From Bigelowiella natans CCMP2755 (taxonomy: Eukaryota > Protista > Cercozoa): a stretch of 64,000 nucleotides of DNA. The stretch covers positions 25,109-89,108 of the forward strand of contig ADNK01000166.1 in NCBI GenBank assembly GCA_000320545.1, written 5' to 3'. Every line of letters starts with the position of its first letter. Within the stretch, counting starts at the first letter, position 1. Position numbers and translations under genes: made by a program. Under the pieces are notes generated by a model that was not told where the DNA came from, searched no databases, and saw nothing but the letters and a program-made list of their open reading frames with translations. This document shows, in pieces, positions 1-64,000 of the stretch.

Positions 1-1940
1 AAAAAACAAAATCAGGAAGAGCCGCAAAAGATCGCGAAAGGCAGCAATAGCAAAAGCCCTGCTGGGAAAGACAAGATCGAGAAAGGGGGTCCAAACAGCG
101 CCTCCGCAAACGAGACCAATGTCGGGGCTAACGATAAGATTGATAACAAACTGAAACTTCCAAACTCTAGAAAGCTAGCAGCAGCGACAGGACCGAAAAT
201 GCCTGATTCAGGCCGCTCGCACAGTTCTACGCAAACCGGCAGATCAGAGGGGGCACAAAGCGTCAGCTTGAGGTCGCTCATAGATTTCGATTTAGATGAA
301 GAAATGAAGCGCCGTGATGATATCGACGCTGAAGATAGTGGCCACCAGAATGGGGAGGGTGACGCTGCAGCGCCTGCAGCTGCTGCTGCCTCCGCAACAA
401 CAACAGGACTTTTCTTCAGGGACCCCAATGAAGGTGCGGATGATTCAGACGAAAAGGGCAACACGAAGAAAAACGGCCTCCTCATCAAATTAACATCGCC
501 ATCGATGCATGAGGCGATTCTGTCCCACGATGGTGATGATAATGATGAGAGAAAGAATAGCGCAGGAGCTGATCTCGCTGAAGGACAGGTCGGCAGTAGA
601 TCGAAACCAGGTGGGAGGGAAGCAACGACGACCCAAAACGGCCACTCTGATGCAGGAGGCACTCCCAACGGCCCTGGTTATTATTACAACAATGAACAGC
701 ACATTCCTGCTCGTTCTCATCTGCAACAACGATACCCTCCTCATCACCCAGCTTCAAGCATCTATGCGCAGCAGCAGCAGCAGCAGCAGCATCAGCATCA
801 TTCCCAGAATTTAGGAGATGGTGGTGCTGATCGAGGATATCGCTCGTATCACACGGGCCAAATTCAACGCTACAAGAGGACTCATCCCTCTCCGTCTCCT
901 CACCATTACCAGCAGCAGCATCCATTCGGTCAGCATGTTGCACAGGGGGGGGGACATCGTCCCGCTCACTATCATGCAGATGACGACGACGACGATGATG
1001 ACGATGATTTGGTGGCGCTCTTCCATCCTGGCTTTGCAAAGCGGCGTGGAGACCACCACCGTCGTCACGGCCGTCATCATCCGCAGCGCGGGGTAGAAAG
1101 TGTGCAGCCGGGGCAGAGCGGAGGGAGGGGCCGTCCTTCCACAGAGACAATCTCAACAACGGAAGCTGACAGTGCCTATGCGACGCGACTTTCGCGTGGT
1201 GGAGCCCGCGAAAGAAAGAGGGCCTCACGCGCTCGCTACCCTCCCCACGGAACGCAGAACAGCAGCCAAAGAGACAATAGCAGTGGCCGTGGGAGGGGTG
1301 GGAGGTTGCGCAGCAACAGCAGAGACGAAGAAGGTGACCACGCCAGACTGTCAATGTCCTCCTCCTCCTCCACGGACTCCGAGGACCTTCTCATGGCACT
1401 CAACTCCCTCCCAGCGACGACGTATCCAGCAGCAGCGGCATCAGCAGCAGCTAGAAACCGCCTGACCACAGGCTTTGAGTCTAGTAGGACCGCGGAGGGC
1501 ACGCGGAGCTCACGGTTGCATAAGCAGCCCACAGCAGCAGTCATCGCGCCGGATCAGTCGATGCTGCGGCGTGGGCGCCGCAACTTCTTCGGTGAGAGAA
1601 AACGTGATGATGATGCTTCCGAAACGCATCTTGACGGCAGCAGTCTTTGTCGGTACAACGTCGGCATCGTCGAAGCAGATCGTAGCGGTCCCCGGCACAG
1701 GTGCGCGCAGGTGACATGCCCCCTACCCACGCAGCACACCTCGTATGAGAAGGAGGCGGCCATTTTCCACCGATCCGGACCGCCGAAGGACATCCGGCTG
1801 CATCATGTTTATGGCATGTCGTCGTTGTATCATCATGGCCCGGCGCAAAAGGCCTGGTACTGCGGGCCGAGAAGGGATGGAACTCCAGGCGGTTTTGTCT
1901 TTGCATCGGCAGCGCTTGGAGTTGTGCAACATGAATATAG

Positions 1941-1983
<43 letters not shown>

Positions 1984-2481
1984 ATTTTTCGCTTTTTTCT
2001 TCTCCTCTTCTTCTCTGTCGTACTATATATGTAAGCCTAGTGCCCGTGAATGTGTGTATATATGTTTAAAGCACTTTCTCCTCATCATTTTCCTTGTGCT
2101 GCTGCTGCTCCTTTTTCTTCTTCTTCTTCTTCTTCCTCTTCCTCGTCGTCCCCACCACCTTCCTTTTCGCGCCTAGGCCTCTACGCATCCGCTCGCACGA
2201 GACCACTACCGACCCGATCCAGCGTTTCTTCCGCGGCCACAAATCCGAGCGAATCGAATGCATGGCGCTCAATCGCTCCCGCACCGTGGCAGCCACCGCG
2301 TCCCGGACCCCATCATCGTCGCCATCGTCATCGTCCTTCACCGTTTTCGTCTGGCATCTACATGGTGGGATGCAGCGGGTGTGCTCGTTCCAGCTCGGAT
2401 TCGACAACGTCTCGGCCCTGGCCTTCAGCACGGACGACAAGGAGAATGCTCTGTTCGTGGCAGGGAGCCGGTTAGTAGTAA

Positions 2482-2516
<35 letters not shown>

Positions 2517-2885
2517 AGATCGTAGGTGGTTGCGCATGCGGCACGGCCGCACTGAGGCAGAGCTTTATAGACTTTCAGCTGTGATCATGCGACTTTATGT
2601 GCACGCAGTGTTGGGCTGTCCTTCTCCGCTCTGCTGCTGCTACTTTGTCGTTGAATTACATGTACATTCAGGTGCAACAGGCCGACGTTGAGCGGCTGGT
2701 ACTGGCGAGAGCACAAGCACATGATGGACATTCGACTCCCTATTATTAGCTCCTACTCGCAAACGCAGGGGGGGGGCGGGGAAGGAGATGGCGGCTTTAC
2801 AGCACCTGGTAGTTAGTAAACTGTGATTGTGTGTGTGTGAGAGAGAGAGAAAGAGAGGGAGAGAGAGAAAGAGAGGAAGAGAGAG

Positions 2886-2925
<40 letters not shown>

Positions 2926-4300
2926 CAACGACGATGAATGTTCCTTGCAGTTTAGCTTCTTTCTTCCCTTATACGCTACGTCTGAGAGCACTTAACATCA
3001 TCTATGCTAGCCAATGATTGTGTTCTATGTACCACTACCTGTTTCCCCTTCCCCCCCCCCCCCACTTTCTCTTCTCCAATCATATCCCAACGTTGGCATC
3101 AGGCATTGTTGGAATGTCTGTGGAGTCTATCATCGCAGGAGGAGATCGGTACATTATTGCGTGCTTGTTATTAGCAGCCCTTCGACTGGATGGAGACCCT
3201 CTTCCCTTTTCTTCTATTTCTGGGAATCGTGTCATTTTAATTTGCTTCACCAATATACTGGTTACAACACTTTTAGTTTCTCTGATTTTACCTCCGTCCC
3301 TCCCCTTCCTATCTCTCTATCTCTCTCGCTCGTGATAAGGAGAACGGCAATGTTCCACGTGCTTGTCTGGGGCCGCTGTCACCTCTCCGTGTCGCTGGTA
3401 GGAGAGAACATCGCTTCTTCACAGGCTCTCAGCGTAGAGTCCCTGCCACCGTTACCGCAGCCAGCAGCGGGAGGGGGGGGGAGAAGTTCGGGGTCAAAAC
3501 AGGACAAAAAGGCGGCGGCAGCACCGTCACGGCCACGTGGCGCGCATCCGAGCAACTACGGTGGCGGGCAGAAGGAGAAACTGAGCCAGCACCTCATCGA
3601 GGCGGCGCTCCTCCTCCCTCCCCTCCCTCCTCCTGACCGTTCTTCGGCAGCTTCGAGCACCCAGCTGCTAATCAGCACAGATTGCGGGGCCCTATATCGG
3701 ATCGGTGCTAGTGATCTCAACGCCATCGTCGTCAGCGGCGCTCGTCGCCGACTTCCCGCTTCATTCTCCTGGGCTTCCGTGCCGCGGAACGACGTCGTTT
3801 GCGCCATGTGCGCCGCCAGCAGCGGCCCCAAGGGCGGCCGTGCGCAACACGACAGTATTTTCGCCGCAACGCGGGGCTGGATGCTTCTCGTCTACTCGGC
3901 AATGTCCTCAGCGCCGTTGCAGCCGCACTTCACCGTAAGCTTCAGGGAGTATCGATGCAGGCCGGAGATCTTCCGCTGCTCGCCCGCGCTTGAGTTTGGG
4001 TCGGACGAGGAGATTGTGGATACCCTTCTGGAGGGGGGAGGGCACCGTGCACCGGACGAGTCAGTTCTCCGCCAGCGTGGTAGTGGCGTCGGTAGGGTGA
4101 GGAGAGGGCGAGGGGGTGTTGTCGGAGTCGACGCTTGCTGTGGAAGAGCACTAGTCTCCATGTCCAACAATCAGGTCGACGTCAGAGTAGTAGTAGTAGT
4201 AGTCTTTTGCCATGTGGTGTGCACTCTTCACGTTGTGCTTTTAGTTGTGGTAGCAGTAGCAGTAGCAGCAGCATTATCAGTAGTGAGGCTCACGACACAC

Positions 4301-4339
<39 letters not shown>

Positions 4340-4371
4340 CACAAGACACTCAGCCATAGACACCTCGTCTA

Positions 4372-4430
<59 letters not shown>

Positions 4431-7400
4431 CTGCCAGATTTATGAGGTCGATCTCGCCCGCCGAGAAGCGTCCGTGGTACTGTATGGCGCTTGTGAGAGG
4501 CCCACTGATCTGGCGGGGACAACATCGCTGAACCGCGTGGCGAAGTGGATGCCGGAAGGAGAAGGTGGGGGAGGAGGGGGGGGGCCATCCTCCATCTTCG
4601 CGCTCTCCGCTCAAGTATTTCCTACAAGAAGACGACGCCGACACAGCAACGACGCCAGAGCCGCTAATGGCGGGGATGAGGACGATGGCGATGGTGGTGG
4701 CGACGACGACGATGAAGCAACAAGTCGAGGAGGGCGCGCATACGGCCTCGTTTATCTGTGGAATCTCAAGAAGAAGTTCCAGCTGCCGGTTATTCTAGTC
4801 ATGGATGCGCCTGTGAGCGCCGTCGCTTTAGGAGGCTGTGGGCCGTCATCGCGGAAATGGGGCGGGGGGAGGGAGGTGGGTAGAGACCGACCCGTCGGTC
4901 GTCCTCCTTCACTAATCCATCGTAGCTCTCTGCTGTCGCATGCCGCAAGTACTAGTGAGGAGACGTTGAGAGTAGCCATCGGCACACGGAGCGGCAAGAT
5001 CGTAGTTGTTCAATACCCTTCCGTCGTTGTGGAGACGAGTATCAACCTGAGCGCCTACAGCAGCAGCAGCAGCAGCAGCTTTCGGGGTAGCCATCAGGAT
5101 GACACCAAGTGGGTTGGTAGAAAGAGAACCTCGGCCCCTGCTGCATCCTCGTCTTCTCCGTCGTCGGCGTCGTCATCAGCCCCGCCGCCATGTGCAATAT
5201 CACTCCTAGAGCACATCTCCCTCCACACGTTAGCTGCTGCAACGAGGTGCGGGGAGCTCTTTCTCTACAATCTGAAGCAGAAATCGGTCAGTCCTGTCAT
5301 CCTGAAGAAGACGTCCTCACCGCCGTCATCATCACCACAAGCGGCGGCGCCAGCCGCAGGGAACAGCGGCCGAGGTCATAGCACCAAAGCCCCCGCGCCG
5401 CTCAGGGACAGCAGCCAAGTGTTGAGCGTCGAGCTGGATGCATCGTCCAGCCTGCTTTCTACATGCCACAGCAACGGGACGATGCGCTTCTTCAGAATCC
5501 GCACCCTCCCCTCGCAGGAGCTCTCGATGACATCTCCGGAGGTCCGAAACGCGGTCTGGATCCCCAGGAGCGGGCCCTTCGGCTATTGTATCCGCGGGGT
5601 TCTACTCAGCGGAGAAGACTCCTCCAACCCCTTGGCCCAGCAAACGCTCACATCATCCTCCTCCTTGCGGATGCACCAGCGGCGACGGCAGGGAGGGGAC
5701 GGGAAGGAAGAGGAGGAGGAGGAGGCGGAGGAGGAAGAGGGTCGGCCCTCCCCCCTAGCTGACATTGCTCTAGTTGTATCCGAGCGTCATAGGATCGTGG
5801 TAACGGCTGGTGGGTGGACGTCGATGTCGTCCGCGCCGTCGTCATCATCTTCGTCGTTAAGGCCAAGTAATACTGAGATAATCCGGGTAGCACCATTCCC
5901 GTGTCTCTTCAGTAGCACAAGAACGTTTGTACACTCGGCGCATTCGGCGGCGCGCCGATCCTCCTCCTCCTCCTCCTCCGCATCATCATCATCAGCAGCA
6001 GCAACACTACCAGCATCACCACCATCATTGCCCCGCCTTAAGCTGGCATTTACAGGGGCCGATCGTTTCTTGATGTCGACCTCACGAAGAGACCGCATCG
6101 CCGTTGCTTGGTTGGTAGTGCCAGCAGCAGCAGGAGCAGCAGCAGCGGCGGCAGACAACACCGCTCCTTCCCCATTCCTCTCGCCTTCCGTAATCGACGA
6201 CACGCACCAGCAGAGCCGGGACGGGTACAGTCGCAATGGTTTCCAGCACCACCACAGCGATGGCGATGATGGGAGAGAGGATGCCATGTCGCGCGCTTTG
6301 GGACTCGCAGCGTTCCACCGCAGCTGGCAAAGAGTCAGAGACGGCGGCGGCGGCGGCGGCGAAAACAGCCTTACTAAGGGTGACTACAGCGACGATTTGC
6401 AAGCTAGAAGAGGTAGGGGGGGGAGGGCAATTCATGAAGGTGGTAGGAGTAGTTATGGAGGACAGCTACGTGGCCACATCCCAGCGTTCGGAGATAGGGC
6501 CTGGGGCGGAGGAGGAGGAGGAGGGTGGGCCGGAGCTAAAGCCGCCGCCGCCAGCGGCGTCGGCGACATCGACCATGATGATGGCAGCTCTTGGGAGTAT
6601 GGTGATGGTGAGGAAGACGACGCTGGTGGCGACTCATCCTACTACTACAGCGAAAGCGGCGGCGAGGAGGAGGACGACGAGTATGATGACATAAGGAACA
6701 CCGGAAACCATTGGGAATACACCGATCCCAAAACGGGTAAGTAATCAAGGCGCATAATTTCGTGCACGCTCTGTGACAACGCAGGTTTATATCTGAACAC
6801 CATGTCTGTTTCTCCCCTTCCCACCCCTCTCCCCTCGTCCTCCCCCCCCCGGTCGCTTCCAGGTCAGCCATGGCGTCACCAATCACACCCCTACTTCAAC
6901 AAGAAGCGGCGGCGGGGGGGGGGCGGGGGGGCGCAACAACGCCGACCGCGCGCTCTTCGGCGCGGCTACGAGAAAAGGAGGGCAGAGCTGTCAGTTCCAC
7001 AGTTCCAAGCTCTGAGCAAGGCCCTGCAGAAGAAGCTCTCGGAGCAGACCGCTCGAGCGACGCTCCTGAAGACGGAGCATCAGCGCAGCAATAAGAGCTG
7101 CCAGCACCTGGAAAAGTACAGCAACCTCCTGGCGCGACATGTCGCGAGGGACCGCGCCGGCCATGCGATCACGAAGGAACAGCGCAGGCAGATACTCCGA
7201 CACCACTCCAAGATATCGCAGCTGAGCCTGCGCTTCCAGATGCCTATCGCGAGCTCTCGCGACAAGTGCAGCAGTAGTCGAAGCAACGCTGGTGGGGCTG
7301 TGAGTGGCAGCTCCAGGAAAAGCACGCTTTTCCACGCTTATGAGGAGAACAAACGGCTCAGAGAGGAATGCCTTCGCCTCGAGGCGATGGTCTCCCGGCT

Positions 7401-7431
7401 TCAAAAAGTGAAGAGGCACACCAGGAGATGA
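1..7431 (+). CDS. EML (echinoderm microtubule-associated protein-like) HELP/WD40 protein, multi-exon, 5' end outside the window; C-terminal WW-like motif and coiled coil
   Basis: Frame 1 is open from base 1. HELP-like motif IRLHHVYG...FVFASAALGVV (~1790-1940) splices to QRFFRGHKSERIECMAL...VFVWHL. WD-like blades lie in 3400-6120. Intron 6737-6862 (GTAAGT...CCAG) joins WEYTDPKT-G-QPW in frame. Stop at 7431. Some internal exon borders are uncertain. Confidence 0.7.
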
Positions 7432-8136
7432 CGACTCAAATATGCAATGGCAAGATTGCGCTCTGTGATGTGTGCGCGTGCATCGCATGCATATGAGATC
7501 ACAATTGCAAATACATGATTCAATCAGAATGTGAGGACTTGCGTACACATGCACGGACAATCAGGCACAAGTGACACAATATGGAAGACTCTATGCCAAT
7601 AATGCCTGACAGCACTTTGCGCATGAAATTGCAAGCAAAATGAAATGCCTATGCTAGAATGCTGCCCACTAGTTTGCCTGTCTAGCTGTGTGTGCGTGGT
7701 GTGCATTGCCATCTTTGTCACGGCACCGCAGCTACTTGCGTGCAATGCGCTCATATGTAAACATTGCAGCTGCGAGTGATGCGGACTAGCTAACAAATAA
7801 TGCACTTGAGTGCATCAAGTGCATGTAAAATGTAATGTTTGGCATGAATTAAAGGTCACTGTTGTGTGGTGAGACTCTCATGTTGCGAGCGTGCTAGCGT
7901 GGCTGCATGGGACATGCATGTTTCGATTGATGCGGGTAGCGTCAATTGCGCGCAGTTTTTGTTAAAGAAGGATCATGCAACTTGGCGGCGCACCCACATT
8001 CACAGCGCCCGACTGTGCCATTATTTTTTGCTGTGCGGACGACTGACCATGATGTCACTAATGGTAGCAATGTGCCTAACCACAAGATCGGCTGAAAAAT
8101 CATCATCTAAATGACGCTTGGAGGCACACAAAACGA

Positions 8137-8685
8137 TCAAAATTTGTCTGGAACCCAGAAAGTGTGATGCGAATCGCGTGCTGTAAGGCTTTCCAAATGA
8201 CGTTGGGCATCATCGCCCCGCGTTCCATTGACTGAACGATACATGTAACCCCTGTCCACATACTCACAGCGCTCCCATCCTCTGGATTGCTGTTCATCGG
8301 AGGGGATCCGTGGACGGAAGAGTGCCTGGCCAACCACACAGAAAGAAGCAGGGCAAAATTAGGCTAAGATTCTCGCTTAATTGATCCATAACAACCACTC
8401 GTAGGTGCAGGTATCTTTGACATGCTGGACGGAGGGAAAGAGGGGGGGGGGTGTACTACCGGTATTCCCTCAGGTACACGCAGCACCGCTCTTTTCCGAA
8501 CGAAAATAGCCGTCGCCAGTGCCTCAAAGCAATCCTGTGGTTGGTGCCCATGAAGCAGTGGTATCTTGTATTTTTTACCCCCTTACTCCCAATCTCACCA
8601 CCATGGCGAAAGCATTTTATTTGAATCCTCTCGTGTGCTTTGTTGTTGGCGTTGGCGATGACCCATCTCTCGCGCTTATCCATTC

Positions 8686-8728
<43 letters not shown>

Positions 8729-9141
8729 GCACACACCTGAGCTCCATCATATTCCACCTCTTTAGCATCTGAATCAATGAGCGGCATGCAAGAAGAAGAA
8801 CTGCTATTATTTCTCATACCGTTACTCCTTTATCTTCTCCTTCTTCTTCTTCTTCTTCTTCTTCTTCTTCTTCTTCTTCTTCCCCTACTCCTACTAGCAC
8901 ACCAACAAAGCATTTGTTCATCACCTGCTCCAAACTCGGCGATAATAATGATATCTGTCTGCCGTGTCTCCCGAGGATGTGCAGCGGGGGCAGGAGGGGA
9001 AGGAGGAGGGGTCCCTTTCTTCCTCTTCATGGAGAAGAAGACGTATCCGCACGGTCGTTGATTCAGCTGCTCCTTCTTATCTCTGCAAATTATGAAAGCA
9101 CGTGCATGTCCTCATTGACGCTGGTACATACTTGTCATATA

Positions 9142-9174
<33 letters not shown>

Positions 9175-9339
9175 CTGAGATCAACTTGTTCTGTCACACG
9201 TAGCAGCTGCCCATGCCAGGAGCAAGCATTCACTTACCTACCCCCCTCCTATTACTATCAGAATTGATCCTTTTTTTAAAAAAACCTCATACGATTTCCC
9301 CGCTCCCCCTCCCCCCCCTCCCCCTCTCTCGTTGGCACA

Positions 9340-9407
<68 letters not shown>

Positions 9408-9809
9408 ACACACACACACGGGTACACAGTCCCAAATACTACTACTACTTACTACCGATAGGCTAGCGCAACGGCTTCAGTGGCGTCATCATCGCCAAGG
9501 CCCAAGCTACTGCCTAGCTGCGGCCAGAGCCATCGCCTCCAGTATTCACTGCCGAGAGGCCATGATATAGCAAACGTGCACGCATTGTACGAACGGCATT
9601 TGCACTGGTGAGGATGGTGTTGGCCATCGAGATGACATAAACAAACGCGCCCATGGTCCTCCTCCTCCTCCTCCTCCTCCTCCCTCCGTCTCCCATGTAT
9701 CTTGCGGACTCTATTTTATTTTTCCGCGCTCTCTATAGCACTCGAACAATCCCGCTACTGCACTTATACACCACCACCAACTACGACAACAACTACCACC
9801 TACTACTGC

Positions 9810-9847
<38 letters not shown>

Positions 9848-10099
9848 TCTTGTACCCAGTTTTATACTACTACTACTACCACTACCACTACTGCGACTTA
9901 AATGTTTCAAGAAACAAAAGAACGTACTCCTTTCGTCTATGTGGTCCGATGAGTTGGCTGCTGTAGCTCCTGTGCATCTCTCTAATACATCATAACGGGG
10001 CAAGAGCAACATAGCATCGAGACTCAGGAGAGAGCAAGATAACACACGTACACACACACACACATTCTCCAATGTGTGTGTGTAGGAGAATGTGTGTAT

Positions 10100-10156
<57 letters not shown>

Positions 10157-11873
10157 TTATGTTATTGTTAAGGGAAAATCACTTGATTGCGGATTTCACT
10201 TCTTCTGGCAGCTCCCTGATTTTGAACAAGTGTGTGATCGGTGGTGTCCTACTTGTTGTGGCACCATCATAGGTTGTTGAATAGGAGGAGGATTAGTGTG
10301 CTTCCAAGTCGAGGAGGCACTATTCTGCATGCTGCATGACATATTTCACGACGATATTGACGTAAAGCTGCTTTCAATTACATCCATCTATCCATCCATA
10401 CAAAGACACGCAAACGATATGAGTTACACACACACACACACACATATCACCTGCTGTTCCTCGAATTTTTGGCATGACCATCATCCTCATCATCATCATT
10501 ATCACCACCAGCAGCAGCAGCACCAAGAGCAGCAGCTCTATTGCTTGCGTGAGTGTTTGGTGTGAAGAATAAGAATCTAGTTTCCGCACGCTTCCATCCA
10601 AGTTTCTCGTAGTATCCTGCGTATTTACTGTGAAGAATGGGAAGAAGTACGCAGTAGCCTCATCGACTGACTATTGTGCGGAACACTTGATATGTGGCGG
10701 TACAGGACATAGCAACACACTACCGAGAGGTTCTTATACTCTTCTTCTTCTTCTTCTTCTTCTTCTTCTTCTTCTTCTCCTCCTCCTCCTCCATTTTCTT
10801 ACGAGGAATGAAGTGAGGATATTGTCATGCTCGCCCTCCCCATATCGGAGACGGATTTTTCCAGAAGTCTCCTCGCATATCCCTGCAGGAGCAGCAGGCG
10901 CGGTGGAATCGGGGGGGGAAAGCGATACATAAACAAATAGCAGTAACAGAGGTAGCAAAAGTGGAAATTGTAGGTTTAATGATAGGGTTGGCATGGCGAT
11001 GACTGCCGTTGTCAAGGATTCGGAAAAGGAGTCAAAGTCTGAATTAAGGGCGGTGGCTTAAACTTGTGCAGCAGCGTGTGGGGAAAAATGCAAACAAGGC
11101 CGTCTTATTTCTAGTTTATTGGTATCCCCTCCCCGTATTTGAATATTACCTTACCACGGTGGCCAGGAAGGGTGCTCACCTCCGCAATACCCCTGCGATA
11201 GGATATAATGCAGTTTTTTGTGGGACTATACAGAACAAGGAGCAGATTATGCGCTTATGGGTGTGTGCGTATGCGCGCACGCGCGCGTGTGTGGGTGTGT
11301 GCGTTCGAGAGAAGAACTCACAAAGTAACGTGTCGATGATACTTGCTTATTTTTGTGTTCGCCGTGAAGCAATCGTCCTACCCTGCGTTCGCGACTTGAT
11401 TATCAGCGTCGCCCCTTCCTAGATATACCTCTCGCTGTAGTACACGCACAGTACTCACGATTCCTTCCCCCGGGACATCTGCATGGGGTGTGGCGGTGGC
11501 CACGATAAACAATGGGCGACAAAATATCTGTTTATGTATGCAAGCAGCCGAGCTTTTCAACAGTGCGGGCAGCTAAAAGTCGGGGATCAATCCCGAAATA
11601 ACCCCATAAACGGAGATTTTCTTTCCTCATACCTGCAATGTGGATGCTGTCGAAGTCAACACCGTTCGGTTCGCACGACAAATGTGATGTAAAATAGTTT
11701 GCTGGAGTCGTTGGAAAGCAGTTGGTCACGTGCTGAACCCATGCTGCAAGCTCACACTCCTTCAAGTACCGCAGGCACACCGTCGGACCACATCGCCGTC
11801 TCAGTATAGCATGGAGCACCCTACATGCACAGAGCAAGGTCGCTGCAGGCCCGACAACACGGCGAAGCATCAT
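8137..11873 (-). CDS. GNAT-family (Eis-like) acetyltransferase, multi-exon
   Basis: Spliced exons read IVSTVRVLQREVYLG / GIAEVSTLPGHRGK-GYARRLLEKSV (acetyl-CoA motif A) / YAGYYEKLGW / EMHRSYSSQLIGPHRRK-DEYWRRW / GYVFFS...IIIAEFGA, ending FWVPDKF*. Borders checked are GT-AG. Start codon tentative. Confidence 0.8.
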
Positions 11874-12969
11874 CGTCTCAACGAGGACGGACCGGGTGAA
11901 GGATGCGTCAATGGCCAAATAGTTTTTTTTGTGTTGTCGTACGGGTAAAACCCCATGTATTTTCTTCTTGGAATAGTTCACGCCGACCAGTGTGCTTGGA
12001 CACGACAACAATAAACAATGAACAATGATAAAGAACTACATTTCCAAAATGTAACAAGACATTAACATGTTTGTTCGAATGATATACGGCGACAAATACA
12101 TGCGACCGATGAAATGGAAACCAACTACATTCATGGAGCGTAATCGGTTAATCCAACTTGCACCGTTCCAAAAAAGCCAAAGAAATACATGCGAATAGCC
12201 GCGAACGCGAATAGCGACAACGAAACATAAGCCTTATAACGCAAAAAAAGGAGGGTGTCAATTCCATCGAAATCTGAAATAATAAATTGTCTCGATCTTC
12301 CAAGCCTTTACAGTAAGTTCGCTTGCAGATGAAAATTCTTATTTAGTCCATGAAGAGATCATGGAGATCTAAAGAGCACATCATTTGTTCAACTATCCAA
12401 AAATAAACACATTGTTTGTTCAACCTTCATTTCCAATTAAAAGCACCAAGAATAATATATTAGGAATGAGGTCTATTTAGTGTAAGCGACTTTATTTTGA
12501 TATGGATTCTGATGTCTTACGCGGCAAATAGCCGGGGCACGTGTTACATACAGTTTCTAAAGATATCGATTTGAAAATGAAGTCACTTTCACTAAATAGA
12601 GGTCATTCTTAACATTTAATTCTTGATGCGTTTTAATGAGTCTTAAAACAATTGTAGTTGTAGCACAGAAATGCGCTGCTGGTGTGCTGGTGCGGCAATA
12701 CGAGGCACATCGGGTAGGGAACATTTGTCTTAAATTTTTAGAAGGAATCATCTTGCATGTAATATTCATAAGCGACAATCTTATTTACAAAAAATCCTAA
12801 AATATATACGCCGTTTATTTTCCTCTCGAATCTAGAATTGTTCTGTTCAAGATTTAATTTTGGCTACCCCCCCCCACCATCTACGTAAAGAAGAGATATA
12901 GCCCGAAGATTTCGCGAATTCTCGCAGGTTCGGATATAATGATTTTATTATATCTCCGTTTTACGGTGC

Positions 12970-14358
12970 TTGCCCCCGTATAACCCAGACTGCCCTATTG
13001 ATATGTTTCTATTGCAGCCACTCAGCCCGAGGTCCAGACAAGGAATCGAAATTGCCCGAAGATTGTTGATCGAAAGGAATGACAATATACAGGAAATTAA
13101 TGGGAGGGATCAGAATCTGGTGGAGAGGCTGGTCTCATATTTCTACCCTGTTGCGCTCAACATGAGCAGAAATGCTCCTGTCACCGTCAGGGATTTGTGC
13201 AGGCTTTGTCGTCTGAGAACATCATGGGTGATCCGAACACTTTGCCGCGAAACCCAACTCCGAGAAGATGGTCCTAATGAATTATATGAAGGGATAATCA
13301 GGCGCAGAAGGCAAAGGCCCTGCTCGCCTTTCATCAGAGAGAATGAGAACCTTCTTCTTACCTCTGCAGGCATCTGCTTCTTGATCCAGCAACACCATGG
13401 TATCCGAGATATAGCGATTGGTCTCCTCGTTGAACTCGTGAGGCGTTTGGTTGAAATAATCATTCACCTCAGCCATAGTCATGCAGAATTTAGAGATCGA
13501 GATGCGACCGCCCACGTGGAATTTCGCGAACGGAGAGTTGAAAGGGCGAACACTGCAATTAATTTATTGGGAGAAGGTTCAACGAGGTTGCGCTCCCAAA
13601 ACAGCACCATGAGAGACGCTTATAGATCGTTTGTCCAGGTGGTTGATCCAGAAGAGACATCGGCGAGGAATTATCTTTCGACTTTACAGGGCAGACGAGT
13701 CAATGGCTCTGTGATGAATCAACTCGCACCGCTCGGAAAATCCATGATGGCAATATTGGAGAATCAAGCTCTAGAATTTATCACAGGAAGAGATGCCAGA
13801 GATGAGATGATCAGAATCCACAACGACAATCCCACCTTAACAAGGGAGAGAAAACAGGCAATGTGTAGGAGCAAAGTGGAAAACGCTTATTACAGAGGAA
13901 TTGCAGCAAGGGTGGGCAGATGTGTAAGAGAGATGCTAGCACGACCGGTACGCAGGAACAGACGCCTCATGAGAAATGCAGACGGATCGCTTGTATACCG
14001 AGATGCAACCGTTGATGAATACATTTCCAGAATCTTCATGTTAACTCCGCAAAGGCCAAATCCAACGATGGTTATCACTACGGGTCCCATTCCCATGAGG
14101 AGGAGGAGAAGGGGTCTTCCAAACCAGGAAAGGAACACTCCACAGAGGCCAAATCCAAGGATGGCTCTCACTCCGGGTCCCATTCCCAGGAGGAGGAGGA
14201 GGAGAAGGGATCTTCCAAACCAGGCCAGGAATACTAGGCGTAGGTACAGACTTGGACTCAATCATTATGAATTAGAATTGATTTTTCATGAAATTCTAAA
14301 TCAGAGATATGTTCATTTTCCTTTTAGGAGGACAATTAAAAAGATCATGTACATCTGA
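12970..14358 (+). CDS. Intronless Arg-rich orphan protein; N-terminus loosely resembles KilA-N/MSV199/antirepressor-type DNA-binding domains
   Basis: 462-codon open frame (first ATG at 13003) after an AT-rich promoter-like gap. Motifs VTVRDLCRLC and ENLLLTSAGICFLI. Basic C-terminal duplication. The domain resemblance is weak. Confidence 0.55.
   Translation: MPPYNPDCPIDMFLLQPLSPRSRQGIEIARRLLIERNDNIQEINGRDQNLVERLVSYFYPVALNMSRNAPVTVRDLCRLCRLRTSWVIRTLCRETQLREDGPNELYEGIIRRRRQRPCSPFIRENENLLLTSAGICFLIQQHHGIRDIAIGLLVELVRRLVEIIIHLSHSHAEFRDRDATAHVEFRERRVERANTAINLLGEGSTRLRSQNSTMRDAYRSFVQVVDPEETSARNYLSTLQGRRVNGSVMNQLAPLGKSMMAILENQALEFITGRDARDEMIRIHNDNPTLTRERKQAMCRSKVENAYYRGIAARVGRCVREMLARPVRRNRRLMRNADGSLVYRDATVDEYISRIFMLTPQRPNPTMVITTGPIPMRRRRRGLPNQERNTPQRPNPRMALTPGPIPRRRRRRRDLPNQARNTRRRYRLGLNHYELELIFHEILNQRYVHFPFRRTIKKIMYI
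14044..14232 (+). repeat. In-frame tandem duplication (93 + 96 bp) encoding TPQRPNPxMxxTxGPIPxRRRRRxLPNQxRN
   Basis: Units 14044-14136 and 14137-14232 align at DNA and protein level. Confidence 0.9.
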
Positions 14359-14496
14359 TTTGAAATCCTTATCTTTTTTTTTTTCCCACATCTAGATTGG
14401 AGTATTGACTAAGTACATCTAGGCATTAACTCAAGAAAATTAACGCTGATGTCGATGTGTGAGATGGGAGTTGTCTCACACAGGAACTGTTCACAA

Positions 14497-14575
14497 TCAT
14501 CTGAACTCCGCATAGAGAGTAGGAAATTTTTGTAATTGCTTCATCCGAACTCTGCGTAGAGAGTAGGAGATTGTT
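14497..14575. repeat. Two-copy tandem repeat, 44-bp period
   Basis: TCATCTGAACTCCGCATAGAGAGTAGGAAATT at 14497 versus TCATCCGAACTCTGCGTAGAGAGTAGGAGATT at 14541. Confidence 0.85.
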
Positions 14576-15042
14576 TTGAAATCGATTGACTCAATGTTGC
14601 TTTTTCATCATCGATTGTGTTTTGAGTTCCTAAACAGAATCATTCATTGTGCTGTTGCTGCGCTTCTGCTGTTCCTGTGCTTCTGCTTGACAACAATGCA
14701 ATTCCATAGTCTCATCGGTTGTTTCCGTTGCCATGCTCGGACAATTCCTTTCATTTTCACACATTCACTTCACCCCCATCTCAATCCATCACACAAGCGC
14801 GAACGCGCATCCTGAAAATTCTGTAGCCTTCATGGCTGCATAGCGTACGCACGTGCGAACACATGCAGTTCAGTGCACATGTTCTTTGCAACATGTGCTC
14901 CATTTGCAGCATTTTTTCACCTGCACATGTCCCAAAGTGAACATTGAATGGGATCAAAATTCATTTGGCACATGGACACAATGTCCATGTGCGTGTGCGC
15001 GTGAGGAACACACGTGCCCAGGCACACCACATGCACCCAAAA

Positions 15043-15434
15043 TGTCAGAAGTGCAAGGCGACGCGCTGCAGAATGCAGGCCAGCAGCACAGTCAGATGAA
15101 GGAAGGAAGGGTGGGAGGACAGCTGCACAAGCGGCTGCCTCGATTCTCTGTTGAGTTCTGACCTTTTCACATGCATGCACCAAGTCAACTGTCATCAGGC
15201 GAAATCACCTGAACCACGTGCATGACATCGTGCTGCAGAAGGAAGGAAGACGCGCCCACTTCCTTTGCTGGCACATGGCTGATGCAGCACTGTCCTGCCC
15301 TTGTCGCAGGCACAGAACCTGCCTGCATCAACAGCCCATTCTGCACTGCTTGTCGCAGCCTGCAAGTGCCCGCCAGCGTTGCTGCTGCTGCCACAAGCAT
15401 GCACTTCGCGCATTGAGTGCAAAGCACTCCAACA
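15043..15434 (-). repeat. 3' LTR (left copy)
   Basis: TGTCAGAAG...CTCCAACA on the + strand; identical to 18262-18653 except at 3 positions in its first 20 bp. Confidence 0.95.
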
Positions 15435-15453
15435 CGCTGCCCTTTCCTTCAAT
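15435..15453 (-). other. Polypurine tract of the LTR element
   Basis: Minus strand reads TTGAAGGAAAGGGCAGCG immediately before the 3' LTR. Confidence 0.7.
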
Positions 15454-18231
15454 TTGCTGTGCAGCAAATTGCGAAGTGCAACACACGGGCGATGTGTTGT
15501 CACCGCATGCTCCAGGACAGAAAAGATGACCATGCGCATCATCAAAAACTGTCCTGGCCAGCATGCCAGAGCCAGAGCAGACAAAAACAACGGCTGGCAC
15601 GCGTGCATGCGTGCATGCATGCATGCAGCCATCGTGAAAAACTGATCTGCTCAGTCTCACGAGCTGCCAGGATCATTGATCCTGCAGTGGCACCGCTGGG
15701 ACAACGTCCCACGACCACGCTGCCCTTTTCCTCTCTTCTGTTGATCAGCAAGAGAGGGGGGAAAAAGGCGATGCCCATTGGGGTGCATCGTTTCGGAAAA
15801 AATGTGAAAAGAAAAGGAAAGCACCACTTCGGTGTTCCTTCAAATGCCCGCACCAGAGTGAGAAAAGCAACAAGTGCTCAAACACTTGTTCGCTGACTCA
15901 CAAATCCAAAGCCCGTGACAAGCACCCACGGCTGGGGTGCAAGGTGCACGGAGGGAGAGGGGGGGGGAGGGGAATGGAGACACTTGCATGGAGAGGCCAT
16001 GCACCTGTGGGTGATGCAAACACCTGCAGCGTGTGTCAAAATGAAGTCACAGAAGCTGAAGGCAGAGAAGCTGCCTTGGCTTCAATTTCCTTTCCGGGGC
16101 CGTGTTGATCACGGCCCCATTGCAGGTGCAGACAAGACATCAAGATTTCGTTGAGGCCGTTCTTCGGAGCATCACTGACGGAGGTGCATGCTCTTCTCAC
16201 AATTGAGCTCAAGAGTCATGTGTTCGTGTGTGTGCTTTCAACTGAACGCTTCGTTTGCAATTTTTGTGTTCATGGCAATCACTCAGAAGTCACACGGGAT
16301 CCACAATTCAGAAACACAGTCAGTCAATGAAGTGGAGGCAGAATGGACGTCTCCATTCTGTTGCCCACCCATTTCCTGACTGTCATCTTTTTGCATTGTC
16401 GTCCCACATGGTTGACCGTGCTCACAGACTGGTCGTGGAGGATGGCTGTGACACTTCATCACGTGTGACTGTGCCGAAATTCTGTTTTGTCACAATCGCA
16501 TGACGTTGATTGTGTTGACATCGTTCAATCTCGAGTCGCAATGTTCGTTGGTCGGTGATGTTGCTACGAGCATCGTCCTTCGATCATTCGATGGCATTGC
16601 CTGCGGTGTTCGTTTGTTCAATGGCGCTGAACAATTGGTTTTTTTTTGTTTTCAGGATCCTTTTCATCTGCGCAAGCGATTGTTCTTCAGAGCTTGCGTG
16701 GTTCGTTTCCGACACCAGCCGGCACAGACCACAATTGTCGATTTCGGTGTCAATGTTGACCCTCACCGATTGACCTCTGACAGGTCGGAATTGACAGGAG
16801 GACTGTGAACATTGACATCGAACAACGGGGATGTCTCCAAGGCAATTGCTTTGATTTCATTCGATGCAACATTCTTCTTCCGCAAGAAGGCGCTTGCGTC
16901 GAACCCCCATTCCTTGGGTCAAGTCGTGAGTTCACCGTCGTTCAACATCCTCGTGTGGGTCACCCAGGACTTGCGAGCGGCAAAGAACGCTGCAACCCTG
17001 CAGGTGCACCGGATGTGTGATGATGCATGGAGATTTCGACACCGGAGGTGTTGTCAGCACCTCCGTGATTTCATTGCCCATTTTCGCATCGTGTGTTTGC
17101 GGTCGCATGCCCGCACATCACAATCATGATTGCGGCACTGTCCGGAAAAAAAAAAAATGCAAGCATGCGTTGTGAATCGGTGCATGATTCTTGATTGTGA
17201 CCCCGTGATGCAAATCGCGCTCATCACAGTGTCGGCATGAGGCTGTCAATGATTGCTTTGTTCATCAGGTAGCCGCGATTTGCCACTCACGTTCCGGGCA
17301 TTGCAGGCCGCAGCGAACGCAGGTTGGCATGCTTTTCCTTGGAATCAATTTCATTTTCGATTTGTTCACATCATCATGAAAAATTTGTGCACTTGAATTT
17401 GGCATGGTGCAAGCAAGTGCGAGAGATTCACAAATCGTTTCACTGTCACACGGTGTGCGTTTCTTGGATTCACTCATGAGTGCACATCCTTGAATCGCAT
17501 TTCTGCATGCTGGACTGTCACTTTGTCGCACGTGTCACTCATTCATTCCCTGCAATTGTCACAGCATGGGAGAGCATGGTGGTTCAGCCACTTGTCGTGA
17601 TCCACCATTCTCCGATGTGGACAACACTCTGATGCCACGGTCGTGTTCTCAAGGTTCGCAAATCTTTCCTTGATCTGTCAAGATCCAGATGAGACCATTG
17701 TTTTTTTTCATCAGATCGTTGTGGCATTTGTCTCAGGGAAGAACAGTGTCCCGCTGTTTCGTTTCATGGCACATGCCTGGGATGGGAATCTTGCCAGGGA
17801 ACAAGGGGCAATTTGATCATGACAACAACTTTTTGGTTGCAAGTGGTCATGATTTCATTTTCGAGTTTCAATTTGATCATGACAACTTTGTGGTTGTGAT
17901 TCCATTTTCGTGTTTGATGGGGAACACTTTGATTTCGCTTTTTTTTTCTTGTTTGCTGTTTGTTCCTTGTTGCAGTTGGTCGATTTGACTTTTTTTTTGA
18001 GTTTTGCCCCTCTGTTGAGTCACTTTGCTTGGTTGCAAATTTTTGTTTTTGAGTCATGGGTGATCACATTTCGTTTTGTTCCAACACAGATTCATTCTTT
18101 CCAGACTGGTTGGATTTTCGGTGCACCAGCACCTAGCAATCCGACCATCACCGACCAAGTTCGTGTCGTGGCACCTTCAAACCAGTTCTGCCAGACTGAA
18201 CTGTTTGAGCCAAGTTTTTTTGGGCGCAACT

Positions 18232-18261
18232 GGGCGGCGGAAGCCGCGTGGGCTCACAACC
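18232..18261 (-). other. Primer-binding site complementary to the 5' half (anticodon arm) of initiator tRNA-Met
   Basis: Minus strand reads GGTTGTGAGCCC directly after the LTR (Drosophila copia PBS is GGTTATGGGCCCAG). The + strand GCGGAAGCCGCGTGGGCTCACAACC resembles tRNAi-Met GCGGAAGCGTGCTGGGCCCATAACC. Confidence 0.85.
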
Positions 18262-18653
18262 TGTTGGAAGTGCAAGGCGGCGCGCTGCAGAATGCAGGCC
18301 AGCAGCACAGTCAGATGAAGGAAGGAAGGGTGGGAGGACAGCTGCACAAGCGGCTGCCTCGATTCTCTGTTGAGTTCTGACCTTTTCACATGCATGCACC
18401 AAGTCAACTGTCATCAGGCGAAATCACCTGAACCACGTGCATGACATCGTGCTGCAGAAGGAAGGAAGACGCGCCCACTTCCTTTGCTGGCACATGGCTG
18501 ATGCAGCACTGTCCTGCCCTTGTCGCAGGCACAGAACCTGCCTGCATCAACAGCCCATTCTGCACTGCTTGTCGCAGCCTGCAAGTGCCCGCCAGCGTTG
18601 CTGCTGCTGCCACAAGCATGCACTTCGCGCATTGAGTGCAAAGCACTCCAACA
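18262..18653 (-). repeat. 5' LTR (right copy)
   Basis: TGTTGGA...TCCAACA, a 7-bp terminal inverted repeat. Confidence 0.95.
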
Positions 18654-18769
18654 CAAAAAGCACACGTGCTCCATTCACATCCAGAGAGAGCCCTGATGGT
18701 GAGTGCAAGCACTTGTGTGATGGACATGGCAACAGCACGCACAACACGTGCATGACATCACGTGTCCAT

Positions 18770-20817
18770 CGTCTCAGTGCCCTCAGCAAGCTGGTGTCTG
18801 GAGCTGCAACGACGAGAGTCCATGAACACCTGGAAAACGACAACTGTCTTGCGGATGAACAAGGTGATTTTGGAAGGAATCGTGGCACTGACTTCCACAT
18901 CTTCAACCTGTGCCAAGTGTTGCATCTCCGCAAGGCCCAAAACCAAGGATCCACAGTTGCTTTCGTTGACCCACGCAAAGCCTGTGATGAAGTTTGGATC
19001 CAAGGTCCACGAGCTGAGCTGCTCAGGAGTGGTGTGACGGGCAGAGTGTGCAACCTCTTCAAGAACATGCTGGCCTCCCAATCCCGCAGGGTTGGGTCCC
19101 CGATTGATCAAGCTCTGAGCCAACCCTTCCACGTCAACCAAGGTCTCCCTCAAGGTGCCCCGGAATCACCAGTTCCACTTGCTCTGTTTGTTGACGACCT
19201 CACAGAACGGCTGAGACAGCGTGGTTGTGGCGTCCAGTTTGCCAACACTCGTGGACCAGGTCTCTTCTTTGCAGATGACAGCGCTCTGGTTGCTGCCACT
19301 CCTCTGGACATCAAGCTGGCTCTTGAAGTGACGACTCAATGGTGCAGAAAATGGAGACTCAAGGCAAACGGAGATGAGTCTGGCATCACGATTGTCGGGT
19401 CTTCTGTTCTCAAACAGGAGTGTTCACGATGTGAGTTCAGGTGTTGTGGGGAATTGATGCGCGCAGTGAACCAATGTCGACACTTGGGAATTGCCTTCCA
19501 AAGCTCCTTGTCGTTCCACACACACATCGTGGACACTGTGAAAGCAGCGAAGCGAGCTTCCGGCAGGCTCAAGTGCAGCTTTGCTGGACACTCAGGCCTC
19601 CGACCCAGAACACGGATCCACCTTTGGAATGCTCTCGTGCGCCCCACTCTTGAACGTGGCATGGGTCCAATTTGTCCCATTCTGCCCCAAGCTGTCTCAA
19701 AAACCGGCTGCAGAGTGTCCAGACTCAGTTCCTCAAAGAGACTCTTCGTGCCCTGCACACAGCCCATGGCCAACCACTGTGCTTCCTGTTGTCTGAACGT
19801 GGCCAGGAAGGTTTGCAGGCCCGCTGGGACAAGTCTCTCGTGAGCCTCCTGAGCAGGATGCGTCAGCAACCTGATGAATCCATGACAAAGGATCTTCCAC
19901 TCCTGTCCCTGGATCAGGCTGATGCTCTGTGCTCAAGTTGGGGTCACAACGTTGGGTCTGTTCTTCACCGTGTCACTGGCTGTGACCAATCTGCCTGTGG
20001 CTTGGACCTGTTGGTCAACTTGGACCAGTCCCATCCAAAACTGGTTGATGTTGACCTCAATCGCAGAGTCAGGGCTCACCTGTCCACCAATGGCAACTTG
20101 TGTCGCAGCTTTTGCTCGTTCGTCAAACCCGACATCCCAACTTGCAAATCCAGAGCCTGGGCGAGGAGCCACATTGGAAGGCCAGCTTCCAGATTGTTTG
20201 AGTGTCATCTTGATGATTGACAGCATGACAATTCAGGTGTGTTGCTCAAACTTCAGCTCCGCGCTGGGACTTGCGAAACTGAGGAGCACAGGGCCAAAGT
20301 TTGCAACTTGCCCCCCTCTTTCTCGGTGTGTCCTCTTTGCAATGCTGAAGTTGTTCAAAGTGTCAACCACCTCATCCATCATTGCACTCACTTGAATGCA
20401 GAGAGATGCAAGCTTCTCTCGCACATGAGATCAGCTCTGGGTTCAGCTTCTTCCCGCCACTCTTCATTCTTTGACGCTCCAGACTCCTCCAAAACCAAAA
20501 CTCTGCTGGGGGCCCCCTCAGATGATCCAATCGCAGATCGTCATGTGGACATGGCCTTCAGGAAGTTTTTGCTCAGAGTGGAGGTCTTGCGCCGTCAGAA
20601 TTTTGCTGCTGATGTCATTGCTTCTCAATGACCAAGTCATGCTGATTTTGGCAAACCAGCCAGTTGATTTGCCAGTCACAGTCCTCACTGAAACCAGTTC
20701 GAGGCACTGCACTTTGCACGCTGCAAGTGTCTTGCAACACTTTGGAAGTGTGGTTTTTCATCATTGTTTCATTGTTTCATTGTTTGTCATCATTGTTTCA
20801 TTGTTTCATCATTGTCT
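18770..20817 (+). mobile_element. 5'-truncated, degenerate non-LTR retrotransposon (LINE): RT domain, C-terminal CCHC finger, simple-repeat tail
   Basis: RT motifs DEQGDF, FVDPRKACD, GLPQGAPESP, LFFADD, CRHLG, LVRPTLE. Frame breaks near 19680 and 20220. CPLC...HLIHHC finger. Stop at 20631. (CATTGTTT)n tail at 20755-20817. Confidence 0.9.
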
Positions 20818-21164
20818 TCTCTCTTTCTTTCTCTTTTTCGTCTTCTCCCTTTCTGTCACCAGGCTTTTCCTTTTTTGAAACGCTTCGCATTGCTCGTTGT
20901 GACTGAAAAATGGCATCAATGTGCACGATTGCACAATTGATGTCACGTCGTTGTCTGCTGCGAAACACAACACACATCCACAATCATGCATGTTCGGCGC
21001 ACGCTAGCCAGTTGGCACGCACGTGCGATGCACGTTTGTCTTGCTAGCTTGCAAGCATGTTGCATTTGACCTCTGCATGTGCAGCACTTCTGCCATCAAT
21101 CGCTCCGTCGCAGCAATGAAGCGTGAAGTAAATGCATGCGCATGCACGTGCCGAACGTGTCTAG

Positions 21165-21202
<38 letters not shown>

Positions 21203-21764
21203 TGTTGTTGTGTGTGGCGTTGTTGTGTGTGATGTTGTTGTGTGTGTGTGTGTGTGTGCACCGCACAGCAGCTAGCAGAGCGCTACAGTTGTGCTGCGTG
21301 CGTGCACCTGCGTTCATTTCGTTTGCTAGTTTGCGTGCGCGGCATGCTAGCTAGCAGCATGCGGAACGACATGTTGCAAATGATCATCAAATCAGCCGAT
21401 GCACGGCATTGTCCCTGCTCGCTATCATTGCGGGGCGAATGTGATGAAGTGATCAAATCTTTTCTGCAAACATGCACACGTGCAGCCGTGGAATGCTAAT
21501 TGCTAAATGACACAAACGCACTTGCTGTGCCGCAAATTGCACACAAGTGTGTGTGTGCATTCATCTGAACTATAGAACATACTTTCTGCTCTTTTTTTTA
21601 CCATTTGGTTTTATTATTTCGAAACCTTGTGCAGAACTACACAGCACATTTATTTCTTAATGATACGTATGTATCGAAATGAATGGAAGAGTTCGTGGGA
21701 CAAATTTTGGGTGGCTTCTACTGCACTGATGAAAGGCGAATAATTAACAATTCATCTATTCCTC

Positions 21765-23251
21765 CTAATCCCTATCACTGATGATGGACAAACGCTTGTC
21801 CACTTCTTCTTCAGTTAGAATTGTGAACCTGATATCGAGCCAATGTCGTTTAGAAAAACTGGCGGAAGGGGAAAAATTGTTCACAAAAAGAAATATATGT
21901 TCCTGAAATATTGTACTTTATATGTGCACATATAATAATATTAAACTAGTAAGAAGACTCACTTTGGTACATCTACAGTAACGACTCCAACTTCAATGTC
22001 CTTTGGCTTAACATCCGATCCAAGGACTGTTTGTAGTGTAAGAATGGCAGCCTAGAGGAGGAACCAATTAGACGTAATTTAGAATTGAGCCGAACTTCGA
22101 GAAAATATTTAGGAACACTACTATCCAGTTGGCCACAACGCACCGCATCATTACCTCCATAGCTTGGTCAAATGTCATCTCAGAGTTAGCTTTAATTTTC
22201 TTTTCCAAGAGATTATTTGCTTCTTGTTCTTTGTGCCCTGCAGCAATAGCCTTGTAACCAACCTATGTTTAGCAAAGCAAATTAAGGAGGACTCTCCACA
22301 GATGTACAACAATACATCTCTATGAACTAGTCGTCTATTTATTTTCTCCTTCGAACTTACGAAGAAGCCTGCGGGATCGACTTTGTACAACTCTGTTTTT
22401 TAACAACATTCTATCAGAAAAATAGAGGGAAAACATACTAATCAGTCAGATAGGCTATCGAAATGGTAACTACGTGGGATAGCCTCTTTGCCTTCCATAT
22501 CTATTCCGCAGAAGATCGGTACTATATACAATGATATAAATGAGAACAATATCCAGTTGCGAAATGTGGGCGATATCTCTATAATGGCTGGGTTGTGTTA
22601 AGCATTCATACCTACGCCTAATGGACGCATAAAAGCGTGCTGCGTGTACACTTGGCAGATATCTGCAACACGCTTGGCAAGGTGTCCGACAGGAATATCG
22701 TATCCATTCTTGTATTTGAATTCTGCTGCCTCTTGACGAGCTCGTGTTACTTGATTCTTTGCATCGGCTGAACGTACAGAAAGGAGGCATGGGTGAGAAT
22801 GGAATGGTCCTCTTTTCATTCCTATTTTTCTGGCGTTGTGAGAAGTGCGTACCAATAAGTCCAGTTGAAACGCAACCAATAGTGGGAGTTATCTTAAAGA
22901 GATGAGATACTGAGGAAGGGACAATAAGCTTGTCCTACAAGGAAGAAGGAAAGAAGCACAGGAAACAAGATGTTACACGACTATGCATAAAAGTACTTAT
23001 ATGGAACATACCGCCACTTTCTTTTGCGTGACGACAATGACGCAATCTTTTCCACGAACTCCAATCGATGTCATGTTAGCATTCTTTACAGCCTTGAATG
23101 CGTATTCTGCGTAGATTGTCAAAGTGTTGTGGTTGACATATCCAAAATCTTGAGGAACACCAAAGAATCACTTACCAACTTGATACAGCTTTCCTTGTGG
23201 ACTGAAAATAGTAATATGGCGGTCATAGCCAGCACTAGATCCTCTAGACAT
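21765..23251 (-). CDS. PSMA6: 20S proteasome subunit alpha type-6 (alpha1), multi-exon
   Basis: [32 protein letters not shown]...[17 protein letters not shown]...[12 protein letters not shown]...YKVDPAG...IISDRD*; short GT-AG introns. Confidence 0.95.
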
Positions 23252-24705
23252 GTTTTAAAATGGCTGGGGGGCGCGAGAGTGGAAGGAGGAAGGAAGCTCA
23301 GAGCTTTAGCTTGCAAATGGTGCTTCTGCAAAAGTTAAATACAACACATTTTGCCACTACGACAACAAGATTATCCTTCATTCTGGATTAGTTCACGCCA
23401 TTCTTCACATGATGTAAGTTGCGTGTCACCAGACTTAGGTTGGAAAATTCGCGCAGAGATTCGACAGACATGCGGAATGGCTTGGGACAAAAAAACTACG
23501 ATGTCTCCCGCACAGCTATGAGACAAACGTCTGATTCCCTTCAAATGTGTCATAGCGAAAGCGAATAGAGGGAAGATTTAATTTTGCGACAATGCAACCC
23601 GACTCCAAAATTTGTGGTCGTATAGTTTTTCATAAAACAAGGCAAAAGCCACATCTTCGACAACATATAATGTGTACTTTTCCATCATTAAAATAAAAAA
23701 TTTCCGGCACCAAAAATATTTTATTATATATCTACGACACAATCAAATCGTTGTCGTTATTATGCAGAAATGATGAATCTAGCGATCATCCTCGCGAAGA
23801 ATGATGTCATTAAAAATATTTAATCGGTCATTCTTCACCTGGGGTAGGGATGCGCCTTTTTGAGATGAAGGCCAGACAATCATATTGACGCATGTACAAA
23901 AATATATATATTTAGGAATATACTATGAAAATCTCACAATTATCGGTAAAAACCCGATATTTAATTAAATCTGGCCAGAATGTGAATATCAGATATGTAT
24001 TCGTGCTAAAGGTAGAGTTTTCGAAGGATAATAATGACATTATACTTAGTTAAAATATATTTTCGATATCAAATGTATTATATTCTCTCCTCTCTCGAAT
24101 AAATTTGCGACTTATCTGTGCTGCATATCCCTTTCTTCGACTAGGCCGACGTAACCAGCAATATTCCGAAGTGTCGCAGTAGCACATGAATAATAAAAAT
24201 TATGCCCTTAATTTGTACAAAAAATTAGTTAGATTAGCTCTCTTTTGCAATAATTTGCCTTCATACTGGTCGCTTAATTTATCGGGATTTTTAATCTGGA
24301 AAACCTGCGCAAGTACAGAAATGGCTCTCGTTTAATAAATAAAAGACAACGATATTATCATGACGGTAATAAGAAATATATGTCATCTTGCCAAATCCCT
24401 TCAAATATTTGCCTCCCTCTTGGGACTGATAATTGAAATTTCCAGCCAATCACAAACATTATGAATAGCAAAATGTCGTGTAAAATATTATTTGAGACAA
24501 CGTTTTTGTGAATTCTGATTCTACATCATACTACATTTGTGAAGAAATTAAATCTAAAATGTAAAACTTAGATCTGGTTCCATTGGGCCAATACTGCGCT
24601 AAGAAGAAACTCTTGCACTCACATCTTAAATAGGCAAGAGGTGCGCCTGCCCTACCTTCTCTGCCAATTCCAAACAGAATCCATTCTTCAATAGTCAGTT
24701 TGTAG

Positions 24706-25311
<606 letters not shown>

Positions 25312-26609
25312 ATTTTTAGTTTCACATGAGAATGATGATGAGACAATGCATCTTGTGAAATTAGACCTTGAAATCACACTGAGCTTTGAGCCTAAAACAA
25401 TTGCTGTAAAAGCATCTGACTTGCGCACTTGAGGATGCAGTGTACACGCACATTTTCACCCACCTACGTACAGAGCTACCTGTATAGCTACTGCATGTGC
25501 AGCGACCGTGCAGCACTGCTAGACAAGCGCAGCTAGCGTAGCATCTTGTGTCTTGTGCGGCTTGTCATCCTGCTCCATGGTGCCACTGCACATGCTCTAG
25601 TGCTGTACATTGTTACATTGTGCATTGCATTGACTGTCGCAGCATGCCAAGCGCAGGTAGAACATTCTGCAAAGAAATGAACTGCGCCTCGCAAATATGC
25701 AGTGTTGCTAGCAGCTGCGCGCGAGGCCAATGCTACGTGCGACTGCTACGACGCGTGCTAGACTAGCTAGCTGCTAGCTAGATGATGCACGCCGGGTGAT
25801 GATTCGATGGACACAGCAATGTGATGTGTTTGTGTTATACATATGAAATATGCATGCAATAACATGTTGCATGTCGCATCATGAGCATATAAGCATGCAT
25901 GACAGGGAATAATCAACCATGCAATACAGGCCCATCTCTACTAGTCTAGATCTAGCCATGACAATGATCTTGCTAGCATGTGTGTGAAGCATGAAAGCTG
26001 AGTTACAGTTTCTCTACTACATACATGCACACTTACAGTTGTCGAGCTAGCATAGCTATGCTAGATGTTATTGGAAAAACAACAGCAGTACATGCTAGCA
26101 TGTAATGTTGACTATGGACACAGTACACTGTGGATATAACGATATAACACATATGCATGTCGTCTATTGTGTTCTAGTGTTGCATGTATGTATGTCACAC
26201 ATGTCAAATTAAGTTGTCTGTAAAAATGTAGGGCTAGCTAGCTAGCCATCTGTGTGCATTGTAAGTATATGGACTTATAACTATGTAAGGCATTGTAGCA
26301 CATGCTAGCATGGCATGCAACTCGAACTGACACATCTAGACATGTGCATTCAGTGCGAAGTCGCAAGTAACCACGTGCCAGCAAAATGTCTTTGTGTGTG
26401 TTGTGTGTTGTGTGTGTGTATGTGTGTGCGTTTGTGTGCGTGGAAGGCATACATTTTTTTAAAAATCTGTTAATTCGCTGATAATGTAGAACTTCGCGTC
26501 AACAGGAAACTCTACTTTTACGAAAAAATCCGTTTCAAGAGGTGCTTAGCTACAGCTTGTGAGATGATCTCTGTGATCCACGAATGTTTCAATCACAGTT
26601 ATAGACTCA

Positions 26610-27129
26610 TTAATGCTTGATGTTTCGTTGCCTTGCCGGAGTACCTCTGCCCAAGCCGAGAACTGAAAAAATACATTTATAACATGAGCTTTTTCGTGCC
26701 GGAAATCTTCTCAGATTTTTCACAACCAACCTGCATTGGATTTGTGCTTAGGATCGAATCTTTTGAACATAGGAGCATTCTTGAGCATATCTGGGAGAAT
26801 CAAAAAGCGGATCTTACTCCCGCGAAGGTAGACCTGTTCCACCTTCTTTTGCTGTACATCAAAAAAGAAAGAATGTACGTTTTTAAATGAATCAATCTTG
26901 GCGAACGCATTTCACAAGCTATGATGCTGTATCATTCGGATACGTTGTGCACAAAAAGTACCTGGCCATCCCTCTCGGTTAACGTGACATTCTGCATTTT
27001 GCAGTTCATGTTGTCCTCGCAGTCCACCATTAGCCCACGGTAAACCTCGCCATTTTTTAACTCCACAGTGACGATGTGGCCTTCTGATTCGTGTAACAGC
27101 TTAATGGGAACTCCTATGGATGCTGGCAT
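26610..27129 (-). CDS. SNRPD3: Small nuclear ribonucleoprotein Sm D3, 3 exons
   Basis: [29 protein letters not shown]...[28 protein letters not shown]...GLGRG...KH*. Confidence 0.95.
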
Positions 27130-27372
27130 CTTTGTTTTGATCTAGGTTGCAATCGATTAATTCCTATTGGAGGAGGGAGAAAACTGAGCTTTCTTCGGGG
27201 CCTGCAGTGCGCGGTTTGCAATTTTCAGATCGGAATATTTGGCCTCAATCTGTGATTATTGCCATATATTTCAATATTTTAATATATTATGTTGTCGTAC
27301 AGGATTTATTACCTATAATATTACTATTACAGTATCAAGCTAGACTTCACTATTTCTTGTCGCGATCGGAGA
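27130..27372. promoter_or_regulatory. Putative bidirectional promoter between SmD3 and CWF18
   Basis: 243-bp gap with an AT-rich core between two divergent start codons (the CWF18 start is inferred). Confidence 0.5.
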
Positions 27373-27446
27373 ATGGCGGAGGAGGTTCCTGCCACGCATG
27401 TCTATGGAACTTAGAAAGATTTGATTGTGATAGTTTTGGAAAGTCT

Positions 27447-27514
<68 letters not shown>

Positions 27515-28018
27515 ATAGCTAATAAAATATTCTGAAATCGTTTTGGCTTAGTGGAGACAGCTTTGTGGATGGCGAGGGGAGTTATACACTGTGATAGTAG
27601 CCCGCAACATACACAAAACGTGGTTGGGATGCATTCGAGCTCATCCCTTGAGCAAATAGTATTTTCATTAGCATATTATTCTTATCTTGGACAATCAAAT
27701 AGGCTGAAAATGTAGAGGTGGAGGGGCAAGGGACACAGGATGACATGGTTGTTGAGGAAGCCGATGCACAGAAAAAGAACAAAGAAGTAGAAGCTGAGGA
27801 AGGGGAGAGTGATGATGATGAGGATGACGATGAGGACGAGGATGAGGACGAAGACGAAGATGAAGACGAGGATGAAGATGAAGAAAAACTTATTATGTTT
27901 CGAAATTACAAACCGAGGGACAAAGATCTTGCAGAGAATACAGTGGAGACTTTCAAGTTCATAGCAGAAGGTTAGTTTTCAATATTTACCAAAATCAGTT
28001 TTAACCTTGGCAGCTATG

Positions 28019-28066
<48 letters not shown>

Positions 28067-28565
28067 ACGTAAAATATTTAGACATGAAGTGGCTGGATGA
28101 ACAAATGAAGGAATTCGAAATAAGAGCAATGCCTAGCAAAGAGGAAGAATTTATAATCGCCCCGCAGACACCGAATTGGGATTTAAAACGAGATATGAAG
28201 GTGAATTATTGAGACACCACGGAAAATATGTGCCGGTGGAATTATATGGAATAAAACTGAGTCGAAAATAAGAAAGAGGGGAGAAGAGGAAGAAAGATAG
28301 GAATACTTTAAAAAAAAATACGATTTGATTCAATTTGCTTGTGTGCAGAGAAGATATTCCAATGGAAAAATTATAAAATTTTAATGTGAATGTTGTGCTG
28401 TGGCAGAAACGGCAAGAGAGGCTTGATTTCCTCACCCAAAAAGCAATCGCGGACGTTCTAGCTAAGCGTAAGAAGGAAGAAGAAGATGAAGACGAAGATG
28501 ATTCCTCCGATGATGACGATGATGAAGACGATGATGATGAGGATGAGTCCGAATCAAGCAGTTAG
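27373..28565 (+). CDS. CCDC12: Cwf18/CCDC12 pre-mRNA splicing factor with acidic tracts
   Basis: IMFRNYKP...IIAPQTPNWDLKRDM...RLDFLTQKAI. Micro-exon MAEE (27373-27384) joins exon 27703 in phase 0. Confidence 0.85.
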
Positions 28566-29226
28566 ACACTAACAAACGTTTAGCTGTTTCGGTTACAGCG
28601 TAATCCGAGTTAACATGATAAATGCGATGCGTGTTGCGCACAAGTAATTCTAGAATTGAACATTGTCACACAGAATCTAGAAATCGAAACCAAAAAGAGG
28701 AGTATTCAATTGCGAGATGCGCCGGAGCATTGTATGTAGCAGCGCGCCATCATTGCACATTTGGCTCCGCAAGGTCAGCAGGGAACAGACATACGCGATA
28801 CATGCGGCCGTAGCACTGTAGCGGCTGCATTGCACAGCTAGCTACATGAGTACATGAGGATGACCATTGAACAAATTTATAATTGATTCATTGCATCCGT
28901 CTTGCATGCGGCTGCATCGCCATCAGGCATCTGAGATTTGATGCAGCATCGTAACACATCGCACTGACTGTTACATCTTGATCGGTGCGCATAGTAGTCA
29001 CTACCTCTGTGCTTGCTTATTGCGCGCATCTGAGCAGAGCTAGAGAGCTAGGTCGTATCGATCGCTACATGCGTGCTACTGCTGCCGCTGCATGCAAGCA
29101 TACACTTCGTTAATTTTGAAACTCGCACTGAGTGATCACACATGACTACTCGTGGCGTGATTCGTGACTAATTGAAATGCATGAACACTGCCAGAATCGT
29201 TGTACTTGAGCTACCCCGAGTCGTGT

Positions 29227-30220
29227 TCATCTGACGCTTCGATCGTTTCGAACTTTGAGTGACGACACGTTTGTCCGGATGCTTGTGCTGCGGCAGTGTA
29301 CTCTCTTACTTTTGTACGAATAGTAGCTGAAGCTTGGCAACCATGACCATGCGGACACGAGGCATTTACGACCATGCGGACGCGAGGCATGTCGTGATCG
29401 CGCGTTTACCACACCGTCAACTGTCTTTCCATTGCTACGTTCTGAGAGCTATTTCAATACAAGCGATTGCTAACCAGACAGCTTTTCTTCTTCGCCACGC
29501 ACCTTACTTTCTCGCCCACCATTCTGCTGCCCGTCCTCACTGAGATGTCGGCGCAAGATGTCAACGATGCTCCCTATATAGTCAACGTTAATTCCGTTGA
29601 TCTGGTCGTCCCAAAATTTACTTCCTGCGTCCTCGTTTAGGCCTCGAAGCTTCTCCACCATGGCGCGCAAACGCTGTGATGAGAGGAGTAAGCATTTAAA
29701 CGGAAAAGCTTGCGAAATAGAAAACTAGCGAAAGGAAGACGCATGAGTAGCAAGTTTTCCCTATTTTTGTAAAAGCTGCGTGAAACACATCAACAGGTTT
29801 TTCATGTCTATGTGGGTGTGGCGTCCTACAAATATATGCCTCCACTGTACAGAATCGAGGGTTGTTTGCACAAGCGTGAACATGGAGTGCTATGGAAGAG
29901 GAACCTTCTTTGAGAGCTCGGCTACGGCTCTGTCAGATGCGTTCTTGAAGCCGATCATCATCTCCTTTATAGCTTCCTTGGGAAGGTTTCCCATACACCT
30001 GATTAGATGATGAATATTGTAAATATGATTTATGTATGAAAGTGCTATAAATGTACACACACACACACACACACACATAAACACTCATGTTTCCTCATTT
30101 ATTACAAAATACATCACACTCATTGGTATGAAAATGAAAATGGGGAGGGGATGAGGGAGGGGTTGGGTTGTCTGCAGTACGTTCTTTTGGCCCAAAATGG
30201 AGCAAGATTCTCCCATTCCT

Positions 30221-30273
<53 letters not shown>

Positions 30274-32271
30274 GGAGGGAGAGAGGGAGAGAGATCATGA
30301 TACTCACCTAAAATGTTTTTGCATTGGTTACTCGACGAACAAAACAACCAATCGCACATATGATGGACAAAGCGAAAAAACTACTCTACGTATTTTTCAC
30401 TACTGCACACCATGAAGGGAAAAAAAAACCTGCTCATCACATTCTCTTCGGTTAACCCCCCCCCCCCCCCCCCACACACACATCCTTTCCGCCACTCCTC
30501 GCTGTCTATACCTCTACTTTGGTGGCCTTGTCGTCTGCCATCTTCTCGCACAGCAGCTTGACCTTGCAGAGATGCCTCTCCCTATTCTGCTGTGAGGTCG
30601 GACATATGACGCGATTGTCCAGTGCATACATCACGCCCTCCGAAAACATGATGTTGTCCGGGTTACCCTGATCGTAGTAACGCAAGTGTGAATTCACGTA
30701 AATAGGCTGGTGGGATGGTGTCTGTTTCTCGTCGTCGTCGTCGCCACCTCTCTAGAATCACCTAGTGCTACCACTACCACCACTACCACTACTACTACTG
30801 CTGCTGCTGCTAATACTGCTGCTACTGCTACCATATTGCTCCAAATAAGAGGCAGGCGGTCGAAGTTGCTTATGATCACATCCAACAAGATGATTCCTGA
30901 TGTGAGATGGAGGAGGAAGTAGTAGTAAGACGACGACGACGACGACGACGACACTTTTGGCATCCATCCTCGACAAAGAAAAGAAAAATAGTCAGCAGCG
31001 GTGTATAGTGCAAGGATGATCTCTTCCGATCTTGACGAACAATGCCGACGAGACATTTGAGACCCGCGTCGGTTGTGTCACAATACTATCTTATTCGGTG
31101 GCGTGTCCCCCTCCTCCCTTCTCATATTAATTTCCAGCGCCACATCATCACAAACACTCATCATACTATGGTAGCAGCAGCAGCAGGCAGTAGAAATTGT
31201 GTGCCAGCCCCCACACCTCCAATTTGCCGCAGAGCTGCTTTGCCGGGAATTTCTTTTAGCACCGCCAGCGGACGCCCTTTGATGAACTCCATCACTCCGA
31301 GGCTCCGCCGTTGCAGGATGCGCGAAATTCCTATTCGCGTGCCCATGCTCGCGGTTCTCTTTAGTGCTGCCTGTATTTCCTGTGTACACACACACACACG
31401 CACACACACACACACACAATGTATATACAATATTCAAATATTGTGTGCGCGCGCGCGCACGTGTGTGTGTACCCAAAATCTACGCTCCCAAACAATGGTT
31501 CATAATCCGAAACATAAGCCTCTCTGAAACATGCATATCTTCTCTCCCGCGGGGCTCTCAGGCCTCAGGTCTCGCCAGAAAATCGTCAGTCATCATCATC
31601 ATCATCATAATATTCAGCGGTTTATCATCAGCACTGCCTTCTTACCTTATACTCGCTTGTTTTATGCTGCGCGAGTCGCATCTGAGGGGCAGCGACACCG
31701 ATAGCTGCAGCCATCCACGAACCGAACATTTCCTCCGCCAAGGCACTGCCAGACTTGAGGCACAGCACCTTTTTTGATTTTTTTCCCATGATATTTGGAA
31801 TGCTGGGGTGATGCATCGCGACGCCACGTACGTTTTTATTCACACGCACGCACACATATGTACTGCATTTGCATTATCATTAAAAAAAATAAATTATAAA
31901 ATACACATGCATATGCATATGCGTGTCTGTCTGTTTGTGTGTGTATGCGATTGAGTGCTTGTATCATCCTGGATTGTACCCCTTCAGGAAGGAGACAGAA
32001 GACAACGCCGCTACTTCCGCTCTCTGATTTCTTCGATACCACCAGCTTTCGCCATATTTCCGGCTTCACACACCCACCCACACACACACACACATACACA
32101 AACACACACACACAGTTATAGAAGGACTTCACGTACGTCAGAGTTTTAGCATAGTCACCAACACCACCACCGTTCTAGTTCTGCTACTACCGTGAGAGCC
32201 TTTTCGTCAATTGGGTGGGGGGGATGTGAAGAGGGGGAAAATTCTTCTGTTCTGCTGCGAGCCTGCGTTAG

Positions 32272-32310
<39 letters not shown>

Positions 32311-32602
32311 TTTATAGATATCATCTTTATCATAGGTTTATTTTCCATCTTGTCACAGCAGTGATCCTCGTCTGCACTGTGTAATATAAACACGAAATCT
32401 GCTCCTGGAAGCCTACGCGCACGCACACGTATACACAACTCACCATTTGTGGAAGCGTGGATGGAAGTTGCACGGACTGTTGAACTGCATTCGAATTGCT
32501 GGACTTCGACTCTATAGTTGGGGGGGGGGCAGCGCCAAAAAGACGCTGAATAGCCGATTTCGAGCAGCCTTCACTTTCCATTATCTGCCATATACACAAG
32601 AG

Positions 32603-32657
<55 letters not shown>

Positions 32658-33700
32658 CCCACACACACACAAACATACACACAAATCTCTATTCATCATG
32701 CGTCGACGCTGTATTATTACGTGGTAGAGGTTGAATTTGGGCATTTTACCCCGCTTGAGAAGCCTATTGTATCTGAATCGCGAAAAGGTCGAAAGGGAAG
32801 CAAGAGGGTAATAAGCAACGGGATAATCAAAGCATAGAAAGTTTGTACAATAATACATATATGAGAGGGGGGGGGGGGGGGGATTGAGAAAGGGAAGACT
32901 AAGAGATATCGTGTTCCGGTAAGACGTCAGATGTGTTCTTCTTGAAGTTACCTTTTGACTTCTGGATCTGTCTTCAGAGACGAATCTGTCATCCAAGGCC
33001 GTGAAGTCGGTTGCGGTGCAGAGCCCGTTCCTCCCCCTAAATTAAGATTCAAAAAGCTGGTCAATTCTCGATATTTATACATTATTCCTAATGCGCATTC
33101 TGAACCTTACTAGAGTACGATCATATAGTTGTGGTGAGTATAGGTCACGTATCCAATCCCTTACCCCTCCATATTCCCCCCCCTCCTCCCAAACACAAGC
33201 TAATCAGTGCGTAAAGACGCAGGTACAGGACAAAAACAATACACACACTCTTGGGAACATCACATCTACCTGATCGGGATAGGACAGCCTCCACGATTGC
33301 ATCCTTGTTAGCTCCTAAGGGAATATGAATCCCCATTCCTTTTGCCTAGGTGTCATCAACAGAAACAAATACCAGTCGGGATCGGCGATGTTTTTTTGAA
33401 AACAGCTCCCTCACTCGTACCAACAACTTGAGGTCCTTATATTTCATCCCTTCCAGCTGTGCTCTCGTGTATACACCATTCCCCGTCGGTCCCGTGCTGA
33501 CATTCATAGATTTGGGACGGGGATCGTCCGAAGAAGCGTTGCAGGCTCCCAGGATGGCAACGTGGAGGGGTTCTTGTTTGGCAAAATGGGGTCCGACTGT
33601 GGCAGATGCACTTTCGTCAAGGATAGGGGATATTATAGACATAAAAATATCGTAAAAACTACCAACTTCGTAATCATTTTTTTTTCCGACATAAGCTTCG
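29227..33700 (-). CDS. Actin-fragmin-kinase-like protein with N-terminal HeH/SAP-like and CCDC53-like motifs, multi-exon
   Basis: KSESGSSGVVFC...LCLKSGSALAEEMFGSWMAAAIGVAAPQMRL...VMEFIKG...IILLDVIISNFDRLPLIWSN-GNPDNIMF...YALDN fits the AFK catalytic pattern. Start position uncertain. Confidence 0.75.
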
Positions 33701-33901
33701 TTTTTCCCCCAAGGAAGACAAGTATTTTCTAACGCTTGGATGTAGCTCCGAGCTTCTTCGGCTTCTCAGGCGAAATTTCCTGTGAAGGAAATTGTGGAGA
33801 GACGCTAAAAGCATAAATTCATTGCGGATTTTATCCTGCGACTTGACTTCCGATGATTGAAGAAATCGAAACAGATTCCCGCCATATTGGATAGGAATGG
33901 G

Positions 33902-34822
33902 ATGGACGATTCGGTGAAGGAGATCGTTGATGCGACCTTCGAAACGATTCGGAGGCGCGGCGCAGGTGATAATTCAGTCCTGTTAAAATAGCTAAGGAGT
34001 ATAGGAATGACTACACGAGGAAAGTCTGGAATAGAATGCAATGCATCGCAATTATCACCTGAATCATACCAAAAGCTAATTACTGTGCACTGGGTTACAC
34101 CTGTGCTCTAAATGAAAAAAACCATGGCATTTGTGTCTTTTTGATCGTGGCTACTATTAACAAGTCGAACCTGAGGACCTCAAGACGCTTTATTTCTTCT
34201 TCGGAAGCACATTAGAGAAAGCTCTGGGTAAAAAAAAATATACTTTCGATCGAACACTCGGTTCAAATTGACTTTGTGTTAGATATTTACGACGCGGAAC
34301 TGGTATCGAAACGAGTAGCAATGCCAAGCCAGCGGACATTTTACACCGTCGAAGGAACACTAGCTTTTCCGTATGTTGTCATGGAGAATTGGTGCTCTTG
34401 CCCCGGTACTATTGATGAATGAAAAGGAAGTCAAGGCAAAAGGATCACATATTTTTTGTTATAAATCAGCGTTCTCAAAGTCCATAGCCAAAGGATGTCG
34501 TGAAATGGTTTGAATATCGATTGTATGTGACGCTATGACCCTACCCTAAGATTGAAATTCATTTGCAGTGTAAACATCAATTGGCCGTCAAATTGGCTGA
34601 TGCCTCCGGCCAAGCTAGAGTCCAGGAAATAAATGACAAGTCGTTTTTAATTCACAAATATTATACCAATCACATCTCAATCACTATTACAATGAGGATA
34701 CTGCTTTTGCTCGATTCCTCAGGGACTTTTCGAGAGAGGTTTGCGAAGACAAGAATAACGGTCTAAACGAGTTGTCAAGGCAGTATAAAACAAGGATGGT
34801 TGAAGCAGCAAAGATGAGCTAG
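33902..34822 (+). CDS. ZSWIM7: SWIM zinc-finger protein ZSWIM7/SWS1 (Shu complex), ~6 exons
   Basis: Spliced product ...LKTLYFFFGSTLEKALD...SQRTFYTVEG...NWCSCPAF...MCKHQLAVKLADA (CxC...CxH); exon phases are consistent. Confidence 0.85.
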
Positions 34823-34886
34823 CTAGAACAGCAAATTATGTGTTGGATGACGTACTCATAATATACGTATGTGTGTATGTACTTGT

Positions 34887-34935
<49 letters not shown>

Positions 34936-35692
34936 CACACAGCCTTGTGTGTTGAACGTCGCAGCTTATTGCATTTTCACATATGGCTGCGTGTGCGTTG
35001 CTACTTCTCTACCCATGCGTTACGTGTTATACTCGACGTCGCCGCCAGAGAGCAAGGAAGAAGCTTTGCTCACCAAGCAATGTTCACGCTGCAGAAGAGC
35101 TAGCGCTAGAGCGAATAAATAACTGATGTACATCTTAGCGTTATGTATGTACGTATACGCACATCCTCTGCGGACGCTGCTGGCATGCAAGTGCATTATT
35201 CCTCATTCCTGGTATCGACTAGTCGAACCTATCACGATGCCTGGGCAGCAACGCTTGAACAATCTTCGCTAGGATCGCATGAACAAAGATACATGTGTAC
35301 GTACGTACATACATGCGAGTTCTTCCTACTCTAGTACTCGCTGCACATCTAGACATGTTTCAAGCCAATCACTCTCAAATTTCTGGAGCCTATTAGTGTC
35401 TAAATTGTGCGCATCACCTTCATGCGTCAGCAGATCATGTAAACGCGCAACATTGGCCCACTATACCATATTCTAACATAGCGTGAGGCAAGAAGGAGAC
35501 AGAAGGAGCATATGATAGAAAGATGTCAAGAAGCCGTAACATTGTGTGGTCATTTGAATGACAAATTAAGAACTGCTATTTTTCACATTATTAAATATTG
35601 ATTCAGAGGTCGCAACGTTCGAGGATTAATTGTGTAATAATGGATTCTGCAATACTAACTATGAAAGTTATCTAAATAGAAAAATAATTTGT

Positions 35693-36400
35693 TCATTCGG
35701 GGTTCAAGTTCTTCATTGACATGTACAGATTCAAAAGATGAATTCCAATTTTTAGCCCCATTTCTTGAATCAGCTGCGCCGTGACATTGTCCTTATTGAC
35801 ATCTGAACCAGTGCTCATAGCTTCATTCACCTTGCTTTGAACGGTTGACTCCACAACTTGGTTCCAACCCTTTTCATGGCCCACTTGCTTTCTCTCCTGA
35901 GTCTCGGAACAGTTGGACTCCTTGTCCGTTTTTTGTTTTTGATCATCAGTATTTATCTGCTGAGCTGTACTATTTTCATTTTTCTTGCCAGAACGCTTCT
36001 CAGAACTCAGGGAGGTAGCTGACTTATCAACATTTTGGGTGACAATGATGGTTTCATCTAATACATGCAAGGGGGGCAATTCCTCAGGTAAAACTTCTGC
36101 AGTAGAAAGATCGAAGATGAATCTCTTTCCCTGCGTGATGAACAGATGGGTCAGCGCAACTTCTAAAAACAGTTTGAGTCGCTAATTTACCTCACTGGTA
36201 AGCATTCGAAGCTCATAGAAATTGCTGGAGAATTCTATTTTAGTTGCGCTTTTTAATTCGTTACCCAGTTTTAAACTCATCAGTAACTTCCTTTCCTGTG
36301 TCACAAACAGATACTGGTATGCCTTGACGAAATGCGACCATCAATTAGAAAACATGCCTTGTTATTCTCCGTGAATGTCAGCCATGGAGAATAGAAAGAC
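35693..36400 (-). CDS. Hypothetical protein, multi-exon; 5' end unresolved
   Basis: Terminal exon of ~140 codons (GKRFIFDL...NLNPE*) preceded by short exons with GT-AG borders. No family recognised. Confidence 0.5.
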
Positions 36401-37183
36401 TGTCATGATTTATAACACACATCTCTTTATTGGTTAATATGGGGAATTCGTGACCCACTGAAGATCACACCGTGTCCAACTTTGCGCGCAGTGTTTTGTC
36501 TGGGGACTCGCACTCAAGTAATGGACAGGCCTCCTTGCTGGAGCACTCCACTCCCTGCACATACCATAGTGTACAGTCAGCATGTACCCATCAAAAGAGA
36601 ATGTGCATGGCGATGAACCTGCACTCCATGCAGCATGATAACCCCAGTCCAGAAGAGCCAGACCAGGTTTCCCGACGACGTCAAAGTGACGGATGCCTCA
36701 CAGCCCAATGATCGCCAGGTCCCCTCCCTTTTATACTGCGACAAGTATTTAACCCAAATTTAGACATAAAATAGCCCCAAATGAGCCGGGAGTTGATGCT
36801 TCCTCGACTTAATGCCCCGAGGAACAAAAACCAAAAACAAAAGAAGCAACCAAGGCCAAAGATTCAACCGGAATTTGCGGGTCTCGGGTCTAACAGAGGG
36901 GGGTTTGGGTGGGAATACAGGAATACGCAAGTCGCACTCCAGAAATCCTATTCTGCTGCTCGGTAGCGTATAACGTTGTGCACTTTTTGAACAACAAAAT
37001 ATCATTGACGTGTGTGCGCAACCTTCTCCCCCCTTATCCTCTCATGCTCTCGCCCCCTCCCCTCTCGTTTAGATAGGGTCGCTTTGTTTTCGCACTAGCA
37101 TGCCCTCCCTCACACCGAACAATGATATCCCCAACCCCTCGTGTGAACTAGATTTTTGGAAGGAACGCAGAAGAAGAGCACTG

Positions 37184-39309
37184 ATGTCGACTACCGGAAC
37201 CAAGCGAAAGGCCGAAAGCCAGGCTTCTGGAGGAGAGCCGAAGAAACCGAAAATGAAGAAGAAGTTACTTGATTTGGCCAAATCGTTGGTCGAGGGTGAC
37301 GACAAAAAGCGAATCCTTGTAAAGGGCGCCAAGGAGCTTTGGCAGTCCGCCCTTGATGGCCACGGGGTCACGCCACAGGAGTTCGCAACGCTTCGTCACA
37401 TCCTGGATGTGTACAAGTTTACGAAAGCTGCACGAATTTACTTGGATTCCCTAGTTACGAAGCATCGGTATGTTGCCCTTTCGTAACGCTGCTTAAGTTA
37501 TGGAGTGTGTTCGCGTGTGATCTAGTCGTGGTGAGTCCGCACTGTCCTGTCCTGTATGTTGCAGTTCCGGGACATCTATGTACCAGCAGATCGATGGAAA
37601 ACGCTACGATCGCTCATGCCTCGATCTTGCCGCGCATCTTGCCAAGGTAAGGCGCCGACATCGTGTTCGTATTGCGAGCTACGCCATCGTTTAAACACTG
37701 CTAGAGATCAGTCATCGTCATCGCCGTACGTGTCCCAAGTAGCGGTGAGAGCCCAGACCAATAACCCCTTTTTCTTCGATAAAATTATCAACAGGATGAG
37801 CTAATCAGCAAGCCCGACGCAGAAGAGCTGTGGAAAGACGTGTTGGATGGCCCCGGTGTCACACAGTGCGAGGCAGATACGATCGCGTTTGTCATGGAGA
37901 AGTACAAGTGCTCTCAAGGGGTATGTGTGGTGTTATTTATTATTTGAAAATACTTTTGCTGACCTCCCCGAAAATTGTAAGATAAAAGCATGATCCAAAC
38001 ATTCTTCGTTCAGGCGAAGAGCTATTTGAAGGGCAAGCTCAAGGAATGGAGAGGGGGTCATTCGCATAAGCAGAAAATTGTTTTCGAAACGCCTCTTAGA
38101 CCCCAACTCATTGTTCGCCATGCATTTCGACACAAATCACAAATACTCACAGAATCTTCGGGGATGGATGTTAAGACCTCAGCCAGCTCTACATCTGCCG
38201 CGGCTACTGCAATGGTATGTTGATGTCATTCGTGCGAACGGTTTGGCGGAAATAACCAAGAACGAACGAGCGTATGCAATATAAATCAATGTCGTCTTTC
38301 ATATTTAGGCGGTCGACAGTGCTGCTACGGCAACAACCGGTATTATTACACAGGGAGGACAGAATGCAAAGCAGCCGCTCCCTCTGCGATATTCCTGCCT
38401 GATGATACTCGTGCGTGCGCGCGTACGTGTTGTGCGTGTTGTGCGTGTTGTGTGCTGTGATGTCGTAGGAGGTTGGCACCATGCGGCGTCTACCTTCACC
38501 CTTGCAGGGAGAGATCCGCTGGCGCCATTGGTGAGTTATCGTGCACGAAGATGATGAAGCCAACAACGATAGGGCAAATGATGAGCCTGCTGAGCAAGAA
38601 ATGCTCTGCCTTCGCATATCATAGTAGTATCGATCGTGATAGTCCTCGTAGTTTTTATGATGTGCTGCTAAGATGGAGAAGGCGCAAAGAATGAATGATG
38701 TTAGAAATGATGATAAATACGACGATGATGATGATGGACAGCATACCCCCCCCTCCTATTAGAGCTGGACTCTACGATTGGAAGAAATCGAACCCCTATC
38801 TGTCGCACTTGCGTTGTTGTGTTGTGTTGCGTCAAAACATCGTAGACGTTTGAGATGGATGTCGGAGCTAAGGCCTACGGCCTCTTTGTCGACGAAAAGG
38901 CAATCGAGCTGCATCTGAATAGATCAGCGAATAAAATCAAACAAGAATAGATCGTGACTGGGAGTACTTGAGCGTGTCTTCATTGCGTTGCTTCAATTTG
39001 CTTAAAAACTTGAGAGCAAATTCGATTTTACATTTGTTGCAAATCCCCGGCGGCGGCAGCGTCGTTCTCTTGACTAATGTCTTCAGTCACCGTCGTCGTC
39101 GCCATGATCGACCATCATCGTCATCATTGCCATTGTCAATATTCAGTACTGCTACTCCGGCGATGAAAGCGGGCTCGTCATTAAAGTCGATCGAAACTCA
39201 GGTCTCGTTCATTGTGGTGACCGCTGCCGTGTGTGCCTGCGCAGTGATATTGCTAAGATGCGGATGTGTGGAGTGTGATTGACTTAAATCCTTCTCTCTC
39301 CCCCCCCCC

Positions 39310-39357
<48 letters not shown>

Positions 39358-40998
39358 GCCTTCCTTTCCAACCTCATTCGTCGCTCTATCTTTCAGGCGA
39401 TATGGTTGGTCAATACCGACTTCCAAAGGGAGTCAAGTGCCTGGTTGGTGACGGGGGATTTCTCTTTGCCGGCTGCAACAACGGTCGCAGTAGTAGTAGT
39501 AGTAGTAATAGTAGTAGTGTTAGCAATATTATTATAATAGTAGCAGCACCGTGGTGTGAAAATGTATTTATTCTTTTACGTCATCGTTTTATATTGCTGG
39601 TGCCCTCAGGATCGATGTATGATTTGACTTCTTCGCGCCCCCGTCTGGTCGCAGAGCTAGAGGGATTCTCACAGGTACAACCAGAGAAATAGGTGTTAGC
39701 AGAGGAGGAGGAGGAGGAGGAGGAGGAGGTGTCAGTGGTAGAGGAAGAAGAATTCGTAGTACTTCACAGTTAGACAAAATTATTCATAAAATAAAATGAT
39801 GCTGCTGTTGGGCTGCTACTGCTGCCATTCGTAGCTGCTGCCATTGTATTGTGACGGTCAAGCTCATTTGAAATGTGTGATGGGTATCATGATGATGATG
39901 ATTATGATGATTGATGATCGATAAATATGCGAGCTCGAGTTTTTATAGAAGTTGTGCCACTGATGTACACACACTATCCACCGCTCATCATCATCATCGT
40001 CGTCGTCGTCGCCATTATCAATTTCACTACAACAACAATAATAACAACAACAACAAAAAGTAACTAAAACACGGTTAGTCATCGTACTCGCCATCATAAT
40101 GCAAGTTGATGATCTCATCATGGCTGCTGCTGCTCAAGGTTCTCTGGGTGGACATGCACAATGGACGAATGTGCGCCAGCGATGCATCAGGTTGCTGCTA
40201 AATCTACTACTCGCATATGGATCCCCCCCCCCCCCCTCCCCTTATATATCGTATAGCACCATCACCATCTTCATCGTTTCCCTGCATCCCCCAACGAGCA
40301 ACCCAATGCATCAGCATGCTATTGATCGCCCCCTTGCGACAGCCGCTTAATTAACATCCAAACGCGAAAGAAGCGCAATGATTGTTCCCTCGATTGCGGG
40401 AAAAAAATAAATAAAAAACCCAAAAAAGGCAACGTTGCAATGCTGAACTGCGAGGGCGAGGTGGTGTGGAAGAAGAAGAGCCAGGGTGATACTGGGTGGA
40501 TGGTGCGCGTCGACGCCAACGGCGTTTATCACGGTCATTCAAGCGGCATTACCAAGTACGACCTCGAAGGGAATGAGAAGGTGTGTAGAAGCGGTAGTCG
40601 TAGAGAACGAGCAAAAGGAGAGGTGGGGGGAGGGAGGCCAGCGAAACCGATGCGCAATGACGATGCGAAAGGTATAAGGACGAGTTTGGTGATGATGTTG
40701 TGTATGTGTATGTGTGTGTGTGTTTGTGTGTGCATGGATGGCTTTTAGTGGAGTGTGAGGACGGAGGAGGTTCTCTTTGGGTGGCATACGGAGCAGTACC
40801 TATACGCAGGTGTTGATGTTGGTGATGATGATGATGATGATGACGATGATGATGATGAGTGTGAATGAGGGAGTGTGCAGCAGGAGGGAGAGAGAGAGAG
40901 AGAGAGCGTCTCTCTCTCTCTGTGTGTGTAGAGGCATGTAAATACAGCCCACGACTCCTCCCTGTGAGTGGGGAGGGAAGGAGGGAGATATTATGCCC

Positions 40999-41032
<34 letters not shown>

Positions 41033-41187
41033 TCATGATTATTCCCAACTCAATCATCGATCAGGATGTGTATCGATAATAACAACAACCACACATTTCA
41101 TTTTGTTTTCATTAGATACCATGCTTTTACCTACATATTGCGTTGACCCTCCTCCTCCTCCTCCTCCTCCTCCTCCTCCTCCTCCTC

Positions 41188-41221
<34 letters not shown>

Positions 41222-41719
41222 GCAGGTTTGGTAGAGCCAGCGTGCTTCGACGGAGAGGTTGGAAGTTTGACACATCGAATGACCGTATTTAAGTATCGCA
41301 TCACAACTCTTCCTTTCCCCTCTCACCACTAAGATAAGATTCCCTTCCTCCTCCTCCTCCTCCTCCTCCTCCTCCTCCTCCCCATTTTGTGTTGTGGTGA
41401 AACAGATCGCAAAGCGCTTGTCACGAGCAGGAGCCAAATCGGGCATCATCGTTGCCTCCCTCATGTAACAATAATAAGTTACTCCTCCTCCTCCTCCTCC
41501 TCCTCCTCCTCCTCAATTCATCGTTATCGTCATCGTCGTTGTCGTTGTCATCATCATCATCATCATCATCATCATGACCATCCGCATTATCACCGACTTC
41601 TTCTACTTCTACTACTACTGCTACGATTCTTGCTCTAATAATCATCCATCCAGGTGGAACAATAGAGACGATTTGGACCTTCATGTAACTAACTATTTAG
41701 ACGAGGAGGAGGGAGAGAG

Positions 41720-41756
<37 letters not shown>

Positions 41757-42749
41757 GAGAAATAAAAAAAAGATAGCAATGAGAGAGGGGGGGGAGGGAA
41801 GGTGAGGAGACGTAGGAGACTGCGTTGGCTTCTCCCCGTATTCCTCGCTTGTTTTAAATCTGGGGTTTGGTGTCCATCATCACCATCATCATCATCACCA
41901 CCACCACCGTTATCATCATTATCATCATTATCATCATCATTGTCATCATCATCATCATCATCATCATCATCACCCTAATCATCGTCGTCACCGTGAAATC
42001 GTGCTTGTTTCAGGTGTACGTAAACGACGAGCATATATACTACGGGGCACGACGCTCCGGTAAGATGATGGATGATAATGACGATAAAGACAAGGAATGA
42101 TGATGAAGATGGTGATGACGATGAAGAGGAAGATAACTGGATGGCTAGTCATTTTCAATAGTAATCATGCAGACAATTGACGATTCTTTGTTTTCTTTTC
42201 CCTACAGCATCAGGGGGAGAACTCGACGTCGATGCAAATGCTGGTAATGAGATCGATCGATCATCAACATCACCGATCTAATAAGAGCTAGCAGTGCGTA
42301 CAGCAATGACCACGACTCTATGTGTGTGTGTGTGTGTGTGTCGCGCGCGCGCGCGTATCTTTGCACGTGCGTTCCTTGAATAATGGAGGAAAAGCCCTGC
42401 TTCTTTTTTGCCTTCTGTCCTCTTATTATTCTTTCACCCCCTCTCCTCTTCCTCTTCCTCCCCAACCCTCCTCCCTCCCTCTTATGGTGGACTGACTCAA
42501 ACAGGAACAATTACTACCGAACCGGTGAGTAGTAAGTAGCGCCGCCATCATCATCACCATCATCATCATCACCATCACCATCACCATCATCATCATCATC
42601 ATCACCATCATCATCATCACCATCATCACCCTCATCACCATCATCATCATCACCATCGTTTTTCATTTTCCGCGCACATATGCGCGATAGAATAGCTGCA
42701 GTCATGAGCATGGACAGCAAAGTAGCCAATCAGCATGTCCTGTGTGGTG

Positions 42750-42785
<36 letters not shown>

Positions 42786-43296
42786 ATACACTTTGTGTCA
42801 TCACCACACAGGTGGAGAACATCTATTGGAAAGGGACACCGCCCGCAGGCAAGTTTCGGGTAAGAGCAGCAGCAGCACGCATACACGCTCCTAATGGCTA
42901 CTCGCATCATCATCATCATCAGTATTACTGCTCTTTCTTGCTGCTACGATTTTTTACTACTCGTGATGCTGCTGCTGCTATGTCATCGTAGGTTGTCGTA
43001 GTCCAGTACAACAACAGAACCGGCGATGTAAAGGTGCCTTTCGAGGTGCACCTCAAGGTACCATCCACCCCCCTCAACATCGGAATAGAACCATCAAGTC
43101 TTGTGGTATTGGCTGGGGGGTTGGGGGGGGGATTACACATCACCATTGATAAACTTATGATGAGCCTCTTGTGCCGCCGCTACGAGCCCCGCCCCCGCAT
43201 GAATAGCACCGTTCTCATTACCAACCAGGTGGGGGAGGAGAAGAAGAAGTTTGAAGGCGAATTCACTCGAGAGACGAACGCGACACCGGTAGTAGT

Positions 43297-43327
<31 letters not shown>

Positions 43328-43364
43328 AGTAGTAGTGGTAGTTGCGGTATTGCTAGAGGAGGAA

Positions 43365-43398
<34 letters not shown>

Positions 43399-43714
43399 CA
43401 ATTATGATACTACTGCTAATGACGATGACGCTTGGCGATGGTGATCTCTAGTAGTAATTGCACGTGGTCAAACTGCGTTTATTGCTTACTTACGACTAAA
43501 GATCCAAGGGACATGGGGAGGAGTCAAGAAGAGCATTCAGGTTGTGATGTAGTAGTAGTAGTAAAAGTAGTAGTAGAAGAAGAAGAAGAAGAAGAAGAAG
43601 AAGAAGATAGTGGTAGTAGTACCAGCAGCGGCAGGTGCCGCAATGGTATAGTCGATATATGGTGCGTTGAGGAATATTAAGAAACAGCACGATGACGTTC
43701 ACGATGATGATGCA

Positions 43715-43772
<58 letters not shown>

Positions 43773-43983
43773 CGCCTACACACCAATGTATTCTTCTTTT
43801 GCCCTCCTCCTCCTCCTCCTCCTCCTCTCACACATACAAACACGCTGCTGCTACTACCTGCCGCTGCTACCTCTTCGTTCTGGTGGTGTGTAGGCCTTTG
43901 AATTCACTTATCGCCCGGTCAATGACGGGACCGCACAGACCAACGAGACGACGGGAAAACTACCGCAGCGAGCAGTCATCAAA

Positions 43984-44019
<36 letters not shown>

Positions 44020-44447
44020 GTTTATATAGAGCCTTCATGAGTATGAGATGTTCTTCAGTGGTGATATGTGTGTGTGTTTGTGATGGTGTTGGTGGTGAAG
44101 AGGATGGTGGTGATGACTATGGATGATGATGATGATGATGATGATGTTGATCGCACAGCCGACACTATCTCGTGTAAGCACATACCAAATATGAGGTGTG
44201 GAGGAGAGGAGCTCTTAAACGGTCATATTTCGGAACGTGAAATTGCCATTCATTCATTTTACGCATCATGTAGATCGATAAAACGACGGGGGCGATTGTG
44301 AAGACATACGATGCAGGTAGTGACGTCGCTGCGTGCTATATGGAGTGCTTTCTGGCGCCGCCGCAGCTGCGTTCACTTCACATGTTCTTGTATGATTCTG
44401 CTTGTTTACTGCTGCTGCTAGCTGCTAGCCGGCATATTTAATGCGAC

Positions 44448-44483
<36 letters not shown>

Positions 44484-44565
44484 TGTCATCGTCATCATCA
44501 TCGTCGTCGTCGTGTACAGGGAATAGTATCCCCTCTACGGCTACAACACCTGATGCAAAAAAGGT

Positions 44566-44601
<36 letters not shown>

Positions 44602-44827
44602 AATAGTAGCAGTGCTACCACTTTCCCGCCCCCCCCCCCCCCCCCAAATCATCGCCCTTTTCTTTGTGCTCGTCACACTTATCGTTGCTAGGTTGGCGGA
44701 GAGGGAGATCTCGAGGCTGCAGGCAGCGACGCGAAAGGCGTGCGTCTTCATTGTATAAAACAGGTTTCTATACTCTCTCTCTCTCTCTCTCTCCCTCTGT
44801 CTGTCTGTCTGTGTGTGTGTGATATAT

Positions 44828-44862
<35 letters not shown>

Positions 44863-44940
44863 TATAAATTTAATTCTAAATATGTAAAGCAGCGAGGGCG
44901 TGTATCTATGTCGAAGGGGGTGTCTAATCGGAGATGGGCG

Positions 44941-44975
<35 letters not shown>

Positions 44976-45158
44976 TATTAATACATAGGGGAGCAAGCTG
45001 CGCGTGCGGCCTGAGGCAGGACAGGTCGTGTGTCATATTTATCTCTACATGTACTTGGCATAAGTACAATATCTCTGCAAGAAAAGATGAGTTGTTCTTC
45101 GTAAGTTGCTGTTTACTAGCTGTGACTTTTGCTCTCTCTGGCTCTCTCTGGCTCTCTC

Positions 45159-45193
<35 letters not shown>

Positions 45194-45622
45194 TCCTTCT
45201 TTCGTCGTTTGCTGCTGTATCAGGGCTCCTACGATTCCAGCATGAACTGTCAATTTCCGAGAAACATCCGAAGGGTGAGATGATGGACGTAGTAGTGTAG
45301 CATAGCACATGAGCGACGGAGGGAGGAGAGAGATCCCAAGCAGTACGCGAAGACGAAGACAGCAGCAACAACAACAACAACAACAACAACAACTTCCACG
45401 TGTTTCAACAAGTACGATACAAGGGCCATCGACTGCGTGCACGGCCAAAACTCCACCAACATCCAGTCTCTTCCTGCAAGGCGCTTCTGCTATTTCACCA
45501 CCACCTCTGCATTGTTGTTGTTGTTGGATGATTAATAGGAAGGTGCACGATTCCTTGTCGATGATCTGGTAGTTGCTGGAGGCAGCTACTACCGTGTAGT
45601 CGGAGAGATTCGACGGCTGTAG
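37184..45622 (+). CDS. Multidomain protein: two N-terminal 'IDGKRYDR' helical repeats, a beta-propeller like bacterial WGR-associated proteins, and an inserted YfaP/DUF2135-like domain; >20 exons
   Basis: [17 protein letters not shown]...[10 protein letters not shown]...DG. AYGLFVD...[11 protein letters not shown]...AGCNNG...[16 protein letters not shown]...VLFGW. RAGAKSG...[14 protein letters not shown]...IYYG...[11 protein letters not shown]...VENIYW. KLRVR...[17 protein letters not shown]...[11 protein letters not shown]. Confidence 0.8.
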
Positions 45623-45731
45623 GGATACCATGGCAGAAGAGAAGGAGGAGGAGGAGGAGGAGGAGGAGGAGGAGGATGACGACCAGGACCGGGCACGGTG
45701 GAGAGCAGAGGATATACTCACTAATTCCTAT

Positions 45732-45771
<40 letters not shown>

Positions 45772-45790
45772 ACTATACACATATTACCTA
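39290..45790. repeat. Dense intronic microsatellites: (CT)n, (CA)n, (TA)n, (CAT)n, (GTA)n, (GAG)n
   Basis: Directly visible; similar clusters at 1.9-4.4, 8.7-10.8, 30.0-32.9 and 62.5-63.5 kb. Confidence 0.95.
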
Positions 45791-46903
45791 TACATGTATA
45801 TTATCTATATATGCATGTTTGTAATATATTATCGATAACAGCGTTATTTTACGTTTGCAACGGGGGGCTTGCTTCTTGGTACAAGCTGTGCTCATCATGC
45901 CATGCTAGCATGACTAGATGAGTAAGCGACGCGCAGATAGACTTTGTAGCGTCATTGTGATCGAAAGGTCGGTGCAGTTGCACAAGCGGACATCTCTAGA
46001 TCCAGTAGATGACTGTTACTGCGTCTGTCAAATGCATGCCAAGATAAGCCAGACTAAAGTTGTACATGCATTACGCAGGAGAAATGACTCGTGATTCGGC
46101 CATTTTAATGCCATTCATGTACCTATTCTAGCATTCTAGCATTGCTAGATTGCCACCTCATCTGGCATCTCTGCTAGATCTCTAGATCTAATGGTCTACA
46201 TCATTCTAGCATTATGCCTTGCTGGCTAGCCTTGCTAGCTTGCCTAGTTTTGTATTAAGTTTTAGTAGTTGCAGTGCTGCTTGTCATCACACAACTAGAG
46301 AACTCTAGAACTGCTAGACTGGCACAGCTAGCTAGCTAGACAGCTAGATCTAGAGATAGCAAGCTAGCTAGCTAGCTTGCTAGATAGATAGATAGGTCAC
46401 ATCTAGCTTGCTCTAGAGCTAGCTAGCTAGACATCGCAGCCTCAACTAGCTCAACTTCTGATGCGTAATGTTAGGTCATTTATACATGCTAGCATGCCAC
46501 GCATGTCTAGATGCATCGCACAGCATGCATGCTAGCATGCTAGTATGGCTACATGGCTAGATGGCACGCGAGCTACAAAATGACTGCAGGATGGCTAGAT
46601 GATTGTGACATGCTAGCATCTAGCTAGCTAGGCATGTCTAGAATCATTCATCATGCTAGCATGCTAGCACGTAAGCAGGTACTGCTGGTCTGCTAATTCT
46701 AGAATAAGTAGAATAATGCTGCTGATGTCATATCGCATGTGACCTCTAGATGGGTATAATAACATATCACTAGATCAGACATGCTGCATGCTAGCATGCA
46801 TGACTCTATGAGCAGGAACCATCCCGTTTTCTACGATCGCGCGGAAGCACTAATATCTACATCTCTAGATCTGCTGCGGTCCTGTTGATCCACCAACTCC
46901 CTA

Positions 46904-49640
46904 CTACTGTTCGGCATTGTTTCTCCCCGAAAGGCTGGCTGCTGTTGCTGCTGCTGTTGCTGTCAAATTATTCCAAGTCCCACGTAGTCGGGGCCATACG
47001 CTGAGAATTTTCGATACCCTTTCTCTCAGGTAGCGGCTTTGCAGAGACTCGTCTGCCATCGCACGCTCCAAAATCAAGCCAGCACAGTCTTCATTCCCAG
47101 CTTTCTGGCAAACCTGCAGCAGGCGGGATGCAAGGTTTGGCTTGAGCAGACCCGTCCTCTTGAGCAGAAGCTCCGCAAACTCCGTTTGCAGCGAAGGCCA
47201 CTGATGCAGGTACTCTATCGTCTTGGAGTCGGGGCAGAGGCTGGAGCGGAGAAATTCCCTGTACACGAACGTCACTCCCTCTTCATCGCGAGTCTTGATG
47301 CAGACCAGCAGCATGGCATTGAGCACCTCGATCGACAGCTCCATGCCCTTTCCCTTAATCTTTGCTATGATCTCGTACGCTTGCTGGAGGTCGCCGGTGA
47401 GCGCAAACATCTTCATCCATATTTGAAGGGTGTAGACGTTGGGCTCCGCCCCCGCCGACTTCATTCGCCTCATGACGTCTTTCATCATGAGCACGTCCGA
47501 TTTGCGGAAGTAAGCGTTGAGGAGGGAATTCCAGATCTTCACGTCTGGCTTTACGGTTGCGCACTCTTCCATGTAGCTGAGCCATTTCTCCGCCGCTCCG
47601 GTGTCGCATCCCTTGTCGCATGTTATCATGATGGCAAGAAAGTGCTCGGCGGTCAGTCGAAGCCCCTCCCTCTCCGATGCTGTCAGCCAGTACTCGCAGG
47701 ACTGCACATCGCTATTTTGGAAGCATTGCCGCATTAGGGGAATGTAGCTTTGGGGCTGCTGCTGCTGCTCTTCTCTTCTTCCAGGCGGGTTCAAAACAGT
47801 GGACTCCCCCCAGTCGCTGAGCAAGGACGGCATTCGGTTGCGGATCAGTGATACGTTGGCCATCGAGGCCTCGAGCCTGCCCTCCTTCATAATCGAAAGA
47901 ACCTTGGCGACTCTCTCCGGCTCGTCTGCGAGAATGAACGCTTCCAAGACGAAATCCAGGGTGGCGCCGTGGTAAGGCGGGGCGTTGTCTACGATCTTGC
48001 CGAGGGCCGAATTGAGCTTTCGCAACGCGTGCCGAGCAGATCGCCCCGCTCGGAAATCTTGGAGAATCCTGTGGACTTTCACGGCGAGACGGACGTTACT
48101 TGCCTGCCAGCCGAACTTCAGGTGTCTCTTGTCAAACTGAGCGGTGACCTCCTTCTTCTTCTTCGCATCCTCCCGTTTTACGTCCAAGCTGTTCATCAAC
48201 TCCTCGATAGTGTGTCGAATCTTTAATATCAATGTCTCACCACCTTGATCCGATTCGTTGTCTGTGATGCTACGTTCGCCGACCTTCCAGGCGGAAGCAG
48301 TAGCGGTGGCCGCGCCAGCATCACTGCTGCCATCGCGCTGTGCACCGGAGACGTTGTCCCAGAACACACTTTTGAGGATCGCGATGCGGGAGTCCGAGGC
48401 TTCTCTCAGCAGATTCTCCGCAGATTTCATGTCCTTTCGCTCAGTGTATGCGGCAATTATAATGTCGAGGAAGCGCGGGTCCGGAGGCCCGCTTCGATAC
48501 AGTTTCTCAGCAGCTTGGCTGCCTCCTTTCTTCACGGTGGTGAGAGTCCCATAGACCTCAGCGTCCAGCAGAATGTCATGAAAGCGCATCAACTCGCACC
48601 ATCCAACAGCATCGGCTAGCCTTCCTTCTTTAATGGATTCGTGGAAAAAGTGCTTGTAGATGCCATCATTAATCTCCAGCCCTATTTCGTAGACGCTACG
48701 TAAGCGACTCCGACGATCCACGCCAAACGGAGCCCTCGCCAGCCAATCGATTAGAACATCACCGGGGACTTCTGGGAGTCCATTGATACTCCTCATCAAA
48801 TCTAGCCAGTATGATGCCTCTCCGAGCCGCTCCTGATCGATGCTCAGCAGCAGCAGCTGGTTGTACAGCTCCTCGCGCTCTTTGCTCTGGGCGGAGTTGC
48901 CACTAGGGCTGTTACTGCTGTCATGGCTCGAGATGTGAGAGAGCATCTTCTCATGCCATGCCCATGCCTTTGCATGAGAGGAACATTTCGCAAACCCGAC
49001 GATGAGCTGGTGGAACACCTGTACGTTTGGAACGACCCCCTCCCTACGCACCATGTGGTCGAAGATCTCTTGAGCCCCCCAGGGGTCTTTCGCGTCAAGC
49101 GAAGTCTTGATCAGGGTGTTGAGTATTGATTTCTTCTTATCCGCAATGTCAGCGGCAGAAATGAATGACGTAGACCCTGCCCCAGCCGGTTCAATCGTTG
49201 CTGATTCTCTCTGTTCCTGCGTGAAGTTGGGCGACTTCAAGGCCACGTCTTTATCGATGAGCTGCCGCAGTAAGTCTGGGCCGTAGTTGATACTTCTGGA
49301 GGAGCTGCTGCTCGGCCATGCTACGAATCACATTTCACATCGTCAAATCAGCGGCGGGCGATTGCAACAACAGCACCATTCAGGCCAGCTACCTTTGTGG
49401 AGGACACGAGTCTCAAGCGGCCTGAGCCCTCTCCTTACTCTCGTTAGTCTCCTCAGCATCTCAATACTGAAACGCTGGGTATGTTGGGACGGTTGCTGCC
49501 CATTCTCGTACCTCCTCCTCCTCCTTTCTCAATGCTCGCACGTGGGGCCCAGCATTTCCAACTCACCTTCCGACAGAATAAGACGATACGTGGCAGCTGT
49601 ACTTCGATATGATCCCCGTTCTCATCGAGGGTATACCTAA
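46904..49640 (-). CDS. Pentatricopeptide repeat (PPR) protein; one large 3' exon, 5' exons unresolved (may extend to ~50.2 kb)
   Basis: 780-aa ORF with P-type motifs such as VVPNVQVFHQLIVGFAK, VKPDVKIWNSLLNAYFR and AEPNVYTLQIWMKMFALTGD. Confidence 0.85.
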
Positions 49641-50358
49641 AAATTATTTCCCAAACCCTTGCAGCGGTCTCCAGCCACGGCGGGAGTATCTACGAAGTTG
49701 AGGGCGGTTTCCGTCTCTGCTCGATATCCTTCCCTTCAAATCTTGTCCGCAGAGCCAGTTAGTTCGTCAGTGTTCGTTCGTTTGTGGGTTGGTTGTGCGC
49801 GGGAGTCGCAGGTTCGCAACGCACACAACACGTACAACACATACAACAACACATGCAACACGTGGAACACAATCCCGGCCGTAGTAAACCTGTACTAGAA
49901 CTCTTCAAAGCACTCGTAGCACCCCCTTGCCCTCGGTAGATGTCGATTAGCCAGCGGCGCAAGAACGAAGCGGACGGCCATCCCGCCGTGCAAAGCGATG
50001 ATCCTGTTGAAGGAACAGTGTATACAGTGGGCGCACACAAGGTAATCATGCGTCTCCCTAAGATTGTGTCATTCGTTTGCACGTGACCGCAGGATACGTA
50101 GGTGCACGCCTGGCAGGCGCGTTTCTGCTTTCGAACGTCTATCTCGTTCCTTGTTAGCGCCTCCTGGGCTGGGTATATGGGAGACTACGAGGTGGCCCTG
50201 CCTGTGGGCTTAGCGGTAAATATATATACTTCAAACGCATGCATTTCTTCTGATCAAAGAATCCATTGCGTCGCTTTGCAGGGGGCCAATTCCCTGTTTT
50301 ATTGGTCACACCCGACACTCCAACGGCGCCGGTTGGATCTTTTGACGGCAATTTCTGC

Positions 50359-50903
50359 CATGGTCCACGTGGCGTTAGGGTATAGCCACATTTGTTGCCG
50401 CACTTGCCCGCGCTTGAACTTTAAAACCAACCTTTGCCACATATTCAATCAGATCGTTTGCGGCCCGAGAGGGAGGGCCTAACATTATCGGTGAGTCGAC
50501 GCATGTTCACTTCAGCTGTGCGATGAAGATTTGAGGAACAACACGTTGGGCGCTAATTTTTAATGCGCTAATTTAGGTTGGGCTTTCTTCATCTTAAGCA
50601 TCACATGCTTCTTAGTGTCCTGGAAGATCAGGTTGAATGCTCAGCGAGCGAGAGATTTGAGAGTTATTTTAAGGATAATGTTTATCTCTATGAATCAAGC
50701 TCGTGCAAAGAAATCGAATCGTAGACTAAGCGTCCACTTTTTCAGATCTGACTTTTCTGTGTGAATTTCCTGATTCAGCTCTCTACCACGACGGGAAATC
50801 TGGGTTTTTTGGCATGGAAGCGCCCACGTAGCGTCGTCATTGGCAATAATATGTGTCGTCCAAGGTCTGTGATTTGATTTTCAGCTGCGTACAACACACA
50901 GAT

Positions 50904-50963
<60 letters not shown>

Positions 50964-51229
50964 GTAAATGTATAAATATTTTAAGCTCGCCTTGGGAATA
51001 CTTCGGAATCAACGATTTATCGATTTCCTCCAAGGAACCCAGTAGTAGAGGTCATCACCTTGCATTAGCACGTACCTACACAAACATAACACCATAGCTG
51101 CATCATTGATTTTGAATTTTATAATAGGGAGCCCTGATAGCGTTGGCTCTGGTCGCGACTGCCATAGCATCAATTGATGCGAGTACTGTAAATCAGTTCT
51201 TCAATTGCTATGATCGGATCGCCGCCTAG
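50359..51229 (+). CDS. Possible small spliced gene (hydrophobic protein)
   Basis: ATG near 50359, strong donor GTGAGT near 50490, candidate last exon GALIALALVATAIASID...RIAA*. Followed by a convergent-type intergenic tract. Confidence 0.3.
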
Positions 51230-52339
51230 CCTCACGTGCAAAGTTTGTAATAATAATATTGATAAGGCAGCCGGCTGCATGCTCCCCACAACGGCCTTGC
51301 ACGTATTCTTGTTAAGATGTCAAAAGGGTACATAGTTTGGGTGCTACGATCGAGGGCGAGCATTTTGCTTTTCGAGCAGCTTAGCTGGCGCGGGCATGTA
51401 TAGCTACACTCATCGGACAGACAGGCTCTACAAGATAGATGTACATCCGCCAATGATGTACGCCGCGTATGCATTGTGTATATTAAACACCAACGTACAA
51501 AGTGCGGTATGGTGGCGTAGCTGAGTTGTTACGCTGTATTGCTATTCTCGAATTATATTATGTTTCGGGTTATGGTTGTGAGTACCGAGGTCCAGTTTCA
51601 TCAATCGTGTAGTCCTTTGTCTCGCGACACCCAAATGCACACGACCAAAAAATGAGCGCATGTTTTTCTGTCGTAGAGATAAGTAAGTGCAATCATCTGT
51701 TGCCCTTATAGTCTAGTTAATGCCGATGAGAATCGGCATACGTTGAGGGCATAGCATGTGTGTACTATCTAGCTATGCGCAATTATAATAAAGCTATGTA
51801 TAGCACATGCTAGCATGTAGCGACTAGTTGACACCATGCGCACGCATCATACTGAGCCCCATGCAGCCATCATTATGTCAGATCAACAGGCCTTTGCGAT
51901 GCCTAGCTAGCAGGTGTGGAAATCAGGGTCGTATTCAAGCTGTGCATGACTACTGGCGCGAGTTATTCCCACATGCAAAGCATATTCTATGGCATGGAGC
52001 TGTGAGAGACACGTATTTACTACAAGTATATACTTAGTATAAGTCTCTTACGTACATGCATACAAGAGATAAGAGACACGTTTTTTCTACAAGTATATAC
52101 TTAGTCTCTTACAGCTCGCTTGTATGCACAGCTGACATTGTACGCACGCTGGGGTATAGGGGTCTCATGACAAGCACGTATGACTCAGCAGCAGCCTCAT
52201 CATTGTGCGCTGGTCATGCATCCATTCACTTCGTATCCTTCGCATTCTCAACCCTGATCATCATCGAAGACCTCCCGCTCGACCTTCTTATTCAGAAAAA
52301 GCGGGAGGGCCCGCAGCAAATAGGCTCCAGCAAGTGCTG

Positions 52340-52856
52340 TCACGCTGTGGTGAAGCTCTCTCGTGTCTTGAGCTGAATCATACTACTTTTCATCGATTTC
52401 GTATCGTTTTTACTATCTGTTCTGCTAGCATCATTTACTACAATTCTTCCTGCAGGCGTTCCGCTCCCGCTCTTATTGAACTGCTGCATCCGCCCTCCTG
52501 CAGCAGTAGGCGTCGCCATCGAAGTTGATGTCTTCTTGAGGGTATCACCCCCTCCAGCATGAGAGAGTAGATCATCTTTCGACCGTGCTCTCTCCCGGGG
52601 CTCCCCTGCCGTCATCCCAGCAGCCGTACCTGCCTTTCCGTCGTTGGAAGCTCGATGGCTGCCGCCATTGCTACGCCTCCTACTACCACCACCACCACCA
52701 CTCCTCCCGCTCCTTCCGAGTGTTTTCCCGCAGAACTTATGTTCGAGACGCAGGAAACCTTGCTTACCCCGCATGTGGCTACGGTGACCACGCTCTCGCA
52801 GGATGAAGACCACGCTAGAAGCTGTCCGGTGGCGAATAGTAGAGGTTGTGTGTGTA

Positions 52857-52894
<38 letters not shown>

Positions 52895-54029
52895 ACGGGT
52901 GGTTCTATTCTATCCGTGAATGATGTGTGTTAACCCCTCCGCCCCCCCCCCCCCGAAACACGTCACACAATGAAATACCTGCTAGTACCGCCACTCCAAA
53001 CTCGGAAGGGAGCAGTATGTTGCACCCATCCGGCAACTGAGAGAGCAGTATCTACATACGACGTAGTACGCACTCAAATACGAATGACCATATAACACAC
53101 ACAGACGTTAACATCCTAGTAGGATCTCCCCTCGGAGTTCTTCTCCACCACCTCTTCACCCAATATCAGATACAGGAAAGAGAGTAGTTTCCTACTCCTA
53201 TCCTCCCACCCCCCCTCTCCATATTTAATTATACCAAAAGTTCGGCTGCGAGGTGCAACAGAATCACCCAGCCAATTCTAACAGGCGAGGACCTTTCATA
53301 CCTACAATTTTGTTGCCTTGATTATTCTACAACTTTGAGTGCTGGAAGCACAAATGATTATTGCATGGCTGAACTATGTCATAGTTGCGAATCATCAAAT
53401 AGCAGCCCGCAAAACAAGCACAGAGAACAGAAACAGTAGCATTTTGAGAAATTCTGCCGACACTGAGCATGTCTACGAATTTGGCTCCCCAACATGGCAA
53501 CTAGTTGTGCCGAGGGAAGAATAGTCATCGATGGCATCAGCTTGAATTTCGAAATTCGATTACAAGATCATCCCGTACAAGTGATGAACATATCGTGAAA
53601 TGAATACCCATCAAACGCCATGGTCATCAGCAGCGCGTGGATGGTCTGAAAGGCAACTGACAGTCCCGCTGGAAGAAAGAAGACACCACACGTACATATA
53701 CTGCTGTGCAACTCTAATAATATCGCTTGACCGTTTTTTTTTTCAAAGAAAATCATTCTTGTATGATCATTCAGTATGAGTGCGCACGCGCACATGCACA
53801 CATCGATGGAAGACACAGAAAAATGCAAAAAAGTACAGAGGCACGCTGCATTGTCTTACCGCTTAGAGTGAAAACTGACATCTGCGTGCAGTGAGGGGAG
53901 TAAAGAGCGGCCGGGCCTTTCCACAAAAATAATCAAGCGGAATGTCGTATATAGCACCATTCGGAGATGTAGAGACAAGATCAATATGCGTGTGGGACGA
54001 AATAGGAAATTCTTATCATGACCACGCAG

Positions 54030-54061
<32 letters not shown>

Positions 54062-54864
54062 CCGCCACGCAATTACCAAGGCTGTGGCGTAGTATAAGCC
54101 CGAAAAGGGTCACGCTATGAACTAGGCCAAACGCAAGCCCGCAAGCTGAAATAATGGCAATGTAATTCAGGAGCAAGAGCGCCAATATCCACTCCTCCGA
54201 TCTATCTCAACCCACTCCTCCGATTACTTCGAACCTAAACTCGATGAGAGGTCTTGGAGGGCGAAAAATGAAGTTGCCCAGGCCGTGTGGAATGAGAATC
54301 TATCCTCACCTCGCCTTTTTCATTGATTGTCCATGCGGATTTCGGTCGAAAAATAGTCACAGAGAAAGAATCCGTCAAGTATTGCTTTGATTGTAATTAT
54401 GAATGAGAACAATAGGAGACAAATACCTGTAGAGTCTGAAGAAGATATAGCGGAAAATTTCAATCGAGAATACCCGCACTACAGGTTGAAGAGGGACAAA
54501 ACCCCACGATTTTAGATATTGTGACAATAAACGTCGGAGTAACGTTTTTGCGAAAAGTGAAGGGAGTGCATTCGGGACACGCACCAATTAGCTGAAGTAG
54601 ACGATTGATTTTAGAGGGAGGATCGCCGTCCAAATTAGTGCCGCCAGCAGCTGAGCCACGAGGAAGAGAACCCGCTTTCAGACAAGCCAATGTCAAGAGA
54701 ATCCGGTGGCAAAATGGATGCAGAGAAGAAAATTGTTGTAGCGATATATACAAGACAACCTACAACCTAATAAGCATCAACGGCCAAAGCTGTGGGGAGG
54801 ATGTGAGAGAGAGGAGGAGAGATCCTGCTGGGCCAAACGCAACGAGAAGGCTGCCGGCCTCCAT
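52340..54864 (-). CDS. APH1: Gamma-secretase subunit APH-1, multi-exon; apparent frameshifts in exons 1-2; 3' end uncertain
   Basis: GSLLVAFGPA...EIFRYIFFRLY...ACGLAFGLVHSV...SLGPAALYSPHCTQMSVFTLSAGLSVAFQTIHALLMTMAFDG fits the Aph-1 pattern. Confidence 0.8.
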
Positions 54865-56326
54865 CGCTGGTTGGTTCTGCAGTGCTGGTTGCCGTTTTTA
54901 TCCGAAAATGGAGCATCCTCGCTCCATTTTACGTACATTCGAGGCCAATTTACAGGGAAATCCTAGGAAATCCTGGAAATCGTGTAATAAATTTGTGTGA
55001 GCATTTCCAGTACGTGATCCTTTCTACCGATCATCCATCTACGTACGACTCGTATCGTTGCCTTGATGACGATGACGATGACGATGAGGACAGGTTTCAA
55101 CGGGCTCTTTTCTACCAAGTTGTGCCCATTGTTTGTTTGTTTTCGGTGAAAAAAGAATCGACTAGATCTGCCAACAACATGATGACAATAATTTTCGAAC
55201 GTGTCGCACGATCGTGATTCGGTCCAGCGATATTATTCCGACAGTGTCCGGCAATATCGCGGGGGTGAATGTAACGGCCGCGTACGTAAGCAATCCAACG
55301 TGAACCGTTGCACTCGTATTTCTTCCCGCAATTTTTTCTACTCAGCTGCTCCCTCGGTACAAAATGATGCATGAACTGCGAAGTGAGCAGTGGAAGCGCG
55401 AAGGCGAAGGTCGCGCGGGAAACTGAAAACCTCGAAAATATTTTTCGGGTACATGATTTTAGGTATTTCTCGTAAATAATTTCTTGGTTTTTTTCGGCTC
55501 AAAAGATTTTTCCTCCAAGTTGGCGCCAACTCCTTTCGATTTAACTCCTCGAACCGGCGTAATGTTTAAGGAGAAAAGGTCTGATCATCAACTTATACAT
55601 TGTGGGAAAGATTCAATTTATTACAGATAAATTCATGTCTTAGATATAAGATTTGTGGATATATTTAAATTTTGAAGTGATATTTATACAGTCAATTTGC
55701 TTAATATATTTGCTGCTGTGCGAACTTTCGTTAGATTTGATTTTATTTTTGTTACAGCCCGAAAGACAACTCATGACTCGACGGATTGTTCTGAAATTCG
55801 CTCGTAGATCGAGAATAGAGAGGCATTCGCCCTGCGTTCACAACCGGTTTCTACTTTTTCCGGAGTTCGTTAGGATTTGATAAAAGTCCTGGTTCGGGGA
55901 GCAACGCAAATTATCGTGGATTTCGGTACAAAATATTCGATAAAGAAGAGTTTGCTCTCTCTTTCGCTTAATTTATTTCTCTCTATCTCTCTTTCTCTCT
56001 CACTTTCCCTCTCTCGCTTTAACGAGTACGACCTGAACATACAAATCGCCCGCCCTCAGCGCGGCAACCCCCCTCTTCGCTACAATGATGCCGCTTCCAT
56101 CCAAAACTGCACGACGAACCCCAATGAGGCCTCGCACCAATGTTTCCAAAGTGACTGAGCGAGTGAAGCCCGTGACTCCGGCGGCAAAAAATGGCGAACT
56201 CACAACTCCATCGAACCCCATGTTGCCGCCATTTGGAGCAGATACGAAAATCGGCCAGAGGTTCGAGCAACTTTCCCAATCATCCTTCCTATATCGTAGA
56301 CTTACTAATACAATGTTTTTCTCAGT

Positions 56327-58645
56327 ATGGGCGCTCCTGGAAGGACCATAGCGAGAACTTCGCAGATGACTGCGCTTGATCCGAAGGTTCTGCGATTTAG
56401 CGCAGGATCTCCTCAAAACGATACACAGGCTCCCAGCGAGTCTCCCAAATTTATTTGCCAGCTACTAGAATGTAGAAAGCCTCACTTTGGCACCTACGGA
56501 AGTGGGAGATTCTGTGGCAAGAAATGTGCAAGATCCTACTCAGCAAAGTGCTACCATGGACATAAGACGAAGGATTCGTCTAAATCTCTTTCAAGTACCG
56601 GGAACACCGCAGCTTCTCGTCGATCAGTTAGCAGACCAAACGCTTCCGAGCAATCATCCGTTGAGGGTGGTTCCAAGTACAGGTGCCAAATTTGTGGTAA
56701 GGAATGCCCAAGCTCTCAGAGCTTAGCTGGGCATACGAATGCCTGCCGTCGTCGAAACTCAGCTGGGATCACTTCAAAAGCGAGCAAGAATAAAAATGCT
56801 GCCAGCAATTCCGGTGCTCGCCAACAGCTTACTACGTTGCTGAAACGTTATGCTCCATCGAAGGTGAGCAATGTCGATCGCCTCTTGAAGATTTATGCGG
56901 GTCGAGAACGCGAACTTATCAACAAAATTTGGCACAAGTACAAAAAAGGCGGAGAGGAATACGATTCAGAATTAGAAGATTCTATGAACTATGCTCCCCA
57001 ATCTGCGAACGGGCATTGCGATGATGAAATGGGAAACGTCCCGTTGCAATCAGAAAGCGAAGAAGAGCGGCAATCATTCGAGGATGATGCTCGCGCCCTT
57101 TCTCATCTCTCTGCTCTTGTAGCTGCGCGTGAGGCAATTCTTTCCAGAGAAAACTCTTCTGCCTCCTTTCAGTCTCCTGAAAAGACTAGGGAAGAATATG
57201 AATACTCCCTATCTAGACCTGCGGAGAAAAAAGTATCGTCCCAAGTCTCAGCCCTTCGATATGGACGGCAACATCAGCAGCAAGAGATAGATGATTACTC
57301 GGACATGGAGTCAGAAAACACTGAAATAACAAGCGAAGGACTTTCTGGAGAAGAATACATCTCAAGAATGGACGCACAACGTCAAGTAACAGTAACATTT
57401 GATGGAAAGAATGTTGCCTATTCAAAATTACCTCCTCGTGCACGGGGGGGGAGCTTGATGATTCCTGGGGTAGGTCAGATGATGGATTGCTACAGAGGTT
57501 CGTGCGTGACCCCTACGACGTTAGCACAGGATCAGAGAGTGCCTTTTGGGTCCGTCGTCGGGATGAAAGCAAATAAAGATCTTACCTTTTGTAGGAAAGA
57601 CAAATCCCTTGGTCTCCTTTGCTCAAGATTCATAAAACAGCGCGAACAGAGCAGTCATAAGCACTTCCTCGTCGATGAATCGGCCGCGAAACTTGGCGGT
57701 CGCCGCAGGCGCTTGTATGACATCATTAATATACTGGAAAGTATCGGCATTGTCTCCTCCTTGGGACGGAATAAGTATGTTTGGCATGGCACCACAATGC
57801 TTCGTGGCTGCTTGTCTCAATTGTACGATGAAATAAAAACGAAAACGGTCAGGGGAGTGGGAAACAGTCTCATGACGTATGGTCCTACAGATGACAAGCA
57901 ATATAAGAAAGGCATATTGGGGCTACGACAGCTTACACAGCAATTTGTACAAATGTTTTTCACTAACCCTCAGCGAATCGTTAGCCTTGAGGATGCAGGA
58001 AGCTTTCTCTTTAGAGAACATCCTTATCAAGCAACACTTAAATCTAAGAAGAGAAGGCTTTATGACATCGCCAACGTTCTTGTGAGTGCCAAGCTTCTAG
58101 CAAAAGTTCGTTTTAAGGATGAGCGGCAACCGGCGTTACTTTGGAAAGGTGCAGGTGTTTTCGCTCTTAACAGCACTGAACCGGCCGAGAATTATATTCT
58201 ATGTGACGATATCCGGGTCGCTCACCCACTCCACACCGAAGCATCGAGCATGCAACAGAATCTATCCACTTTTAAGACTCCAGGTTCGAAGAGATCTTTG
58301 GAAGCAGTATCAAATATGGGTTTCTCTCAAAACGAGAAAAGATACAAAACTGAAAGCAGTTCTTTAACAACAAGAGGGTATCGCACAAATGGTGTCGAAG
58401 TTATGAATTACGGAGTTAAATCCGCGTATCCTGGACAAATTCCACCTTTAGAGTCCGAATTGGCAAAAAGTCGTGGACTATCTTCAACAAAATATTTTAG
58501 CACGAATTCTTCTGATGCATTTCAAGCACAATTGATATATCAAAAAGTGGTATCTAAGGAGGACACCCAAAAGTTGGGAGGGAACAAGGAAGCAATACTA
58601 AACATCATCCAAAAGGTTTTGCAGGCAAAACGACAGATGGAATAA
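56327..58645 (+). CDS. Atypical E2F (E2F7/8, DEL-type) transcription factor with N-terminal zinc-finger motifs; single ORF
   Basis: Two E2F DNA-binding domains: RKDKSLGLLC...RRRLYDIINILES...YVWHG and LRQLTQQFVQMF...KRRLYDIANVL...WKG. No DP-dimerisation region recognised. Confidence 0.92.
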   Translation: MGAPGRTIARTSQMTALDPKVLRFSAGSPQNDTQAPSESPKFICQLLECRKPHFGTYGSGRFCGKKCARSYSAKCYHGHKTKDSSKSLSSTGNTAASRRSVSRPNASEQSSVEGGSKYRCQICGKECPSSQSLAGHTNACRRRNSAGITSKASKNKNAASNSGARQQLTTLLKRYAPSKVSNVDRLLKIYAGRERELINKIWHKYKKGGEEYDSELEDSMNYAPQSANGHCDDEMGNVPLQSESEEERQSFEDDARALSHLSALVAAREAILSRENSSASFQSPEKTREEYEYSLSRPAEKKVSSQVSALRYGRQHQQQEIDDYSDMESENTEITSEGLSGEEYISRMDAQRQVTVTFDGKNVAYSKLPPRARGGSLMIPGVGQMMDCYRGSCVTPTTLAQDQRVPFGSVVGMKANKDLTFCRKDKSLGLLCSRFIKQREQSSHKHFLVDESAAKLGGRRRRLYDIINILESIGIVSSLGRNKYVWHGTTMLRGCLSQLYDEIKTKTVRGVGNSLMTYGPTDDKQYKKGILGLRQLTQQFVQMFFTNPQRIVSLEDAGSFLFREHPYQATLKSKKRRLYDIANVLVSAKLLAKVRFKDERQPALLWKGAGVFALNSTEPAENYILCDDIRVAHPLHTEASSMQQNLSTFKTPGSKRSLEAVSNMGFSQNEKRYKTESSSLTTRGYRTNGVEVMNYGVKSAYPGQIPPLESELAKSRGLSSTKYFSTNSSDAFQAQLIYQKVVSKEDTQKLGGNKEAILNIIQKVLQAKRQME

Positions 58646-59499
58646 ATGATGGAACAAGCTAGAATGAATCCTGCAAATGATAATGGAAATATGAACGAAG
58701 ATCTTCTCGATACCACATAGATATATCCACCAAGGAAAGTTGTACAGTAGCTCTTGAGAAATACAATGTTTCCCAAAATTGGAGAGAAGAAATGTTTACT
58801 AGCATAGAATAGAAGATAGCACCTACGAAATACACACGCAACGCAACGCTTAGTGATGCACACCTAATGACTAACTACAACACGGCGGCATGCTGTGAAT
58901 GAACGACTAATAGTCTAATTTCAATAATAAAATTCATTAATATCCTTTATTGACTGCGCACATGCTGGGGCCAAATCGCGCATGATGTGATTGTGGCCAA
59001 TCACAGCACACAACACATGTGTGTGGCTCTAGGGCTATGAACAAAAAGAATGGCAGGAAAACAATTCGAGGCATCATCGCGAATGCAACACACGCTAGTA
59101 GCACGGCCACAGCTAAATCTACATCACACGTGTGGTGCGTGATATGTTGCGTGCTGCGTACATGCGGCGTACTCTAGTACTGTTAGTTGCCGACCATTGT
59201 ATAGGCATATGCTTTTTCGCAACGCTGCTAATGATATAAGTTAGTATGCAGATAAATGAGGGCTTGCCGACGCAATGAGCAGAACAATGGATGGCTATGA
59301 TGATATCTACGATGTAGATGTATGTTATGAAATGTGTATCTTATATAGCGCTACGTACATGCACGTTCTTCGTTTGTTCGAACAATGATTGCAATATGCA
59401 TACATCGTAGACCGCAAGCAAAATGTAATGTTGGGAAGGCTGCAAGCTAAGTCAATACGGTCACATGCAAGCAGGCTAGCTAGAGAGGGGTGATGAGAA

Positions 59500-60723
59500 G
59501 CCGAGGACGATTACAGGTGTCCTAGTGTTACAGACTTTTGATTTCGTCGAAATTCTTCATGAAATGATAAATCCATACTATCTGCTTGTCATTGGTGTAG
59601 TTTCATCCTCACTGGTGTTATATTAGATATAGATAAGTCATATCACAAAGTGGATTGAAACTTGCGCTCCACCCAGATATCAAGCATTGAATAGCTGGTA
59701 ACTGACTGCCAGATTCTTTATCTAATTAATCGACCTGTTTCTATGTACGTGCTAGTTCACTGTTAAGGCGCTATTTCTTAAGATGTGGATTGGAAAATAC
59801 AATCCTGCAACCCCAAAGAATAAGAGAAAACCTGCTCCCCATCCGTAGAAAGCACCATGGAATACATATACAATGTACATGAAACAGTATTTGCGTTTTC
59901 TAGGGCTGAAATAATACTGAGCAACCATAAGTGCTGCCCCAATCCCGGAGGTAGCTACCGCGGTGGTAAGAAGGGAACGTAACGACGTTAGATGATCGAT
60001 GATCAAAAGAACCAGCAGCAACATGATTCTGTATTAAAACGTCCTCAAGCGGTGCGAAATATGACAGATATGACAAGCAACGGTCAATAGGCTTGGAACC
60101 TTTAAAGGCTAGAGTGGTTGTAGAGATCAGGGAGTGGATGTGTATTGCGTGTCTCCCTTTCCTTCCTCCAGAAGCCCAGAAGTGATCCAAATAATGCCTA
60201 TGGCTGCTGGATGTAGCGCCCTGTTTGCAGGTTAGATTTCGATGAAAAATGTACTGAATATTGGGCCTACGACATACTATTCGCTTGTCGTTTTGCACCA
60301 CTGTTCGTTCGTTTGCCAGGCGCCCAGCATCTTATCTCTTGTCAAATTCGCAATCATCAGCCTGGCAAGTTTGTCGCTCTGAAATAAACAAAACCGATGT
60401 CAAGATCGCGACAGGATTCGAATTCCCGGTACTACCGGGAGTATAAGACTGCTCCTTCTCGGCTGGATATTCAAAAGCGATTTGAATTTTCCCCCTCCGA
60501 ATGGCGTTTTCGTTCGGGCCTGCTTGACCACCGAACGAACCCCATTCCATCGCTGATTGAGGCTCTTGGGGTTGGCCCGTAAGAGCGGAAAAGGGATGAT
60601 ATTCTCTTGGTTGCTGCTGTTTTGCCTCTCCAACGGCCTGCTTGCCTTCTCATCGGAAACACAGCATGGTGAGGCACAGAGAGCCCCTTTCCATCGTTGC
60701 ATGCAATGCGAACCGTGACCCAT
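59500..60723 (-). CDS. Hypothetical multi-pass membrane protein; exon structure unresolved
   Basis: Hydrophobic segments in ORF 59752-60024 plus upstream minus-strand ORFs. No family recognised. Confidence 0.4.
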
Positions 60724-60999
60724 AATTTAGCATCGACATCATGAAAATACGGGCTTTAAGTGGGAAATATGACATTTTTAACCAGAATCCCGCGAGGAGA
60801 TGGCTTCCCTCCTAGCTCAGACCTCGTCTTCAAAGTCTCAATCGAAAACAAGTGCTGCAGTTTCAGGCATCCCAATCCTGGATATTTTTGCCGGAGGTTA
60901 AGCCGTCAATAAATTTCGTAAATAAATATCGCACATATTTCTTTCCTGCCAATTTTAATGTTTTGATGCTTTATATACACACACCGATACTGACAAGCA

Positions 61000-62541
61000 A
61001 TGGACATGTCAGGAGCTGATACTGATAAATCGTCTTCAAACGTCGCCCACCGTACGCACAAAAAGCAAGTAGAAAAGGAGAATGAAATATCAAACAAAAT
61101 AAGCGGTGTAAGTGGTGGGAATGCCAAGGACAGGATTGACTCCGACAAGCTATCATCTTTGCAAAGCAAGCATCCCCACCACCAACATGATCGCATGAGA
61201 GGTGGCGTATCTTCCAACGTGAACGCTGCAGTATCAACGACCACCATGATGGTCAGAAGGAGAATGGCGTGCGAAGGCTGCCAACGGTTGTCCGTCCTCA
61301 CACACCGACGACGTTTTGCAATTATTTTAGAGATAAAACTCCATATGAACATAAGAAGTCTGTGGTTCGGAAAAGGGGTTCTATGCCGACCTGCTGCCTT
61401 CTTAGCAAACCTTGGGGGCAGCTCTATTCTTTTCTATTTTTCTTCCAAACAACTACTTTATATCTATAGACACTTAATGTAAATCTGTACATATTTATAT
61501 TTATATGTGTATACATTGAATATCTCTTGTTCGTTGCAACGAGACACACGGCAACATCGCACAACTCTCCCCTCCCCCCCCGCAGACTGACAAGCAGCGC
61601 AACCTAATGACGATTTGCGGATCCTCCACCCTTATATGTGTTATTTAGCTTCAGCAGAGACCTGTTGGCCCATGCGGTGAGGTTGGATTTATCAGCCGAC
61701 GCTGTTGTTCGCAAAGGACAGGTCCGTCACGATACGCTCCTATTCGATTGCATTTCTCTTTCCCATAAGGAGTGCGTTTGGCATGAGTGAAAAACAGACT
61801 TAAGCACTGCAGAAGCATGTGATAATGCACACCTCGGTCGGTCCAAATTTGACCCGGTGTGCAGGGCAGTGCGGCGCTAGGGAGCCCATTTCTCCAACCG
61901 TGGTTGTTCTCACATTGAAAGATTATCCGTGTGTCAGGCCATTTGCGAGCGTATGGGACTTGGAGCTGAGCCCGCCAACATCCCTTGCTCTGTATACGGT
62001 AGTAACCACACCAGATCTCTGCATATTATCCGCCACCACGACGACATCAATAAACGTGCGTCGTCCATGTACCCTGCGAGGAGATGAATGGGAGAAACGC
62101 CCCTCTGCTACGCAGAACGGCCATTCAGCCCCGCAGAGGAACCTGATCATCACGTATCTGAATCTCAGGCAAGATGGCTGGGTTTCTTGCCAGGGGGGGA
62201 TTGCTTCGAGCGAACAAAAACCATGATGATGAGGTAGTAGCATCCAGTACCCTCTCTCCAGGCCTCCTCACTCGGGACTGTTCTCTTTTCTACTCGCGCC
62301 CTGCATGTATGACCTTGAATGCTATATTGCCAGGTTGACGTCGTCAAGTCTGCGACGGTGAAGTCTTTCTGCGATTACGCAATGCAGTGCAATACGGTTG
62401 GCTAACAACACAGGCACGCCGTTATGGCAGAAGAGGGGGAAGAAGAAGCCCTTTCTATGCAGTGTTTTTCTCGATTTTTTCCTTGAACCAGAGCCCTCCG
62501 TTGAAAAAGCCGCTCGCCCATATAACATAGACGCATGTTGT

Positions 62542-62591
<50 letters not shown>

Positions 62592-62665
62592 TATTAATAT
62601 ATATGTATAATTCAAATCCATACTCAACTTCGCAACAGGAAAAAAGCGTTGCACCTATGTAAAGA

Positions 62666-62697
<32 letters not shown>

Positions 62698-63360
62698 TCG
62701 TTGGGGACTCAATTGATTGGGGATTGTCAACGCTCAGGTGAGCGGTATGAGGCCTTCGTCTTCTGCTGCAAAGGCAGCAGCATCATTGTCTTCCTCGACG
62801 CAGAACGGACACGAGGGTGCCAAAAACAGAGCTAAAACCTCCTCCTCCTCCCTCTCGTCTCCTTCCCCAGAGATGAGCAGGCTTTCGTCGCAGGGGAATG
62901 GAAAAGACGTTCAAGGGGGTGCTGAGTTCCACAACCATGTTGCCTCTTCTTCTTCTTCCTCACCGCCTGAGATCCACGTCGTCGCTGCTGCTCAACGTCA
63001 GTCTCCCACCGCCACGACTACCGCCACTACCAGCGCCAGAACTGTGAAGAAACCCCGTAAGGAGAAGGAGAAGGGGGAGAAGGGCAGTAAAAGCATCGAG
63101 TCGCAGCACCAGCAGGAGGAGGAGGAAAAGAGCCATCACCGGCTGAATGAAAAGCACTTCAAAACCCTAGGCTCTACTCCTTCTTCTCCTCCTCCTCCTC
63201 CTCCTCCTCCTCCTCCTCCTTCGTCTGCTGCTGCTACTGCAGCTAGGGCTGGGGCTCAGGCCAAGGCGAAGGGGAAGGAGGTGCGCACTGCTACTACAGC
63301 AACTGCACGCACGTCGCCGCTCAATCATTTGAAGGTGATCCGAAGAAGTAGACCGAGATG

Positions 63361-63426
<66 letters not shown>

Positions 63427-64000
63427 ATTTATTTATGTGTCTATTGTTGCAATTATTCCCTGTGATGGTGATGAAGATGATGGTGTTGTTGTTGTAGTTG
63501 TTGTTGTAGTGCCTTCCTCGTAATAATAACTCGGCTGCTCCTGCCTCTCCTGCTGTCATGTTTCAGGAGGAGAAGGACAAATTGAGCAGCTACGCTGCTA
63601 CTGGTGCTGATTCTGCTCCCGTGGCGAATGATCATCATTCCGCTGTGGCAGACAGCTCGATGGCAAACAAGGAGATCTATGTGCGGTTGCGGGTATTACG
63701 AACGAATAACGACAGTGAAGATTACGATGACGATGTTACGTGCGATGATAGCAACAACCCAAACCTGAATGACGAATGAATGTCGAAGGGAACGTTTCCT
63801 TGCCACCGCCTGAATCACCCGCGTATCACCAACATATGATGACGCTCTCCCAACGTAATTATAAACGTATCCACAGGTTTCAGATGAAGGGGGGGGGTTG
63901 TCATCCGGCCGGCAGCGTATAGGAAGCCCTTCGTTTGCCATATCTTCGCTACGACTCTCGGAACAACTAGGTGAGAGATTAGCGAAGAACGCCCTCTACA
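61000..64000 (+). CDS. Hypothetical multi-exon gene, probably continuing past the window end
   Basis: ATG exon at 61000, candidate exons AICERMGLG..., NLIITYLNLRQDGW, VDVVKSAT and a low-complexity exon ~62738-63334, with GT-AG borders and microsatellite introns. Confidence 0.5.

What the first reader, a model, noticed from the sequence alone, without database searches (positions are those of the whole stretch)
18770..20631. Conserved LINE RT residues are destroyed specifically at TA-containing codons
Seen, against the known LINE RT consensus: DLxKAYD reads DPRKACD (CCA at 18971, TGT at 18983), YxYLG reads CRHLG (TGT 19475, CAC 19481), LEYG reads LERG (CGT 19655, a double TA->CG change) and SPxL reads SPVP. 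Each lesion reverts by restoring one TA. Motifs without TA codons (PQG, FADD, CCHC) are intact. Inference: TA existed and was mutated away, which inactivates the element by Tyr/Leu loss while leaving long open frames, so the copy looks deceptively intact.
Basis: partly seen in the sequence, partly recalled or inferred. Interest (0 to 1): 0.8.

Follow-up and report, generated by a model that had tools for sequence, protein, structure and literature searches.

The report
TpA-erased dead LINE copy, Bigelowiella
A truncated LINE copy in the alga Bigelowiella natans has had every TA changed to TG or CA, which turned all its tyrosines into Cys, His or Arg; this is the footprint of a TpA-specific hypermutation already reported in a 2026 preprint, so it is real and striking but not new.

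Summary
Window 18772-20784 is a 5'-truncated LINE (RVT_1, E=1.3e-13) with no TA, inside a 6.2-kb block (14847-21004) holding only 3 TA.

Sister copies carry the complementary products at each (TGT/CAT, CCA/CTG; one copy keeps CTA). TA-normal relatives in marine metagenomes read DLRKAYD, SPVL, YRYLG and LEYG, with CTA/TAC/TAT codons. Of 18 Tyr codons in those relatives, the window has 10 Cys, 6 His, 1 Arg, 1 Leu.

The cause is the TpA>TpG/CpA hypermutation of Bigelowiella natans (bioRxiv 10.64898/2026.01.13.699255). This scan has already met it on other DNA of this genome.

- This copy was dead anyway: it is truncated, and private insertions cause a frameshift and a TGA.
- Most TA loss seems to predate the insertion. 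Close copies share about 90% of their TG/CA choices.
- Shared choices are biased to the synonymous outcome (50 vs 12, p=1e-6).
- Tyr codons stayed TA longer (p=0.005) and then decayed independently in each copy.

So TA-eroded sources probably kept replicating. Surviving TAs sit mostly in GCTA/TAGC.

The parts
18772..20784 (+). 5'-truncated LINE (non-LTR retrotransposon) copy with zero TA dinucleotides
   Evidence: blastn to 29 other genomic copies: homology starts at 18772/3 and ends near 20784; TA positions
18770..19690 (+). Reverse-transcriptase reading frame up to the private frameshift
   Evidence: Pfam RVT_1 E=1.3e-13; phmmer to R2 and L1 ORF2p structures; relatives P0001-P0007
18971..18973 (+). 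CCA (Pro) at the Leu of D-L-x-K-A-Y-D
   Evidence: Copies: CCA x3, CTA (L003), CTG (L007); outgroup L031 has CTA
18983..18985 (+). TGT (Cys) at the Tyr of K-A-Y-D
   Evidence: Copies TGT/TGC and CAT/CAC; outgroup TAC; R2 has Phe here
19175..19177 (+). CCA (Pro) at the Leu of S-P-x-L
   Evidence: Copies CCA, CTG, CCG, ACA; outgroup CTA; R2 has SPLL. Copies alone are ambiguous with an ancestral CCG
19475..19483 (+). TGT-CGA-CAC (C-R-H) at Y-R-Y of the YxYLG motif
   Evidence: Copies split TGT/CAT and CAC/TGC even within the 93-95% subfamily; outgroup L032 has TAT and TAT; P0004, P0002 and P0007 read YRYLG or YKYLG
19655..19657 (+). CGT (Arg) at the Tyr of L-E-Y-G
   Evidence: Copies: CGT x3 (WIN, L002, L009), TGT x5, CAT x3; outgroup TAT; P0004 and P0007 read LEYG/LEYA
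19691..19692 (+). 2-bp insertion private to this copy; shifts the reading frame
   Evidence: Absent from all 10 other copies covering the site
20218..20222 (+). In-frame TGA (20218-20220) created by a private 3-bp insertion (20220-20222)
   Evidence: Insertion absent from all 26 other copies; ORF list
20329..20385 (+). Intact C-terminal CCHC-type zinc knuckle (Cys/His codons hold no TA)
   Evidence: Translation of 20239-20631; weak zf-RVT hit in the outgroup's homologous piece (E=0.03)
20632..20784 (+). 3' untranslated tail ending in short tandem repeats; common 3' end of all copies
   Evidence: tail pieces 20683-20787 recur in tandem in several loci
14847..21004 (.). Whole TA-free block (3 TA, all in GCTA/TAGC context): repeat fragments, an LTR-like element and the LINE
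20785..21570 (.). Flank beyond the LINE's 3' end, single-copy in the genome apart from a (GT)n run, yet TA-depleted
   Evidence: No TA up to 21004, then 10 of the 12 TAs up to 21504 are in GCTA/TAGC; only a self-match in the genome

Best explanation
Window 18772-20784 is a dead, 5'-truncated copy of a LINE family of Bigelowiella natans. It carries the end-state footprint of this alga's TpA-specific hypermutation. In that process the A of a TpA, on either DNA strand, becomes G (TpA>TpG or CpA), most plausibly by adenine deamination of targeted foreign or repeated DNA.

Every Tyr codon holds TA, so all tyrosines became Cys or His, and one became Arg after a further transition. xTA codons became Pro, Ser, Ala or Thr, or stayed synonymous. 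Codons without TA, and hence PQG, FADD and CCHC, were untouched. No in-frame stop can arise this way.

Inferred timing: the replicating source lineage was already being eroded. It kept mostly synonymous outcomes and held on to its essential Tyr codons. After each copy was inserted, its remaining TAs, including the motif tyrosines, were converted at random to TG or CA.
For: Shown:
- All 29 other genomic copies examined (77-98% identical) are also TA-free.
- 101 alignment sites show TG in some copies and CA in others with no CG. 16 of them still have TA in some copy.
- TA-normal relatives L031/L032 (TA o/e 0.9, 78-79% identical) have TA at 142 aligned sites. There the genomic copies read CA 1095, TG 961, CG 55, TA 43.
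- All six motif codons are CTA/TAC/TAT in the outgroup.
- The genome is B. natans or very close: JGI Bigna1 gene models are among the hits, at up to 92% identity.
- The preprint 10.64898/2026.01.13.699255 observed TpA>TpG/CpA mutations arising in mutation-accumulation lines. It also found TpA-depleted CDS enriched for RT domains.

Timing:
- TG/CA discordance between copies rises from 3-8% at 1-2% background divergence to 50-60% for the most distant lineage.
- Sites fixed within the window's subfamily are 50 synonymous vs 12 nonsynonymous (p=1.2e-6). xTA and T|A codon classes prefer opposite products (23:5 vs 8:30, p=1e-6).
- Tyr codons are mixed/fixed 10/5 versus 22/62 for other coding sites (p=0.005). 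A second subfamily repeats this (47 vs 12; p=0.033).
- WIN and L002 have different 5' ends and flanks, yet share 68 of 76 synonymous-capable outcomes and 11 of 15 Tyr outcomes.
Against: - No de novo mutation was observed at this locus. Only 3 TAs are left to mutate.
- The enzyme is unknown.
- Part of the synonymous excess could be ordinary synonymous divergence from the outgroup rather than filtered hypermutation. The outgroup-free test, though, gives the same direction (38 vs 14, p=0.0012).
- The two subfamilies share some history, so the replication is not fully independent.
- The RT region is covered by only 4-10 copies.
- No intact full-length copy was found, and no TA-normal copy in this genome. 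Continued activity of eroded sources is therefore inferred, and mobilisation in trans cannot be excluded.
- CGT at 19655 and CCG states at 19175 could also fit an ancestral CpG.
Confidence: 0.85

Rival explanations
1. Pure post-insertion inactivation. A TA-normal active element inserted here, and a RIP-like defence then erased all its TAs in place. That erasure is what killed this copy.
For: Motif Tyr codons differ between close copies (TGT vs CAT, CAC vs TGC), so they were hit after the copies separated. The single-copy flank 20785-21570 is also TA-depleted, which shows action in place on DNA. Median TA density rises from 1 to 5 per 100 bp with distance upstream of the 29 copies.
Against: Close copies with different truncation points share about 90% of their TG/CA choices where 50% is expected. 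The shared choices are synonymous-biased. The copy is 5'-truncated and carries private frame-breaking insertions, so hypermutation was not needed to kill it. No TA-normal copy exists in the assembly.
Confidence: 0.08
2. Editing happens during retrotransposition rather than on resident DNA. An ADAR-like enzyme edits the LINE RNA (UA>UG), and a deaminase edits the minus-strand cDNA (giving TA>CA). Each new copy arrives already mutated.
For: The 5'-U preference fits ADAR (preprint discussion). Serial bursts at each round of copying would also give nested shared states and would let selection choose which copies become sources.
Against: The two products are nearly equal (CA 1095, TG 961), which would require equal editing of RNA and cDNA. 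Non-LINE neighbours, an LTR-like element and a single-copy flank are erased too. The preprint saw the mutations arise in a transcriptionally silent, single-copy integrated virus with no copying step.
Confidence: 0.05
3. Adaptive recoding. The family evolved TA avoidance, for example to escape a TA-directed nuclease or TA-targeting transposons. On this view Cys/His/Pro are its natural functional residues.
For: Synonymous bias at fixed sites shows that selection shaped the outcome. All copies are TA-free.
Against: At one and the same conserved position, copies carry Cys, His or Arg at random. Non-coding tails and flanks are erased as well. Relatives carry Tyr/Leu.
Confidence: 0.01
4. The TG/CA dimorphisms come from decay of methylated CpG (CG>TG/CA), not from TA.
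For: CpG o/e is about 0.5 in the LINE. 81 sites are CG/TG or CG/CA polymorphic. 11 sites, including 19176 and 19655, show TG, CA and 15% or more CG. 37% of outgroup CG sites are lost in the copies.
Against: 101 TG/CA sites have no CG in any copy, and 16 retain TA. The outgroup has TA, not CG, at these sites. CpG decay cannot remove TA. It is a real but separate, slower process.
Confidence: 0.01

Closest known systems
TpA hypermutation of integrated foreign DNA in Bigelowiella natans (Mettrop et al., bioRxiv 10.64898/2026.01.13.699255, 2026)
   Same: Same species (Bigna1 matches). Same signature: TpA>TpG and CpA only, both strands, with TpA depletion and CpA+TpG enrichment. The preprint lists RT and endonuclease-RT domains among TpA-depleted CDS and 124 TpA-depleted clusters.
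   Different: The preprint studies an integrated giant virus and a virophage that are still TA-rich and mutating now. This LINE is the fully erased end state. A term search and the Results and Discussion show no comparison of retrotransposon copies, no codon consequences, no timing relative to transposition and no flanking-context rule.
Repeat-induced point mutation (RIP) of fungi
   Same: A host process that hypermutates repeated or foreign DNA in one dinucleotide context on both strands and ruins transposon genes (from established knowledge and the RIP papers listed).
   Different: The direction is opposite. RIP makes TpA from CpA (C:G>T:A), raises AT content and creates stop codons. Here TpA is destroyed (A:T>G:C), GC rises and no in-frame stop can be created. 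Duplication dependence and a link to meiosis were not tested here.
APOBEC3 / ADAR editing of retroelements in animals
   Same: Deaminase-type hypermutation of retroelements with a fixed neighbour preference. ADAR prefers a 5' U, which matches TpA (preprint discussion).
   Different: Those enzymes act on cDNA or dsRNA and leave strand-asymmetric clusters. Here both strands are hit about equally, and resident DNA plus a single-copy flank are affected.
Non-LTR (LINE) retrotransposons with a C-terminal CCHC and a tandem-repeat tail
   Same: RVT_1 domain, FADD, YxYLG and LEYG motifs in relatives, a CCHC knuckle, and 3'-anchored copies with varied 5' truncation.
   Different: The clade is unassigned. 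No AP-type or restriction-like endonuclease domain was detected upstream in the longer copies.

Membership tests
LINE / non-LTR retrotransposon | Reverse-transcriptase domain of the RVT_1 type with the catalytic xADD motif | tested here: met
   RVT_1 E=1.3e-13; E=4.7e-20 in copy L007; FFADD present
LINE / non-LTR retrotransposon | Many dispersed copies that share the 3' end and are truncated at varied 5' points | tested here: met
   47 matches, nearly all ending at query position about 1881 and starting anywhere from 13 to 1663; boundaries
LINE / non-LTR retrotransposon | Endonuclease domain (AP-type upstream of the RT, or restriction-like downstream) | tested here: inconclusive
   No Pfam endonuclease hit in 435 aa upstream of the RT in L007, or in L009, even at E up to 5. 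Those copies are themselves hypermutated.
B. natans TpA hypermutation footprint | [quoted passage not shown] | tested here: met
   TA o/e 0.00-0.02, TG 1.4-1.9 and CA 1.5-2.2 over 15001-21000, against about 0.75, 1.2 and 1.2 elsewhere
B. natans TpA hypermutation footprint | Changes are A:T>G:C transitions confined to TpA, giving TpG or CpA | tested here: met
   At the relatives' TA sites the window has TG 63, CA 68, CG 6, other 12, TA 0. 127 transitions fall on the 262 bases inside TA, against 100 on 821 other A/T bases.
B. natans TpA hypermutation footprint | The genome is Bigelowiella natans | tested here: met
   Paralogous proteins named jgi/Bigna1 at up to 92% identity. Genome size of 91.4 Mb fits the 85-Mb callable genome, said to be 90% of the total, in the preprint.
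B. natans TpA hypermutation footprint | Mutations arise de novo at the locus in cultured lines | not tested
The preprint's hypermutable regions are elsewhere.
Fungal RIP | C:G>T:A transitions, mostly CpA>TpA, that raise TpA and create stop codons | tested here: not met
   The direction is the reverse. The only stop codon inside the former reading frame comes from an insertion.
ADAR-type RNA editing fixed by retrotransposition | A>G on the transcribed strand only, in clusters | tested here: not met
   TG and CA products are nearly equal (961 vs 1095). A non-transposed flank is affected too.

The most novel reading that the evidence does not exclude
The LINE family and the TpA mutator are in a running contest. 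The replicating lineage survives by shedding dispensable TAs through the synonymous product (xTA>xTG, NNT|A>NNC|A), and so becomes a poorer target. Tyrosine, whose codons cannot lose TA silently, is the element's unavoidable weak point and is lost only in dead copies. The mutator also spares TA inside GCTA/TAGC, above all GCTAGC, and spreads several hundred bases into single-copy flanks. Both points suggest a duplex-DNA, region-targeted enzyme with a recognition rule wider than the dinucleotide.
Probability: 0.5. Interest if true: 0.6.

Novelty: new member of a known kind. Interest (0 to 1): 0.45.

Why it matters
It gives a clean, codon-level natural experiment on a newly reported eukaryotic genome-defence-like mutator. 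The mutator kills genes by missense only (Tyr>Cys/His, Leu>Pro) and never by stops. Hypermutated transposons and viral genes will therefore pass ORF-based annotation as 'intact' genes, as the Bigna1 gene models among the hits show.

The comparison of copies adds three things not found in the preprint sections read here, or by a term search of its text:
- Erosion began while the LINE lineage was still replicating.
- It was filtered by selection.
- It obeys a wider context rule.

These are testable with the existing mutation-accumulation lines. The basic phenomenon is already published as a preprint and has been met repeatedly in this scan.

Tried and rejected
- Ancestral CpG as the source of the TG/CA dimorphism. 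Rejected for 101 clean sites and by the outgroup. It stays open from the copies alone for 19176 and 19655.
- A TA-normal master in this genome. None found; the best match to L032 is 88% identical and TA-free. Only the best 40 of 624 candidates were scored.
- An intact full-length copy. L007, L009 and L012 extend 5' but are all frame-broken.
- Clade assignment through an endonuclease domain. No hit.
- Solved structures. They align only the N-terminal two thirds of the RT, so the YLG and LEYG positions had to be judged from metagenomic relatives.
- The 3' flank gradient across loci. Uninformative, because tails recur in tandem and copies nest in other TA-free repeats.
- L009's apparent reverse synonymous bias. 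This is an artefact of choosing sites by dimorphism, and it was dropped.
- Not used: read laying, the look-up of sequencing runs, structure prediction and the large representative search. The question did not need them.

Full report
**What is there**

The stretch 18770-20631 lies in a LINE copy whose homology to other genomic copies runs from 18772 to about 20784. Its first frame (18770-19690) hits Pfam RVT_1 (E=1.3e-13) and aligns to solved R2 and L1 ORF2p reverse transcriptases.

The copy starts inside the RT region, so it is 5'-truncated. Several private indels are absent from all other copies:
- a 2-bp insertion at 19691-2, which shifts the frame;
- a 12-bp insertion at 19746-57;
- a 3-bp insertion at 20220-2, which creates the TGA at 20218-20220;
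- a 1-bp insertion at 20644.

The 468-aa ORF listed from 18437 begins in non-LINE sequence, the second copy of an LTR-like direct repeat (15033-15332 / 18252-18551, 98% identical).

The LINE sits in a 6158-bp block (14847-21004) with only three TA dinucleotides. The longest TA-free gap elsewhere in the window is 186 bp.

**Check of the observation**

| Position | Codon | Motif as read |
|---|---|---|
| 18971 | CCA | D-P-R-K |
| 18983 | TGT | KACD |
| 19175 | CCA | SPVP |
| 19475 | TGT | CRHLG (first residue) |
| 19481 | CAC | CRHLG (third residue) |
| 19655 | CGT | LERG |

PQG, FFADD and the CCHC knuckle (20329-20385) are intact.

**Were these once TA?**

Three independent lines say yes.

1. 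Sister copies. In an alignment of this copy with 29 others from the same genome (77-98% identical, all TA-free), each named codon shows the complementary products.

| Position | States among the copies |
|---|---|
| 18971 | CCA, CTG, and CTA still present in L003 |
| 18983 | TGT/TGC vs CAT/CAC |
| 19175 | CCA, CTG, CCG (ACA in one copy) |
| 19475 | TGT vs CAT (CAC in one copy) |
| 19481 | CAC/CAT vs TGC/TGT |
| 19655 | CGT, TGT, CAT |

Across the element, 101 sites have TG in some copies and CA in others with no CG anywhere. Sixteen of those still keep TA in some copy. A TG/CA difference needs two adjacent changes under ordinary mutation, but only one from TA.

2. Natural relatives. A protein search returned JGI Bigna1 gene models, which identify the genome as Bigelowiella natans or a very close strain. 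It also returned metagenomic proteins that read DLRKAYD and SPVL (P0001), YRYLG and LEYG (P0004), and the same motifs in the distant P0007.

3. The DNA of those relatives. Contigs L031 (a Tara Oceans scaffold) and L032 have normal TA content (o/e 0.9) and are 78-79% identical to the window.
- Where they have TA, the window has CA 68, TG 63, CG 6, other 12, and never TA.
- Over all copies the counts are CA 1095, TG 961, CG 55, TA 43.
- At the six motif codons the relatives have CTA, TAC, CTA, TAT, TAT, TAT.
- Codon by codon, 70 of 160 TA-touching codons changed residue against 79 of 422 others (p=3e-9).
- All 18 Tyr codons are gone: 10 Cys, 6 His, 1 Arg, 1 Leu. The remaining replacements are the predicted ones: I>V/T/M, V>A, L>P/S.

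Outside TA, A:T>G:C and G:C>A:T transitions are about equal, 12% and 10% of bases. So substitutions are not spread at random over contexts, and functional relatives do not carry Cys/His/Pro.

**Cause**

A 2026 preprint (10.64898/2026.01.13.699255) reports that B. natans mutation-accumulation lines mutate two integrated viral regions about 1000-fold faster than the rest of the genome. The changes are almost only TpA>TpG/CpA.
- It finds 324 TpA-depleted CDS enriched for RT, endonuclease-RT and DDE domains, and 124 TpA-depleted clusters.
- It proposes an adenine deaminase, with an ADAT2-like candidate.

The window's LINE is the saturated end state of that process. Other windows of this genome gave the same reading earlier in this scan.

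If every copy had been erased independently after insertion, two copies should agree on TG versus CA at about half the sites. Instead, discordance tracks background divergence:
- 3-8% for pairs that differ by 1-2% elsewhere;
- about 21% at 7-15% background divergence;
- 50-60% for the most distant lineage (L009).

WIN and L002 have different 5' ends and unrelated flanks. They still agree at 68 of 76 sites that have a synonymous option and at 11 of 15 Tyr sites. Most TA loss therefore predates these insertions.

The shared losses were filtered by selection. Among sites fixed within the window's subfamily, 50 took the synonymous product and 12 the nonsynonymous one (p=1.2e-6). The two codon classes prefer opposite products, which excludes a simple strand bias:
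- xTA codons: TG 23, CA 5;
- NNT|A boundaries: TG 8, CA 30 (Fisher p=1e-6).

Without any outgroup the same test gives 38 vs 14 (p=0.0012).

Tyr codons have no silent way out. They are more often still variable within the subfamily: 10 mixed and 5 fixed, against 22 and 62 for other coding sites (p=0.005). A second subfamily repeats both results (47 vs 12; p=0.033).

The three motif tyrosines (19475, 19481, 19655) are all in the 'mixed' class.

The simplest reading is this. The replicating source lineage was under attack, shed dispensable TAs silently and kept essential tyrosines. The dead copies then lost the rest at random.

Caveats:
- Some synonymous excess could be ordinary divergence.
- The subfamilies share part of their history.
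- Few copies cover the RT.
- Eroded sources might have been mobilised in trans.

**LERG**

CGT needs a second transition outside the TpA context. CG occurs in 2.3% of copy-by-site cells at outgroup TA sites, so it is uncommon but not exceptional.

From the copies alone, an ancestral CpG (Arg) decaying to TGT/CAT cannot be excluded. The outgroup TAT and LEYG in P0004 and P0007 favour Tyr. WIN and L002 share CGT. This suggests their common source already lacked this Tyr.

**'Deceptively intact'**

The logic holds. TpA>TpG/CpA cannot create an in-frame stop: TAA>TGA stays a stop, while TAA>CAA and TAG>TGG/CAG open it. TA-free DNA has only TGA stops, so long meaningless ORFs appear on both strands, for example 177 aa at 19336-19869 on the minus strand. 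But this particular copy is not intact, and hypermutation is not what first disabled it.

**Surroundings**

- The left 200 bp of the block are fragments of dispersed repeats.
- The right flank 20785-21570 matches only itself in the genome, apart from a (GT)n run. Yet it has no TA up to 21004, and after that almost only TAs in GCTA/TAGC up to 21504. So the process seems to act on resident DNA and to spread past the repeat.
- Surviving isolated TAs in all loci are in GCTA/TAGC in 58 of 91 cases, against 14% in normal DNA (p=2e-27). GCTAGC is the commonest. This agrees with earlier notes of the scan.

The genome tool forbids consensus or repaired frames on viral or proviral stretches, and I could not tell whether a retroelement counts. 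Natural TA-normal relatives answered the question instead.

**Verdict**

The inference of TA loss is confirmed. The claim of inactivation by that loss is only partly supported. The mechanism is already described in a preprint. The added value is the codon-level proof, the timing and selection signal, and the context rule.

Noticed in passing
window 16565, 17270, 18134, 21005-21504; loci L002-L043: TAs that survive in erased DNA sit mostly in GCTA/TAGC, with GCTAGC commonest. 58 of 91 isolated TAs are in that context, against 14% of TAs in normal-density DNA (p=2e-27). The mutator seems to spare this context.
   Followed up: partly
window 20785-21570: DNA beyond the LINE's 3' end is single-copy in the genome apart from a (GT)n run, yet it is TA-free up to 21004 and then holds almost only GCTA/TAGC-type TAs. 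This looks like spreading of the hypermutation into a unique flank, or a very old single-copy insert.
   Followed up: partly
L031:50-682, L032:37-1488: Marine metagenome contigs (one from Tara Oceans) carry a TA-normal relative of this LINE (TA o/e 0.9, 78-79% identical to the window). No such copy was found in this genome. The source organism is unknown.
   Followed up: partly
L033:1-1106: Another metagenome contig encodes a 53%-identical RT and has only 2 TA in 1106 bp. The same erasure therefore seems to operate in an uncultured relative too.
   Followed up: no
window 18772-20784 and its copies: A second, slower decay: 37% of the relatives' CpG sites are TG or CA in the copies, 81 sites are CG/TG or CG/CA polymorphic, and CpG o/e is about 0.5 in the LINE against 0.8-1.0 around it. 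This is a possible sign of cytosine methylation on the repeats.
   Followed up: partly
window 18772-20784 vs L031/L032: Outside TpA, A>G is commonest when the A is followed by C (AC>GC 21%, GT>GC 22% of sites). Overall A:T>G:C equals G:C>A:T there, although the host's normal bias is 2.65 towards AT. This may be weak off-target activity, or change on the relative's own lineage.
   Followed up: no
29 loci, 5' junctions of the LINE copies: Median TA count per 100 bp rises from 1 next to the junction to 5 at about 1 kb upstream. Some loci are nested in other TA-free repeats, so this gradient is only suggestive.
   Followed up: partly
window 15033-15332 and 18252-18551: An LTR-like direct repeat pair, 98% identical and 3219 bp apart, lies just upstream of the LINE. 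It is TA-free like the rest. ORFs tested in and next to it (15417-15896, 17910-18380) have no Pfam hit.
   Followed up: no
window 15000-21000, both strands: Many long ORFs on both strands, up to 177 aa antisense to the RT, exist only because TA-free DNA lacks TAA and TAG. JGI gene models (Bigna1 81389, 141726, 72328) are called on sister copies.
   Followed up: partly
window 20683-20787 and loci L002, L011, L013, L019: The LINE's 3' tail, with its short tandem repeats, recurs several times in tandem downstream of some copies. This suggests repeated insertion into, or slippage of, the tail.
   Followed up: no
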